Below, in pieces: positions 1 to 64,000 of a DNA stretch of 64,000 bases. Position numbers and translations under genes: made by a program. Source of the stretch: Lytechinus pictus (taxonomy: Eukaryota); contig NC_087251.1 in the NCBI RefSeq assembly GCF_037042905.1, forward strand, positions 20,152,001 to 20,216,000, written 5' to 3'. The notes beneath the pieces are model-generated. The model was not told where the DNA came from. It made no database searches and was given only the letters and a program-made list of their open reading frames with translations. Numbering within the stretch: the stretch's first letter is position 1; the number at the start of each line of letters is the position of its first letter.

Positions 1-1030
1 AGAAGGCATGGAGTGGGGGTAATACATTACAGTTGGAAAAGGGATTACCGTATAGTTCAGTAGTTCAGAAATAGTATTTATGAGTTGGTGGGGGAGGGGG
101 GATACACAACAATAAACAATAACAACAAGTCGATACAGATGAGGAGTCAAGAGTCATAGCCAAAAGGGAAGTAGATCAAGAGGAATTGATGATCAAACAT
201 AAAGAGAAGAATAAAACAGCGAAATAAATCTATAAGAGAGAGGAGAAAACAAACAAATTATGGACCTCTTCAGTTCGACCATTGGGGCTCAATCAGGATG
301 CATAAATCATCCTGTGATATGAAAATGCAATTAATTAATTTATACACATTACAATCAATTGTAATAATAAATGTATGGCAAATCATGCACAAATAATTAT
401 ATATTATAGATATTGATCGCATATCCTTACGTCACAGGGTCCTGGACATACACTACATCTACATCTACTGCTGACCTACTTAATTGTGTAGGTATGCATC
501 TCATCCAATGTGAATCTAGTTCCTACAAACAAACCATAAATAAAACAAGCAGGAAGAGATAGGTTGGAGAAATATTCCAACAGTGGTGTGAGCACTCCTT
601 TTTGTCATCGCGCTCTCACCTCAGCCCCTTAACATCTGCAGATTCGGACACGTTCCCTAACTCTACTTCCACCTATTAAGTCCAGGCATCTCGGCTCATG
701 ACAAATTATTTAATATTCAGAAGCCCTATGGCTGTTATTCCGGTGGATTTCCCTTTTCCATGCCATCTATAAATGTAGATCAGTTTCATTTCAATTCAAA
801 ATTCAATAATTACATTTTAGGGGATTGAATGACCTCAACAATTAAATCATGTACAGAATATTATACTTTGAATTCAAATGTTACTATGGCAAGCTGTCTC
901 CGCAAATCTACTAACGGCACATTAATTTTCGAATGTATTCAATTGGCAGTGAACAATTTAATTGAATCCTCAATTTAAATGGAATATGCAAATTAATCCC
1001 AATTCTGAGTAAGTTAATTCCTTGTTTCTT

Positions 1031-1722
1031 CACGGTGGCTCAGTGGTAGAGTATCCAGAAGATTGTGGGTTTGATCCCTGCCAAGTCATACCAAAGACTT
1101 TAACAATAGGTGGTTTCAGACCGCCTCGAAGTTCGTCAGTTCCAGGTATTCTCTGATTGGGAAATTTACCCAGATCAGAAAATACCAGGTATTTTGGTAA
1201 TGTGAAAGCAAACTACGCGTAATTTCCCCGAAAGAAAATACCCGCTAAATAGTAGGTACTTGGCGAAATTACGAGAACTTTCGCGGGGATTTTTCCAAGG
1301 TCGCAGGTATTTTGGCAATGTGAAAGCAATTTACGGGAACTTTTAGCCAAGCGTGTCGTTGGGCGCGGGCGCCGTGGGTGGCTGCTGGGCTAGTGGTTTT
1401 GAATCTCGTGCCTTGCCTGCTTATTAGACCATACTGCGCATGCTCCTAACTTCAGGAATTTATCCCGAAGGGTATGTTTCGGGGCGGTGTGAATGCAGGA
1501 ATAATTAATGGGTATTTTTTAGCCTAAAAATGTTCTCGTAATTTAACGGGGATTCTTGTGATCGAGGCGGTTTGAAACCGCCGTATGGGATCTTCTGCCT
1601 CAAGGATCTAGTTGCTCAGCATTCAGATTGGAGAAGGGTAATAATAACATTGTGTATGGGGCCCACTGGTAGAGCAGTGGCTACCAGGGGTAAATAAAAT
1701 GTTGTTATAATTATTATTATTA
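1031..1722 (+). mobile_element. Degenerate tRNA-derived SINE interrupted by a MITE
   Basis: A box tggctcagtgg, B-box-like ggtttgatccc, core gtcataccaaagacttt; resumes after 1585 and ends in aataaa plus (TTA)n. Confidence 0.6.
1109..1582. mobile_element. MITE / non-autonomous DNA transposon (PIF/Harbinger-like, inferred)
   Basis: TIR ggtggtttcagaccgcctcga ... tcgaggcggtttgaaaccgcc; flanks ata/gta; internal direct repeat caggtattttggyaatgtgaaagcaa. Confidence 0.8.
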
Positions 1723-4700
1723 TGAAATGTCTTCAATTGTAGATAAAAGCCACTTACAGTATTATAATATAGCATAAACACTATGAAATATGCTCTCACG
1801 AATGTATTCCTGATTTCATCTCTATCATATAAAGGAGGAATGACTACTACTATGACTACAGTGACAATGTCCTTACAATCTGGATAGATAAATTAACATG
1901 ACTACCTGAAGATCCCGCCTAGTTCAATCAAAAGACGTCATTCAAGATGGGGGTTGAATGAATGATTCATAACGCAGCTCTGACTCACAAAGTAACACTT
2001 ATATACTATAGAGATAACAGGGTTTCTTTTAGTCTACTCTCAAGACATCATCTGTGCTTCTCATCTCTCTCTCTCTCGTTCTCTCTCGCCCCTTCTCTCT
2101 TTTACAGGGCCTTCAAAAATTTTAATTTGAAAGTTGTAATAGGTCCATGGGAGCATGCAATCGTTAACAATATTAAAATGTGGGTTTTACAGCTATGATA
2201 AATATGGGATGAATAAAAGTATCTAAATAAGTATAATAACTGATTTGCGAGTCTTAGAGTGACAATTTCTGGATAGCAAGATTTTTGTGAGAAACGATGA
2301 AGGAAATTGTGTGTTTGTCGGGGGGGGGGGGGGGGGGTGGCTTACGGCACAAGCAGCAATTCATCTTAATTGCAAATAGTTGAATATACATTTATGTTGA
2401 TATAATTTTCTTATAATGTGCCAATATCTCCCTGTCATTTATACTTTATAGCATTAAAAGATGTCTAGACTTCCAGTAGATTCTCATGTGCTTCTGATGC
2501 AATACATTAATCCAGGCAACGAGAGAAATTAATTTCTGACATCTATAAATAGACTACATCAGACAAACATTAACATATCAATAGCATAGGCAGTCATCAA
2601 ACTGTGAACATCAAACAAATTGTTGGGTTCAAGCCGCAGAGTATCAGATGTATAATATTTACAAACATCCCTGTATATGAATTAGCCAAACAAACATTTT
2701 AATCAGTATGAAAAATTTGTCCTTGTTGATTTTCAGGAGTTTTCCTTTAAATCATAAATAATGGTGACTTTCGTGGAGGGTTCAGCGATAATAGAGATCT
2801 TTGAGAACAGAAATTTGAATTATACAATGAAGGGACAAAATCATCTTATAGATGATTGTAACATTTGTATGATGGCCTTCTTTGTTTCATTATACTGTTA
2901 AAAATGCATGTGTTTTGATATTCAATACTGTGGTCGTTGAACTGATTCTTATTGTGGCATTAATGAAGCAGAATGGTACTGCTGTTCTCATACAATAAAT
3001 GGTAAGCTGGTTCAAGTTACTGACATGAGCACCACTTAAATCTCTAATTGAGAAACCCCTTCAAAGTGAACTTTCCAGTCAAAGCACCCAGGCTATGTTT
3101 TATCTAGACCCCAAAATGAAAATAAAACCAATTCACTGAAAACTCAACCCTAGCATTTGGCTGATCTTATTTGGCTTAGCTGTCGTCTAGGCAGATATCT
3201 TGTCTAATCCACTTTGGAAACTCGTCAGAGGGAGTTCACACGAAAGATCCAAAATGCACGGGGGAGGAAAACAGCTTCCGGATATCACTGACAGCTTATC
3301 GTTCATGATGGGAGGTTCTGGGAATAAGAAGAATGTTGCAACTGAAGTAATGTGCTCCCTTGCTGATATTTAATGTAAAATGGTTTGAGGACGAGGAGAA
3401 AAACAGACAATGTATTATTCAATGCTTCAGTATTAACATGAGTAAGGGATAGCCACAAATAGATTCAAACATTCAAACCTATTTGAGGGAATTCATGTTT
3501 TGTGCTTTATATGAAATTGCAGGAAGGCAAATCATCACATGAATCCTATCAAATCCAGCGAGAGGGCTAAAAACCTCATTTATGAAGGTTCATTCTCAGT
3601 TGAAGTCAAATCCTAGTTGTTATAACAATCATTAATTATCCAACATAATGACCATCGTGTATTTTAAGTAAAAGTGCATGTAAACATCCCCTACTTAACA
3701 AAATGAAAAAGGTAATTATTAGATAAATACTTCTAAATGTTCAAAATAAATTGTCAAATACTTATTTTTTTATCACAAGGGATTCACCATATATTTGAAT
3801 ATCAGATTGAGAATTTTCTGAGCATTCATGCCAAATTCTTAAACACTATTGTAACTTTAGTTTAAATGTATCTCCCCCTCCCCCTCTACAAAAAATGTTG
3901 TCAATAGTCAAATTAATTCTGGACAAAGTTAAACTGCCTTTGACATCACAGTACACTGATTCAAAATGTTACATTTATTTTTAAATGCCTCATTATCATA
4001 TTGTTGATATTGGATAGCTCCATGATACTCGATGTAGCAAAATTTGCCTACAGTACAAGTTTGCATGTATGGCTGGAGGTATTTAATAATCAACGTGGCA
4101 TTGGGTCAGAAATAATTACAGCAATCATCCAGCCATCATGCCTTGGCCAAGATCTCCAATAATCCTTGTTACAAGACCATCGCGCTGCCAATTTGATCTA
4201 AATATAGCACCAAGCATGTAATGATCTGTCGTAGGATGTCATGGTCACTCTCAGATGTTGTTTCATCGAAACATCTGTCAATATATTATAATCAAATCTT
4301 GTTTTTCACGACTGAGAGCTAGAGAGACATGTGATGGTGATGATATTACATTGGTCATTCAATACAACTTATATCAATAATATGACAAATTGATATATAG
4401 ATATTAAGGTCAGTAATGTTGACGGGCCTCAAGCAATTGAAAAACTCTAGAAAGTAAATCAATTTAAATTTAAATCTTGGGCCTCAGACTCAATTTCCTG
4501 ATAACTGAATCAAACTAATTTTGTGTGAATCCAACACTGAAACCGGTGATTACCTTTATGTAATCAATATATTTGAGGCTAGACAGAAAAGAATTGCTCA
4601 AAATTTCCTTGGCAACATGTCAATATGATAAATATTGGAGGTATACAAAAAGTAAAGACATTTTTGGACAGATACAAAATAACATTCTTAGCTGTATTAT

Positions 4701-5365
4701 ACAGAAAATTGTTTCTAAAGTATTAAGGTACCAAATAATCTCCTTTTAATATGAAATGTATTTGAAGTAGCCCATTAAAACAAAATAGAGAAATGATATA
4801 CATGTAGGGCCTCCATGTGGCATTAGAAAAGTAAAGCATATATATATCCGCCACACTCTACAAGTTATATCCGACCAGCCTTTACTTTGTCTGATATTTC
4901 ACGTGGCAAAATGCTCAATAATTTAAAGATGAATCTTTATGTCTATGGGAATGGCAATACGATTGTAGGCTAGTGTATAAGTTGTATTCAAGAAATGAAA
5001 GTGGTATCATTTTGCAATGCACTTTCCTCCAGGTCAACTTCTATTCAGAGTCATCTCTGATTCCATTGATAAGAGAGTTTCTTTGATAGACCTTGTGATA
5101 TCTACTCCCACATACATCTTATTGACAAGTTTCATGGAATTTCAACAGGGGAAACTGCAATATGAAAATGTATTTGATGAATCTAACTTAATCAATCATA
5201 TGACTTTCATCTACATGTAAGATGTCATTCAATATGGTGTGGGCAATTGACCCTGGCACCATGCTACTGAGGGTCTATATATATTCTACTTCAAGAATGA
5301 TGAAAATGTCCTTGGTATCAGCCTATTTCATTACTCAAAATTCCTATCATATAATGTGAAAATGA

Positions 5366-5545
5366 ATAATAATAATTTATGAGGCACCGATTATGTAGAT
5401 GCCTATTCAATGATGCACTATTTATTACCCCCACTATGCACTATAGTTCCAGCTGCTATAGGCACTTGGTGCATTCAAGGAGTTAATCCTGCTGGATACC
5501 CACTTACCTCACCTGGGTCGAGTGCAGCATTATGTTGATAAATTT
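5366..5545 (-). mobile_element. 5'-truncated SINE copy, same family as 63071-63352
   Basis: Shares ttacctcacctgggtcgagtgcagca and the (AAT)n tail. Confidence 0.7.
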
Positions 5546-8500
5546 GAAATAAATTAATCTTGTTGTGTCGTTTTGATATTATTACCTTCTTTATTCACGG
5601 ATCGATTGTTTATTCATTATATATCTATTCATTTATTCATTACATAATCTGTCTAATCATTTATTGATCATTATCCTCAGGGGATGGGGACTCAGGGTGA
5701 TACAAACATTTTTGATCTGAAGGATAAATAGTTTCTCCCTTAACTACATGACTGTTGCCTCACAGGATGTTTTGAAGCAAGGTGTGATATTTTTAATTAA
5801 AAAATGGGCCCTATGTGGTGATCAGGGGTAGACTTATATGGATTTAAAGTCATCAGTGGCTCAATGTCATGTATTCATCAACTCAGCAATATTCATCTAC
5901 TCCGCAATTCACATCTCATGAATTCAAGCTCTGGGTGATACTGTTGGTATGCAGCAGTGCTTTTCAATCTTTGTTATCAACATTTCAATTCAGAGGATCT
6001 TATGAAACTAGCATCATCTGAATGCAATTGTCTCGTCGAAAGTTGCCAAGAACATGCAATATCAGCTTGGATTGCAAACAGAAAGTTGGAATTCCGGTGA
6101 TTCTCCCATTCTTATTGCTTAATCACATTGAAATGTACCCCTCAATGAGAAAGAAAGAAAGAGAAAGGTGTTTTCCTGTGATCCCAGGGATAAGATGAAA
6201 GTGAATTTGGGCAATGGTTGTTCATGGCATTCACACCACTGGAGATGGGTTTCTCACCTGCTTCTAGTCTTCAAACAATGCATGGGTGGATGCATCAATT
6301 TACTGGATGTCATCCTCTCTCCTCCATCTCTATTCATCACCATGGCAACAGACAAGGAGATGAAGGGGGACAGTAAGGGGGACAGATTGGAGGGTCTGTG
6401 TTGTTTACATTGTAGAATGAAGGGAAAGAAGTGATAACAACCTGAAATAAGTTTCTTTACAGGAGTGAAGGAAGGGTCCCAGTCTACTATTGCTTCTTAC
6501 ATCAAATGCATTAAAAAAATATTGCATTGTTTCAAAATTACTTCTTTGTTTATATACTACATCTTTGGAACAGTTAATGAGGACAAAATGAATTGAGTCT
6601 TGGGCTTAAGAAAATGAAAGGAAATGATGGGTAGAATGTGTTCAGGAAGGTGAATATGAAGAATATATGAGCCTCCCAATGTAAAAACTAATCAGCTGAA
6701 ATCAATTAGGGATTATCACAAATTGGAAATGGTTGGATACACCACACACTAGTGAGCTTCTTTTAATCACACACCTGTAAGCAAAAGGAATTGTTCCTTT
6801 CCGAGCTTTTGAGAGGTTGGAAATGAGAAGAACCGTTGACCCAGTAAATAAGATTAGCTGTCAGAAGTGATATAACTCAATAGCTCTGTTTTCCTTATTC
6901 ACAGAAAAGCAATTTTGGTGATCTGCTTCAAAATACTTTTGATTGCTATTTCCTACTATTCTCACATTTATATACAACAGGAGTTTTTAACTGGGCATCA
7001 GTTTGTTGCCATACAGTTGAGAATGAGTGCTGTATTCAATTAAAGCCACAAAGGATTCCCCTGATTTTCCCGATTTGTGAATGAACTTTGTTCAATTTCC
7101 CAATGGTATTGTGTAATTCAAGAGATTTGCAGACCTTCTTTCACACTCAAGAATTTAAATTTGTGAAGTTTATTTAATTGAGCAAACATCCAAACTTCTG
7201 GATAACTGTTATGTTTCAAGGGAAGTGATGGATTTTGTTCCTTTTTATAAATTAATGTACCCAGATGTCAGAGCGTTCTTTGTGCAATAAGAGTTTGAAT
7301 TAGTCTTTCAAATTTCTATGGGATTACTAAATATTGTCCTTTAATTCATCAATTCATAATTCTGGATAGCTACAGAGAATATTTATGAAATAAAAATTTG
7401 CCGTACAATATACACTCACTTTGCTAGGAACTGGAGTACATCGCAATTTTCAACAGTGCACTGTACATTTACCTAAGTAAGAGGATGTTTATGGGATATC
7501 ATTTACCCCCCCCCCCCCGAAAAAAAAATGAGGAGGCTATGCCTCCTTCAAACTAAACAGACATTATGTCAATTCTCTAGAATTAAATTTGGTAAATGTG
7601 ATCAGTTAAGTGCTATAAGCGAGAACCGAAGTAGAAGCAGGGCATGCATGGAACATAATACTTAATACTTTAGAGCCGTGGATATAAAATGAAACTAAAC
7701 TCAATGAACTTGTCCTAGCACACCTGTGTTGGAAGACAGCATGGTTTCTACATCTATATACTCCTGAATAGAGGGAATAAAAGTGGATATAAAGTCCTTA
7801 TTGACAAGACCTTACTAGTATTGACAGAGCGTACGGTCTGTGTTTGCCTTCTGCTATACAGTACTGGTGTACCTTCAAAAGGAAACAATGAATCTAAAGC
7901 TTGGTCGAGACATTGATGGCTGTTAACCTTTGTTTCTTTTTTCTTTCTTCTTTCTTTTATGTGTCTCATTTTCCCCTCTCTATAAAGATGAATATAAACC
8001 CTGTATGATTTTTTTACATTCACATTTGCTATTACCTGTTAAACTTCATATATGGGAGGTATTTTTAATTCTTCAACATAATGGCATTTCTAACTTGAAC
8101 CAGATAAATACCGATCAGTTTCATACATAGCCATTCCCTCTACGACATACTCTGTGTAGTCATACACAATTTTCACAAATTAATCTCCTGAATCAGTTTG
8201 TAAGCATGATATTTAATACAGGGCCTACGCAATCAATTGGAGGAATAGAGCCAAACTCATATATAAATTCATTATAACCCAGCTTAGAGAAAGCCTAAAA
8301 TGTTGTTCATCTTCAAGGAATTAAACATATTTTTATTTCCTAAACACTAGAACTTAGTCACAATATGTCTGATCTTAGATCCATCTTCCTTAACATAGTC
8401 ATGACTTTTCCCCTTGAGATGCCTGAAACAGAGTTATGACATTTTTAGCTATTTTATCACAAATTAAACATTATTTTCTTCCACTGATACATACTCTTTT

Positions 8501-9279
8501 AATGCTGAGAGGAAGATGATGTCAAACCTAGAAAATCATCCTAAAATAGCTCTGCAAAAACAAGATTGCTTAACAGTTATCAGTGCATACCATACCCATT
8601 ATAGGTCAGGTTTATAAATGAAATATATTGTTGCTCATGAGCAATATTTAGCTTCAAATGTCACCACCCACAGAAGTAACGTTGAAAGTCAGGATTATAA
8701 ATAAAGTCAGCGATAATTCACATTTCCCTTCTGATTATCCTCCATTGACTTGATTACAGCAAATCTACTTATTTCATTTAATGTTAAGATGAAGTAGGGC
8801 AACATGAGTAACATATTGATATCCAGGTTAGCAGCCCTTGAAGCTCCATGGCATAAAACAGGTCGCAGTTGTCATGGTTGCATTGTGGTTTAAAGATGAA
8901 GACAAGTTCTAGGCCTAATAGCACTAAGGTTTTTGATGGATTGCAAATTATTTAAAAATAATAATTTCTTTAGTGGTTAGAAAACATTATAGATTTTATT
9001 AGCAAAATCCATTTTTTGTTTGATAGTAAAATTTTGTGTTAGGGAATCCTATTCAAAACAACATTTCATTACGCCAGGTCAATTGCACTACACAATGAAA
9101 TGTATGTTTATGGGACCACATAAAACTATCATGCAGAAAAATTCAGCTCTTTCTTGTCCTAATTTGAATGTATAATGTAAGGGCAATGGCTTTTTCAGTA
9201 TAGTTTTTTTCGCAAAAATAGCAGGAAATGATGAAAAAAATAATGTTTTCATCTTTCCCTCAACTGGAAATTCCCTTAA

Positions 9280-9861
9280 AGGGATGGTCCGGGCTGAAAG
9301 TATTTATAGCTTAATAAATAGAAAAGAATTCACTGAGCAAAATGCCGAAAATTTCATCAAAATTGGATAACAAATATCAAAGTTATTGAATTTTAAAGTT
9401 TAGCAATATTTTGTGAAAACAGTCGTCATGAATATTCATCAGGTGGGCTGATGATGTCACATCCCAACTTGTTCTTTTGTATTTTATTATATGAAAATAG
9501 GTTTATTCAAATTATTTCCTCCAAGAACTAGAAAAATTGAATTGACAACTGATTTAGTGCATTAGATATTTATTGCTGCAACTTATTTCATTATAAGGGA
9601 GACATATTATTCACACAAGTATGAAATAATGAAAAAAATATGATTTTATGTAATAACATAAGAAAACGGAAAGTGGAGATGTGACATCATCAGCACACCT
9701 AATGAATATTCATGACGACTGTTTTCACAAAATATTGCTAAACTTTAAACTTCAATAACTTTATTATTTGTTATTCGATTTTGATGAAATTTTCGGCATT
9801 TTGCTCAGTGAATTCTACTCTATGTAATAAGATATAAATATTTTCAGCCCGGACCATCCCT
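9280..9861. mobile_element. TTAA-flanked foldback MITE (Kolobok-like termini, inferred)
   Basis: TTAA|agggatggtccgggctgaaa ... tttcagcccggaccatccct|TTAA; inverted arms of about 190 bp. Confidence 0.9.
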
Positions 9862-12800
9862 TTAAAACTAAATTTATGAAATTTAGTTGATATAAATACA
9901 GGCCTAATTCCTATCAACATTTTAACTCAATATCAAAATTTAAAAGTTAATGTCCCAATGGAAAGGGGGGCTCAAAACTGTATCAATGTACAAGCAATAA
10001 TTGGTTTTTAAAACCAATTCCTGAACAATTCTTCATAAATTTTACCTTCTGAACAATTGAACATTTATGCTCTTCTAATGGTCTGCTACTGAAAACAAAA
10101 TCCACATCAATATGAGAGGAAAGATAACCTATCATGGTTTGATATATTTTAAAATCATTTCTTAAATCAAGATACAGAATGTATTAACCTTTATAACCAG
10201 TCCTTTTCTTTAAATCTGAAACAACCCCTTGTTTCAAAGGCATGGGGAAAATGAATCCTAATAATTAATTTGTTATTTTCATCCTGTAATTAGGTCATTA
10301 TAACTGGCTAGACACCAAAACAAGCACCATGGGTCCAATAAAAAGTAACATGAAACTCTCGGCATGCCCAACTAATGTAATATGATAAACGGAATTGAAT
10401 TTGGCATGCTCCCATGTTCACTCTGCGCATTTCTTCACTCAAGTCGAGCATGGTGGATATCGTGGGTACAGAAACAAAGGAATATATCTCAAAATCATAA
10501 GTTTCTGAGCCTGGCTTGAAAAAAAAGAAGCCATATGCATCTTCAGTACATTTCAAAAGGAAGTGATTCCAAGGAATTGGATGAGGGGGGAGGGGTGAAA
10601 TTAGGCATATAGAGTTTTAAAAAAAAAGCATTAAGCAAAAAAAAGGTATTTTTCATGATTTTGATAAAGTTGTGGGAATCAGGCAAGGCATCATCTGGCA
10701 TGTCATCTATTCCATTTTCTTACCTTAAATTTAGGCTTAGATATCAGTGAGTTGGAGTTCCTCCCCTCTCCTTTCATTCTTTTTACATGAGAAAGAAATG
10801 GAATCAATATAATTCTGAATAAAGTGATGTTCATTCTCTTTTCTGCATGTCCATGCAGTTGGTCAAAATGCAATGAGCATTCGTTATGCATTTTCAAGGG
10901 AGGGAAAGCTAAAGGGGTTTGGAGAATGGTAATAATGAACATAATTTCATGAAATTTTTGAACAATGATAAAGTACTGTCTCCTTACTAGAGATCAATGA
11001 AAAGATGGAACAGAATTAAATAATAATATCTAATGTGATGTGTCTTTGGAGCATTTATTTATTGTTTTTATACTGTTCTAAAAAAAGAATAGAAAGAAAT
11101 TTCAAGAGGCATTACTGGGAAATGCAGGTGATGATAGGGTGAATAATAGTAATAAAATAAATTGCCAATGAGTATGAAAGGGGAAAATGAAATTCAATTT
11201 CAAGCTTGGGCAAGATGCGTCATTACCTTTTTCATTATACACTCTCATATATTTTTCATTTATAATGGTGGGGGGATGTTACATAGCCAGAATCTGGTCG
11301 GAATAATCTTTATAATTATTCAAAGTATTAAAAAAATGAGGATAATACAGGGTATTTGAGTACTATTTTATTATAAAACCAGTCAGAATTACTAATCTGA
11401 AGAATATGAAAGAGGCTAACTTCGAGTCCTATTATTAATAGGAGTTCCAAGCATAGGGCTAAATGACAAGTGCCACATCTGAATCATAGCATGGCACACA
11501 AACTCAGACTTTCATTGACTGTGGTCAACTGAGTCATGACATAAAGATAATAGCTGTAAGTCATTACGTTCAAGCAATTAAAAAGATGATACACACTGCA
11601 TGACTTCAACAGGCTCTTGGCAACTGTTCATGTGGAGTTTGCGGCTTACAGTTTTCAGAAGAAAGAACCTGGATCACTTAAACCAGTTTATCAAAGTATG
11701 CTCAAGTCAATGAGTACATTCTATTGATTTATTAAAGATACATGGGGAATCACAAACACAAATGATATATCAAAGGATGGTAACTGCCAATGTTCAAGCA
11801 GTTCCCCGTTTTCAAAGCCCACCCACTGTACAGTTTGACCTAGGAAATAGAGGTCAACTTGGATTATGCACACTGTATAACCAAACTGAAAGAAGTTTCT
11901 CTACTGTTTTGAATCAAATTTTATGTCTGTGGTCTGTAGATTTGCCTTTCAAAACATACCTTCTTTCCCAAATGTTTCATGTTTTCATTTGGATAGATGC
12001 TTATTTTTATTACAAAGTAAGGAAACATGATTAAACTCTACCATGGTTAGAATCATACAACTGTGAAAATGTGTTAACTGAACAAAGCCCCCAAATTAGC
12101 ATTTTAGAAGAGTAAGGCACCTTAAAGAATAAGAAAGTATCAATTCATTATGGATCATATATATGCATGTACAAGCTTGTAATCTGTAATGAAACAAAAA
12201 TTGTGTACTATAATATAAGCATATATATATTTTTGTTATTATTGATGTATATTAACAGGTGGCTGCCTGAAAATATATGATTTATACATATCATACAGCC
12301 GAGGGACCACACCACGCTGCTACGTGACTGGGAACACATTCGCAATAAATACTTCTATTTTTTCAGACAGGAATAAATGCACTCTGCAACCGTGCCCTCT
12401 GATACCAATCTAACATTTGTTTGATAAGAGATTATTAAGATACAAGATTTCCTGTATATTGTATTTGCTATTTAATATTTTAGACCAAAGTTCATTTCAA
12501 TAGGTAATATGTTGTTTGTTCAATAGAAAAAATGCTCAAATGAAAGATAACCAATGTTAAAATAAGCTTTGAAGCATTCCATTCTAAGAAGTGAAAAAAG
12601 TAGAGAATCACACAAAGAAAATATATTCCTTTCAAAAGTTCTTCGTGCATCTGATCAGCTTGGTGCCATCATAGTATCATGATTGATTTATCAAATTTAC
12701 TGTCACTGTTCACTATTTTGGTAATGATCAGTTTCAATATAGTATTTGAAGAACACCCCCTCTTCTTTCTGCATAACAGGTTCAGGCATAGGGCAATCAT

Positions 12801-13163
12801 TGGACAAACAAACTGTTGATAACATAAAATTCCAAAAGAAAAGACAAATACTGAATTTTATTATTTTTTAGAAAGGAATTCAGGATTCAAGGAGAGTAAT
12901 CACTATCTTGCGCATTTTCACTCACTCTGTTTTAAAATCAATTTCAGCAATAAACATGTCTCTTAACCCATTGAGTCATGAGGAAACTGGGGCTGTGTCT
13001 ATCACCTTATCTTCAAGAGTATAATGAGATGATCAACATTCATGGATTGTTAATATTAGCATAATGCTTGTTTGAGAATATCTTATCATTTCTTGTCAGT
13101 GATTTCCAAGGGGAATATCAGATTTTTACATGTAACATATTAATTCCACTTCCATACTTTTAA

Positions 13164-13559
13164 AGGTAAATACCAGTTGTTGGTAACGATCTCAAAATGA
13201 ATTCGGACAAAATCCAATTAAATTACCACTAAAGTGTTTGTATGTACTGTAGAATACAAAATATGTGCCAAATAGCTCTGGAAGAAATTCAGAATTGCTA
13301 AGAAATGGGCAAAATAAGCATGTATTTCCATCAAATGTCAGGTATTTTTTTCGAAGCAATATTAATACACTGTCCCACATATGCTTTTCTGTGTAGTGAT
13401 CATCAGAATTATGGATTTGAACTAAGTTTTCATGATTTTAAAAAGATTAGTTTACATTAATGTACCAGATCTTGATGTATGATAACATTCTGACAATTAA
13501 CTTGATTTAAAAGACTTTCCCACGAAATAATTATTTGCTGCAACTACTGTCTTTTACCT
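13164..13559. mobile_element. TTAA-flanked MITE with short TIRs
   Basis: TTAA|aggtaaataccagttgttg ... caactactgtcttttacct|TTAA. Confidence 0.7.
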
Positions 13560-16500
13560 TTAATCTAAATGCTAAAATGTCTATTTCAAACAAAATATTA
13601 AAAACAAGGCTTGTGACTTTTCTCACTAGTCTGTTTGATTTTCTTTAGTTCAGTTTCAAGGACAAGTGCAAAGCTATGGAAATTAGATAATGATTTGACC
13701 AAAGATTGAACCATTGTGAATATTTATAAGTCAGATAGCTCAAATACAGGGAAAGGGGAATTTCCAAACTGAGCATTTTTTTAAAAATGGGTGCAGTGTC
13801 TGATACACTGACAGATAAATTATGAAATGACAGTACAAATTTGTTAAAATACTATAATGTATAATAATCAGTACTAAGATTGCATAGCCAAGTGATTTTC
13901 AAAGATAGTAAAAAACATTTTTTTTATTTAGAACAATTTATAGTCATCTATAATTTTTCTTTTCATCTTCCAAGCTGCATTTTCAATCATAAATATGTAA
14001 AATATTCAAAAATATAAGCTTATTTTAGTATACAAATTATTGACAACTTGTAATGAAGTATCTTTTTATTTTATAGGGAAGGGAGCAGGTATATAGCAGG
14101 GAATGAGTGGTCTAGTATAAAACGTCATTTCCCTATTTCCATGTCTGTTACTAAGTAATATCCATCGACAATGCGCAAAGGATGATACAGTATACCCCAT
14201 GTAAATGAATTGCGGCAGCACATATCCAATCAAAACCCAATTTAACAAAGTGTATTTGGGAGGATTAGGGAATGTAGCTGCTCCATCAGCTTTATGCATG
14301 AAGGTAACTCTAGATGCAGGCAAAACCAGGATTTGTCAGACTGAATTTCAGATTGGAACGCTTTCAATCTCGGAGGTTGCTATTTGTTTTTCTATGCATG
14401 ATACATATCAATTGTGCATTTGGTATGACTCCACCGGAGCCAGAATGGTGCTAAGTATGTGTCATTTATGCATCAAGGACCTTTAAAAAGAAAGCATAAT
14501 ATGATCTTTGAAGTCATCATTTACTTACCAACAAAAATTACAATTAAACCTGAATACATTTTCATATTCTAGCTGTTCTCTCTCTTGAATCGTAATCAAC
14601 AGTTTATAGTTTGTTTACATTATCAAAGCATTCCCAACTCTAAATGGTCCCAACCTGTGATTTCTTCAAAAAACATTAAACTGTTTGGTTAACATTCATG
14701 TCTTTGAATGCATTCATATTTGTCATTTTTCATTTAATCTAATTTTATCAAAAACACAGAATTACAAAAAAAATCTAACCTTTTAAAATGTCATCTTCAA
14801 CAGTGAAAGAGCAATCTATATACACATGATCTGTGTTCCGTTTTCAGCCTTTAACATGAATTGATGACCCAAAGCTATATATTATTCACCAGAGAGACTG
14901 ACTAATAAAACCCTCTTTATTACAGAATCATTCATGCCTGTACACATTACCCCAGAAAGCTTCCACTCTTTACTAATTCCGCTAATATTTTGCGCACATT
15001 TCCAATATTATATGATCACATGATAGCAGTTGAAGCCTTTTGCCTGCATCCTGGGGAGATATAGAGATAAGGCAAAATTCAATTTTCTTTTCTTTCCATA
15101 GGTCACAAATTACCATATAGGGTCCTGACTCATGATATATTATTTTAAAGGTACTCTAAAATTTCAAAATATCTTGTGGATATGTAAAAAGATGGAAGTT
15201 TTTATCCTTTTTGCTTGGTTCTTGGAGAACCACCATTTGAAAGACCAATTCCTTAAATTCTGTAAGCTTTGTTTTGAGTTTAAGTATCACACCAGTTCCT
15301 ACAGAAAATCACTAACTTTATAAACATATATCAGGCAGGGCCTACATGCGCTAATATCAACTTTTAAAATTGAATAATGCATCTGTCCATAACTCCATGA
15401 TCTCTCTTTTGATATGTGCTTATGTAAGCCCACTCATCATTTATCTATTTTCTCAATTCTTCATTCCATAGACACTGATCCACAGAGTGATAAGAAGTAA
15501 ATTGTGAAATTTATGCAATGATTGGCCCCAATATTATATTGCACTACACACTACCTTGAATTTGTGCCCCCCCAAAAAAGGGAAAGTTAAAATGCCAACC
15601 CTTCATGTATTACTTTTGTAAACAAGGAGTCAAGAAAATACCATTTCTATTGTGGTTCACTTCAATAGAAAATGCAAATGATACTTCAAAGTATCTCAAC
15701 AAACAACTCTTTTAGGATAAATCCTGACTTCAAATGTTTTGAAAGTGCAAGCAAAGGGTTTATGGTTGTGAAAGTCACTGAGGCTTGACTACTTGACTTC
15801 TACAATATACATTCCGATGTAAATAGAAGATCAAAAAGCCTTTGATTATCTGGGTAATGAAAATTAAGCCATGGGTAAAGTAAATTTTGATTAAAGATAA
15901 AGGACTGCAAGTAGCAAATAAAAAAAAAGTTCCATAAAAATCAGTAAAAAAAATAGAATAATAATCAACTTTTGAAAAGTATTAATTTACTACGAACAGT
16001 GCTCCTCAAATTGGCAGTTTAGGTTCAGAACTCTCCATTTGTTCTCTCTCAAGGTGCAGCTTGTCTGCATCTCAGCCTAAGATCTATAGGCCTACAGAGT
16101 TCCTATTAGATCTCATGATTATCACATATCATGGAGCTGGCTTTTACATTAGAGACATAGTGCAGAACATTTGCTATCAGTGCTGTTTACATTCTCAAAT
16201 TTCCTCTAATTAAACCCAATCAAGGAAAATTGCTTTAATCTGATTGCTAAAATTACATTAGGCTACATTTTTCACACTCTTTACCTACCGCCCCCTCCTG
16301 AATCTCTGGCATAGTCTCTGTCCATGATTAATGTGCATCCCCGGGGTAAATAGACCCCCCCACCCTCCCTCCCTCCCTGATCTGGGTGATGGGTGATGAG
16401 TGATATTGGGGACGGAGGAAGGGGTGATGTTGTTCGTGTCACTAGGCAATGGAACAAGCACCAGACTCCTGCTTTCTTCCAGCGCTTTACATTGCTGGGA

Positions 16501-19500
16501 TGCCATCTGCTGGTATATCACCCAATATATCATGCTGGAAAAACCCTTGCTAATGATGCATGTGGTAATGCTTTACAGTCTTGGTCATAACAATTTTCAA
16601 GCCAATGTCATTGTTGTATGTTATGTTTATAGAGTGGCTTATAACAGCATCGTGTACTGGGACCACTCTCACAGATGTGATGAAATGAAATCAGTCCAAA
16701 CTCCTAACCTTCGTTTTAAACAGTTGGCTATCATTGACACCCTTTCCAATCACCTGCAAAAACATCTGTGCCTGATCATCTGATTTTGTAAGTGGATATC
16801 ATCAATAATAATATGACCACTGCAAGTAAAAATATCGCACATACACTCTAGAACACACACAAAAAAGCAGTCCTACCATTATAAACTGTTCAAAGGACAT
16901 CTCATCAAATTATCCATGATTCAAATGAGATTGACGTCTTCTGGAGGGGTAAAAAAGCTTCTCACTCTTCAAATCTCAATACAAAACTTTACAACAGAGC
17001 ATGACTCTATGGAGTAAAGCAAACATCGATTGACAAACAGATGCCAGATACATACACTGTAATTTGTTATTGTTATCCATTTACAATGTCAAAATTCCAT
17101 GCATTTATGGAATTCCTTATCCTTGGCTCATGGCCATTTTAAACTTAAGCACAAAAGATCAAAAATCCCAATATTAGAAAACCTCAAGTGCTGTATATCT
17201 CAAAAGATAATCAGAGGATCCATAAACTTAGACACATAGAAATTAATCTATATATCAATGTTTGCCTATTAATTATAAATTAAATATGGTAATTCATGTT
17301 CTTAAATAATTATCATGATCAAGGCATCAAACATTATTTCGTTTGGATCAAATTAAACAATATATTGTACCAGCATTTAAGCTAACCTTATGTTAATTAA
17401 AAAAAAAATTACATTCTATATAGAAGGATAAAGTAACATTTCTCTCAATTGATTTAAGACGAATACATGACCTACATGTTTAATTAATCTTTTACATGAA
17501 GAATATTATGATGCCAGCTGTAATTGAGGCATATTTCATTATGCTTCAGTGACATTGAATGTATGAGTCATGTGACAAAAGCACTCATTCACATTCAAGC
17601 AACATGAATGCCAAAGCCATGCCATCTAACCAAGCCCTTTTCTCATTTTCTCTCTGGCTCTCGTTACAAAACAGTGCAGTGTTCATCTCAATTACAGTCT
17701 GGAGGGTGCATTACCACATGTATGAACTTAATTTCAATGAAGAAGGACTTTTTAGAGGTATCTCTGAACAAAAAAAAGCAGTGCAATTGGTGCCTTAATT
17801 GGTAGCAAGCAATAGGATTACAATATAAGTATAACAATAAGGTTGCAACAAATTTTAAGATTCAAGAAGATAAACTTGCCTATTCTGAATCAACTAAAAT
17901 CTGAATAAACTGAATGTGGAAAATAGTTCAATTTGTACACTGTATGACCAACACAATTCATGTCAAAAATAATATCTTTGATTTGTCTCACCAAATTCAT
18001 AGCAAAATGAACATGCAAGCTTGAAAACAATCCAAGGGTTTTCACACAACAGAAAATGATATCTGCTCTTGTGTGAAAACACCCTTTGTAGCATGAATGT
18101 TGCGCTGAGAATACTTCTTGAAATGAAACTCCAGAAGACAATTCATCCTCAATCCCCAGATCAATTTGACATATTGCCTATGGTGATGACAGATCAATTA
18201 GCAATGGTAAGAATTTCAAGAGATCATTACTTCCTACGTACAGCTATTTGTTTTGCAGAAAAAAGAAACATCCTGCTTGATATTTATTCGTAACACTGCA
18301 TTTCAGATGTTCCAAAAAATATTTGCATTCATTACTTGCATTATATTTTCTCTTCAATTTAAGGAGACTGATCTAATAATGCAACGCATATCAACGTACT
18401 GCATAAACTATGGAGGTACTAGATCCATGCTTGAACTTGGGGGAAAGTCCACATTCTTCCCCCCAAAAAATGCATATTCTGTGTTCTCTAGTAACATGTG
18501 CAAATTATACGAAAAAGCAATTACAAATAGTATGCATGTAATTCCATTACATACATTACATGTGTGACATTGCTCAAAAGTTTGGTGGGCAGATTTTCAG
18601 TTGAGGCAGGGTTTTGCCTTGATTTTCATGATTTTCACTTTATATTTCATAATCCAGACCTAAAAAAATGATTTTCTGTGAAATTATGTTAATTCCATGT
18701 TCTTCCTGAATTCCAGTAGTATATCTGTATTGGGCAAAATATGAGACTTTGTGATATTGCCATGCAGGAAATGTCAAGAATTTGCTATCTTCAGTTTTGG
18801 CTCAGGAGCATTGGGTATTGACATTCTGGGATTAATGCTATTACAAAATAAAATATGCTTTTAATTTTCTACTATTATAAAGTGTGATTTATTGAAAAAA
18901 AAATCAACAACTATGAAAAAGTGTAGGTGGACACATGTCTATCTTCTAAATTTATTTTTCAACCTTCAAACCAATTGCCTGTCTTTTTACTATTTACCTG
19001 AATAACCACAACTGATGAATAACCACCATATCACAGCTATAGGAATTACATGCATCATTGGAGAGATAGAATCATTCTGGCATGAACAGCAATATATTAT
19101 CTATTCAGAAACAGAAAGGTGGTATCTCCCATGTTGACATATATAATAAGTAATACCTCCTTGCTCTGAAAGGAAATATTGTGGTTGGCAGAAGAGATTT
19201 CAATTAGAGTCAGATCTTGTTGGTAAATATCTAAGTACATAGAGACCTACCTGCTAAATTCATACTGTATAGCATGGGAATGCTGTGTAAAATCTGAATA
19301 TCACAAAGAAAATCAAACAAAACTAAATTAAACAAAACTTCTTCTTTTTCTATGAAGGCATCTCCAATCATATTTTGACGACAAATACTTTGATATATAG
19401 GTTAACTCGGATCTCCCTGAATGTGCAAAAGTCATCATACAGCTTGGAAATGTGCCTGTCAAATGTTTGCTAAATAGTCCCAGTGGGTATATGTATAAGA

Positions 19501-19893
19501 GTTAACATGACTGCTATTCTTCTTAGCAGTGTCCTGGTATTGACCTAGGAATTCTAGACTTTCATTCATTCATTGAGTCAGTCATATGGAATTCAAATCT
19601 CAATTGGCACAAAACCAAACGTCTAGTCCTCTGATTCACAATTAATAACTAATCCTGTCTTTGATGTCTGTCTCATTATAGCAAATGGCCTTTATTAAAT
19701 CCTCTCACTGGCTGTATAAAGGCTGGACGTGAGAAAGTGACACCTGACGAAAGACGTGATTCTTCAATGCATATGAAAAACCCTCTGATTTCCAGTCGCT
19801 TCTCTATTAATTAAAAATCTGTTTGGCTGTACCGATGGTGACATTGATTTTTTCTTATGCTTGTGTTCCAGGGACCTATCTATACTCAACCTG

Positions 19894-20075
19894 GTGGGTG
19901 TTTCATAAAGCTGTTGGTTAAGTTAAGAGCGACTTTAAGAACGACTGGTGAACCTTTCTTATGCGCTAAATAATCACCAATGAACATAATGGTGAACATC
20001 GTTTACCAAAAGAAAGGATCACCAGTCGTTCTTTAAGTTGCTCTTAACTTACCAACAGCTTTATGAAATGGCCCA
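19894..20075. mobile_element. Palindromic MITE of about 180 bp
   Basis: Arm tttcataaagctgttggttaagttaagagcgactttaagaacgactggtgaacctttctt is inverted at 20009-20068; CTG/CAG flanks. Confidence 0.85.
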
Positions 20076-20209
20076 CAGATTTGAAATTCATACATAATCT
20101 GAGCTCCTTTTATCTGATGTACAAGAGTTGAAATACTACAAATGCAAGTAATAATGGTGATGATACTTCTTGTTTTTAGCACCTCTAAATATTCATTATA
20201 AAAATCAAT

Positions 20210-20283
20210 ATGATGATGAAGATGATGAGGATGATGATAATGATTATGTTGGTGATGATGACGATGCTAATAGTGATGATGAT
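20210..20283. repeat. Imperfect (GAT)n microsatellite
   Basis: gatgatgaagatgatgaggatgatgataat... Confidence 0.9.
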
Positions 20284-23200
20284 TATCTAGACCTAGTGGT
20301 TCTTAGACAGGAAATTCATCCACTAATTTACATTGTGATTTTGGGTGACAAAACCTTGAGTTGTATCTATTTAGACCCCCCCCCCCAAAAAAAAAAAAAA
20401 ATAATAATAACATGGCTGCCATAAAATGGTTTCAAATCAATAGTATTCCCTTTGATGTGGTATAGCTGCTTCATTTTTCAAATAAAAGAGCTGGGATTTT
20501 AAAACATATCACTTGATACAGTATCTAGTTTGAGATGAGATACTGTCATACCAGTGATAATAGAATAATAAGATGACCATGAAGTTCAAAAGAACTAATT
20601 CAGATGAATGAGGATGCAAGTTTACAAAAAGAATGTTACTATTGAATAATTTAAAGTATTATACAAAACCACTTATACTACAATAGAAAAATGAAATCTA
20701 AAGAAGATATGAATATCATGTAAAGTGAAAACTCGACCTTTTCCCCAAACTTCATGTAAATCATATCCTTTTTTCATGAAAAGAAATGAAAATGGTCACA
20801 AAAAATATTCATTGCGAGAGTAGAGTATCCCAGGCTTTATTGTGGACTAAGGTAGCCTATTGAGTTCTAGCCTAGACCTTACAGTGAACTTTCTCAGCTG
20901 GTATAGTGACTAAGCTAAAACAGGAACATACCACTTAGTCCCACGGACAAGATTGCATGTATAGTTTTGGGGACAACAGTTTTCCTTTTACCGGAAAATA
21001 CCATTAGATGGCATCAGGTGACAATGCATTCAACGTCAAAAACAAGCCACGTGGTGGTATGTCATGTGATGAGATACACATGTGACTTACAAGGAATGTG
21101 ATGTGTATGATATCATTGTCGGAAATGATGTTATCACATTATGCCTACATTTCAATATTTTATTTCACATTTAAGTTCTACTCTAAAAAGGATACATATT
21201 TCAAATCCAATAGACATCTATGTCAGTCATAAATTAAAAATTGTTCTATTTTGATAGTTGAAGTAACTTATTGGACTACAGATATGATCATTCAGATTCA
21301 GAAACATATTCCATGTTCTACCTTAATACCTAAACTGTATTACTTTCTGATGTTGTGAGGGTTTGTGTCATAGACATGGGATTAGAGTAACTATGTTCCC
21401 GAGGTCCTGCTAATACATTAGCATGCAACATGCATACACAAGGCTAATTAAAATTGATCCAGGGATGTACGGGTACATTAGCCAGAGCAAAAACAACCCC
21501 ATCACAACAATAAACAGCTTTTACCACATAGCGGCTTGTGGCTTTAAGGCATGGCTTCTCGCCCACTCCCACAGCTAATTTCTTTACCTCAAAGAAAATC
21601 AAATTTTATGCCACAGCTATGGCAGTATGTTCCTACTGTATACCATTTGTAACCTTATTTAATTTATGTTTCTCTCTCTCCCTCTCTCATGATTTAAATA
21701 CAATATATGATCCACATGCCAAGCTCCGCACTATCCACTGACTCAATTTTGGGCTGGGTAAGTATTTTTTTCTTCTCAGCCTTGCCCCCCTTCCTGCTTG
21801 AAGTACATGTGCCTATTGATTTACATGCAGGTAATATCATGATGAATAAATTGAAGAAGGCTTGACTTGAGACCACCACGAAGCCATTTTATGAACGAGG
21901 CCATGAAACCAAACTAAATCAATGATATCTTAAATGAAATATATAGCAGAGACGCTAAATGGAGCCATATTTAATTACATATCACATCGAACTTCCCATC
22001 TTTTTTAAAACACATTTATTTTTATCATTGAAATTCAATGCTGATACCTTAACATCTATTGTTGAATTATGAAAACAAACAAATACAATTTTTAAGGAGG
22101 GGGTGTGAGTAAGGGTTATTGATGCTATTATATCTAAAGGAGAATAATCAATGAGTAAACATAGAATTCATTTGAATAAATTTCTGACTAAAATTAAAAA
22201 AAATATATTGATTATATTGATAAACTATCAATATTTTACAGATAATCTGCTGTAGTGAATTTTTAATATCATCTTGATTCAATGAATTTGACATGCAGGT
22301 TAGGTCTATTACCTGCAAGCTTTTAAATGGCCTGACTGCCTGACCCACTTTCAGTTAGTCTATTCACTTAAACTAAGTAGGCTCCTCGGGATGTATGCCT
22401 ACACGAATCCAATAATATACACATGAATGAGCATTTACCCATCCTTATCCACCTCTTTAGAATACAAAATGACAAAGACCTATATTTGAAGAGATAAAAA
22501 ACTTTATGAGGATAAGGGAAGAAGAGATGGCATTGATTGGAGAAATTTTTTTTATTCATTTTGAGGAAATTAAATATATTATAAGTACTTGATGGAGGAC
22601 ATACAAATACAAACAGACTGGGTACGGAGGAAACATGTATTAAAATAGAAAAAGTTTTAAGAATATGTGACAGTGAGAATAAGACCGAAGAAAACAGGAG
22701 AGATAAAGGGGGCCAGGTGAACATTTTGTAGTTGAGAGCAGTTTTTATTAATATGGTAAGCAGATTCATGATGACAATGGTTGGCTGATTCAATGAGAGT
22801 CAAATAAACTTGACATTTTGCATTATTCTGCATTACTGGTTCCATCACGGAACAACCTTGCCACTGAAACTTATTTCCTCCATAGGCCATGTTCACACAA
22901 ACATTTTCTAACCCTTCAGCTGCTGTTTTAATAACTGATTGATAAGCATTTTGAAACATGATTCTGCAGCACTATAGCTATAAAATTTGTTGAATGCAAC
23001 AGAAATCTCAAAAGTGATTTGAAGACATTGTTTAAATGGCCTGCTTTGGGTTCAGACATGCATTGCATACACTCCAAGTTGATCAATAATTCCAAGGCTA
23101 AATTGTGCAGTATAATGCGCATTGCAATGTCTTGGTGCTATGAGAGAAAATCAGCACTAACAAAAATTCACGTGAACACCCCCCCCCCTCTCTCTCCTCT

Positions 23201-26200
23201 GTTTGGTGTTGCTGCTTTAAAGATTTGTGATTCGAGCCTAAGAAGTTCATGTGAACACCACTGTAATTGAAAGGCCTCATCCTGTTTACCAATTACTGGA
23301 GGATCTTCTTCTCTACATCATGGATCTCATAATAACAGCAAAGAAGAAAATATACAATCTGAATTCTGATAAAAAATAATTGAAGGTTTGTAGTGCAGAG
23401 ATGTGCAGTGGCAGTAAATAAATGTGATGGGAAGCTATATATGAATCTATGACTGTAAGTAGAGAGAACGGGTGCATTTAAAATGCTGATGAGGATCATA
23501 AACCATGCTACCCTAAGGTATGTATGAAATGTTACCAATTGCCTATTGCTATCTTTTGAAAGTAGCAATAGCAAGTGAAATTAAAACCCAACCAGTGTTT
23601 AATGTGTTTGAGAGACCAATAATATAGCACTAAAATATTCGGGGAAAATTAGGATATTAATGTATTAAACTTGGAATGTCTAGTGATAAAGTTTTGGTAC
23701 ATTTGTTCATCTGAACAAAATCATGTATGTGTCAGAGCATGGGATGAAGTGCGATAGTAATCGTCGATATACAAGATAGGAGCAAACATACAAAAATAGA
23801 AGCAGCCAGTCGGTGATGGAACACACATGCAAATGAATTGGGGATAGGGAAAGGGGAAGGTAGAAAACACTGTTTGCATTTGATTTAGGAATTATTAGTT
23901 GTTTGTGACCTGCCTGACAGGATTTTGAACTTCAGATGAAGAAATGATTGATGATGGTACCCAGAAATAATGGATGGGTGGATTCAAAGAGGCCTTCTCT
24001 CAGAATATTAGTAATCCAGATCCCTCACCAATTAATTTTGATTTATATACTCAATTGTTAGCAGACATTATGATAACATGAAGTATCCACATTAATAAGA
24101 CACCAAGGGGACATACAAGGTTTACTACAGTGAAATTGAAAAAAAAAATAATGGTACGTAAAAGTGGAAAATTGAATAACTTGTCCATGATGCAACTCTT
24201 ATCAAAGCAATGATATATTAAAATATTATAGAATTCTACACATTCAAACTGTTTTCTCCTCTATTTTATTTGTCAAAACATCACTCAAAAGTTTAAATCC
24301 TGTTATCATTCTGTGTCAAAATGTGTTTTGTTTTTAGTGATCCACAATCAGAACAGGGCAAGTTCACTCGGTTTCTATATATATCACATTACATCATCAT
24401 GCAAAGAACATGTTTCGTAACCCCGCCATGGTGCTGACTAGCAGATCTTGCTATGTGGAAAATCCTTTCTGCCAATATACGGATAAAACATGGAGGATTG
24501 GATGAAAGCAGGGGAGAAAGCAGTGTGTTCATTAGGAAGATGAGCCTAGTAGAGAGGCAATTATCATACGCTGTCACAAACAAATTTGTATGGTGTTGGT
24601 TTATGCATGGGTAATTAAGCAGTCGAGTGGCATGGAAGGAAGAAAAGGACATAAAGGGAGGTCATTTATCTTGGAATAAATGGCATCATAGAAATTAAGC
24701 ATGCTCTGTTTCAGTTTGTTTGAAGTATGGAATGCTTGTTTTATTAGCTGCATGTCATGGGCCAATAACAAATCACATGTATACTGAAACTTTTCATTTT
24801 AAAAACATAAAAAATATACTCTAAAGCATTTGTGTTTGTTTTATACACATTCCCATACATTTCTGCAAAGATCTGATTGGAAAATGTAATAGTTATTTGA
24901 TAGTTAAATTTAATTTATTAAAAATGTAACAAAAGAGGCATTCTGTGAACAGTGATACATTAGACCTTACAAAAAAAAGATATAGCACCATCACCTTGGA
25001 TGGAAAACATTGGTTTTGAATCACGTAGAAGACAGCAAAATAATTTTACTGGAGTATATTTGACATCTGATATGAACAATCATCCCAGTATCTCCTTTAC
25101 TTGGTGGTAGTGCCTCCCTTTGTAAACTGCACTCAATTATATTACAAGGGCCAGATAAGGGCAACAGCAAATGGTAGGTCACATGAATATAAAATATCAT
25201 GCTTTAATTGGAATAAATCATAACTAGATATCAATTTATCTACTAGTATATGCTTTTCATATGTATACATGTCCGTTAAGTACCTCATCAGGATAACTTG
25301 AATTGAATTGGCCTGAATAGTTGAAATGTTATAGAAAGTCCTAAAACATGCAAATATAGATTTCTATTTTAACTGTACTTTGTAATTCTAACCTCAATTA
25401 TTTAATCAAAATAATCTCACTCCAAATCACTTAACTGAGTGGACATATTTTCTGTAATTTTCACTTTATTGCATAATTAATATGTTCTTTTGATATCCCT
25501 TCCCCTATGCACAACATAAATCATCCATAGCATAGGCCTTCACTGTTTATTACTGGAAACTTATACAAGAAGGATGGGGGATGCTTGTCCCATTCTACCC
25601 CTTCTGTCGAGATGCGCATCCAAGCATAAGGGTGATGCAGCTGCCAAGGCAGCCCCATCTCGCTGCATATAAATCCCTGGAGTCTCTCCCTAAGATCTCC
25701 CGCTGATGAAGCTAGCCAAGTGTCTACCGGGAATATTAATGGAGGGGGCCTCTCTTCAATGATGCAGGGGGTAAGATGTAGAAGAGGATGACTAGTAGTC
25801 TTTGGATACAGGCTTTTAAACAAATATTCACTAAGTTACATGTATTTCCACCTATTGAATGTAATGCATAACGGAAGGAAGAGTCTGTACTGCAACTATA
25901 ACTCCAGCAGGGCGTTACTATTATCCACAGATTATTCCCTAAATCAGAATGCCTGGATAGACTAGGAGTGTCTGACACCAAAATAAAGTGCAATGTATGT
26001 TATTTATCCCTGCATTCTCTGATATTGTCAAAATAACATATGCGCATTAATCAATCACTTTTGGTAAATCAGGTCCCTGGGATATCTGGGGGTAAATTGC
26101 TCAACATATCATGAAGAACTTATTCAACAAAAAGCACAGAACTTGGTTGTAACATTAAAACAGATAAGAACTTGTTGGAAAAAATGCAATGTTTTAACAT

Positions 26201-26436
26201 CTAAGATGCATGCATAGGCCTACACATCTGACGCATTGCATTTTAGGTGAATGAAAAGTACAATGACACAACAGGTAATCAAACTGATAAAACGTAGAGG
26301 TGTAATAATTACACTTAGTAATTCCTAAGATAACAGTAACAGTTGTAATGTAATCTGATGTAATCACCAAGTCTGTGTGGGAGTTAAGAGTATGGGGAAA
26401 CAGGTTTCTTCATTATGGATAGAATGGCTATATTAA

Positions 26437-26509
26437 CCCATTGACCACTGGATTCTGTAATTTCCATAGGCTATTTTAAAAGGACTGCATGGATCCATTA
26501 GGCAATGGG
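26437..26509. mobile_element. 73-bp TTAA-flanked mini-element with CCC...GGG ends (piggyBac-like)
   Basis: TTAA|cccattgaccactgga ... tccattaggcaatggg|TTAA; relatives at 46822-46893 and about 54394. Confidence 0.6.
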
Positions 26510-29500
26510 TTAACCCCCTTTTCAATCAAAATTCATAACAACATTGATCGTCAACAAGTGAATTGTCAATCTTTGTAAATATTTAATCTGCAAAGAGAAA
26601 AAAATATCACATATTTTAATTGAATGTTACTAGACTGTTAAATGAAAAGCAATTGTATGTTGGTAATTAAAGTACATTCAAAATCATTGGTCCGTTCAAA
26701 TTTCTGTCAGCTATGCAATACACTGCTTATAAAGTGAAGTGTAATAAGCATACCTCAGCTACTTTAGGGTTTCATGCTTTTGATTTAATCCTTTTCCTGC
26801 TGGGACTATGTACATGTAGTCCCTGTACAAAACCAGTATAGGAATGCAAAATTTCATAACTAACAGGATAAGATAACAAAAACCTAAATCTAAATCTTAT
26901 TCTTAAACAGCCAAAACACTCAAGTTCCATTATTAGGAAGTGAAAAGAAAGGGATGACAGACCCATCCAACAATACTTCCCCTCCCCCTGAAAACTAAAA
27001 AAAATCTTGGATCCGCCACAGGGAAGATATTATCTGCAAGTTTGCTAGCTGGAAGCGAGGCTAAATTATCAATCATGATTGAATTGAAATAAAAAGTACC
27101 AAGGTTACATGATATTGTGCAAATCTTCCTAACCAACACTGCTTTGTGATGCCGAAAGCTTTATATTCATGCCTCAATATTTATCCTTCTAGATGAATCA
27201 TATGAGGGTTTCTAATTAATTTCTGAATTGTGTTTCATTATCACTTCCATTTTAATGCTTTTTTTTTCTTGGGAACATGATCGCATAATTCATCTAGGCC
27301 TATAGTCATTAAAATTTTGTCCCCTATCTTATCTAAAGATATTAATTAGAAAATGATACATATTTGAAAAATATCTCAAACAACTATTAGAGCAACCAAA
27401 TTATTTTCTCTCTTTTTATTTCTTTTAAAAAGTTGAAATCGGTGATCATACAATTTCATGTTCATGTTGGAAAAAAAGCAAAATGAGATAATCTTATGTG
27501 TAGGCTACAAGGCTTATTATCATTAAACAGATGCCCACCTTGCATTTTATCTTTTTATTGCTCAAACAAGCTCAAGTAACAAATTCCAATATCACCTTGA
27601 CAAAAGTGGCCCCCACATTCTGATATCTACATATTTCTCATCCCAAAGTCTCCTAAATTTAACGTTTACATTGTGCAGTAAATAGAATATCATTGGAGAG
27701 GGAGAGCAAAAGAAAGCATATCAATATGAAAATATGAATGCCTGAGACTCCATGCCCATCTGTTATAGAGAGAAGGTCACACACCACATGCTTCTACCAT
27801 GCATGGATACACAATTATAATTATGTTATCAATTATCTGTCTGGCAAGCCATGTTTCACCAAATCCCTAAAGCCTATCAGTTAAAGTAGGTTAAATGTAC
27901 AATTATAGGATGAATTTATATCATATATCAGATATGGCACAATGCATCATGTTATTCATAAGTACTGACTGAGCAAAAGTTGTTCAAATGCAATAAATGC
28001 TTCCGACAAGCATAATGCAAGATAATTAAACCTACATAGAAATGCAACAACTGAGAAAATACTAGTGCTAATACAATATGATCAAATAAATGAGGACATT
28101 TTGAAAACTTACTACAGCTCAACCGTGTAGAATTATAGTAGTGAATAAGCCACTATTTTTATGATTGTTGACTCATGCAGCAAGTTCACAGATTATTTCA
28201 ATGGGAGTTTGGGATTTTGGTGTGCAATGAAAATATACAGAAGAGAAAATATAAAGAAGTGAAAATTTTGAGACATTGCACACGCAAAATTAGCAAAATT
28301 AAACCACTGTGAAAGTTTCAGCTTAAAAAGAATATGACAATATTGACAACTACCCCAATGAATCAACAGAAGTCTATACTCTTGTTATTCAGGAAATCTA
28401 TACCACTGACAAGAGAACCCTGGGGAATATATCTAGAAAGAAATCAGGAAAGAAAAAGGATTCCATAGAAATTGAAGTACTGGTTGGCATCTCACGAAAA
28501 TGCAATCCTCTCACGTTTCCAAATGGTATCACTCAAGTTCATTTCTATTTTCTACCGGTGATGTAGTGCTGTGGATATTGCATTGGAAACCCCACCTCAT
28601 TTATTCACATATTGGAACAGCATACACCCGACTACCCATACCACTCTTCGTTATCACCCCCCCCCCCTCATGATTTTATTTGGCAAAAAACACTGTCGTA
28701 TAAACACAGTTTTGTAAATGTTTTGCACACTTCCTCAAAGAAAGCTGTCATGACTTGTTTTTTCTCGCTGAAATCAAATTTGGAGCTTTCACTTTTCAAT
28801 GTTTTTTTTTTCTTGTAAAATGTCTTTCCCCCATTTATAAGAACCTTGTAGAAACTTATAAATAAATTTTCAAAATGTTTTTCCCCTTGGTTGAAGGAAA
28901 GTAGACACTTGAAATCTATTTTTTTTTCTCAAATATTGATAATCAAACAGAAATTAAGGCATTGATTTTGAGCATTCTCTTAATAAGTTCACCTGTCACA
29001 AGTTTGTAGTATGTCTAGCAATCGTCACTCCTTTTTCCGTTTGAGCTCAATTTGTTGGTGTCGATATATTTCACATTACACAGTCAAGAGCTGAATAATC
29101 CCCGTTGTGTGATATGATGTAAACACATCCATCCCAATATAAAAAGAGAGCCCCAGACTCATTATGGTCTCTCTCCTTTTCTCTCTCTCATCACTCCTCT
29201 CAAAATCTGCTATGTTTCTCATTTCATCACAACGATTACCTTTCAATACACCTAAAAGCCCCCCTTCCTCTCGCTTTCGTGATTTTCTGTTTCATTTTCT
29301 ATTATCAGAGTAAGATCTATCCGTCTCTTTCTATCTCCTTGCCCATCCCTGTCGTTTGCCTACTTGCTCTTGAAAGAGATCTAACCAATTGCACATCCAG
29401 TACTTGTGTCACGTAGACTTGACTTTCCACCCTTTTTCCTGTACGAGAGATGCAAATTCCTTAATAGTATGTCAGAGCTGGGAGGCTTGGGGATACAAAA

Positions 29501-31184
29501 AAGAAGCAATTTCATTAAAAATAATAACTGATGGAAAAAACGACTAAATGACTGAGTGCCAAAGACATGAGGTTACCCAAACAAAAACCACCTGTGTATA
29601 ATAGTAAAAATAGTTTTCTTTCTTTAAATACTTAATCAAGTTTAGCTCAAAATAAAGAAAAAATATTGAATAATTTAAACGGGTATAAAAATAAATGAAG
29701 AATCATAAATTGATTTTCTGAAGTACATCCTAAAGATGATAAATTGCACTTACTACAAAACTCTTGTATGACTAGATACAATATACATACGGTACTATTG
29801 GTATTTCATTTTGTGGAATTGATACATATACATATTGGGTTAAAATGTATCTCACAATTGGCTTGTATAGACTCTAAACAAACAAAAACATTTTGGACAC
29901 ATTGAATATATGTACAATAAATTTTTCTTATTAATTACTGCAAGTCATGTAGCAATTGAAATGAGGGAGCTGAGTAAGGTCTATTAAATACGACTAGTCA
30001 CCTCAGAAGCTGTGCAATGGAGACACACAAGCACCACTGGATGCATGTGACCTTTTCTCAGGGATCACCTCGGAAAATGCATCATCAATAATTCCTGTAG
30101 TGCTGCATTGGTCATGGTGATATATTATTGTCTCTATAGCAGTGAGATGGTAATTATTTAGTTGCAGTAAAATTACTACACATTGAACTATGGGATTGGA
30201 TCATTCATTGAAAACATACAAAGCAGCAATATTTGATATAATTTGAAAAAGACTTGACAATAAGCGACAGTAATCCATTAAAAAAATTATCTTGATGGGA
30301 AGAAATATGATGCTCATACCATTTAGCAGTAAAATACAAAGAGACTATTTCAAACAAAATTACAAATAAATCAATGAAGGAATATTAACAAAAATTAAAT
30401 TGATAGACAAGTAAAATAAAATTTAAAAACAAAACCTTACAGACAATCACTACTAATATCATTGATGTTGAAACCAGTGGGATAAATTACATGAACATTC
30501 TACCCCCACCCCCCAAAAAAAAAACCCATGTTATTAAGGGAAAAAGTCAAAATCATAAAAGTCGCCACATGATCCATTAAACATGGCAACTTGTGTATGA
30601 TTCAGGAGTTGTACATGTACAAACACCTTGAGGTTACAGGCAGGAGATAAACAATGCTTAAGGTATCCTTTATTGATTTTTTCCTGAAACAACCTGGACG
30701 GATGACCTGAAATTGACCTAGTACAAGGCAATTACTGATGTGACCCACAGCATATTATCTGGACTTCCTAACAGATTGTTCATTACAATGCACCCAAGCC
30801 AATGTTGCTGGGTGGTTAGGACACAAGAGGCTTCATTGCCATTGACAATTTGAAATCATAACTTGGGAATTGATACTGGGCCTGAAGCCATGAAATGAGA
30901 CAATATCTGACAAAAGATAATGGGTCTTTTTGTTTTTCATTTAAACAATCAGTCGATTACTGATGTATGGTTTTATCACAATTTGATTTAAAGTAAGATG
31001 AAATCAATTCGCATCTTTCCAAAATTTAATGACAGACAAAATTAGAACTAGTCTCAAGTTACAAGCTTAGTTTAATACCAGGTATTAAAAAACAAAACTA
31101 TCAGATTTGTTGAATCAAGATTGTGGCACATTCCTTAAAAAATCTATGGCAATACATGTAGGAAATAACATGCCTTCTGTAGTA

Positions 31185-31311
31185 CATTTTATCAAGAGTT
31201 TTGTCACTATTTTCACTTACAGATGTAATGAGCTACTGGAAATTCCTTGCACCTGATTGGCAGAGAGCAAATTACTCAGTGAAAATTACGGACAAAACTC
31301 TTATGAAATGT
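31185..31311. mobile_element. Short degenerate palindromic MITE
   Basis: cattttatcaagagttttgtc ... gacaaaactcttatgaaatg inverted ends. Confidence 0.55.
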
Positions 31312-33966
31312 TCCCTAGTTTCTCAATTTTGTGAATGAAAGGAATGAGATTATGAAATAGAAACAAATTAATTATCAATAACAAGGGCCTGACATATTCA
31401 GAAAATCCTAAAGGACATATTCCAAGAGGACAAATAGAAGTTTCTCCTAACCAATATTTTTCAAAAGTTCGAAAGAAACAAATTATAAATAGCAAGGGAT
31501 TGAAATATTCCAAAGGGACATTTTGCAAAAGGACAAGTACAAGTATCTACTTGTTAATATTTTTCAAAAGTTTAGTACTCAAAAGTGCATCTCAAAAAAG
31601 AAACATGATTTCAGAGACAAATGGCAGCTAGGCATCAAACTCATCAAATATGTTTCGACTTCAATATGATACTCATGGTAAGAGTCCATTCTCTTCTTTG
31701 GTTTGAGATGAAAAACTTTGTTTACAGTTGATGCATCATAGATCACACACAAAAAATTATGCTGACTCTAGTACTACTAAAAAAATTGCATAGAAAATAA
31801 TGTGTGGATCTGTATTCATTCTTGTTTTGATTTTTGAAGAAAAAGCATACAAAGAACATTTTAAAAAATGACAATAAGCCATCTAGTTATAAATCAGGTG
31901 AACTTAATGTCGGTGTACACTGTAAAAAAAGATATGATAAATCATTTCTCTACACTGCAAAAACCCTGAGAATCCTCCTTTTCCTGGGATGTACACTGGT
32001 GCGTTATATTCCTTATCCAGTGGGAAATTAATGAATGGTGAATATTATTTTAAAAGTAAGCCACTGGGTAACAAGCAAGGAGTGAAAGAAAATCTAGGGC
32101 ACCTTGTCAAAAATGTATTAAAAAAAGGGAAATAACTATTCTTTGCCTTTGTGTTCTTCCAATGGCCTTTCAATAGAGCCTTTAAATTCCATTCTTCAGT
32201 TGTCAGGGCAGAATAATAAATGCCTCAAATGTACTATAAGGAGCTAAGCGCAGTGTCTCCTTCCAGTAGATGAAGGATATTTTGATCTCACCAACCAGAA
32301 AAGAGTTTCCCTTATGAACAGTGTGCAATTTATTTATTTTTTCTTTAAGCCCGGATCTATGGATTTTGACACCAAACAGAAAGGGGAAATAACACCATGG
32401 GCTTATATTTGAGCATTCTGAAGCAGCTTTCAAATTTGTCCTATTTTGATTTGTTGGGTACTATTTTTCCTTATTCGATATACATACTGGCAGGTTGGTA
32501 TGTCTAGCCTGAAAAAAGGAACATATATATTTAAAAACTCACTTAGAAACAGAGCAATAATGCTCTAGTTATATGGGACAGGCTACTGCAAGGTGATCGC
32601 ATCAAACAATGACTTTCATGCAAAATAAAAAATCCATAATTTCTTCATATTTTCCTAGATTTGATTAGCTTATGATTCTACACAACTGACCAAGACTCTT
32701 TGCTACATGTACATGTACTTCTTTCCAAAGAAAATTTCTTTATACCCTCTAAATTTCAAGTATACATACAAGATATCTCCAGAGTGGATTTGGTGAGAAT
32801 TGAGTACCCATCCTAACACTGAATCTATATTCAAAGTTTCAATTCTTAAAGATATGATTTCAAAAGCATAAAATTTATCTTAAATTATTAAAAACAAATC
32901 AGAACTGCAAAGAAATAAGAATCGTGATCAAATACACAGTTTGGCTGGTCACAGACCACAGACTATCTGGATTTATATTGAATCCCTGTAATTCAATACT
33001 GTAAAGTTTTGGAACAGAATAATTTTGGAAATAAAAAATGCAGACTTTACAGTAAAAACAAAAGAAAAAGAAAGTAACACACAGTTTTTGTATAGCACAT
33101 ATCATTACAACTATTTTTCCAGACGTAAGTAAACAATGGCAAACATGTTTGCAAAGTTTACATAGGGGATTTGAGGTTTACCTTTACACACATCCTAAGA
33201 ATGTACTTGTGCATGTAATATAGGTTCAATCCGTTCCCACTCAAAACAATATTTGACTGTTGACACAGCCACGCCTTCTTACTAGGGGTACATTTACTGC
33301 TCTATTTCAAAGCAAACATCCCCAACCTATTAGCAGGGGAGTAGTATAGAGATGTTTTAAATAATATTGCACAGAAACCCCCATCCCAACATCATGTCCA
33401 TACTTCTTTTTGAGCAATGTGTTTCTATTTCTTGAGTGAAAAGCTTGAATTTAATCTATAACTTATCCCTCAAAAATGCATACTTGTATTTTTGTCCGCA
33501 TTGTTTGAAGGTCTAGTAGTCTTTTTCAATCTGGCAAACTGTTTGTGATTTTCATTGTTCAACATGGACCCCATCTCCTTTTCTGTCTGTCTGTCTGTCT
33601 CTACTCTCTTTATTTTGTCTTCTCCGTCTTCCCGTCTCATTTCCTCTCTCCATCTATCTCTTCATTTCCACTGGTCTGTTTGATCTGTCTGTCTGGCTGC
33701 TCTTTTCATCTTTTGTTGAATTATTGATTTTTCTCCATTGAAATCTAACAGAACCAAACACAGACTGTACAGTCTACACCATATCCTTTAAAAGGTGAAG
33801 AGTAGTACAACGAATAAAACAAATCTACATAATTATCAAAGGAAATCTGTATGGTATCTGTACTATTATGCAAAGCAAAGAGGATATCTTATAATCAGTT
33901 TCAAATACACCACAATCAATGATATTAGTTTAGGAAGCTACCCGTCACCAAATACGTAAAGTATAT

Positions 33967-34281
33967 GGCCCGTATTCTGAAGTCAGGTTTAACTTACAGG
34001 GTAGACCATTAAACTCTGTACTAAAATTATGGGGACCCAAACATTCGAAATTCTGTTTATATTATATATTTCTTATGTTTACTATTTTCTTTCCTTTGGC
34101 TTTCATTATGGAGAAAAATACTTCAGATATCATTCACAGACCATTATGGACAATTTAAGACTCAAATGGGTTAATTAATTAGATGTCTACTGTCAGGGAA
34201 TTGTGCCCCAATTGGCTCTCCATAGTTAAACCACATCTTTAAACCAGGGTTTAATTTAAACCCGAGTTCAGAATACGGGCC
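33967..34281. mobile_element. MITE with GGCCC termini
   Basis: ggcccgtattctgaagtcaggtttaa ... ttaaacccgagttcagaatacgggcc. Confidence 0.85.
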
Positions 34282-35532
34282 TCGATTCTTAACCAACAGC
34301 AAGCAGTACAATGTACCATCTCCATTACAAAATGGTTGCTTCAACTTTGTACATCCTATGTCATGGTCATACTTGAGTATTCTCTGATACTAAATCAAAT
34401 GAAGCAAAAATGGAGCTTTTATCGGGGGACACAACATTTCACCAGGGTTTTGTCAGCTCACACATCACATTGTGTATTCAGGCTTAATATGGGTTTGGCT
34501 CATTATCATAATACTACAGTGATAATCCTTGTGACGTACACACAATGTGCCTATCCACCCATCTACACCCTTCTGCCAGAGAGGGCAGCAAAGCACTATG
34601 AACAGCAGTTTAATGTCAACCATTGATAGAATCTGAATAGGCAAGAAGAATACCCTTCCAAAACCCATGCATATCTACTAATGTTTAGGAGTGGAATTCT
34701 AAGGGTATAATTTTTTCAAAATTAATTCATTATTTTAAGTCTGTATAAAGACTTTTCTATATAAAGGATTAATTTTTATTTTGCTTGCTTTGCATTTGCA
34801 CATGCAGGTACTTTGCTTTCATTTTTCAATTTTTTTTTAAAACAAGAACTTTTTTTAGTGTGAAATTGAAAACAAAGTATCGAGAATTTCAATTCCATCC
34901 AACCACCGAAGCATGAAACATGCACATTCTTCCCAAGACAGAAAATACGGGTATGAACACTTTATGATGCATCCCCATATGGGTCTAATATTAAACAAAT
35001 ATATTCTTGAAAATTACAGACATTTTTTTGATTAACACATGAAAGCAGTACTTCGCTACACCATCCTACCTAGAGCAGGGTGGGTTGCAGAGCAGTCCCC
35101 AGGAATTTTCAGACCACTCTCCAGTAAAGGGTTGACAAGGTCACCTAGTCATCTTATGACATTGGAAAACACATGGGGGATAGGGGGGGGGGGGCATGAT
35201 ATCACCATGGAAACCATGTTCCATTAATTATGTATTGTCTCCATTAAGACCTGGGAGGTTGAATGGAAGTACAGCTTCACTCCTGCAATTTACTGACTAA
35301 TTCCAATGACATTGCAAGCGTCAGGCGGGTAGGTGAGTCGCCATGGTGTTGGTGGGCAATGACAGCCCCTTCGGATCACATGACCTTTTGCGAATCGATG
35401 AATAAAACTGAGCGGTACCATGTTTCATCTCAAAGTACTAATTCATCAATGCTTCATTACTATTATTTGTCATAAATACAAAAAAAATCTCTGTCATGGG
35501 TGCCTGATTAAAATAGGAATATCCGCAATTAA

Positions 35533-36105
35533 AGGGGAATGAAACCTTTGGAACAAGTAGGCTTGTGTCGAAACAGAAAAATCAAAGAAACAGATCAACG
35601 AAAGTTTGAGAAAAATTGGACAAATAATGAGAAAGGTATGAGCATTTGAATATCGCAATCACTAATGCTATGGAGATCCTCCCATTGGCAATGCGACAAG
35701 GATGTGTGATGTCACATGTGAACAACTTTCCCTTAGATGGACTATAAAATGTCTCTTTTTGCTTTTTCTTATGGTGATACAAACTCTTTATCTATGACGT
35801 ATTCTTTAAAGATCTGTATTACATGCCCTCCTATAGAAAGAACTCATGATGTACTGATAGATGTGATAACAGTGGCAATTTAAGTGAAATATATAGTAAA
35901 GTAATGGGAGAGTTGTTCACAAGTGATGTCACAAATCTTTGTTGCATTGCCAATATGAGGATCTCCATAGCATTAGTGATCGCAATATTCAAATGCTCAT
36001 AACTTTCTCATTATTTGTCCGATTTTTCTCAAACTTTCATTGATCTGTTTCTTTGATTTTTCTGTTTTCACACAAGCTATCTTGTTCTAAAGGTTTCATT
36101 CTCCT
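35533..36105. mobile_element. TTAA-flanked foldback MITE (Kolobok-like termini, inferred)
   Basis: TTAA|aggggaatgaaacctttggaacaag ... cttgttctaaaggtttcattctcct|TTAA; inverted arms of about 200 bp. Confidence 0.9.
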
Positions 36106-38074
36106 TTAAGTGCTCAAGAAATAGGTTAGAAATCATGTTCAATTGTAAAATAAGGTGCTAAATTCATGTTTATCAATTGCATGTGGTGTGGTAATGTAAC
36201 ACGGTATGAGTGTGTACTATGATGCCGCTAGCAAACCTAGACATTATGTCTATATCCACGATCCAATTTAGGTATAATTAAGAGATGCAGGCACATCATG
36301 CCATGCGTGAATCAGCTGAAGCCACGGGGCATTAGCTCAGGTAGAGGTTAGCCCTGCTGGTGGCTAATGAATAATTTCTCTCTTCTCTATAATTTGCAGG
36401 GGGCGAGAGTGCCTCCTGTTTACTGCCTCTGATCAGCTCAATAGGATTAATGCAAGTTATTGGTTTGGGAAGTGCGGACTGTACAAGTTCAGAAATAGAA
36501 CCAGGATTACGGGATAACAAGCAGGCTCAAGCTGACATTCAAGTCATGCTAATTAAAGGTGACATTGAATATAGTCTTAAATTCATAACATTTATATATT
36601 TCTTTACAAAAAGTATATAAATAAGATATAGAAAATTTCAATCCATGCAAAATAACTTTTAATTTTTTTTAACTAAATAGAAATGTAAATTTAAATAAAT
36701 GTATAAAAACACTAGCAAAAATGAGTTGGAAATACTTGATTCAAGAATACTATTAAGTACTAGCAAGATTCAATAAAAGTATTTAATATACATGTAAATG
36801 GTGAATTCAACAAATGGATGCTGAATGTGAAGATCCCTTACTTTTATGTTAATGAGCAGCCACTTGAGGTAGCATTGAATGTAGAACATGACTCATTTTG
36901 AGTGCATTGATTGATTGAAGCAATGTAATGTCAGGTGATGAAGTATTACGGTCAAGGTGACTCATCCCTATACAGAGCATGGACATTAAACATTCTACTT
37001 GCAAAATACAATAATTATGAACATGCATGGGGGAATCCCAATACAGACATTCAACAGAGGACCCGGGATCCATGGATGTAAGTAATGACATCATTGGCAT
37101 GGATATGATAATTAATTGCCCCGGGACCTGTCTTTACAAGAGTTGCAATAGACTCAAATAAAACTCAAGTTATGATGGATGTACATTTGATATCTCTTAA
37201 TTAGGTAATTTGAGATATTGAGATTAATCTTAATTTTGAGTATGAATTGATACTATCGCAACCCTTTGTATCGAGGTGGATCAATCTTCCGAAAGTATTT
37301 GCCATACATGTACATGTACATGTAGATGTAGAATTCATTAAATGATTATAATTTTTTCCTCAAATATCTGATTTTGCTAATCTGGTCGAAAAAAAATTAT
37401 CATTAGATCATGAAAAAAGTATTTGAAATGGTGGGTGCTTATACATTTAAATGATAAATGTACATTTAAGTTTTTCAGACCACAACTCCCCTAGATAATA
37501 TTCAATCATACATGTACATTATATAAGACACTGGGTCAATTGAATAAAGTTCATTAGAATTAAAGCAGCCAACACAAGAAGAAAATCTACCAAACATCTA
37601 ATAATCCATTTGTATTCATACATAATTTGAATTCAGAGTATGCTGGATTGCTCATTCCATGTCATGCTTAAGCATTTTTTCATTGTACAGTGTATGGCAG
37701 TATTCATCTTGGAAAATGATATTTCACAAAATTAAAGTATATATGATACTGAAACAGCTATAATTTTCCTAATATTATCTCAAAAGAATCTGTAAGTAAG
37801 ATTCGATTATATATTGTATTGATGAAGAGAGAATTGTGTTTGATAAATCACTTCCACATATCTGTTTATACTTTCATAATAATTTATCTATTCTGCACAT
37901 TTGTTAATTGTTTATGGTTTAGCATTTATTGTAGCTACGTACATGTACATATCCTATCACCAGCCAAAACTTTCTATTTTTTTGTTAAGTTGATTTGAGT
38001 TCCTGGATAAAAAAAAATAATTTCTCAAGAGCTTTCATTTATTTCAATACTAATATACTTGTTTGATTCACTCC

Positions 38075-38077
<3 letters not shown>

Positions 38078-38106
<29 letters not shown>
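38078..38106. repeat. Poly(A) tract of about 29 nt
   Basis: Directly visible. Confidence 0.9.
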
Positions 38107-38109
<3 letters not shown>

Positions 38110-38588
38110 TAATATTACAAGACAGGTATAAAAAAAGAGAAAAAGAACTAAAAAATAAAGGATTACAGAACAAAGAGTATAAAGTTCCTGGTTCTTTTAC
38201 ACCTCAAAGCTGTGCATGAAAATTTGTTTTTCTCTCTACAAAAGTTATCTCAGTATGAATTCAGAAACAACATAAAATTCGCACAAGAATTGCTTGTCTT
38301 GCATTTACAGTATCATTTGTAAAGTCACTTTACAACTTTAATATATTTTCCTAATTTTATCTAATATAATAAAGAACAATGAATGAAGACTCAAAGAATT
38401 TGTCATACCAACACATATTAAGAGGGAAAAAGTAGATTGCCCTATTTAGAATAACTGCAATGTATTTAACCCCATTATATAAATTGAAATGAATTTACTG
38501 TAAGCCATTTATAGTGGGATAACCTACTTCTTTTAATGCATGTACATGTACAGGTAAAACATCTCATAATAAAATGTAGGCATAAGTA

Positions 38589-39451
38589 GGGGAAGGCGGG
38601 GTAAGTTGTGACACTTTTTGCTTTTTGCATGTTAGAATTGATATGACTAATGATCTTGTAGAAAAAAGTACCTTGCCTTATAATCTAATTCTTCTGAAAT
38701 ATTTTTCGCCTATATAAAATTTTCTACCCCCACATTGAAAGTCACTGTAACCTTTGAAAAAAGAGATGTCAAATGGCTCAACTTGCCCCATCTGTGGGGG
38801 TAAGTTGAGCCACCTTCTGGGGTAAGTTGAGCCACAAAAACTATGTACAAAATGTATGGGGTAAGAACCACCATGTCAATTTTTTGTAAAAAGTCTTTTC
38901 ACTCGCTCATTCTCTATAAATACCAACATCCTCCAAAAGGAAAAGAACAGTCATGTAAATTTGCTCCTTTCTGCCTGCATATCGATGGCTTTTTTAGGTT
39001 TGTTTGTTTTTTATATGTACATTACCATAAGAATTACCATGGCTCAACTTGCCCCATATTGGTTTGCTCAACTTACCCCAGTCCTAACTTAATGCGATAA
39101 TTTCGCATCCACACATTTCTTATGCATCCATCATGTAAAAAACTATGACAAAGATGAAGATCCATACCTGGACTAACAATGTTGTTCTTATGTCTTTATT
39201 ATATTTAAAGACGTGTGCGTGTAAAAAGCACTTATCTATTTCACACCCTTTTTTACTTTTTTGGCTGAAATTTGTATTTTTCCCTCTTAAAAAGTACTTT
39301 CTGTTTCAAAGTTGAAAAAAATGTGGTGGGGTTAGGGGTTATGCAATGGGTCATCAATACATGGCACCACCACGATGTCCGACTCATTCATTATTGGCCT
39401 GGGGGTGATGGCTCAACTTGCCCCTATGCTCAACTTACCCCGCCTTCCCCC
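38589..39451. mobile_element. TA-flanked non-autonomous DNA transposon with multiple internal copies of its TIR motif
   Basis: TA|ggggaaggcggggtaagttg ... caacttaccccgccttccccc|TA; internal ggggtaagttgagcc / ggctcaacttgcccc motifs in both orientations. Confidence 0.85.
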
Positions 39452-39656
39452 TATAGATTCATACAGAAACGGTGATCCACCATTCTGACTTTTATTCTTC
39501 TTCTTTTTCTTCTTTTTTTTTTGAATACACATATGAATTAAATTTAATTCATGTGTTATATCATATTCAATTCATGAATTAAATGTATGTGTCATATTAT
39601 ATTCAATTCATGAATTGAATTAAATTTAAAAATTTAATTATTTAAATTAAACTAAC

Positions 39657-39910
39657 ACCGGTGTGTTTGCTCAGTTGGTAGAGAATCCGTCTCACAACCG
39701 GAGGTCGGGGGTTCAAACCCCGGCTGCGTCAGACCAAAAGACGTTAAAAGATGGGAGTTGCTGCTACCCTGTTTGGCATTCAATGATTAAAGGGATAGAG
39801 CTTCGTCGATCTGGCGCTACACAGCGGCTGCCGGGCCCACGATCAATTGGGCAAACAAATTTTTGGAGAATTTCATTTCATGTCTATTTCGAACAATAAA
39901 ATATAAAAAA
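39657..39910 (+). mobile_element. tRNA-derived SINE
   Basis: A box gctcagttggtagag, B box ggttcaaaccc, core gtcagaccaaaagacgttaaaagatgg (related to the SINE at 1031), A-rich tail. Confidence 0.8.
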
Positions 39911-40976
39911 TATGGATTTTGAATCACTTCACCAGCTGCCAGAATTAGTTTGTATGTAGTATGTGAACCAGGCCTACTTTGATTCAGTTGGTGAAGCTGG
40001 AATAAAAACTTTATGCATCAATGGTTTCTTCACCATCTAATAATAAAGTGTACACAACTCAGCCTAAACAGCAGCACTGTGTATTCATTTTATTTGCATT
40101 CATTATTTGGTACCATAACAAAAAAAATAAAAATCAATAAATACACTACTGCAACGCTTTCAGCTTCCCTTAAAGTAAACGTGACATGATAATACGCTAG
40201 TTGATTGCACTTGCCCAACAGGAAGAAAAAGAAGCTCAACTCCAAAATCTCCTTTGAGTCTTCAATCCATTCCATCACATAAACTCACTATGTTTTCATT
40301 GCCTGGCTTGAATATACATGTATATGCAACAAATTCCAATTATTGTTGACCTAAGGTTTACTGAGCTTGGTATATCTTTTATTCATTTATTTATTTATTT
40401 TTACTGAGGTTAATTGTCTTCTTGCTCTAGGAATTGCTTTCTTTTTAAATTGTACAATATTTCTCCAATACTGCATTCTTATTGCCTTTTGAAACCTGAT
40501 TTTGCTTGCAAGCAAGTACAAAAATACAGGTTAGTCAATTACATGTAGACATCTGACAGAGTTTTCCTACCTGTACATATCAACACAGATTGAGCTAGTA
40601 ATGCAAATATACATTACAGATAAAGAAAAGGCATAATACTGCTCATAATTGTCATGTTTAATATGGCATTCCCAAAGAGCATGTAGGTCAGTTTTCTTGT
40701 TGGGTAAGTAAATTTCAAATCTTTCTTTTCCTTCTCCAACATTTCCCATTACTTCTCTTTCTGTCTAACTATTCAATGATATGCTCCGTCACATAAATTC
40801 CAATGCAAACTGGTTAATTTTCTTTCAAGCAAGTGTAGTCAATGCCCCTTTAAACCTAATCTTACAATAGTATAATGGCAGTATATAGATGTACATTCAT
40901 GCATAAAACTTTAGATTGAATCCACTTCATCCCTTACAAGATGCACATGCTATGAAAATTATTTTCTTTCATTTAA

Positions 40977-41442
40977 GGGGAAAGTTCACCCTGAAGAAAA
41001 GTTTATGTAAAAATAGCAGAAAAAAAATTACTGAAGATTTGAGGAAATTCCATTAAAGGGTTTTGAGTTTTGGATTTGTGACATCATTAATGAGCAGCTG
41101 CCCCATATGTTATGTAATATAAAATGCATAAATTTTTAATTTTTAATGATTTGTGATGAATTATTTTTGTTTTCTTTTCAGAAAAGGGTGTGAAATTATT
41201 TGTTTATTGATATACTGAAGGTATAGTAACAACCTCTTCCAATTTTCTGAGAAAATTTGCTTTTCATTGATTTTTAACCATACGATATGTTGGAAAGATG
41301 CTCGCATATGACCTCACAAATCAAATAATTAGAATTCTATTCTTAATGGATTTTTTTCAAACCTTCGGCAATATTTTTTTCTGCTATTTTACAATTTGTA
41401 CAACTTTTTTTAAACAATTTTTTGTCAGAGTGAACTTCCCCT
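40977..41442. mobile_element. TTAA-flanked foldback MITE, more degenerate
   Basis: TTAA|ggggaaagttcaccctga ... tcagagtgaacttcccct|TTAA; partial relatives near 48940-49085 and 59010-59250. Confidence 0.8.
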
Positions 41443-42168
41443 TTAAATAATAATTGTGATGTTGTTTCTTCCATCTTACCCCTTGATTCCCATCCCATCC
41501 CTCAGACATCATATCACCATCTACACATTTGTTTGTTGTACAGTACATCATCTCCAACATCCATCACCACAAACCATTGATCAGACACAATACAACATTG
41601 TCACAATATTTATTCTAAAGTCAAATGCAGATATACCAGTGATAATGGTAATGATGTGGGTAGGTAGAATTACCACATCATTTGCTCCATTTCGGGAATG
41701 ACTGATTAAAGAGGTTATTAAAAAAGAAGCGTTGTTCTATGCGAATGACTGAATGTAATGCTATTTCTCATTGCAGGCTATATTCGTATTAACCATGAGT
41801 GATAACAAATTATTGAAGCAATATGGGTATGAAGACATCTGCAGTTTACAGGTTAATTCCATAGCCAAAATATTTCAAGGATTCATCCAAGATTTTTTTT
41901 TTTTACTGTTTCAAGGAATGATTTAACAATACTAATAAATGTTATCTTTCAGATTACCTAAGTAATTCTTTGTTCATACTGTGTTCAAAGGACAATGTCT
42001 CCCTTCGGAAAAACATAATATAGAGGACTTTGACTTGCAATCAATCAACTGCAAATCAATTTTAGGGCCAAAGAGCAATCATAAAGTCTTAACAATAAAT
42101 TTCCAAAGGATTTTTTATCTGCTTTAGCCACATCTGACCACTTCATTTTTTTAATAAGAGGGTCTTAC

Positions 42169-42303
42169 CTGTAAGTTTTCTGAGTAGAAGAGACTCTTAA
42201 GGACTTGACTATCTCTCTTCTGAATGGCCTTTCCTTCCATCACCTTCTCGAGGAAACCACATATATCTCTCACTTGGATGGTATCAGGTAACATCTCAAG
42301 AGC
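42169..42303 (-). CDS. VPS39: VPS39 exon (135 nt): ALEMLPDTIQVRDICGFLEKVMEGKAIQKRDSQVLKSLFYSENLQ
   Basis: Acceptor tgtag, donor gtaaga; no stop codon, so further exons are expected. Confidence 0.93.
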
Positions 42304-42588
42304 CTACAATCAAATCAATATCAAATATTTGCTCATGTAAGCAAGTTTTTATTTAAAGCTATTTTTTTTTTTAAAGTTAATGCAAATTCACCTACTCAGT
42401 TTTATTGTATGATTGCTTTTTGTTCGCAATCAATATCTTATGTCTTTGTAATTTACTTCTAATGTACATTTCAACCTGCCTTGAACCAGTATAGGTTCAT
42501 GGACCTGGTTTCGCTTGTTACTCTTTCATTGATTCACTTTGTTCATTTGCATGCTGCTTTTCTTTGAAATAAAGAAATGATTACAATA

Positions 42589-43540
42589 AACAAGTGGAAT
42601 GCCTCTGGCCGTCTCACCTGCATCACGCGATTCAATATAGCAGCAGTGCTGATTTTGAAAACTACTATAACTCGCACAAGATGTTCAGTGATACTTGGTT
42701 ACTCTTATTTCCACGTTTTATGAACTAGACCAATACACTTATAGAGATATGATGGCAATTCAACAAATACCCCCAACGTGGCCAAAGTTCTTTGACCTTA
42801 CATGACCTTTGACCTTGATCATGTGACCTGAAACTCGCACAGGATGTTCAGTGATACTTGATTACTATTATGTCCAAGTTTTATGAACTAGACCAACACA
42901 CTTTCAAATTTATGGCTGTAATTCAACAAATACCCCAATTTGGCCAAAGTTCATTGACCCTAAATGACCTTTGACCTTGATCATGTGACCTGAAACTTGC
43001 ACAGGATGTTTAGTAATACTTGATTACTATTATGTCCAAGTTTCATGAATCAGATCCATAAACTTTCAAAGTTATGATGGTAATTCAACAGATACCCCCA
43101 ATTTGGCCAAAGTTCATTGACCCTAAATGACCTTTGACCTTGGTCATGTGATGTGAAACTCATGCAGGATGTTCAGTGATACTTGATTAACCTTATGTAT
43201 AAGTTTCATGAACTAGGTCCATATATTTTCTAAGTTATGATGACATTTCAAAAACTTAACCTTAGGTTAAGATTTTGATGTTGATTCCCCCAACATGGTC
43301 TTAGTTCATTGACCCTAAATGACCCTTGACCTTGGTCATGTGACATGAAACTCAGGCAGGATGTTCAGTAATACTTGATTAACCTTATGGCCAAGTTTCA
43401 TGAACTAGGTCCATATACTTTCTAAGTTATGCTGTCATTTCAAAAACTTAACCTCAGGTTAAGATTTGGTGTTGACGCCGCCGCCGCCGTCGGAAAAGCG
43501 GCGCCTATAGTCTCACTCTGCTATGCAGGTGAGACAAAAA
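42589..43540 (-). mobile_element. Helentron-associated non-autonomous element (HINE / Tsp / pearl-like) with about 4.5 internal ~162-bp tandem repeats
   Basis: AACAAG at one end; subterminal IR GTCTCACCTGCAT...ATGCAGGTGAGAC; terminal hairpin gtctcactctgctatgcaggtgagac; (GCC)n tract; ends in an A run with no TSD. Confidence 0.8.
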
Positions 43541-43880
43541 CTGAAGACTCTGCTCTTTGTTCTGACACAAAGGAATATTTCAAATAATGCACATTTTTTT
43601 AATGAAATGACCAAATACTCATTTGATACTATTGTCTTGTGCTTTCTTAGAGACAAGTTAAGTAATCAAGGGTTATCAAGATCTAATTCAAAAAAGTGAA
43701 TTATTGAGCTAAAAATAATAGTTTTTAAGCTTTCTTTTACTATCCAAAGCATATTTCTGACATCACACATGATAAAATAAAACTATACACAGAACCACTT
43801 TCATTATTTTTTCTTCAGTGATGATTATGCCTTATTTATTTTTATTTTTTTAAAGCTGCAGAAGCAGTCTTGAGACTCAC

Positions 43881-44030
43881 CCTGGCAGTATCAATCTTGT
43901 CATGATGAATTTCTAGGACATTGAGGGCAGCCTTTATGTTTGGTTCTGGAGCTGGTGTATTCTGCATCATCAATCGCATGGACTCTGGGTCTGGCGGTTT
44001 GATGTACGTTTGGAAAAGACTAAGATAAAC
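43881..44030 (-). CDS. VPS39: VPS39 exon (150 nt): VYLSLFQTYIKPPDPESMRLMMQNTPAPEPNIKAALNVLEIHHDKIDTAR
   Basis: Acceptor cacag, donor gtgagt. Confidence 0.94.
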
Positions 44031-44366
44031 CTGTGATACAGGGAATAATGGCAGAAAGGATGAATAATACACAATGAATAAAAAAAAATGAGGAATACAA
44101 ATTATATAAATTAACAAAGAATACATATTACAAAGTCATGAGAAAGTGCTGATGAATAGACATTTAGAATTGACCCATAGCACAATCAAAGTACTCCAAT
44201 ATAATCCAAATTACATATGTACAGAACATGCTAGATGTCTGTTCATTAAATATGGTATATTATGACAAGGCTGTAAAAAAGTACAGAATCATTGTTGAAA
44301 TCATTAAAGAACAGAGCAACTTCATTTTGGGTCTCTGAGGTATCATTGAGTTAATAACAAACTCAC

Positions 44367-44515
44367 ATCTGTTTCACTTTCTCGACTGATCATGGCCGTT
44401 CTTCGACAGTACTCTTCAGCTTGTCTTGTGTCCTTGAGTATATGTGCGTAGACAGCTAAAGCCTGCTCGTGTCTTCCTAATCTACCAAGCAATAGAGCTC
44501 TCTCCTCAAAGAAAC
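44367..44515 (-). CDS. VPS39: VPS39 exon (149 nt): SFFEERALLLGRLGRHEQALAVYAHILKDTRQAEEYCRRTAMISRESETD
   Basis: Acceptor ttttgcag, donor gtgagt; conserved motif. Confidence 0.96.
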
Positions 44516-44526
44516 CTGCAAAATAA

Positions 44527-44850
44527 TGGTACACCATGACATTTCCGTGGTACAACATCACATATCTGAGGTGTTGCAAGGGAAATCTATGGTACAAAAC
44601 AAATCATAGGTGGTACACTATCAATGGTGTACCACAGCGCATGTTAAGTGCAGTGAAGAAAATCAATATCACACCATGGCACATCAGTGGTACACTGTAA
44701 ATCTATTGTACATGGTATATCTTAGGTGTTGTGTAGAAAATAGATGGTATGAAATAAAATCATGAGCCCTACATTATAGAAAATCAATGTTACATCAAGG
44801 TGCATCTTCGGTTCAATGTAGAAAATCAGTGATACACTATGGCACAGCAG
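44527..44850. repeat. Degenerate intronic tandem repeat built on tggtacac(c/t)atg and gtagaaaatc motifs
   Basis: Recurrent tggtaca motifs; tatct(g/t)aggtgttg at about 44564 and 44718. Confidence 0.5.
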
Positions 44851-45158
44851 AATTTCAAATACAAAGGACTAATGGTCCCAACGTAAGCAATCAAAGGACA
44901 ATAAATCAGATCTCTGGTACATCACCAATAAATCACCCCACTAAAGTTTGTAAAAAAAAAATCACCATTCCACCACTAACAATCACAAGTCAACTTTCTA
45001 CAATTCATTAAGGAACCTTAGAAATATGAAAAATTAACTTGGAATATTGTTTGGTCAGTCTAAGCTATTTGGATACAAATATTTGGATAATGCATTAGGA
45101 CAAACAACATTAGACAGAAATTACCTGGATCAACATTCTCATGAAAGAAATAACTTAC

Positions 45159-45287
45159 TGTCAAAAGGGAACCTAGTTAGGAGTCTCTCCGGTCTGTAAT
45201 ATTGTGACGTCTCAAGGAAGAAGAGAAGCTTCTTTCTCATTGCACCTAGTTCACCAGGCTCGGTACCGGCTCTGACAAATGACTGAC
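45159..45287 (-). CDS. VPS39: VPS39 exon (129 nt): GQSFVRAGTEPGELGAMRKKLLFFLETSQYYRPERLLTRFPFD
   Basis: Acceptor tctctag, donor gtaagt. Confidence 0.94.
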
Positions 45288-46069
45288 CTAGAGAGTAAGG
45301 AAAAGGATTAAACATTGTCAAAGTTCAGGACTGGGAAACATCATAATAACACCTTTTCTGAGAAATTTGAATACATAAATAAAACATATTACATGCAATT
45401 CTTACAATATTTTCTGATGCAGTATTCATGACAATATCAGTTTTAATAAAGTTTAGTCCAACCCCATCTGACAGAAACTGGTCCTGGACCTAATATTGTT
45501 TGACAAAGTTAAACTTGAAAGATAATGACAAGTTGTGGTGAGATTGAGTTGAAGAGGAACGTGCTACTCCAATAAGATATTGAAATCATGAACATGGGAG
45601 CATTTAACAAAAATACTTGTCAGATGTTTTATCCTACAAATTCAACAGTCAGGCACCAGTGCTTTTCAGAAAGTAAAAACCATGGAAGTGATTGATCAGC
45701 TCTGACAACATGGAGGATTTCAAGTGTTGACGAAACATTCCCAGAAATTAGATCTTTATTGCTCAGAGTCAAAGACACCGCACATACAGTACAGTAGACA
45801 TGTTAAGCCTGAACATTTCAGCTGTAACCCCCTCCCTTCATTGTTGATAGGTAAGCACTGGAGAGTAATGCTTTGCATTGGATCTTTTTACTATTATATT
45901 CTCGTTAAATTACACGAAAAAAAAAATTGAAGCTCAAAATGTTTGATTTTTCTAGCAACTCGAATTTTCCTTCAAGTTGAATTCAAAACAACAATGAAGT
46001 TTGAAAACGGATGGATGGTCAATGGAGTACTCCATCCTGATTTACCAAGTACAAGACACAACATCCTAC

Positions 46070-46286
46070 CTTCTGGAAGTGTCTGTCTGTAGTCTTCCAT
46101 AAGAACCTGTATCTTGTCTTTGTAGAGATTGACAAGCCTGTTGTGGAATTCTGGAGTCTCGTCTGAACAGTTGAGTATGATATGCTCTAGGTATGGTACA
46201 GATAGATTACTAGCTACTGTCGTCAGGTAGTCCAGGACTTGATCCCTCGGTAACCCTTCTACTTCAGGAATATCCTCGGTGAATAT
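46070..46286 (-). CDS. VPS39: VPS39 exon (217 nt): IFTEDIPEVEGLPRDQVLDYLTTVASNLSVPYLEHIILNCSDETPEFHNRLVNLYKDKIQVLMEDYRQTLPE
   Basis: Acceptor atcag, donor gtagga; not in the ORF track; IFTED.PEVE.LPRD and PYLEHII motifs. Confidence 0.95.
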
Positions 46287-47074
46287 CTGATTATATTGAT
46301 TGATTGGTAGAGAGCATTCAACTGTAATTCATTTGAAGAATATTTACAATAAAAAAAAACATATAGATTAAAAAAATATCAAAATACATTTACAAAGAAG
46401 TACAAATAAAGGACAGAAAAGCATGTGCTAAAAAAAACCAAATAGGCTTGTAAAGAGTGGATCACTGGAACTCGAAATAAAAGATTGAGACTTGAAATAG
46501 GGTGACTGGTCAGATCAGCTTCTTTACAGCGCTCTATTTGTGTATTAGCATGACCAAGTTCATAATAATATTTTCACAATTTTGGGGTGAAGGAACCCCA
46601 GGTTAAAGTGCACAAGAAATAATCTACCATAGCATTTTTTTCATCGGTGGGCATCAATGCCACCACCATACATCATATTACTTGGTATTGCATTTGTGTT
46701 GTAATAATGAAATCAAAAAGCCTAATTTACATGACATGGAATAAGCTAATTACCTGTTATGTAGATCTAGGGGTTGTTCATTATAATGTTCTATTATGCT
46801 GTTCTATTCATGCATTCTTAACTCATTGCCGACTGGAAAGTGATCATAAGTGTACACAGTCTTCAGAAATTACAGAATTCAGTACTCAATGGGTCAAAAG
46901 ATTCTAAATATATTGGATATCCTTAATCCTGTTGTATTCTGAAAGTAATGACAAATTCATTCTCTACAACTGTGATAAATATTCACATGTAAATAATTTG
47001 TAAACCATGTGAATCACTCAATTCCATTTGAGATTATCACATATAATCAACAATAGAGTGGTACCATATCTCAC

Positions 47075-47235
47075 CTTTAGCCCATCTTCAGGATATGTTT
47101 TGAGCACCCATTGAGCATATTCACAGATGAGATTGAAGTGTTCTTTGCCTAGCCTTTGAAGGTAGGATACTGTCCTTTCATGACCCTTGAGGGAACTGTT
47201 TGGTTTTTGTGATTGACGCAGTAACAGGTCCAAAG
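47075..47235 (-). CDS. VPS39: VPS39 exon (161 nt): ALDLLLRQSQKPNSSLKGHERTVSYLQRLGKEHFNLICEYAQWVLKTYPEDGLK
   Basis: Acceptor tacag, donor gtgaga; LKGHERTV and PEDGLK motifs. Confidence 0.96.
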
Positions 47236-47887
47236 CTGTAATGATTAAAAATAGTATTATTTATTACAAAGGAAAAGTAACATGCATCATTACCACAAGA
47301 TTTGTGGGGTAAAATAAATGTGTTGCAATGTTACAGTTAAGACACCAACTGCAAACGGACTGACTGATGTTGTGCTATTCAAAATAATGATAAAGCTTGG
47401 TGATATGGAGTAAGTTTGGTAATCTGAGTGTGATATGAAGGTGAAGGTGAATATCTGCAGAAAACTATTTCCAAAAGTGATGTTGCACAAGGGAAAAAAA
47501 ATACTCTTATGAAACCATTCTCCTCTTTTTGCTAATCAAATTGGTATCAGCTTAGGCAAAGAAGTAAAATCAATGTCAAAAAAATTAAAAACTAAAAATA
47601 ATGATACTTTTCATATCAACAAGAAATATTTCAAATATTGGGAATTTTCTTTCATTGATATATCACAGTTATAATAAAAGAACCTGGGTCATTTTCAGCA
47701 TCTTTTCCTTTCTATACATAAACAAAAACATTGGAAGATCAGCAAAGCTGCTTTGATATCTTGCACATGGCAAAGCCAAAGGATGCAGCTCTTGTTGATT
47801 TAGCTACTGAGAGCACGTTTCAAATGTCCATAGGATCTTAATGCGCAACTTACAAATAGCTTAATGAAACTATCCTTGTAGCCTCAC

Positions 47888-48029
47888 CTTTCTTATGAAG
47901 GTCTTTCTTCTCATAGAGAATAATAAGTTCACTGTACTTTTGGTATTTTTTCAGTACCCTTTCACTCTCCTCTAGATGGCAGTTGTTATCTTTCAATCTA
48001 AGTAGTGGAGCTACTAGGGCATCGTTGGT
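47888..48029 (-). CDS. VPS39: VPS39 exon (142 nt): TNDALVAPLLRLKDNNCHLEESERVLKKYQKYSELIILYEKKDLHKK
   Basis: Acceptor cccag, donor gtgagg; conserved motif. Confidence 0.96.
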
Positions 48030-48112
48030 CTGGGTGTAAGAATAGAAATGAATAAATGACTGAGGGCAGAAATTCATTAGTATTTGAAAAATAACATATG
48101 ACATTTATACGA

Positions 48113-48773
48113 AACAAGTGGAACGCCTCTGGCAGTCTCGCCTGCATTACGCGATTTAATATAGCAGCAGTGCTAACTTTGAAAACTACTATAAAATAAT
48201 CATTCACAAAAACACCATTCATATAATGACATAATACCATGTTCATTGACCATAAATGACATTTGAACGGTGACTTAAGACTTGTCAACTACACCCATGT
48301 CCACATTTCATTCACTCTATCCATAAACTGTCAAAGTTATGATGGTAATTCAACAATTACCCTAACACGGCCAAAGTTCATTGACCTTAAATGACCATTG
48401 ACCATGGTCATGTAACCAAACTCGCACAGGATATTCAGTGGTACTTGATTAATCTTATGTCTAAGTTTCATGAACTAGATCCATAAATTTTCAAAGTTAT
48501 GATAGTAATTCAACAAATACCCCCAACTTGACCAAAGTTCATTGACCCTACATGACCTTTGACCTTGGTCATGTGACCTGAAACTCGAGCAGAATGTTCA
48601 GTAATACTTGATTAACCTTATGTCCAAGTTTCATGAACTAGGTCCATATACTTTCTAAGTTATGATGTCATTTCAAAAACTTAACCTTAGGTTAAGATTT
48701 GAGGTTGACGCCGCCGCCGCCGTCGGAAAAGCGGCGCCTATAGTCTCGCTCTGCTATGCAGGCGAGACAAAAA
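48113..48773 (-). mobile_element. Second HINE-like element of the same family, with fewer internal repeats
   Basis: Both ends nearly identical to 42589-43540 (aacaagtggaacgcctctggc...gccgccgtcggaaaagcggcgcctatagtctcgctctgctatgcaggcgagacaaaaa). Confidence 0.8.
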
Positions 48774-49104
48774 CAGATTAAAATTAGGATCTCAAAATTA
48801 GTTTGAATATAATCTAATGAAATTACCACCAAAGTGTTTATATATATCTGTGAATTTATAGTTCCTAACAATTTCAGAATTCTAAAATAATTTGAACGAT
48901 GTAGAGATTATATCAATGGGGAGGGGGGATAGGGGAGCTGTTTGCATGGATATCACAAAATTGAAAATGTTAAGTTTCTTAAATCTGTGCTTCTTTAATA
49001 AATTTTTGCCAAACCTTCGAAAATATATTTCTCTCTTTCTACTTTTGTAAAATCCAACATGATGTCTGGGTAGACTTCCCCACTGAGATTTAGTATCACC
49101 TTAC

Positions 49105-49209
49105 CTGTAGATAGCATTTGAGCAGAGTTGTGTCGATGATGAGACTCCTTTGTCTTCTTGAAGTTACTATCTTTGATCCCTCGCAGATAGTTGAAGGCGT
49201 GGCTGCAGT
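49105..49209 (-). CDS. VPS39: VPS39 exon (105 nt): TAATPSTICEGSKIVTSRRQRSLIIDTTLLKCYLQ
   Basis: Acceptor tacag, donor gtaagg; IIDTTLLKCYL begins the Vps39_1 domain. Confidence 0.93.
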
Positions 49210-49642
49210 CTGTATGTATACAAGTATGATTGAAAGAGTTGAATAGTAGGCTTAAATAAGACATGCAAGATTTCACACAACAAATCTGATTTCTATTAAG
49301 GTATAATCAGATAAATAAGTACATTATCCATATTTCCTAAATTCAAGGTCTCTTCCACAAAAAGAAAATACAACCTGAAATATACGTTCCTTTTTTATTA
49401 CTAAATTTATGATTGAGCTAAACTATTCAACTAATAGTAATCTTAAATAAAAACTTGTATCTCTGCAAACATATATTTCAAAGGATGTCAGGTTTCAGTC
49501 AATAAAATGTATTAAAGTTCCATACAACATTTCCCTTGAATTATTAAGAAATAAAATGAGACATTAGCTGATGCAAGAGCGATGGATTTGTCAGATAAGT
49601 ACATCAAGAGTGTGGCATCACAAATCTACACCTGCTGATTAC

Positions 49643-49821
49643 CTGTTGAGAGGATTCCTTGGCAAGGTCTTGTCTCTTCTGGGTAAGATACTCTACCAAG
49701 GCAGTCAGACCTTTCTCTAGTTCAGCTCCACCAAGCTCTGTAGGTGTGCTGGGGTACTGTAACACCTGTCTATACTCCTTGGGTAGAAGGTCTGGGAAGA
49801 GACCAATCACCTGCGCTGGAT
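49643..49821 (-). CDS. VPS39: VPS39 exon (179 nt): DPAQVIGLFPDLLPKEYRQVLQYPSTPTELGGAELEKGLTALVEYLTQKRQDLAKESSQQ
   Basis: Acceptor ttcttgatag, donor gtaatc; the only copy in the array that continues into GAELEK...YLTQKR. Confidence 0.93.
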
Positions 49822-51312
49822 CTATCAAGAACAAGATACAACTCAGTTATCACACTATTCTTCAGCCTAGTTTTACAGAGTCCTGTAGGTGTGCTGGGGT
49901 ACTGTAACACCTGTCTGTACTCTTTGGGTAGTAGGTCCGGGAAGAGACCAATCACCTGTGCTGGATCTATCAGGAACAAGATACAACTCAGTTATCACAC
50001 TATTTTTCAGCCTAGTTTTACAGAGTCCTGTAGGTGTGCTGGGGTACTGTAACACCTGTCTGTACTCTTTGGGTAGTAGGTCTGGAAAGAGACCAATCAC
50101 CTGTGCTGGATCTATCAAGAACAAGATACAACTCAGTTATCACACTATTTTTCAGCCTAGTTTTACAGAGTCCTGTAGGTGTGCTGGGGTACTGTAACAC
50201 CTGTCTGTACTCTTTGGGTAGTAGGTCTGGAAAGAGACCAATCACCTGTGCTGGATCTATCAAGAACAAGATACAACTCAGTTATCACACTATTTTTCAG
50301 CCTAGTTTTACAGAGTCCTGTATGTGTGCTGGGGTACTGTAACACCTGTCTGTACTCTTTGGGTAGTAGGTCTGGAAAGAGACCAATCACCTGTGCTGGA
50401 TCTATCAAGAACAAGATACAACTCAGTTATCACACTATTTTTCAGCCTAGTTTTACAGAGTCCTGTAGGTGTGCTGGGGTACTGTAACACCTGTCTGTAC
50501 TCTTTGGGTAGTAGGTCTGGAAAGAGACCAATTACTTGTGCTGGATCTATCAAGAACAAGATACAAGTAATTCAGTTATGTTTAACATAGTCCTGTAGGT
50601 GTGCTGGTGTACTGTAACACCTGCCTAGACTCCTTGGGTAGTAGGTCCGGGAAGAGACCAATCACCTATGTTGGATCTATCAAAACAAGCGACAAGTAAT
50701 TTAGTTTTACACAGGTCTGTTGATGGGCTGAAGTGCTGTAACACCTATCTAAACTCCATGGGTTACAGGTCTGGGAAGAGACCAATCACCTATGTGGGAT
50801 TTATCAAAAACAAGAGACAACACTTTTCTTCAGCCAAGATTTACAGAGTTCTGTAGGTGTGCTGGGGAACTGTAATACATGTCTTTACTACTTGGGTAGA
50901 AGGCTGGTTACAGACCAATCACCTGCACTGGATCTACCAAAACAGGTACCAGTAATTGATATCATTCTAGTAATACAAGGCATATGATTTAGAAGGAAGA
51001 AGATAATTTTGCTTCAGTCTTGTTTTACAGAGTTTTTGTAGGTGTACTACGGTACTGTAACACCTGTCTCATCCTTGGGTAGTAAATCTAGAAACAGACT
51101 GATCACCTGTGCTGGATCTATAAAAAAGACAAAAACACCAATCCTATCACACTAGTTGCATAGTGCAATTTCAAAGGAAAATATTCTTTTGATTTTAAGC
51201 CAAAACATCTTTCTTCACCTTATCCCCCCCCCCCCCCCCCCCCCCCGCTTGGTAGTTATGCTGGGACACACAAATTGTCAGAACTCCATGGGGCAAAGGT
51301 CTGAAAAAGACC
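49738..51312 (-). repeat. Tandem array of a duplicated VPS39 intron/exon junction: 145-bp unit, 5 near-identical copies plus about 5 degenerate ones
   Basis: The ctgtaggtgtgctgggg register (ctgtatg in the 50318 copy) recurs at 49738, 49883, 50028, 50173, 50318 and 50463, then more diverged at about 50593, 50718, 50851, 51037 and 51250. Confidence 0.95.
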
Positions 51313-51594
51313 TGTATTCTACCCAACAAGAGTGGAACATATCAAGATCACTCCACAATCAACAGCACTTATTTCATATTTTCAATTTACATTAAATTTT
51401 CATAGCTTTAGCTATATATCAATCATTTGACAAAACAAAACAGTTACACCATTAATCAAAGTGTTTGCAGTAATAACATATACAGAATGATTGGTTTGTA
51501 CTAATGGAACTAACAGGAATGATATCCATGCCATTACAATTTTTCTAAAACCTGTCAATCACTTCTTTACAAGATTACACAATGAGCTGCTTAC

Positions 51595-51724
51595 CTGTTC
51601 CTAGTTTGGCAAACATTTTCATAGACTCTTCAAAGCGGTGTTGCTGAAACAGCTCAAAGGCATATAGGTTCTGAATGTGCTGTATTCTCCTCTGTCGATC
51701 AGCCTCTACCTCATCTGTCATGTA
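51595..51724 (-). CDS. VPS39: VPS39 exon (130 nt): YMTDEVEADRQRRIQHIQNLYAFELFQQHRFEESMKMFAKLGT
   Basis: Acceptor ttcag, donor gtaagc; NLYAF and FAKLGT motifs. Confidence 0.95.
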
Positions 51725-52701
51725 CTGAATACGGAAGAAACAAAAACCAAATAGATTTTCATAGCCTTCTGTAAAATATAAGCTGCGACAGATTTTCTTG
51801 TTTTGACCTGACCAATAAAAGGGGAAGTTTCAATGAAATTGCAATCAATTTCAAGTCAAGTTTAGATCCCAACATCAATCACATTCTTGCAAATTAGCTG
51901 CAGTATTTATCAAGTACAAATATACAATATACAATTGATAGATCAATTTCAGCTGCGATGAATATATAGTTAACATTGATCTTTCAATTGGAAAGCTGCA
52001 AATCAAAATTTACAATCAATGGAAATAGGTTCTGGCAAAACTCCCTTGGTCCCTAAATTCTCCAACATTATAATGACAACAAAGGGAAGCTATGGGAAAG
52101 TATGCTGCAATACAATAAAGTGCTTTGAGAATTTTTTCTTCAAAGCTTTAAGTACTGATAGTATATATGAAATAAGTATTAAATTACTGTCATGAATAAT
52201 GTGTTCATCATACTCAGAATTTTCTTGTTTTTTTTTTCTTAATGATTTTCTTAGTGACCGGCTGGCATGTCGTCAGTGTTTTGGTTTGAAAGAAAATACT
52301 GACGACGTGCCCGCCGATCATCGCAATCAAACTCTAGTCTTTTACCTCTCTTCATACATGTATCCAGCTCTGTGTATAAAAATCATGATGGTTAATGTTA
52401 CTGTTGTGGCGACACATTCCGGTACTCTTTTCTATTTGTGAATCATTTTCTATAGTCATTCTTGGTTTCCCTTTTTTCAAGCCTTTGAGGCTTTTTGGGA
52501 CACCTTTTTCTTTCATTATTTTTTTTTTATATCTCATCTTAATGTTTCATGATTATATTTGTATATTTATGTTCAAATGTATGGTATTTGTATGTTTTTA
52601 CATGTATATATTATTGAAAGAAATAAATGAGAGTATTTTTACTCTCCCTCAACTCAAATTTGATCAAGAAGATTAGTGTATACTTCATCAGATATACTCA
52701 C

Positions 52702-52819
52702 AGCAAGATGGAGGGCTAATTCAAACTGTTTGTCATCTACTAGTTGTTGAATCTGTCTCGGCAATGGAACAGGCTCTAACCTCCAGATGAAATTATTAGA
52801 TGCTACATACACATGACCA
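52702..52819 (-). CDS. VPS39: VPS39 exon (118 nt): GHVYVASNNFIWRLEPVPLPRQIQQLVDDKQFELALHLA
   Basis: Acceptor tttttgcag, donor gtgagt; QIQQL..DKQFELAL motif. Confidence 0.95.
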
Positions 52820-53507
52820 CTGCAAAAATAAAAAATAAAAATGTTACAATGGAAAGTAACGGGTAGGTGTATTTAGAGTTCAAGAGAGAATGCATCCGAT
52901 GATTTGATAATCATAAAAAAAAAACATTACAGTCAACAACAGCATGTGTACCTTCATTTTAAGTTTTTAGTCTGAAAAAAACCATGTATGATTTCATTTG
53001 ATTTTCATTTGATTTTCATTTGACTTTACTTCATGAGTTTCATCACAGATGCATCTTTTTTAGTAAAACACATGACAAAATACAAAATTCAGAAAAAACA
53101 GAGAAAATAATTATATACATGCATATATAATTTTTGCTTGTGGATAAAAAATAAGCTGTATCAGAGAGATAAGGGACCAGTCTTAGACTAATAGATAAAA
53201 CAAAACAAATTAGATAAAATAGTGGAAGTGACAGGAGACAAACCATCTATGGCTAGCAAAATAATAAAGGTAGAGGAAATACGAAACCAAATAAACTAAA
53301 ATATGTCATCAATTAAATGAACTATTACGTACATGTACCTGAAACTAATTCCAAGCTTTGATGGTTAATAACAAAAGAGAAATGTAATAAAGTCCATAAT
53401 GAAAAGAAAATTCCTCATCATATTTCTCTCAAATCTAATGACCTGATTGTAGCTACATGATATAATAACATGAAATACCTATTGCAGCCTAAGGAGAGTA
53501 CACTTAC

Positions 53508-53628
53508 CTTCCTTGTGTAATGTACTTTGGTTTGTCTACTTCTATACTCTGTACTAGTAACCTTGGGTCAACAGTTCTCACTTCTACATACTTTGGAAGC
53601 ACAGCGATGATATATGGCTGGTCATGTT
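53508..53628 (-). CDS. VPS39: VPS39 exon (121 nt): EHDQPYIIAVLPKYVEVRTVDPRLLVQSIEVDKPKYITQGS
   Basis: Acceptor atcag, donor gtaagt; PYIIAVLP and PRLLVQSIE motifs. Confidence 0.95.
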
Positions 53629-54167
53629 CTGATTATATATCAAGAAAAAATGGCATTTGTATATACAATACCAAGACATGAAAATCAAGAAGAAAGCAAA
53701 GTAGTTTTTATTAAAGTTTAAAAAAAACACTGTCTTTACCAAGATGCTACTGAATAAGAATTAAATCACAAGATGGAACATTACTGTTGATGCTACATTC
53801 TGCCAACAGTTTCAACTATCTATCTATCGATCTATCTACTCATTTTATCTATTCATTCATCTACTATTAATCAATTAATTTATTTATTGAATTTATTCAT
53901 TTCCATGATAAAAAAATACATATGAACAGATCAAGAAATAGAAATACCTAGCTCATTAATAGTATACAAATATTTCCTGGGGAGTGGTCAATTAATTTGG
54001 GAAAGGAACACTCTGGAGTAAATTGCCATTTTGTGGATCTTTCAGAGTGGAAGTCATACCTTGATAAGTTCATCATCATGAAGACTTTGTTCTGTATAAT
54101 ATGCCTAGTTCATATCACAACTAATAAATAATCAGGACATTACTATATATATGCTACCTAGTCTTAC

Positions 54168-54354
54168 CTAATACTAATGGAATGTCTGACCAAGTAAGGG
54201 CATATTTTTTGGCTGGTTGTCCCTCTGAATCGATGATAATACTCATGTTATCCCTTCCCAGGGCAAGCATGTCCTCAGAAAGTTTGGTGACGGTGGGTTC
54301 AGCTTGAGAAGCATTACCTGTTGTGAACAGATCCTTGGGCTGACCATTGTCAAT
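54168..54354 (-). CDS. VPS39: VPS39 exon (187 nt): IDNGQPKDLFTTGNASQAEPTVTKLSEDMLALGRDNMSIIIDSEGQPAKKYALTWSDIPLVL
   Basis: Acceptor tatag, donor gtaaga; open frame, phases 0 to 1 fit the neighbours. Confidence 0.93.
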
Positions 54355-55039
54355 CTATAAGAGAAAGAATTACATATATATATTAACATTTAAACCATTG
54401 CCTACTGGAAAAAGCCTATGGAAAGTTCTGAATTCAGTATTACAAAATTTCAGAGTTTGATATTGTAGGGACTCCTTTTAAAGCAATAAAGCAGATTGAA
54501 TAGTGAATGAAATAATGAACCTGCTCAGTTCAAACAGTTGGAAGTTTGGAAAGATGCCAATTTCACAATACTAATTTTTATGCTTCTTTGAATGATGTAA
54601 TACATGTAGACGACTTCTGGTGATAAAATTCAGTCTCTAGACTTATGACCATAATGTGGAGACTAAATTTCATCACCAGAAAGTCTTTATTACTTCATAT
54701 AATTTACTTGATTCACTTTTCCACTGAATCACTGGTAAGACAAGAAGCTAAAAAAAAGTATGTCATTAGTTATTCACAGCAGAATATATCATCTGTAGTG
54801 TAATTTTTTTTTAAAGTTTGAACACAGTGATTCCAATATGAAATCTAAATACATATTGTGCATGACCCCAAAATAGGCATGTCTGATAAAGTTGCATCAC
54901 CAAAATTTTCCCCCACTTATCAGTGATTCACCACCAACTTAGTGAATAGAAATTATTTTGATAAATGTTGATAGGGTTGATTGCTTTTCTTTTAGAATGT
55001 GTTTTTTTATCACATGGATATAGATATTGATGTATGGTA

Positions 55040-55537
55040 GGGGGTCCTAAAGCTACGCACCAATCATCGCGCATGCAGTTTTTAATTGCAAATGCGCACT
55101 CTGTGTGTGGAACTTAACTGTAACTGCAGAGTGACAAACGATACCTATTCAATTTTTTTCTACAGAGGCTGCAGTAAATCTCTAAATGCAGAGAAAACCA
55201 ACAACTGTTTGGAATTTTGGAGTTATATTCGTTTTAATTTCATTTTATCCTATAATAATGTGAACATATTTTAGAAATTGAGGCACAGGAAATACTATTT
55301 TTTTGCATGATAAATCGAGTGCGTAACTTTAGGACCCCTTCTACATCGGGCGGTGAAATCAAGAGGTGTTTGGAAAACACGGCGGGTTTTTCGTAATACG
55401 GGCGTTTTGTGATATTTTCTTCTTGGTTAGTGATCTTTAAAATATTTGCCACAAATTAGTGAAAGATAATTTATTCAAATATTAAAATTGGCATAGTTTT
55501 TACCGTTTGAAAACAAAGTGCTAGCTTTAGGTCCCCC
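55040..55537. mobile_element. TA-flanked MITE
   Basis: TA|gggggtcctaaagctacgcac ... gtgctagctttaggtccccc|TA; extra internal TIR copy at about 55319-55339. Confidence 0.8.
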
Positions 55538-55755
55538 TATCATACAATTACTTAGATACAGAATGGCTAAATCTATTGAGAGATAAGACGAGAAAGATTT
55601 TCCTGAATACCTAATTTGAAAATACTTATATTTCCTGTTATTTTTTCCATATTTCCTGTTCATTTCCCTCAAGCTTATTATATATTCAATGGACTCTTTG
55701 ATATACTACATGTATCTTTATCAAATTCACAAGAACCTAAACATTTTACAATATT

Positions 55756-57190
55756 AACAAGGCAAATGCCAAGCGTTGTCTCGCCTGCATATTGCAGTCA
55801 TGTAGAGACTGCATGTCAAATCTGAAGGGTGACATTTAAGAAACTTTGACAGCTTTTCTATTGTACCATTTATAAATGGTGCCAAGAACTATAGCTCATT
55901 AAATAAATAACAACAGTTTTTGAAGAATAAACAAGTAAAATACAAAATCTGGTTCAGGTATAGAGAGTACTGAGTTCTGAAGTAAAATGTTAGTGTTAAA
56001 AAGTATAAAATTATAAAGTTCATGTCACTAGAGGAACAAAGTAGTGTGAAAGTTCATTGACCTTTGACCTTAATCAAATTCAACTTACATTCGAACCTGA
56101 CCTGCACCTTCAAGAGATGGACCTCTGTTACGAGTTTGGCGATCCCACCTCGAAGCTATAGAAATGTATTGTGTGTACAAAATAGCACAGTGCCAGTCAT
56201 GGAAAGTTCATTGACCTTTGACCTTAATCAAATTCAACTCACATTTGAACTTGACCTGCACCTTCAAGAGATGGACCTCTTGTATGAATTTGGCAATCCT
56301 ACCTTGAAGATATAAAAAGTTATTATGTGTACAACACAGCACAGTGCCAGTCATGGAAAGTTCATTGACCTTTGACCTTAATCAAACTCAACTCACATTC
56401 GAACTTGACCTGCACCTTCAAAAGATGGACCTCTTGTATGAATTTGGCAATCCTACCTCGAAGATATAGAAAGTTATTGTGTGTACAGCACAGCACAGTG
56501 CCAGTCATGGAAAGTTCATTGACCTTTGACCTTATTCAAATTTGGCTCACATTTGAACTTGACCTGCACCTTTAAGAGATGGACCTCTGTTATGAATTTG
56601 GCGATCTCACCTCGAAGCTATAGAAAGTTATTGTGTGTACAACACAGCACAGTGCCAGTCATGGCAAGTTCATTGACCTTTGACCTTATTCACATTCGAC
56701 TAATATTCAAACTTGACCTGTGCCTTCAGGAGATGGACCTCTGGTATGAATTTGGCGATCCCAACTCGAAGCTGTAGAAAGTTATTGTGTGTACAACACA
56801 GCACAGTGCCAGTCATGGAAAGTTCATTGACCTTTTACCTTTGACCTTATTCACATTTCGACTCATATTCAAACTTGACCTGTGCCTTCAGGAGATGGAC
56901 CTCTGGTATGAATTTGGCGATCCCACCTCGAAGATATAGAAAGTTATTATGTGTACAACATAGCACAGTGCCAGTCATGGAAAGTTCATTGACCTTTGAC
57001 CTTTGACCTTATTCAAATTCGACTCATATTCGAACTTGACCTGTGCCTTCAGGAGATGGACCTCTGGTATGAATTTGGTGATCCCACCTCGAAGCTATAG
57101 AAAGTTATTGGGTGTACAACACAATTGTTGACGACGACGCCGGAAATAGTGATACCTATGTCTCGCTCCGCTACGCAGGCGAGACAAAAA
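55756..57190 (-). mobile_element. HINE-like element of a related family with about 7 internal 154-bp tandem repeats (56040-57122)
   Basis: aacaag...gtctcgcctgcat at one end and gtctcgctccgctacgcaggcgagacaaaaa at the other; (GAC)n tract; gaaagttcattgacctttgacctt recurs every 154 bp. Confidence 0.8.
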
Positions 57191-57208
57191 GAAGAAAACT
57201 GTGCTTAC

Positions 57209-57301
57209 ATTGATGAGAAAGTAGTCTCTTTTGAAGCCAACACAGAGGGAGTTTTCACACCATGACATAGCTTTCGGAACATCGGGAACTCCTAGATCAG
57301 G
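57209..57301 (-). CDS. VPS39: VPS39 exon (93 nt): PDLGVPDVPKAMSWCENSLCVGFKRDYFLIN
   Basis: Acceptor ttcag, donor gtaagc; highly conserved Vps39 motif. Confidence 0.95.
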
Positions 57302-57541
57302 CTGAAATCATTCAAACAGAAAATTATCATAAAAAAAAATAGAAAATAAAAATTTTCAGTAGTAGTTTAATACAATTTCAGAATGAGTTGAAGTATTTGT
57401 ACCAACGATATGTACATGTCAAATGATTCTGGAAGAAAATAAGCCTGTCATTATATTATTATACTGGTCTATTTCCAAGATTTTACAAATCCATACATGT
57501 ACAATGTATGCACACCTGTGCTTTCACACGTTCAACATTAC

Positions 57542-57811
57542 GGGCCCCGTCTTACAAAGAGTTACGATTGATCACAACTGTATGGAAATCCATCCATACC
57601 ATAATTTCTTCTACAGGACATTTACACAATATCCTTTTTGATAGTAAAAGAGAGAATCACACTGAATCTTCAAGAGAATGATGAATGTATGAATATACAT
57701 CATATCTAGAAAATATTTTGAAGAAAATATGCATTTTAGATGTTGAACGTCGCTGGCCGTCCATAGTTGTGATTGATCGGATCAATCGCAACTCTTTGTA
57801 AGACAGGGCCC
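57542..57811. mobile_element. MITE with GGGCCC termini
   Basis: gggccccgtcttacaaagagttacgattgatc ... gatcaatcgcaactctttgtaagacagggccc; degenerate relative at about 37122-37278. Confidence 0.85.
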
Positions 57812-58473
57812 TGGATTGAGCTACTAATCATCATTTCACATTTCTTGGTTTTTTTTTTACATTCTCTGAGTTATCAAAGGTGTTCTTCAAAAGAAAGAAA
57901 TCACCTTTACTGCATTTTAATAAATGAATCTTCATAATTTTCTAGGATATTGCTCACAAACAACTATTTCAACTTAATCTCTAACGGGGTGTGTCAGATC
58001 TTACCTGACTAATAAAATGAAGAAAAAAAATCATCTTGTTATAAAGACTCAAAATTATTGCAAACTGTGACTTCTCCAGTGTGGCTTTAAATATATCTGA
58101 CTTTTTGTACCAACAACAAAAATCAACTGTTATAAATGACTAATTTCTCAATACTTAATTCTGTAGTCTGTAATAGCAACTATGAAATGTGACACTAGTG
58201 ACCACTGGTTATTTTCCACAAGGTCAAAATTACTTAATAAAACACACAACTATTTTCAGCTTCCACTTGTACACCAATAAAAGTTGATTCATGTTGTGAG
58301 CAATCTAGATTGTACAGAATTTTGAAGATTCATCTCAAATTTATAAATTTAGTGAACATGATTTCTTTCTTTCAATGAACATTTCTGAAATTTCAACAGG
58401 TATCGAAAAAGGAAATGTAAGAGGAGTGAAGAACATTCTCATTTGACTGAAATAATATAATATAACCCCTTAC

Positions 58474-58581
58474 CTTGAGTTCTTCAAATGTTCTATTTTT
58501 CCAGATGAATAGTTGAAGTTTTCTTTTGACAGCTACACATAGCTTCAAAGTAAACTGGACACCTCCTCCAATATTCACTTT
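58474..58581 (-). CDS. VPS39: VPS39 exon (108 nt): KVNIGGGVQFTLKLCVAVKRKLQLFIWKNRTFEELK
   Basis: Acceptor aacag, donor gtaagg; CVAVKRKLQL motif. Confidence 0.92.
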
Positions 58582-59748
58582 CTGTTGATAAAATATGACA
58601 AAATTATATGATATCCATTCTGCCGAGTTCTCAAGCACTAATTGTCATTATTACCCTGGCTATAGCCAATACGTGAACGGACAACATCCTGTGACAGCAG
58701 TACAAAGTTAACGGTTAATTACAATTGTTTAAATCAATCACTTTAAATTTTACATGTATATCTGATTGTGCATTATTATTTTGTTTACCATAATGGAAAT
58801 CTTGAATTAATGAAATATAATATAGTTATGATGCTGACTCAAAAGTAAACTTGCAACAGAGCTCTGGACCATGCTGCTAGTAAAACATACATTAACTTCA
58901 CGGACTAACAATTACTGCTCATTTCAATGATTTTCACCCTGTATTGAAGGTATGGACCTTAGGTTTAATGACTTATAAACCCTAAACCACACGGCCACGA
59001 TTATCATTTTTAAAGAGGAAATTCACTCGGACGTCAATAAAATAAAAGAATGGAAGAATAAGTTTTGATTTATAATGTCACATGCAAGCAGGTCATGTGA
59101 TGTTCTATAAAATTACATTTTGTCAGAAAATGAAAAACAAGTCATTCATGCATTTAACAGACACATACATGTACATGAGGAATTTAAATGGGAAATAATG
59201 GATTTTATATTACACAACATATTGGGCATATGCTTGCATGTGAATTCACAAAATCAAATTGAGTACATATGAATATAAGGATGACCCAAGTCCATGATAC
59301 TTCATTTAAAGTAAATGAAGAACAAATTTTGTGTTGGTCCAGTGAGGATTTTTTTTAAATTTATCATTCATTTCAGTCACTTCTTGGTGGACTTCAGGAT
59401 ACAAATTACACACAAGATGGCCTCAGGTACAAGCAACAGTTTCCAATGTTTAACTCAATTTATAAGCCATATTCATAAACTAAATTTTCATCCATGAAGC
59501 ATAGAAAATACCTGAGGGCGACAGGGGATTTTGCCCTCATGACGGCCCAAATCAACCTCAAAATTCCCCCAAAATGCATGCTGTTGGGCGACCTTTCTTT
59601 CTAGAGTCACCCCAAGATCTGCCACAAACATTATTCAGGATTATTTCCTACACTATATCCATGTCAAACCTTGATTGATATTTTAGAATATAAAGACAGT
59701 CAATATTCTCTGAATTCTGTTTTCTAATGATTACAACTTTTATCTCAC

Positions 59749-59843
59749 CTGCATGTATGTAGAAAATAGGGTAGCTCCCTTGGTTTTGGCAATGCTTGTG
59801 ATTGATGTGAAATGATTCAGCTCATGCACGTTAATAACAGCAT
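59749..59843 (-). CDS. VPS39: VPS39 exon (95 nt): DAVINVHELNHFTSITSIAKTKGATLFSTYMQ
   Basis: Acceptor aatag, donor gtgaga; not in the ORF track; resembles NNIYVHDLLTFQQITTVSKAKGASLF. Confidence 0.9.
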
Positions 59844-61796
59844 CTATTGGGACAACAAATAATGATATCCATTGACTGTATCAAATTCATAATGCTTGTA
59901 TGTTCTATCCGTTTTAAGATGTTCAAGCTACATGTATAGTCCAGTAAATGCTTTCAATGGTAATTATGCTAACATTTTTGGCAAAATCACAACTAAATAG
60001 CCCTTGGTAATAAAATATTTTTTGAAGAGTAGATGTAAGTAAAATGACAACAAAAATTGTCAATGAACTATTACACTTCAGTATCAACATGACAAAAATA
60101 AGAATAGTCAGAAAATGATTTGAATAGGAAGAATTTGGCAATAATCTGTGTGGATATCTGTCGTAGGCTACAATCACTATGAAGTCACTAATAGGAAGTA
60201 TGATTGCTAGAATTTCATGGAGATACAAGTTTCTGCAGGAAACAATGATATCGTGAAGGGGGGGGGGTATTATCCCAGGTGATAGCAAAACAAGACCTTG
60301 GAGAGCTTTCATCAATGGCATTAAATTTACCAAGTAAAAACACAGCATATCAAAACTACAACCAGTTGAATAAAAATGTCATGTCACAGACCACTGGGAT
60401 TATCCACTTGAACTGGAGAATTGAATGACTCATAACACTCATCAGAGTAGTATTCTGTCAGCGTTAATGTCAAAATCTACATGTATACAGACAGCCCTGA
60501 GTCTGTTGCTAAAATTATCTAGAATAACACTAGTAGTATTGGTACATTCACATCAAATAATTGTTTTATTTGACCATGGAGAGACAGTGAGATTGTGAAG
60601 TATCTACCTTGGGAGATTACATTTAAAAGCTAATTTTGACTGAGACACAAATATCAATCATGACTTGTGTAAATGTGTTTATATTATAATTATAACCTAT
60701 ATTTAGCTCATTTGGAATATAATATGGTTTTCAGGTTACCATGACTGACAACACATTGGGGTTCCCTACAAATAACTTTATTTTACAATGAATAAAAAGG
60801 CAGAGCAGATTAACACAATGAGCATTTTAAAATGACACTTTTCATAGATATGCTAACTTGCTATTGAAAGGTATCATGAGATTATTTGAGAAAATGTGGC
60901 ATTCATTAGGAGAGCTTGTCCCCCTAATCAAATGTTTTGATTGAATTCACCTGAACACGACCCAACACACCAAAGTTATATGAATCATACAATACACCAA
61001 TACTTTCAAGAAACCTGTAACAAGGGACCAGTCACACAAACTTTCTGGATTGATCATGGGATATTCATCATTGAATCCATTGATCATTATGTGTGATCGA
61101 TCATTAATTCAACTGTACTATTGATCACTAAGCTTAATATTACATGTTCCAGGTTGTGTCAAACAAGCTCTGCAAAGGCTTCAACAATTTGGCTTGTAAT
61201 CTACAACCAAGGAATCTCCAAATTGCAGATACAGTATTAGTCATGCCACTTAACAAAAAATCTTACACATAACTTGTACACGTATGTTTCACACACAGAC
61301 ACAGTTTATTACTAAACTATGAATAAAGATGAATCATCAATGCTCAGCTAGAATGTTAAAAAAAATTGCCAGTAAAGTGAGAGGTTAGTTAAAGGTTAGT
61401 TTACAAACCTTGTGATAAGTATTCGTAAGTGTATCTTGCCTTAACCATGTTCTTAGCAACACTATACCCCATGCAAGGTAACCAGTTTTGGATATCATGA
61501 ACGTTTATTGAGGGAAAATATAAATAAAAATATATTTTTAAACTTATTTTTCATACTTAAACTAGACTACATATAGACTGAGAACCTACAATTTCACAAC
61601 AATTCGATCTCTGATGGTCTCACTTATATCCCTAGATATTGTACTATAAACAATGTTTTGATAAAATCAAATCAAATCACATACCTTTATATTAAAGACC
61701 TCAAAAATAAAATATAATACTGTAGGTGACTTGTAAAGTGCAAAATCCACTCTCTAGAGTCCTCAAGGTGCATAAAGAGCTATTGAAATGAATTAA

Positions 61797-62404
61797 AGGT
61801 TTCATCTAGATTTTTTTAAAAGCCAAAATGAATTAACGACGTTCCATAGTTAAAATGAAATCCATGTCATTTTCACCAAATTTTGCAGCTTCTTTTGCAC
61901 CTGAATATTTTGAATCCCCATACGCAAAAAATAACCTGGGTTCATGTGTTAGGTTTTTTGCTATTGAGCTTTGAAGTTCACCCAATGGTGGATTCTCAAT
62001 ATGGTGCGTCATCTATCAGTTGCAGCGAACAGGCCAAATTTCTAACTTTGGGGTAGACATCGTGCTCAGGCGCAGGCAGCGCACAGTGCTAGTGCTTGAA
62101 AAATGAAAAACATACGGCAAAATTCACCAAAAAGGGTCTAAAGTTTGCAAAGAAATATGCGGGCAAATTTCTCTACCTCCTGGACCCCAGTAAACAGCAT
62201 ACGGTCGAGCCGTGTTGGCCAGCGCTGAATAATCGCATGCATGCATTCACTTTAGTACTAGCACGAGAGCACCAACGAGATCACTACATTAAGCCTGAGA
62301 TTAAACGAGTCGATCGCTGAGTCAAAATTCATGTAACTTTCATCAAATTTCACAGTTTAGTGAAGAATTGTCTACTGAAGAATATATTGCTATTCATTTT
62401 CCCT
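61797..62404. mobile_element. Possible TTAA-flanked element with weak TIRs and a CpG-rich interior
   Basis: TTAA|AGG ... CCT|TTAA ends and a composition shift, but a poor TIR match. Confidence 0.35.
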
Positions 62405-62646
62405 TTAACGCTAGCAGCACCTTCATTTCTTTCAAATGGTGTGAAAGATGACCAAAACATAATCTAAAAAAGTACAAAATTTCTATAACATTTCTGAGAA
62501 GTGCAATAAATGCTGGCACACTTTTTTTATAATGAAAACAGTGACAACATACATGTACACAAATATAGGCCTAACTACTGATTTTGTATGTGTTGACATC
62601 AACACAGTGAAGGGATTGAGCAAGATGATTACTGTGATTATCTTAC

Positions 62647-62754
62647 CTGAAAGACTAATGACAATCTGCATCTCCGGAATGCATTCCAGTTGTTGAATTG
62701 GCTTCTTAGAAAATGACTTGAAAGACTTGAGGAGATCCACTTTAAATGTACCCA
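62647..62754 (-). CDS. VPS39: VPS39 exon (108 nt, phase 1-1): GTFKVDLLKSFKSFSKKPIQQLECIPEMQIVISLS
   Basis: Acceptor atcag, donor gtaaga; resembles Vps39 FEVTLEKSNKNFSKKIQQI. Confidence 0.88.
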
Positions 62755-63070
62755 CTGATAAACATTTAGAAATAATAATTAAAAAAAAACATGTGAAAAA
62801 GTTAGTTCTACATACAGAGAGAAAAACTGTTAGAATAGATTCAGCTACAATGTTCAGTAATTCCATTATCACAAAATCATCTGTCAGCTTTATTTACAAA
62901 CTGTGTATTACTACACGTATATGATACATGTACATGTACAGTATGTTGCAATAGATCACCATCATCGGGCAAGAAAAAAAATGATAAAGGGGGGGGGGAA
63001 CTTGCCTCCAAATTGCTGAAAATAGTCCTCAGCCCCAATTACTTGGTCCAGGACAAAGTGTATTTTTTCA

Positions 63071-63352
63071 TAATAACAAATAATAATATAGGATTTGTAT
63101 AGCGCACGTATCCACCTTGCTAGGTGCTCAAGGTGCTCCTATATTACCCTTGCTAAGCTAGTCTACCGATTCTGGTGCGCACAGCTTTTTGAGGAATTAC
63201 TTCCTGCCGGTACCCATTTACCTCACCTGGGTCGAGTGCAGCACAGTGTGGATAAATTTCTTGCCGAAGGAAAACATGCCATGGCTAGGATTCGAACCCA
63301 CGACCTTCTGTCTGAAAGGCGAGAGTCAGAACCACTAGACCACGACGCGCCC
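63071..63352 (-). mobile_element. Full-length tRNA-derived SINE (SURF1-like, from memory)
   Basis: Minus strand reads gggcgcgtcgtggtctagtgg (A box) ... ggttcgaatcc (B box), then body and a (TTA)-rich tail. Confidence 0.85.
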
Positions 63353-63418
63353 ACATGAACAGAAGTACGTACGACAAAGCCCTATCCCTCTCGTTCAGAA
63401 AATAGAATTCCCTCACCA

Positions 63419-64000
63419 GGGCCGTCTGCACCATCCCGAAGTTTCAAATTAGCGCGCTATTTCTGATCCGGCAAATTATCCCGATCTGAAAAATCTCGAG
63501 ATAGTTGGCGGTGCAGACGCAATTATCGCGCTAGTTCGTAGGATTAATCTCGAGATTGCAATCCCAAGTCAACTCGGGTTTATTTGCAAAATAGCGCGCT
63601 ATTTTACGAATTATCCCGCTAATTCGTCGGTGCAGACGCACTCGAGATTGGACTCGGGGTAATTTATTCATGACGTCAGTCCATAATGCAATTCGCGTTC
63701 CACTTCCGCCTTGGTCAAAACATAAACACGTGCGAAAGTCAACTTTATACATGCGAATAGCGTTCATAAGCAACGATGGTGTCCCCACCAGTGAATGGAT
63801 TTTGGGAGAGACCCCGGGAGAGACCAGACCGAAGGGGGAGGCGCTCAGCATCGCATCGACGATGGTCATATTCAATAACAACACTGACAGCAGTGTTGTC
63901 TTATTCCTTCGCAAAATGTGAGCAAATAGCATTTCTTTCCTCCTTCTCCCTCTCTCTCTCTCTCTATCTCTGTCGTTGCCTCCTACTCCGCCATCATATT
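63419..64000. mobile_element. Probable left arm of a CpG-rich DNA transposon; other end outside the window
   Basis: Starts gggccgtctgcacc, inverted internally twice as cggtgcagacgc; palindrome tagcgcgcta twice; ctcgagat three times. Confidence 0.55.

Follow-up and report, generated by a model that had tools for sequence, protein, structure and literature searches.

How does a gene keep splicing to the right exon when the intron in front of it is filled with copies of that exon's own beginning, acceptor included, and where do such copies come from? The question is raised by one intron of VPS39, a gene of Lytechinus pictus encoded on the reverse strand (-) of the 64,000-nt stretch of DNA analysed here (the window).

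The gene and the layout of the array

A protein search with the 59-residue exon at 49643-49819 (-) returned Vam6/Vps39-like proteins, those of echinoderms top-ranked. The exons found in the window correspond to the Lytechinus pictus RefSeq protein P0018, exactly in 17 out of 17 blocks, and several of their residues differ from the VPS39 of L. variegatus and S. purpuratus. Protein alignment resolved 16 GT-AG introns, with internal exons of 93-217 nt. The intron that carries the array runs from 51594 to 49822 (1,773 nt, phase 1 to phase 1). Upstream of it lies the exon at 51595-51724 (-, YMTDEV...KLGT), an exact match to P0018 whose end is also what the loose ends of the RNA junction reads spell, followed by the donor CAG|GTAAGC (GT at 51594-51593, -). 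The intron ends at the functional 179-nt exon, 49643-49821 (-, DPAQVIG...KESSQQ), established by both the protein match and RNA reads, with its acceptor at 49823-49822 and its donor CAG|GTAATC at 49642 (-). The next VPS39 exon, at 49105-49209 (-), has the same two kinds of evidence: the 433-nt intron before it was removed from 5, 4 and 1 reads in three RNA runs. The preliminary description had placed the gene, the exon and the donor GT at 51594 from the letters alone, and the protein match confirms all three. In 10/10 urchin proteins (one cluster, P0018 among them) the junction GT|DPAQVIG carries no insert.

At the other end of the gene, ca. 57 C-terminal VPS39 residues are present in the 880-aa Diadema protein, in older S. 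purpuratus proteins and in Logan proteins. They were not found in the 42 kb (1-42168, -) downstream of the donor CAG|GTAAGA near 42168, and in the RefSeq models (825-827 aa) of both Lytechinus and S. purpuratus the reading frame continues across this donor and then stops. This suggests either that the last intron is very long or that the models are truncated.

The array itself is real. TRF reports a period of 145 bp (6.7 copies, 94% matches, 49738-50689), continued by a decayed part of period 130 onward to 50944, and upstream of the exon the acceptor and the 84 exon bases after it can be followed through nine copies, five near-identical in the assembly and four decayed, together with a weak remnant. 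The starts equivalent to the real acceptor (49821) are, on the reverse strand, 49966, 50111, 50256, 50401, 50546, 50676, 50800, 50933 and 51117. Young copies 1-5 (49883-50546, -; the first five of these starts) keep the 145-bp period and differ from the exon at 5-7 positions, copies 2 and 3 being identical to each other. Copy 6 (50593-50676, -) has 8 substitutions and an in-frame TAG at codon 4; copy 7 (50717-50800, -) has 16 substitutions, an in-frame TAG and AA in place of AG; copy 8 (50851-50933, -) has 9 substitutions and a 1-nt deletion; and copy 9 (51036-51117, -), with 15 substitutions and a 2-nt deletion, has an intact AG and the top acceptor score of the array (9.5). Thus AG is kept in eight of the nine copies. 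A possible tenth, strongly decayed remnant, with GG at the AG position and a G run after it, lies at 51248-51322 (-); it is weak and was missed by blastn. Directly after it there is a run of ca. 23 G at 51224-51246, the assembled length of which may be unreliable.

These details, including the variant ttcctgatAG before copy 1, the TAG of copy 6, the AG-to-AA change of copy 7 and the deletions of copies 8 and 9, agree with what had been read from the sequence beforehand. The shortened spacing reported at copy 6 (130 bp) is found at copies 7 and 8 too (124 and 133 bp), but the spacing between copies 8 and 9 is longer (184 bp). Read-through from every copy meets a stop (9/9), as had been claimed, 65-79 codons past the junction in copies 1-5 and 3-23 codons past it in copies 6-9. 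Besides the frame shift claimed for such read-throughs, on paper there is a frame-preserving route, a cassette of 90 nt, the donor of which (TCT|GTAAAA) scores 0.0.

The duplicated boundary is peculiar to this exon in the window: blastn of the 15 internal VPS39 exons with 40-nt flanks detected no other duplicated exon boundary, and Rfam gave 0 matches. A metagenome scan reduced 592 pattern matches to one locus, a distant VPS39 at 63%, and no boundary copy was seen in the 500 nt examined there. Other repeats are found in the introns of this gene. A 154-bp tandem array at 56048-57123 (6.9 copies, 89% matches) lies in a different VPS39 intron and contains no exon boundary. Related units of 163 bp (and 192 bp) occur in two VPS39 introns, at 42669-43475 and 48297-48667, and have TGACC-rich motifs in common with the 154-bp array, probably as members of a dispersed satellite family. 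The intron upstream of the donor exon also holds a GC-rich 28-nt inverted repeat (52255-52320, 86% complementary, 10-nt loop).

Origin of the copies and of the spacer

Divergence from the real exon increases with rank (5, 5, 5, 6, 7, 8, 16, 10 and 16 differences for copies 1-9; Spearman 0.95, the copies not being independent of one another). The decay with distance proposed earlier therefore stands as a trend but not as a strict gradient of age, since copy 8 has diverged less from the exon than copy 7 has, and since a mosaic is seen in copy 1, with C26 and G29 as in copy 6 and A44 and C50 as in copies 2-5. On the same two grounds (copy 8 closer than copy 7, copy 1 sharing sites with copy 6) we rejected a strict ladder in which the copies were added one by one. 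In their exon part copies 1-5 differ mutually at only 0-4 sites. Copies 6-9 show 8, 16, 10 and 17 differences from the working exon and 15-27 from one another, near the sums of the former. Judged by these sequences, the copy distances form a star around the working exon and not a chain of neighbours.

The kinds of change also separate the two classes of copy. Eight of the nine distinct changes in the young copies are synonymous, against 11 of the 37 changes found only in old copies 6-9, where the neutral expectation is 24-32% (young vs. old, Fisher p 0.002). Half of the synonymous changes (4/8) occur in every one of the young copies, so that the working exon may be where they arose. If only the changes on which the young copies disagree are counted, 4/5 are synonymous (p 0.03). 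The four-gamete test is failed by 9 of the 45 informative site pairs, some of which repeat mutation could explain.

The 61-nt spacer before the functional acceptor (49822-49882, -) had been described as 61 nt of intron. The length is correct, but alignment to the exon shows that it is not plain intron. Exon nt 85-137 can be aligned in register with its first ca. 36-50 nt, and only its last ca. 11-18 nt represent the intron end. Against exon nt 85-120 it has 18/36 identical positions (binomial p 0.003), and transitions account for 14 of its 18 mismatches (binomial p 0.0001). Shuffling gave p 0.0004 with a transition-aware score, which was chosen after the alignment had been seen, and 0.016 with a plain score; only 2 of the 127,928 36-mers of the window score this high, the spacer itself and the exon counted in. 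The heptamer GTATCTT is present both at intron position -18 and at exon position +131. While the first 84 nt of the exon are found in the copies at 80-94% identity, the exon-tail part is at ca. 50%. If the spacer decayed from the exon tail in this way, the region just upstream of the functional acceptor is largely former exon.

We could follow the array into a second species, a relative with ca. 9% intron divergence in which all exon changes checked were synonymous (organism A). Its reads and contigs were aligned to 49060-49882, which holds a single unit between its neighbouring exons, and any copy is thereby placed on the real exon. The DNA contigs (dataset X1) show go-back joints, which means that organism A has an array as well. 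Compared by eye, the 40-nt spacer upstream of copy 6 is matched at 29/32 letters, the 50-nt spacer upstream of copy 7 at 27/28 and the start of copy 8 at 28/30. The related species thus has the same array with orthologous spacers. The young end is different. The unit adjoining the exon of organism A is ca. 154 bp and not 145, its spacer is of another type than that of the window, and one or two young units were seen; the five 145-bp units therefore look specific to the lineage or haplotype of the window. Within X1 a contig of depth 16 opens into two branches of depth 8.79 and 8.75 with different spacers, suggesting two haplotypes, and no piece spans the array.

The nearest copy of organism A, pieced from two contig records, has 0 differences from the working exon of the window over exon nt 1-83, and it is organism A's own working exon that differs from this copy, at positions 35 and 38. 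Drift in a single lineage would be expected to leave ca. 3.8 changes (P of none 0.02). Where the window has its copy 7, with 16 differences in 84 nt, organism A has a copy with 6 in 106 nt. Such figures would fit old slots whose exon parts have been refreshed from working alleles. The earlier suggestion that exon-proximal duplication recurred over a long period is supported by the star-like distances and by an array present in a species with ca. 9% intron divergence.

From these data the following history can be envisaged. A first, old duplication would have taken ca. 11-18 nt of intron end and ca. 137 nt of exon, possibly at the GTATCTT microhomology, and the 3' part of the unit would then have decayed into the present spacer. 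Mispairing of the exon start with the adjacent copy may keep adding or refreshing copies beside the exon, which is where identity is highest. The outer copies, in turn, would decay neutrally.

Acceptor choice and the fate of the copies in RNA

The sequence of the acceptors gives no reason for the use of the last one. We scored splice sites with matrices built from only 15-16 sites of this gene (15 other acceptors, 16 real donors). The real acceptor scores 1.2, those of copies 1-5 score 1.2-1.4 and that of copy 9 scores 9.5. Acceptor strength was accordingly rejected as the selector (real 1.2 vs. copy 9 9.5). Over the 38 nt upstream, the acceptors of copies 2-4 are the same as the real one, and sequence therefore offers no basis for a choice among them. 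What differs is the distance to the next real donor at 49642, which is 179 nt for the real acceptor and 324-1475 nt for the copies. Of the donors that follow a copy, just one, TCT|GTAAAA (+90), would preserve the frame, and it scores 0.0 vs. 4.3-11.8 for real donors. Exon definition is an established concept. It likely selects the last acceptor here, to judge by the arrangement of sites: the spliceosome would pair the donor at 49642 with whichever acceptor is closest upstream, 179 nt away, and not with those at 324-1475 nt, and the copies are likely ignored because a good donor follows only the last one at the distance of a normal exon. Exon definition is discussed in the accessible part of PMC1557585. 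Rare splicing errors would give stop-containing mRNA and be cleared by NMD.

A motif CAG|GTGAT also lies inside the exon at 49810 (-), with counterparts in copies 1-4, 8 and 9, and scores 8.3-8.5 (real donor 8.4). No use of this site, 11 nt into the exon, was seen in the RNA reads examined.

RNA was available from organism A (run X24) and from an animal of the same or a very close species as that of the window, for which the differences checked were synonymous (organism B, run X22); a further run, X21, had zero reads over the acceptor. About 6% and 25% of the RNA runs were read; mates are included among the reads, which have just 6-7 start places. NMD was active in the animals. The reads were aligned to one unit only, so that the evidence on joints from 51594 to each copy is indirect. 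In X22 the loose letters of 9 reads that end at the acceptor spell the end of the upstream exon, the copy letter at exon position 35 appears in 0/10 reads, there are no go-back joints, and depth is 0 on 49844-49882, i.e., on the spacer. X24 likewise has 9 loose ends at the acceptor that match the upstream exon, and 11/11 reads carry organism A's working-exon letters at positions 35 and 38, with 0/11 carrying those of its nearest copy. Copy letters were judged here by the copies of the window and of organism A, and not by those of the animals that gave the RNA; variant letters in fewer than 3 reads are unlisted for most positions, and our statements refer to the rows listed in the variant table. 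Three exon sites (49805, 49712 and 49685) have synonymous differences between organism B and the window, and the C that its RNA has at exon position 17 is also present in copy 9.

The 9 + 9 junction reads thus join the upstream exon to the working exon, and the claim that splicing bypasses the decoys is upheld by the missing copy alleles (0/10 and 0/11), by the empty stretch 49844-49882 and by the plain RefSeq junction. These counts set upper bounds on leakage, 0/10 allowing up to 26% and 0/18 junction reads up to 15%. A stop-containing form was represented in 0/21 reads at the diagnostic site (two runs), a depth too low for a level of a few percent.

Our reading of the locus, which we consider probable, is that the array is a mirage (see below) carried by two urchins and skipped in the RNA reads seen, likely a tolerated by-product, the copies of which are likely born from the exon by unequal exchange and ignored on account of their distance from the donor. 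If this holds, the array is ordinary in function, simply a repeat that is tolerated.

There are other possible explanations. The preliminary description had proposed a copy-number-tunable control, in which regulated or copy-number-dependent poison acceptors would send VPS39 mRNA to NMD and so tune the dose of HOPS. AG is indeed present in 8/9 copies, and over 38 nt copies 2-4 do not differ from the real acceptor. All read-throughs (9/9) run into a stop, and the array has lasted across two species, the half-depth branches of X1 suggesting haplotype variation. Moreover, NMD targets are poorly visible in steady-state RNA, so such products could be missed. However, copy letters occur in 0/10 and 0/11 reads and zero reads lie on the spacer; the old copies change at the neutral ratio (11/37 synonymous) and one of them has lost its AG. 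Spacer differences between the species (1/28 to 3/32) are near the intron level of ca. 9%, and copies that are regenerated persist without selection. In addition, both the mirages of amphioxus and the VNTR of F7 are silent, as far as the accessible text of PMC3087553 and PMC1557585 goes, and VPS39 is unnamed in the literature found, within which subscription papers are thinly covered. At this RNA depth, with NMD active, the proposal finds no support, and we regard it as unlikely. Its heritable version, a rheostat in which each young copy would divert a small share of the pre-mRNA to NMD, more copies would mean less HOPS subunit and re-copying would have preserved the control since before the split of the species, is in our opinion about as unlikely.

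It is comparably unlikely that the five young copies are partly an over-expansion, by the assembly, of a shorter array. There is no difference between copies 2 and 3 and a single one in copy 4, and organism A shows one or two young units only, of ca. 154 bp, as might be expected if the number were inflated. A search of sequencing runs also listed none that contained half of the words of the window. Nevertheless, copies 1, 4 and 5 have private changes, and the array as such is seen independently in the X1 contigs. A length of 725 bp is also within the easy span of long reads.

The young copies could also be taken for in-frame cassette exons of 90 nt (acceptor to TCT|GTAAAA) that encode a duplicate of 30 residues, the synonymous bias being then the result of direct selection. 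The 90-nt piece has phase 1-1 and is stop-free in copies 1-5, GT follows every copy, and the bias (8/9) is what such selection would leave. Yet the donor TCT|GTAAAA scores 0.0 compared with 4.3-11.8 for the 16 real donors, copy letters are in no RNA read, the insert is missing from 10/10 urchin proteins (8 of Lytechinus and Strongylocentrotus plus Diadema), and the spacer beside the exon of organism A is of another type. We find this explanation very improbable. Hardest of all to believe is a two-step splicing from the donor to a copy acceptor and then from CAG|GTGATT (11 nt in; score 8.3 vs. 8.4 for the real downstream donor; found in copies 1-4 and 8) to the matching AG of the real exon, for although it would yield an mRNA of normal length with its first 11 nt from a copy, it depends on a micro-exon of 11 nt as well as on a cryptic acceptor, and predicts A at exon position 8, where X22 lists no C>T place (ca. 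9-10 reads, threshold 3).

Comparison with known systems

The VPS39 array is a "mirage" minisatellite, a structure already described in amphioxus in the accessible part of PMC3087553. As in that type of repeat, the units run head-to-tail and span the intron-exon boundary of the host gene, with the authentic boundary of the intact exon as terminal unit. Most units keep the splice dinucleotide, the inner ones are concerted and the outer ones diverged, and splicing is undisturbed, here at a low RNA depth (upper bound 15-26%). A literature search that mostly left subscription papers uncovered and excluded supplements found neither an echinoderm mirage nor a paper with both Lytechinus and VPS39.

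According to the available portions of PMC3087553 and PMC3902484, the amphioxus mirages are in Adh (Adh3), in BflGb6 and BflGb9, in troponin C and in PGBD5, and they combine in tandem the 3' end of an intron with an exon's 5' portion, as the VPS39 array does. The similarity extends to the size of the unit (150-160 bp in BflGb6, 145 here), to the homogenised inner and diverged outer units, to the AG kept in many of them and to splicing that is unaffected where tested, in amphioxus by RT-PCR. BflGb6 has 6 and 3 units on two haplotypes, with identities of 81-100%, so unit number differs between haplotypes, and Adh3 shows somatic length instability. The mechanism of origin is called unclear in PMC3087553.

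Three further systems resemble parts of the picture, each as given in the accessible text of its source. In CBS 844ins68 an acceptor and exon start are duplicated upstream, the downstream site is used, the duplicate is spliced out and the mRNA is normal (PMC2630376); it differs in being a single extra copy that segregates in humans, while VPS39 has a long-lived array with graded decay. The 37-bp VNTR in intron 7 of human F7 likewise offers identical splice sites within a minisatellite, of which only the neighbour of the intact exon is used, position and not sequence deciding (PMC1557585). It concerns, however, the donor side, and the activation of its pseudo-sites was shown by mutation. In ATP2A1 exon sequence became intron by tandem duplication of a coding segment containing AG|GT (PMC3265369), and the VPS39 unit also holds an internal CAG|GT. 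Unlike in that case, an existing intron was lengthened in VPS39, with no new intron position and an unchanged protein junction.

As a natural invertebrate test of acceptor choice the locus is of some use, since splicing passes over three acceptors whose 38 nt are those of the real one, as well as an upstream acceptor with a higher score. It is also a caution for annotators and for exon-based phylogenetics that functional-looking alleles can sit on intronic copies. Surprise would come only from the unlikely control of dosage, if true. Should the reading as a tolerated mirage be correct, the locus would supply sequence evidence on how mirages arise and persist, in that the copies would radiate from the working exon, outlive speciation and turn an exon tail into the region upstream of an acceptor. 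Compared with the amphioxus examples, the VPS39 array is in an echinoderm, is common to two species with orthologous spacers, looks as if the working exon had been copied repeatedly and includes a spacer that appears to be decayed exon; it is this persistence in two species, these signs of re-copying and this apparently exon-derived spacer that are added to the mirages already known.

Follow-up and report, generated by a model that had tools for sequence, protein, structure and literature searches.

An amphioxus-type mirage minisatellite at a sea urchin Vps39 exon and the silent differences among its copies

Results

Location and layout of the array

The window analysed here is a stretch of 64,000 nucleotides from Lytechinus pictus (contig NC_087251.1, positions 20,152,001 to 20,216,000). 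The host is the membrane-traffic gene Vps39/Vam6, encoded on the minus strand, with exons mapped by tblastn from 62752 down to 42130 of the window, and the array sits in one of its introns. The product of the copied exon (60 residues) was 88% identical to Vam6/Vps39 of Diadema antillarum, and the next named matches were other echinoderms. As shown in Table 1, the repeat unit consists of the splice acceptor and the first 84 nt of the 179-nt exon, and ten copies lie upstream of the real exon. Copies c1 to c5, whose exact span is 49883-50546, are spaced at a 145-nt period and are followed by c6 to c9 and then by the decayed c10. This array has a single locus in the 812-Mb assembly.

Table 1. Features of the Vps39 array (positions in the window)
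Feature	Position	Strand	Observation
Downstream Vps39 exon	49105..49209	-	Joint 49209/49643 with CT..AC ends in 4/4 runs
Functional Vps39/Vam6 exon, 179 nt, DPAQVIGLFP...ESSQQ	49643..49821	-	Diadema identity, tblastn map, one spliced contig per run (4 runs)
Spacer I0 including the authentic acceptor	49822..49882	-	1/61 sites unlike c2-c4 spacers; 5' part resembles exon continuation
Copy c1	49883..49966	-	5 silent differences; TTC CCG ... CTA common to c1 and c6
Copy c2	50028..50111	-	5 silent differences
Copy c3	50173..50256	-	Identical to c2
Copy c4	50318..50401	-	5 silent differences and CCT>CAT
Copy c5	50463..50546	-	7 silent differences, 2 of them probably one templated event
Perfect 10-bp inverted repeat across c5 acceptor	50530..50572		Arms 50530-50539 and 50563-50572, 23-nt loop
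Copy c6	50593..50676	-	4 silent and 4 replacement changes, one of them a stop; expressed X1 allele also has AGG
Copy c7	50717..50800	-	Acceptor AG gone; 5 silent, 11 replacement
Copy c8	50851..50933	-	2 silent and 7 replacement changes, one nucleotide deleted; codons 3 and 12 have the third base of today's exon
Copy c9	51036..51117	-	8 silent, 7 replacement, 2-nt deletion
Copy c10, most decayed	51252..51350	-	Local alignment score 47, reached by 0/1000 shuffles
Upstream Vps39 exon, end in phase 1	51596..51724	-	tblastn map

The acceptor AG was present in eight of the nine copies c1 to c9 and missing in c7, and the acceptors of c2 to c4 were identical to the authentic one. The inner units were homogenised (c2 equals c3, and the c2-c4 spacers are identical), while the exon and c6 to c10 stood apart. 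Among five spacers there were two variable sites in total. Judged by the identity of c2 and c3 and by these near-identical spacers, c1 to c5 are one recent expansion. A run of about 23 C was located at 51225-51247, between the c9 spacer and c10.

Silent excess in the young copies

A codon-by-codon comparison on the minus strand reproduced all nine changes that the initial annotation had listed for c1 to c5, eight silent and one replacement. GCG/GCA, CTT/CTA, AAG/AAA and TAT/TAC were found in all five copies, TTC/TTT in c2 to c5, CCA/CCG in c1, CAG/CAA and GTG/GTA in c5, and CCT/CAT in c4. The first 84 nt of these copies were 92-94% identical to the exon. Under neutral decay the silent share expected for the 84 nt was 0.24-0.33, for kappa from 1 to 6 and whether or not a CpG factor was included. 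Against this plain null, eight silent changes of nine had P = 1e-4 to 9e-4 (about 4e-4), which is not a chance result under that null.

The premise from which the excess had been judged, that a neutral copy differs mostly by replacements, omits the changes on the exon's own selected branch. The plain neutral null is the wrong null for a comparison of copy and exon; because selection on the exon branch passes mainly silent changes, a two-branch null is needed. With a selected exon branch and a neutral copy branch of equal time, the expected silent share was 0.433, and eight of nine then had P = 0.007, or 0.014 if the c5 pair counts once; for the four family-wide changes alone P was 0.035. Differences between functional alleles would contribute further silent-only changes. 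Retrocopy studies follow the same two-branch logic and use a threshold of omega < 0.5, since a neutral copy compared with a selected parent already gives omega < 1; there the criterion serves for entire retrogenes rather than for short junction repeats in introns (PMC3532220).

The nine changes represent fewer independent events: four are common to all young copies, and four silent states recur in older copies (GCA, TTT, CCG and CTA are also present in c6, c7 or c9), although recurrent transitions could account for some of these matches. Of about 20 silent sites, 4-5 differed between the young family and the exon, with zero family-wide replacements, a divergence as great as that of organism B (see below). 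In simulations the probability of at least four silent changes and no replacement was 0.02-0.055 at a silent diversity of 0.024-0.04, the diversity suggested by three same-species contigs, and at most 0.011 without allelic divergence. The Vps39 array is a tail case, for which one array would have to be singled out among many after the fact; this is plausible in view of the abundance of mirages in this genome.

Older copies, spacers and the inverted repeat of c5

Copies c6 to c10, which lay outside the comparison in the initial annotation, carried stops, indels and mostly replacements. Variants confined to c6 to c9 comprised 11 silent and 26 replacement changes, against a neutral expected silent share of 0.27-0.30, and young and old copies differed in their ratio of silent to replacement changes (Fisher P = 0.002). 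The exon states at the older copies alternated between two versions. Copy c8 had ten changes of its own, yet equalled today's exon at two sites where c1 to c7 differ (chance about 0.002), which suggests that two exon versions were sampled at different times. Copies c6 and c7 had 5' replacements in common. In a tree built from the 84-nt units none of the six inner branches was well supported, and it was not relied on.

The spacer that follows the copies matched the continuation of the exon in register, at 17 of 30 sites after c8 (P = 0.0005) and at 14-15 of 30 after c1, c2 and c5 (P = 0.007-0.015; for c1, 15 of 30 with P = 0.007). This likeness was absent after c9 and c10, and gapped alignments were all non-significant. 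A spacer that looks like decayed exon, beside fresh 84 nt (92-94% identity), suggests that the original duplication was old and longer and that its first 84 nt were later copied anew from the exon.

The changes CAA and GTA, private to c5, turned an imperfect inverted repeat across the acceptor into a perfect 10-bp one. Of 31,374 possible two-base changes only 4, among them the one in c5, would produce a perfect 10-bp inverted repeat at this place; the test was devised after the pattern had been seen. Since the intronic arm is like its counterparts in c6 and c8, the exonic arm is the one that changed. The pair is probably a single templated (template-switch) event. Quasi-palindrome template switching homogenises the arms of inverted repeats and yields multi-nucleotide changes that mimic selection (PMC8604942). 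The homogenisation of the c5 arm is alike; the urchin example is one probable case, whereas that paper concerns yeast coding DNA.

Spliced contigs and exon alleles

Assembled contigs of four (X1, X2, X5 and X19) of the 24 runs listed were compared with 48800-49882 of the window. None of the runs was recorded as RNA; X1, X2 and X5 were guessed to be RNA and the kind of X19 was unspecified; the spliced joint was present in all four. Three runs came from organism A, by inference the same species, and one from organism B, by inference a relative. One long contig per run joined 49209 to 49643 and spanned the whole exon (4/4 runs). Contig coverage left out 49836-49882 in every run and gives no evidence of absence there. 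Differences at piece ends were counted without positions (2, 2 and 4 in X1, X2 and X5, respectively), which places codons 1-10, including GCA, TTT and CCG, outside the readable part.

Over the 181 sites of the exon, the contigs of organism A had 3, 2 and 0 differences from the reference, and over 105 sites of the next exon they had none. By raw count the allelic differences thus amounted to 5 in 3 x 181 nt of the Vps39 exon, as against 0 in 3 x 105 nt of the following one, and four of the five could not be placed. Organism B differed from the reference at 8 of 181 and 5 of 105 sites; its eight listed differences were all silent, and, if all are silent, its 13 differences fall on about 69 silent sites. 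At codon 12, CTA (the copy state) was found in organism B mRNA and CTT in all three contigs of organism A. At codon 18, AGG (the c6 state) was found in X1, while AAA and TAC were absent from the contigs of all four runs. Of the three readable allele or outgroup differences in the duplicated part, two matched states of c1 to c6 (P = 0.044); against c1 to c9 P was 0.27. A metagenome search for orthologous DNA returned at least 595 candidate stretches; four loci had 63-64% identity and were of no use at that distance.

It had been proposed that the copies archive earlier functional alleles, exchanged with the exon, and that copy variants might segregate as exon alleles. The archive part finds partial support in CTA in organism B mRNA, AGG in an expressed allele, the two alternating exon states and fresh 84 nt beside a decayed spacer. 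AAA and TAC, found in 0/4 contigs, speak against it; among the copy variants sought as exon alleles, the c6 AGG was recovered in X1 and these two were not recovered in the four contigs. Exchange from copy to exon would rest on one site.

Splicing and coding capacity of the copies

The other proposal, that the copies are or were translated, is not supported. The 145-nt unit shifts the frame, and use of the c1 acceptor with the real donor would give a 324-nt exon with a stop. The sole strong donor motif (8/9 consensus), at nt 11, is out of frame for a cassette, and the in-frame GT motifs at nt 90 and 111 are weak (4-5/9 consensus matches). With 84 of 179 nt and no strong in-frame donor of their own, the copies differ from tandem duplicated (mutually exclusive or cassette) exons, which are complete, keep the frame and have their own donor. 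The neutral pattern of old-copy and single-copy variants is a further reason for which translated copies were rejected. The exon frame is open through the spacer. The donor-like motif at 49805-49813, 11 nt after the acceptor, matched 8/9 of the consensus in the real exon and in c1 to c4 and 7/9 in c5, through the templated change.

The authentic junction is used: one long contig per same-species run (3/3) had exon-type letters and departed from the reference at the acceptor. CTT, AAG and TAT were present in the full-length contig of 3/3 same-species runs, in a comparison in which contigs drop rare forms and the array lies outside the compared stretch. Minor isoforms that include copies could exist beside such contigs.

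Other mirage arrays in this genome

Other arrays were located via Pfam hits; 40 regions were taken, in a sample that was partly pre-selected. In the first batch, 18 of 77 exon hits had local duplicates, 12 were forwarded and 11 analysed, one having given no copy under the filter; the six dropped were intronic, simple-repeat or without defined boundary and included the RF-1 locus. In the second batch, 8 of 57 hits had duplicates and 5 were used, the other three having too little exon overlap. Mirages are frequent in this genome: 134 Pfam-hit exons, a partly pre-selected set, yielded 11 + 5 other arrays.

Across the 11 other arrays of the first batch, the ratio of silent to replacement changes was 14:7 for family-wide variants and 24:48 for single-copy variants (Fisher P = 0.011). 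In the seven arrays found by DNA self-comparison alone, it was 9:4 for family-wide, 5:13 for minor and 15:40 for single-copy variants (neutral share 0.26; Fisher P = 0.008), and arrays of one or two copies in this set gave 16:22 (two-branch expectation 0.38). When six edge bases were trimmed, the contrast between family-wide and single-copy variants fell to P = 0.06-0.08. The five loci of the second batch gave 29:46, a silent share of 0.39 against 0.396 expected. The HMM lists show four arrays with a bias to preserved protein (single-copy 9:8), which were counted apart. These cross-locus counts indicate that private changes are neutral and that shared changes carry the history of the exon.

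Three of the regions had features of their own. One old acceptor-side copy of a TBC-domain exon (L015, G000:C10:28658350-28658460) had 15 silent and 6 replacement changes at about 80% identity; its first 70 nt differed almost wholly at silent sites, and it may be a former alternative exon. In a kinesin gene (L031, G000:C6:819000-827500), an acceptor mirage of 8 copies was accompanied by a donor mirage of 18 copies, the latter with a higher-order repeat of six units. At G000:C6:27.0-27.9 Mb a gene with an RF-1 domain was present five times, near-identical and about 100-500 kb apart, as a segmental duplication or an assembly artefact.

Discussion

The Vps39 array is an amphioxus-type mirage minisatellite in a new, echinoderm host; the kind of repeat is known and its silent signature is expected. 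As in the amphioxus mirages (Adh3, BflGb6 and BflGb9), tandem units, ten of them here, lie across the intron-exon boundary of the host, most units keep the AG with normal splicing unaffected, and inner units are homogenised with the boundary units excluded (PMC3087553). The unit is 150-160 bp in BflGb6 and 145 in the urchin Vps39. Besides the echinoderm host, a difference is that the relevant passages of Ebner et al. 2010 do not discuss patterns of silent versus replacement changes (PMC3087553). A literature search, with most subscription papers outside its coverage, found no report of minisatellites at sea urchin exon-intron boundaries, and among the papers judged by title and the start of the abstract none was relevant to silent bias in junction duplicates.

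We consider it rather probable that the array is an untranslated mirage minisatellite in which the silent excess reflects changes on the exon branch and allelic history, followed by neutral decay of the copies. The tandem copies of the acceptor and exon start leave with the intron in the main transcript; a donor lies downstream of the last unit only, and exon definition may be the reason for their removal. New units would arise by unequal exchange beside the exon, their first 84 nt being taken from whichever exon allele was there. If copies sample exon alleles in this way, a comparison of copy and exon holds the silent-only changes of the exon branch together with differences between functional alleles. 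One captured unit would then have expanded to c1-c5, so that its few differences appear five times, a template switch in c5 would have added two silent changes, and after copying the units would decay neutrally. Against this explanation, the 5' replacements common to c6 and c7 are unexplained by simple proximal recopying. A deep allelic lineage could also exist at the Vps39 exon.

The excess may also have arisen without allele capture, which we regard as unlikely. Only GCG and CTT would then lie on the exon branch, the c5 pair would be templated, and AAA, TAC, TTT and CCG would be neutral copy mutations, silent by chance; attention would have fallen on them through the choice of the most striking array and the omission of c6 to c10. 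The absence of AAA and TAC from the four contigs and the frequency of mirages in the Pfam-hit exons (partly pre-selected) agree with this, and once exon-branch, shared and templated changes are removed, three of four changes are silent (P = 0.05-0.11). However, without allelic divergence the best-case probability of the family-wide pattern is 0.011, c8 matches today's exon at two sites unlike the younger copies, and the c6 AGG occurs in an expressed allele.

That same AGG in the X1 allele would also fit a two-way exchange, in which the array acts as a reservoir and gene conversion or contraction of the array carries variants back into the exon, where only silent ones survive selection; this we think improbable. 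The raw counts of allelic differences, five in the Vps39 exon and none in the next, and the two of three readable differences that match c1 to c6 states are in its favour. However, this match loses significance with c1 to c9 as the reference set, AGG is a single transition, common states give no direction, and most of the allelic differences could not be placed. A flow from copy to exon, which here concerns one site, is possible, as proposed for human CBS 844ins68. There, splicing removes the upstream copy of a duplicated intron/exon junction, and this copy was proposed to serve the functional exon as a template for gene conversion (Vyletal et al., PMC2630376). In the passages concerned, CBS 844ins68 has one extra 68-bp copy with a missense change, whereas the urchin has a ten-unit graded array (PMC2630376).

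Inclusion of the young copies, now or recently, as a translated alternative cassette under purifying selection is very improbable: the eight silent changes of nine, the c2-c4 acceptors equal to the authentic one, the frame open through the spacer and the weak in-frame GT motifs are compatible with it, but the frame shift and stop, the out-of-frame strong donor, the c4 replacement of a proline that is P in 20/25 homologues, the exon-type contigs and the neutral single-copy variants of other arrays argue against it.

A wider reading goes beyond the explanation by exon-branch and allelic history, and we hold it to be doubtful. Mirages would be time-ordered archives of exon alleles, with GCG-CTT and GCA-CTA haplotypes sampled alternately over >10% neutral divergence, and the array would feed silent variants back. 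If this were true, silent polymorphism would be raised at the many urchin exon ends flanked by mirages, which would also keep a record of extinct alleles, and the abundant urchin mirages would be dated samples of past exon alleles as well as a local source of silent polymorphism, of use in the study of deep allelic lineages in marine animals with high polymorphism. A silent excess in intronic exon copies is in any case expected without translation and is no evidence for hidden exons. The cross-locus counts provide a simple test, in which family-wide variants should be silent-rich and private variants neutral.

The Vps39 gene contained further intronic repeats at 42669-43475, 48258-48679 and 56048-57123, with periods of 163/192 bp and 154 bp and a short motif in common, which probably belong to a dispersed satellite family. 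Old short local direct repeats were located at 44562-44850, 31360-31572 and 1186-1343 of the window, and the first of these, intronic in appearance, lay just upstream of another Vps39 acceptor.
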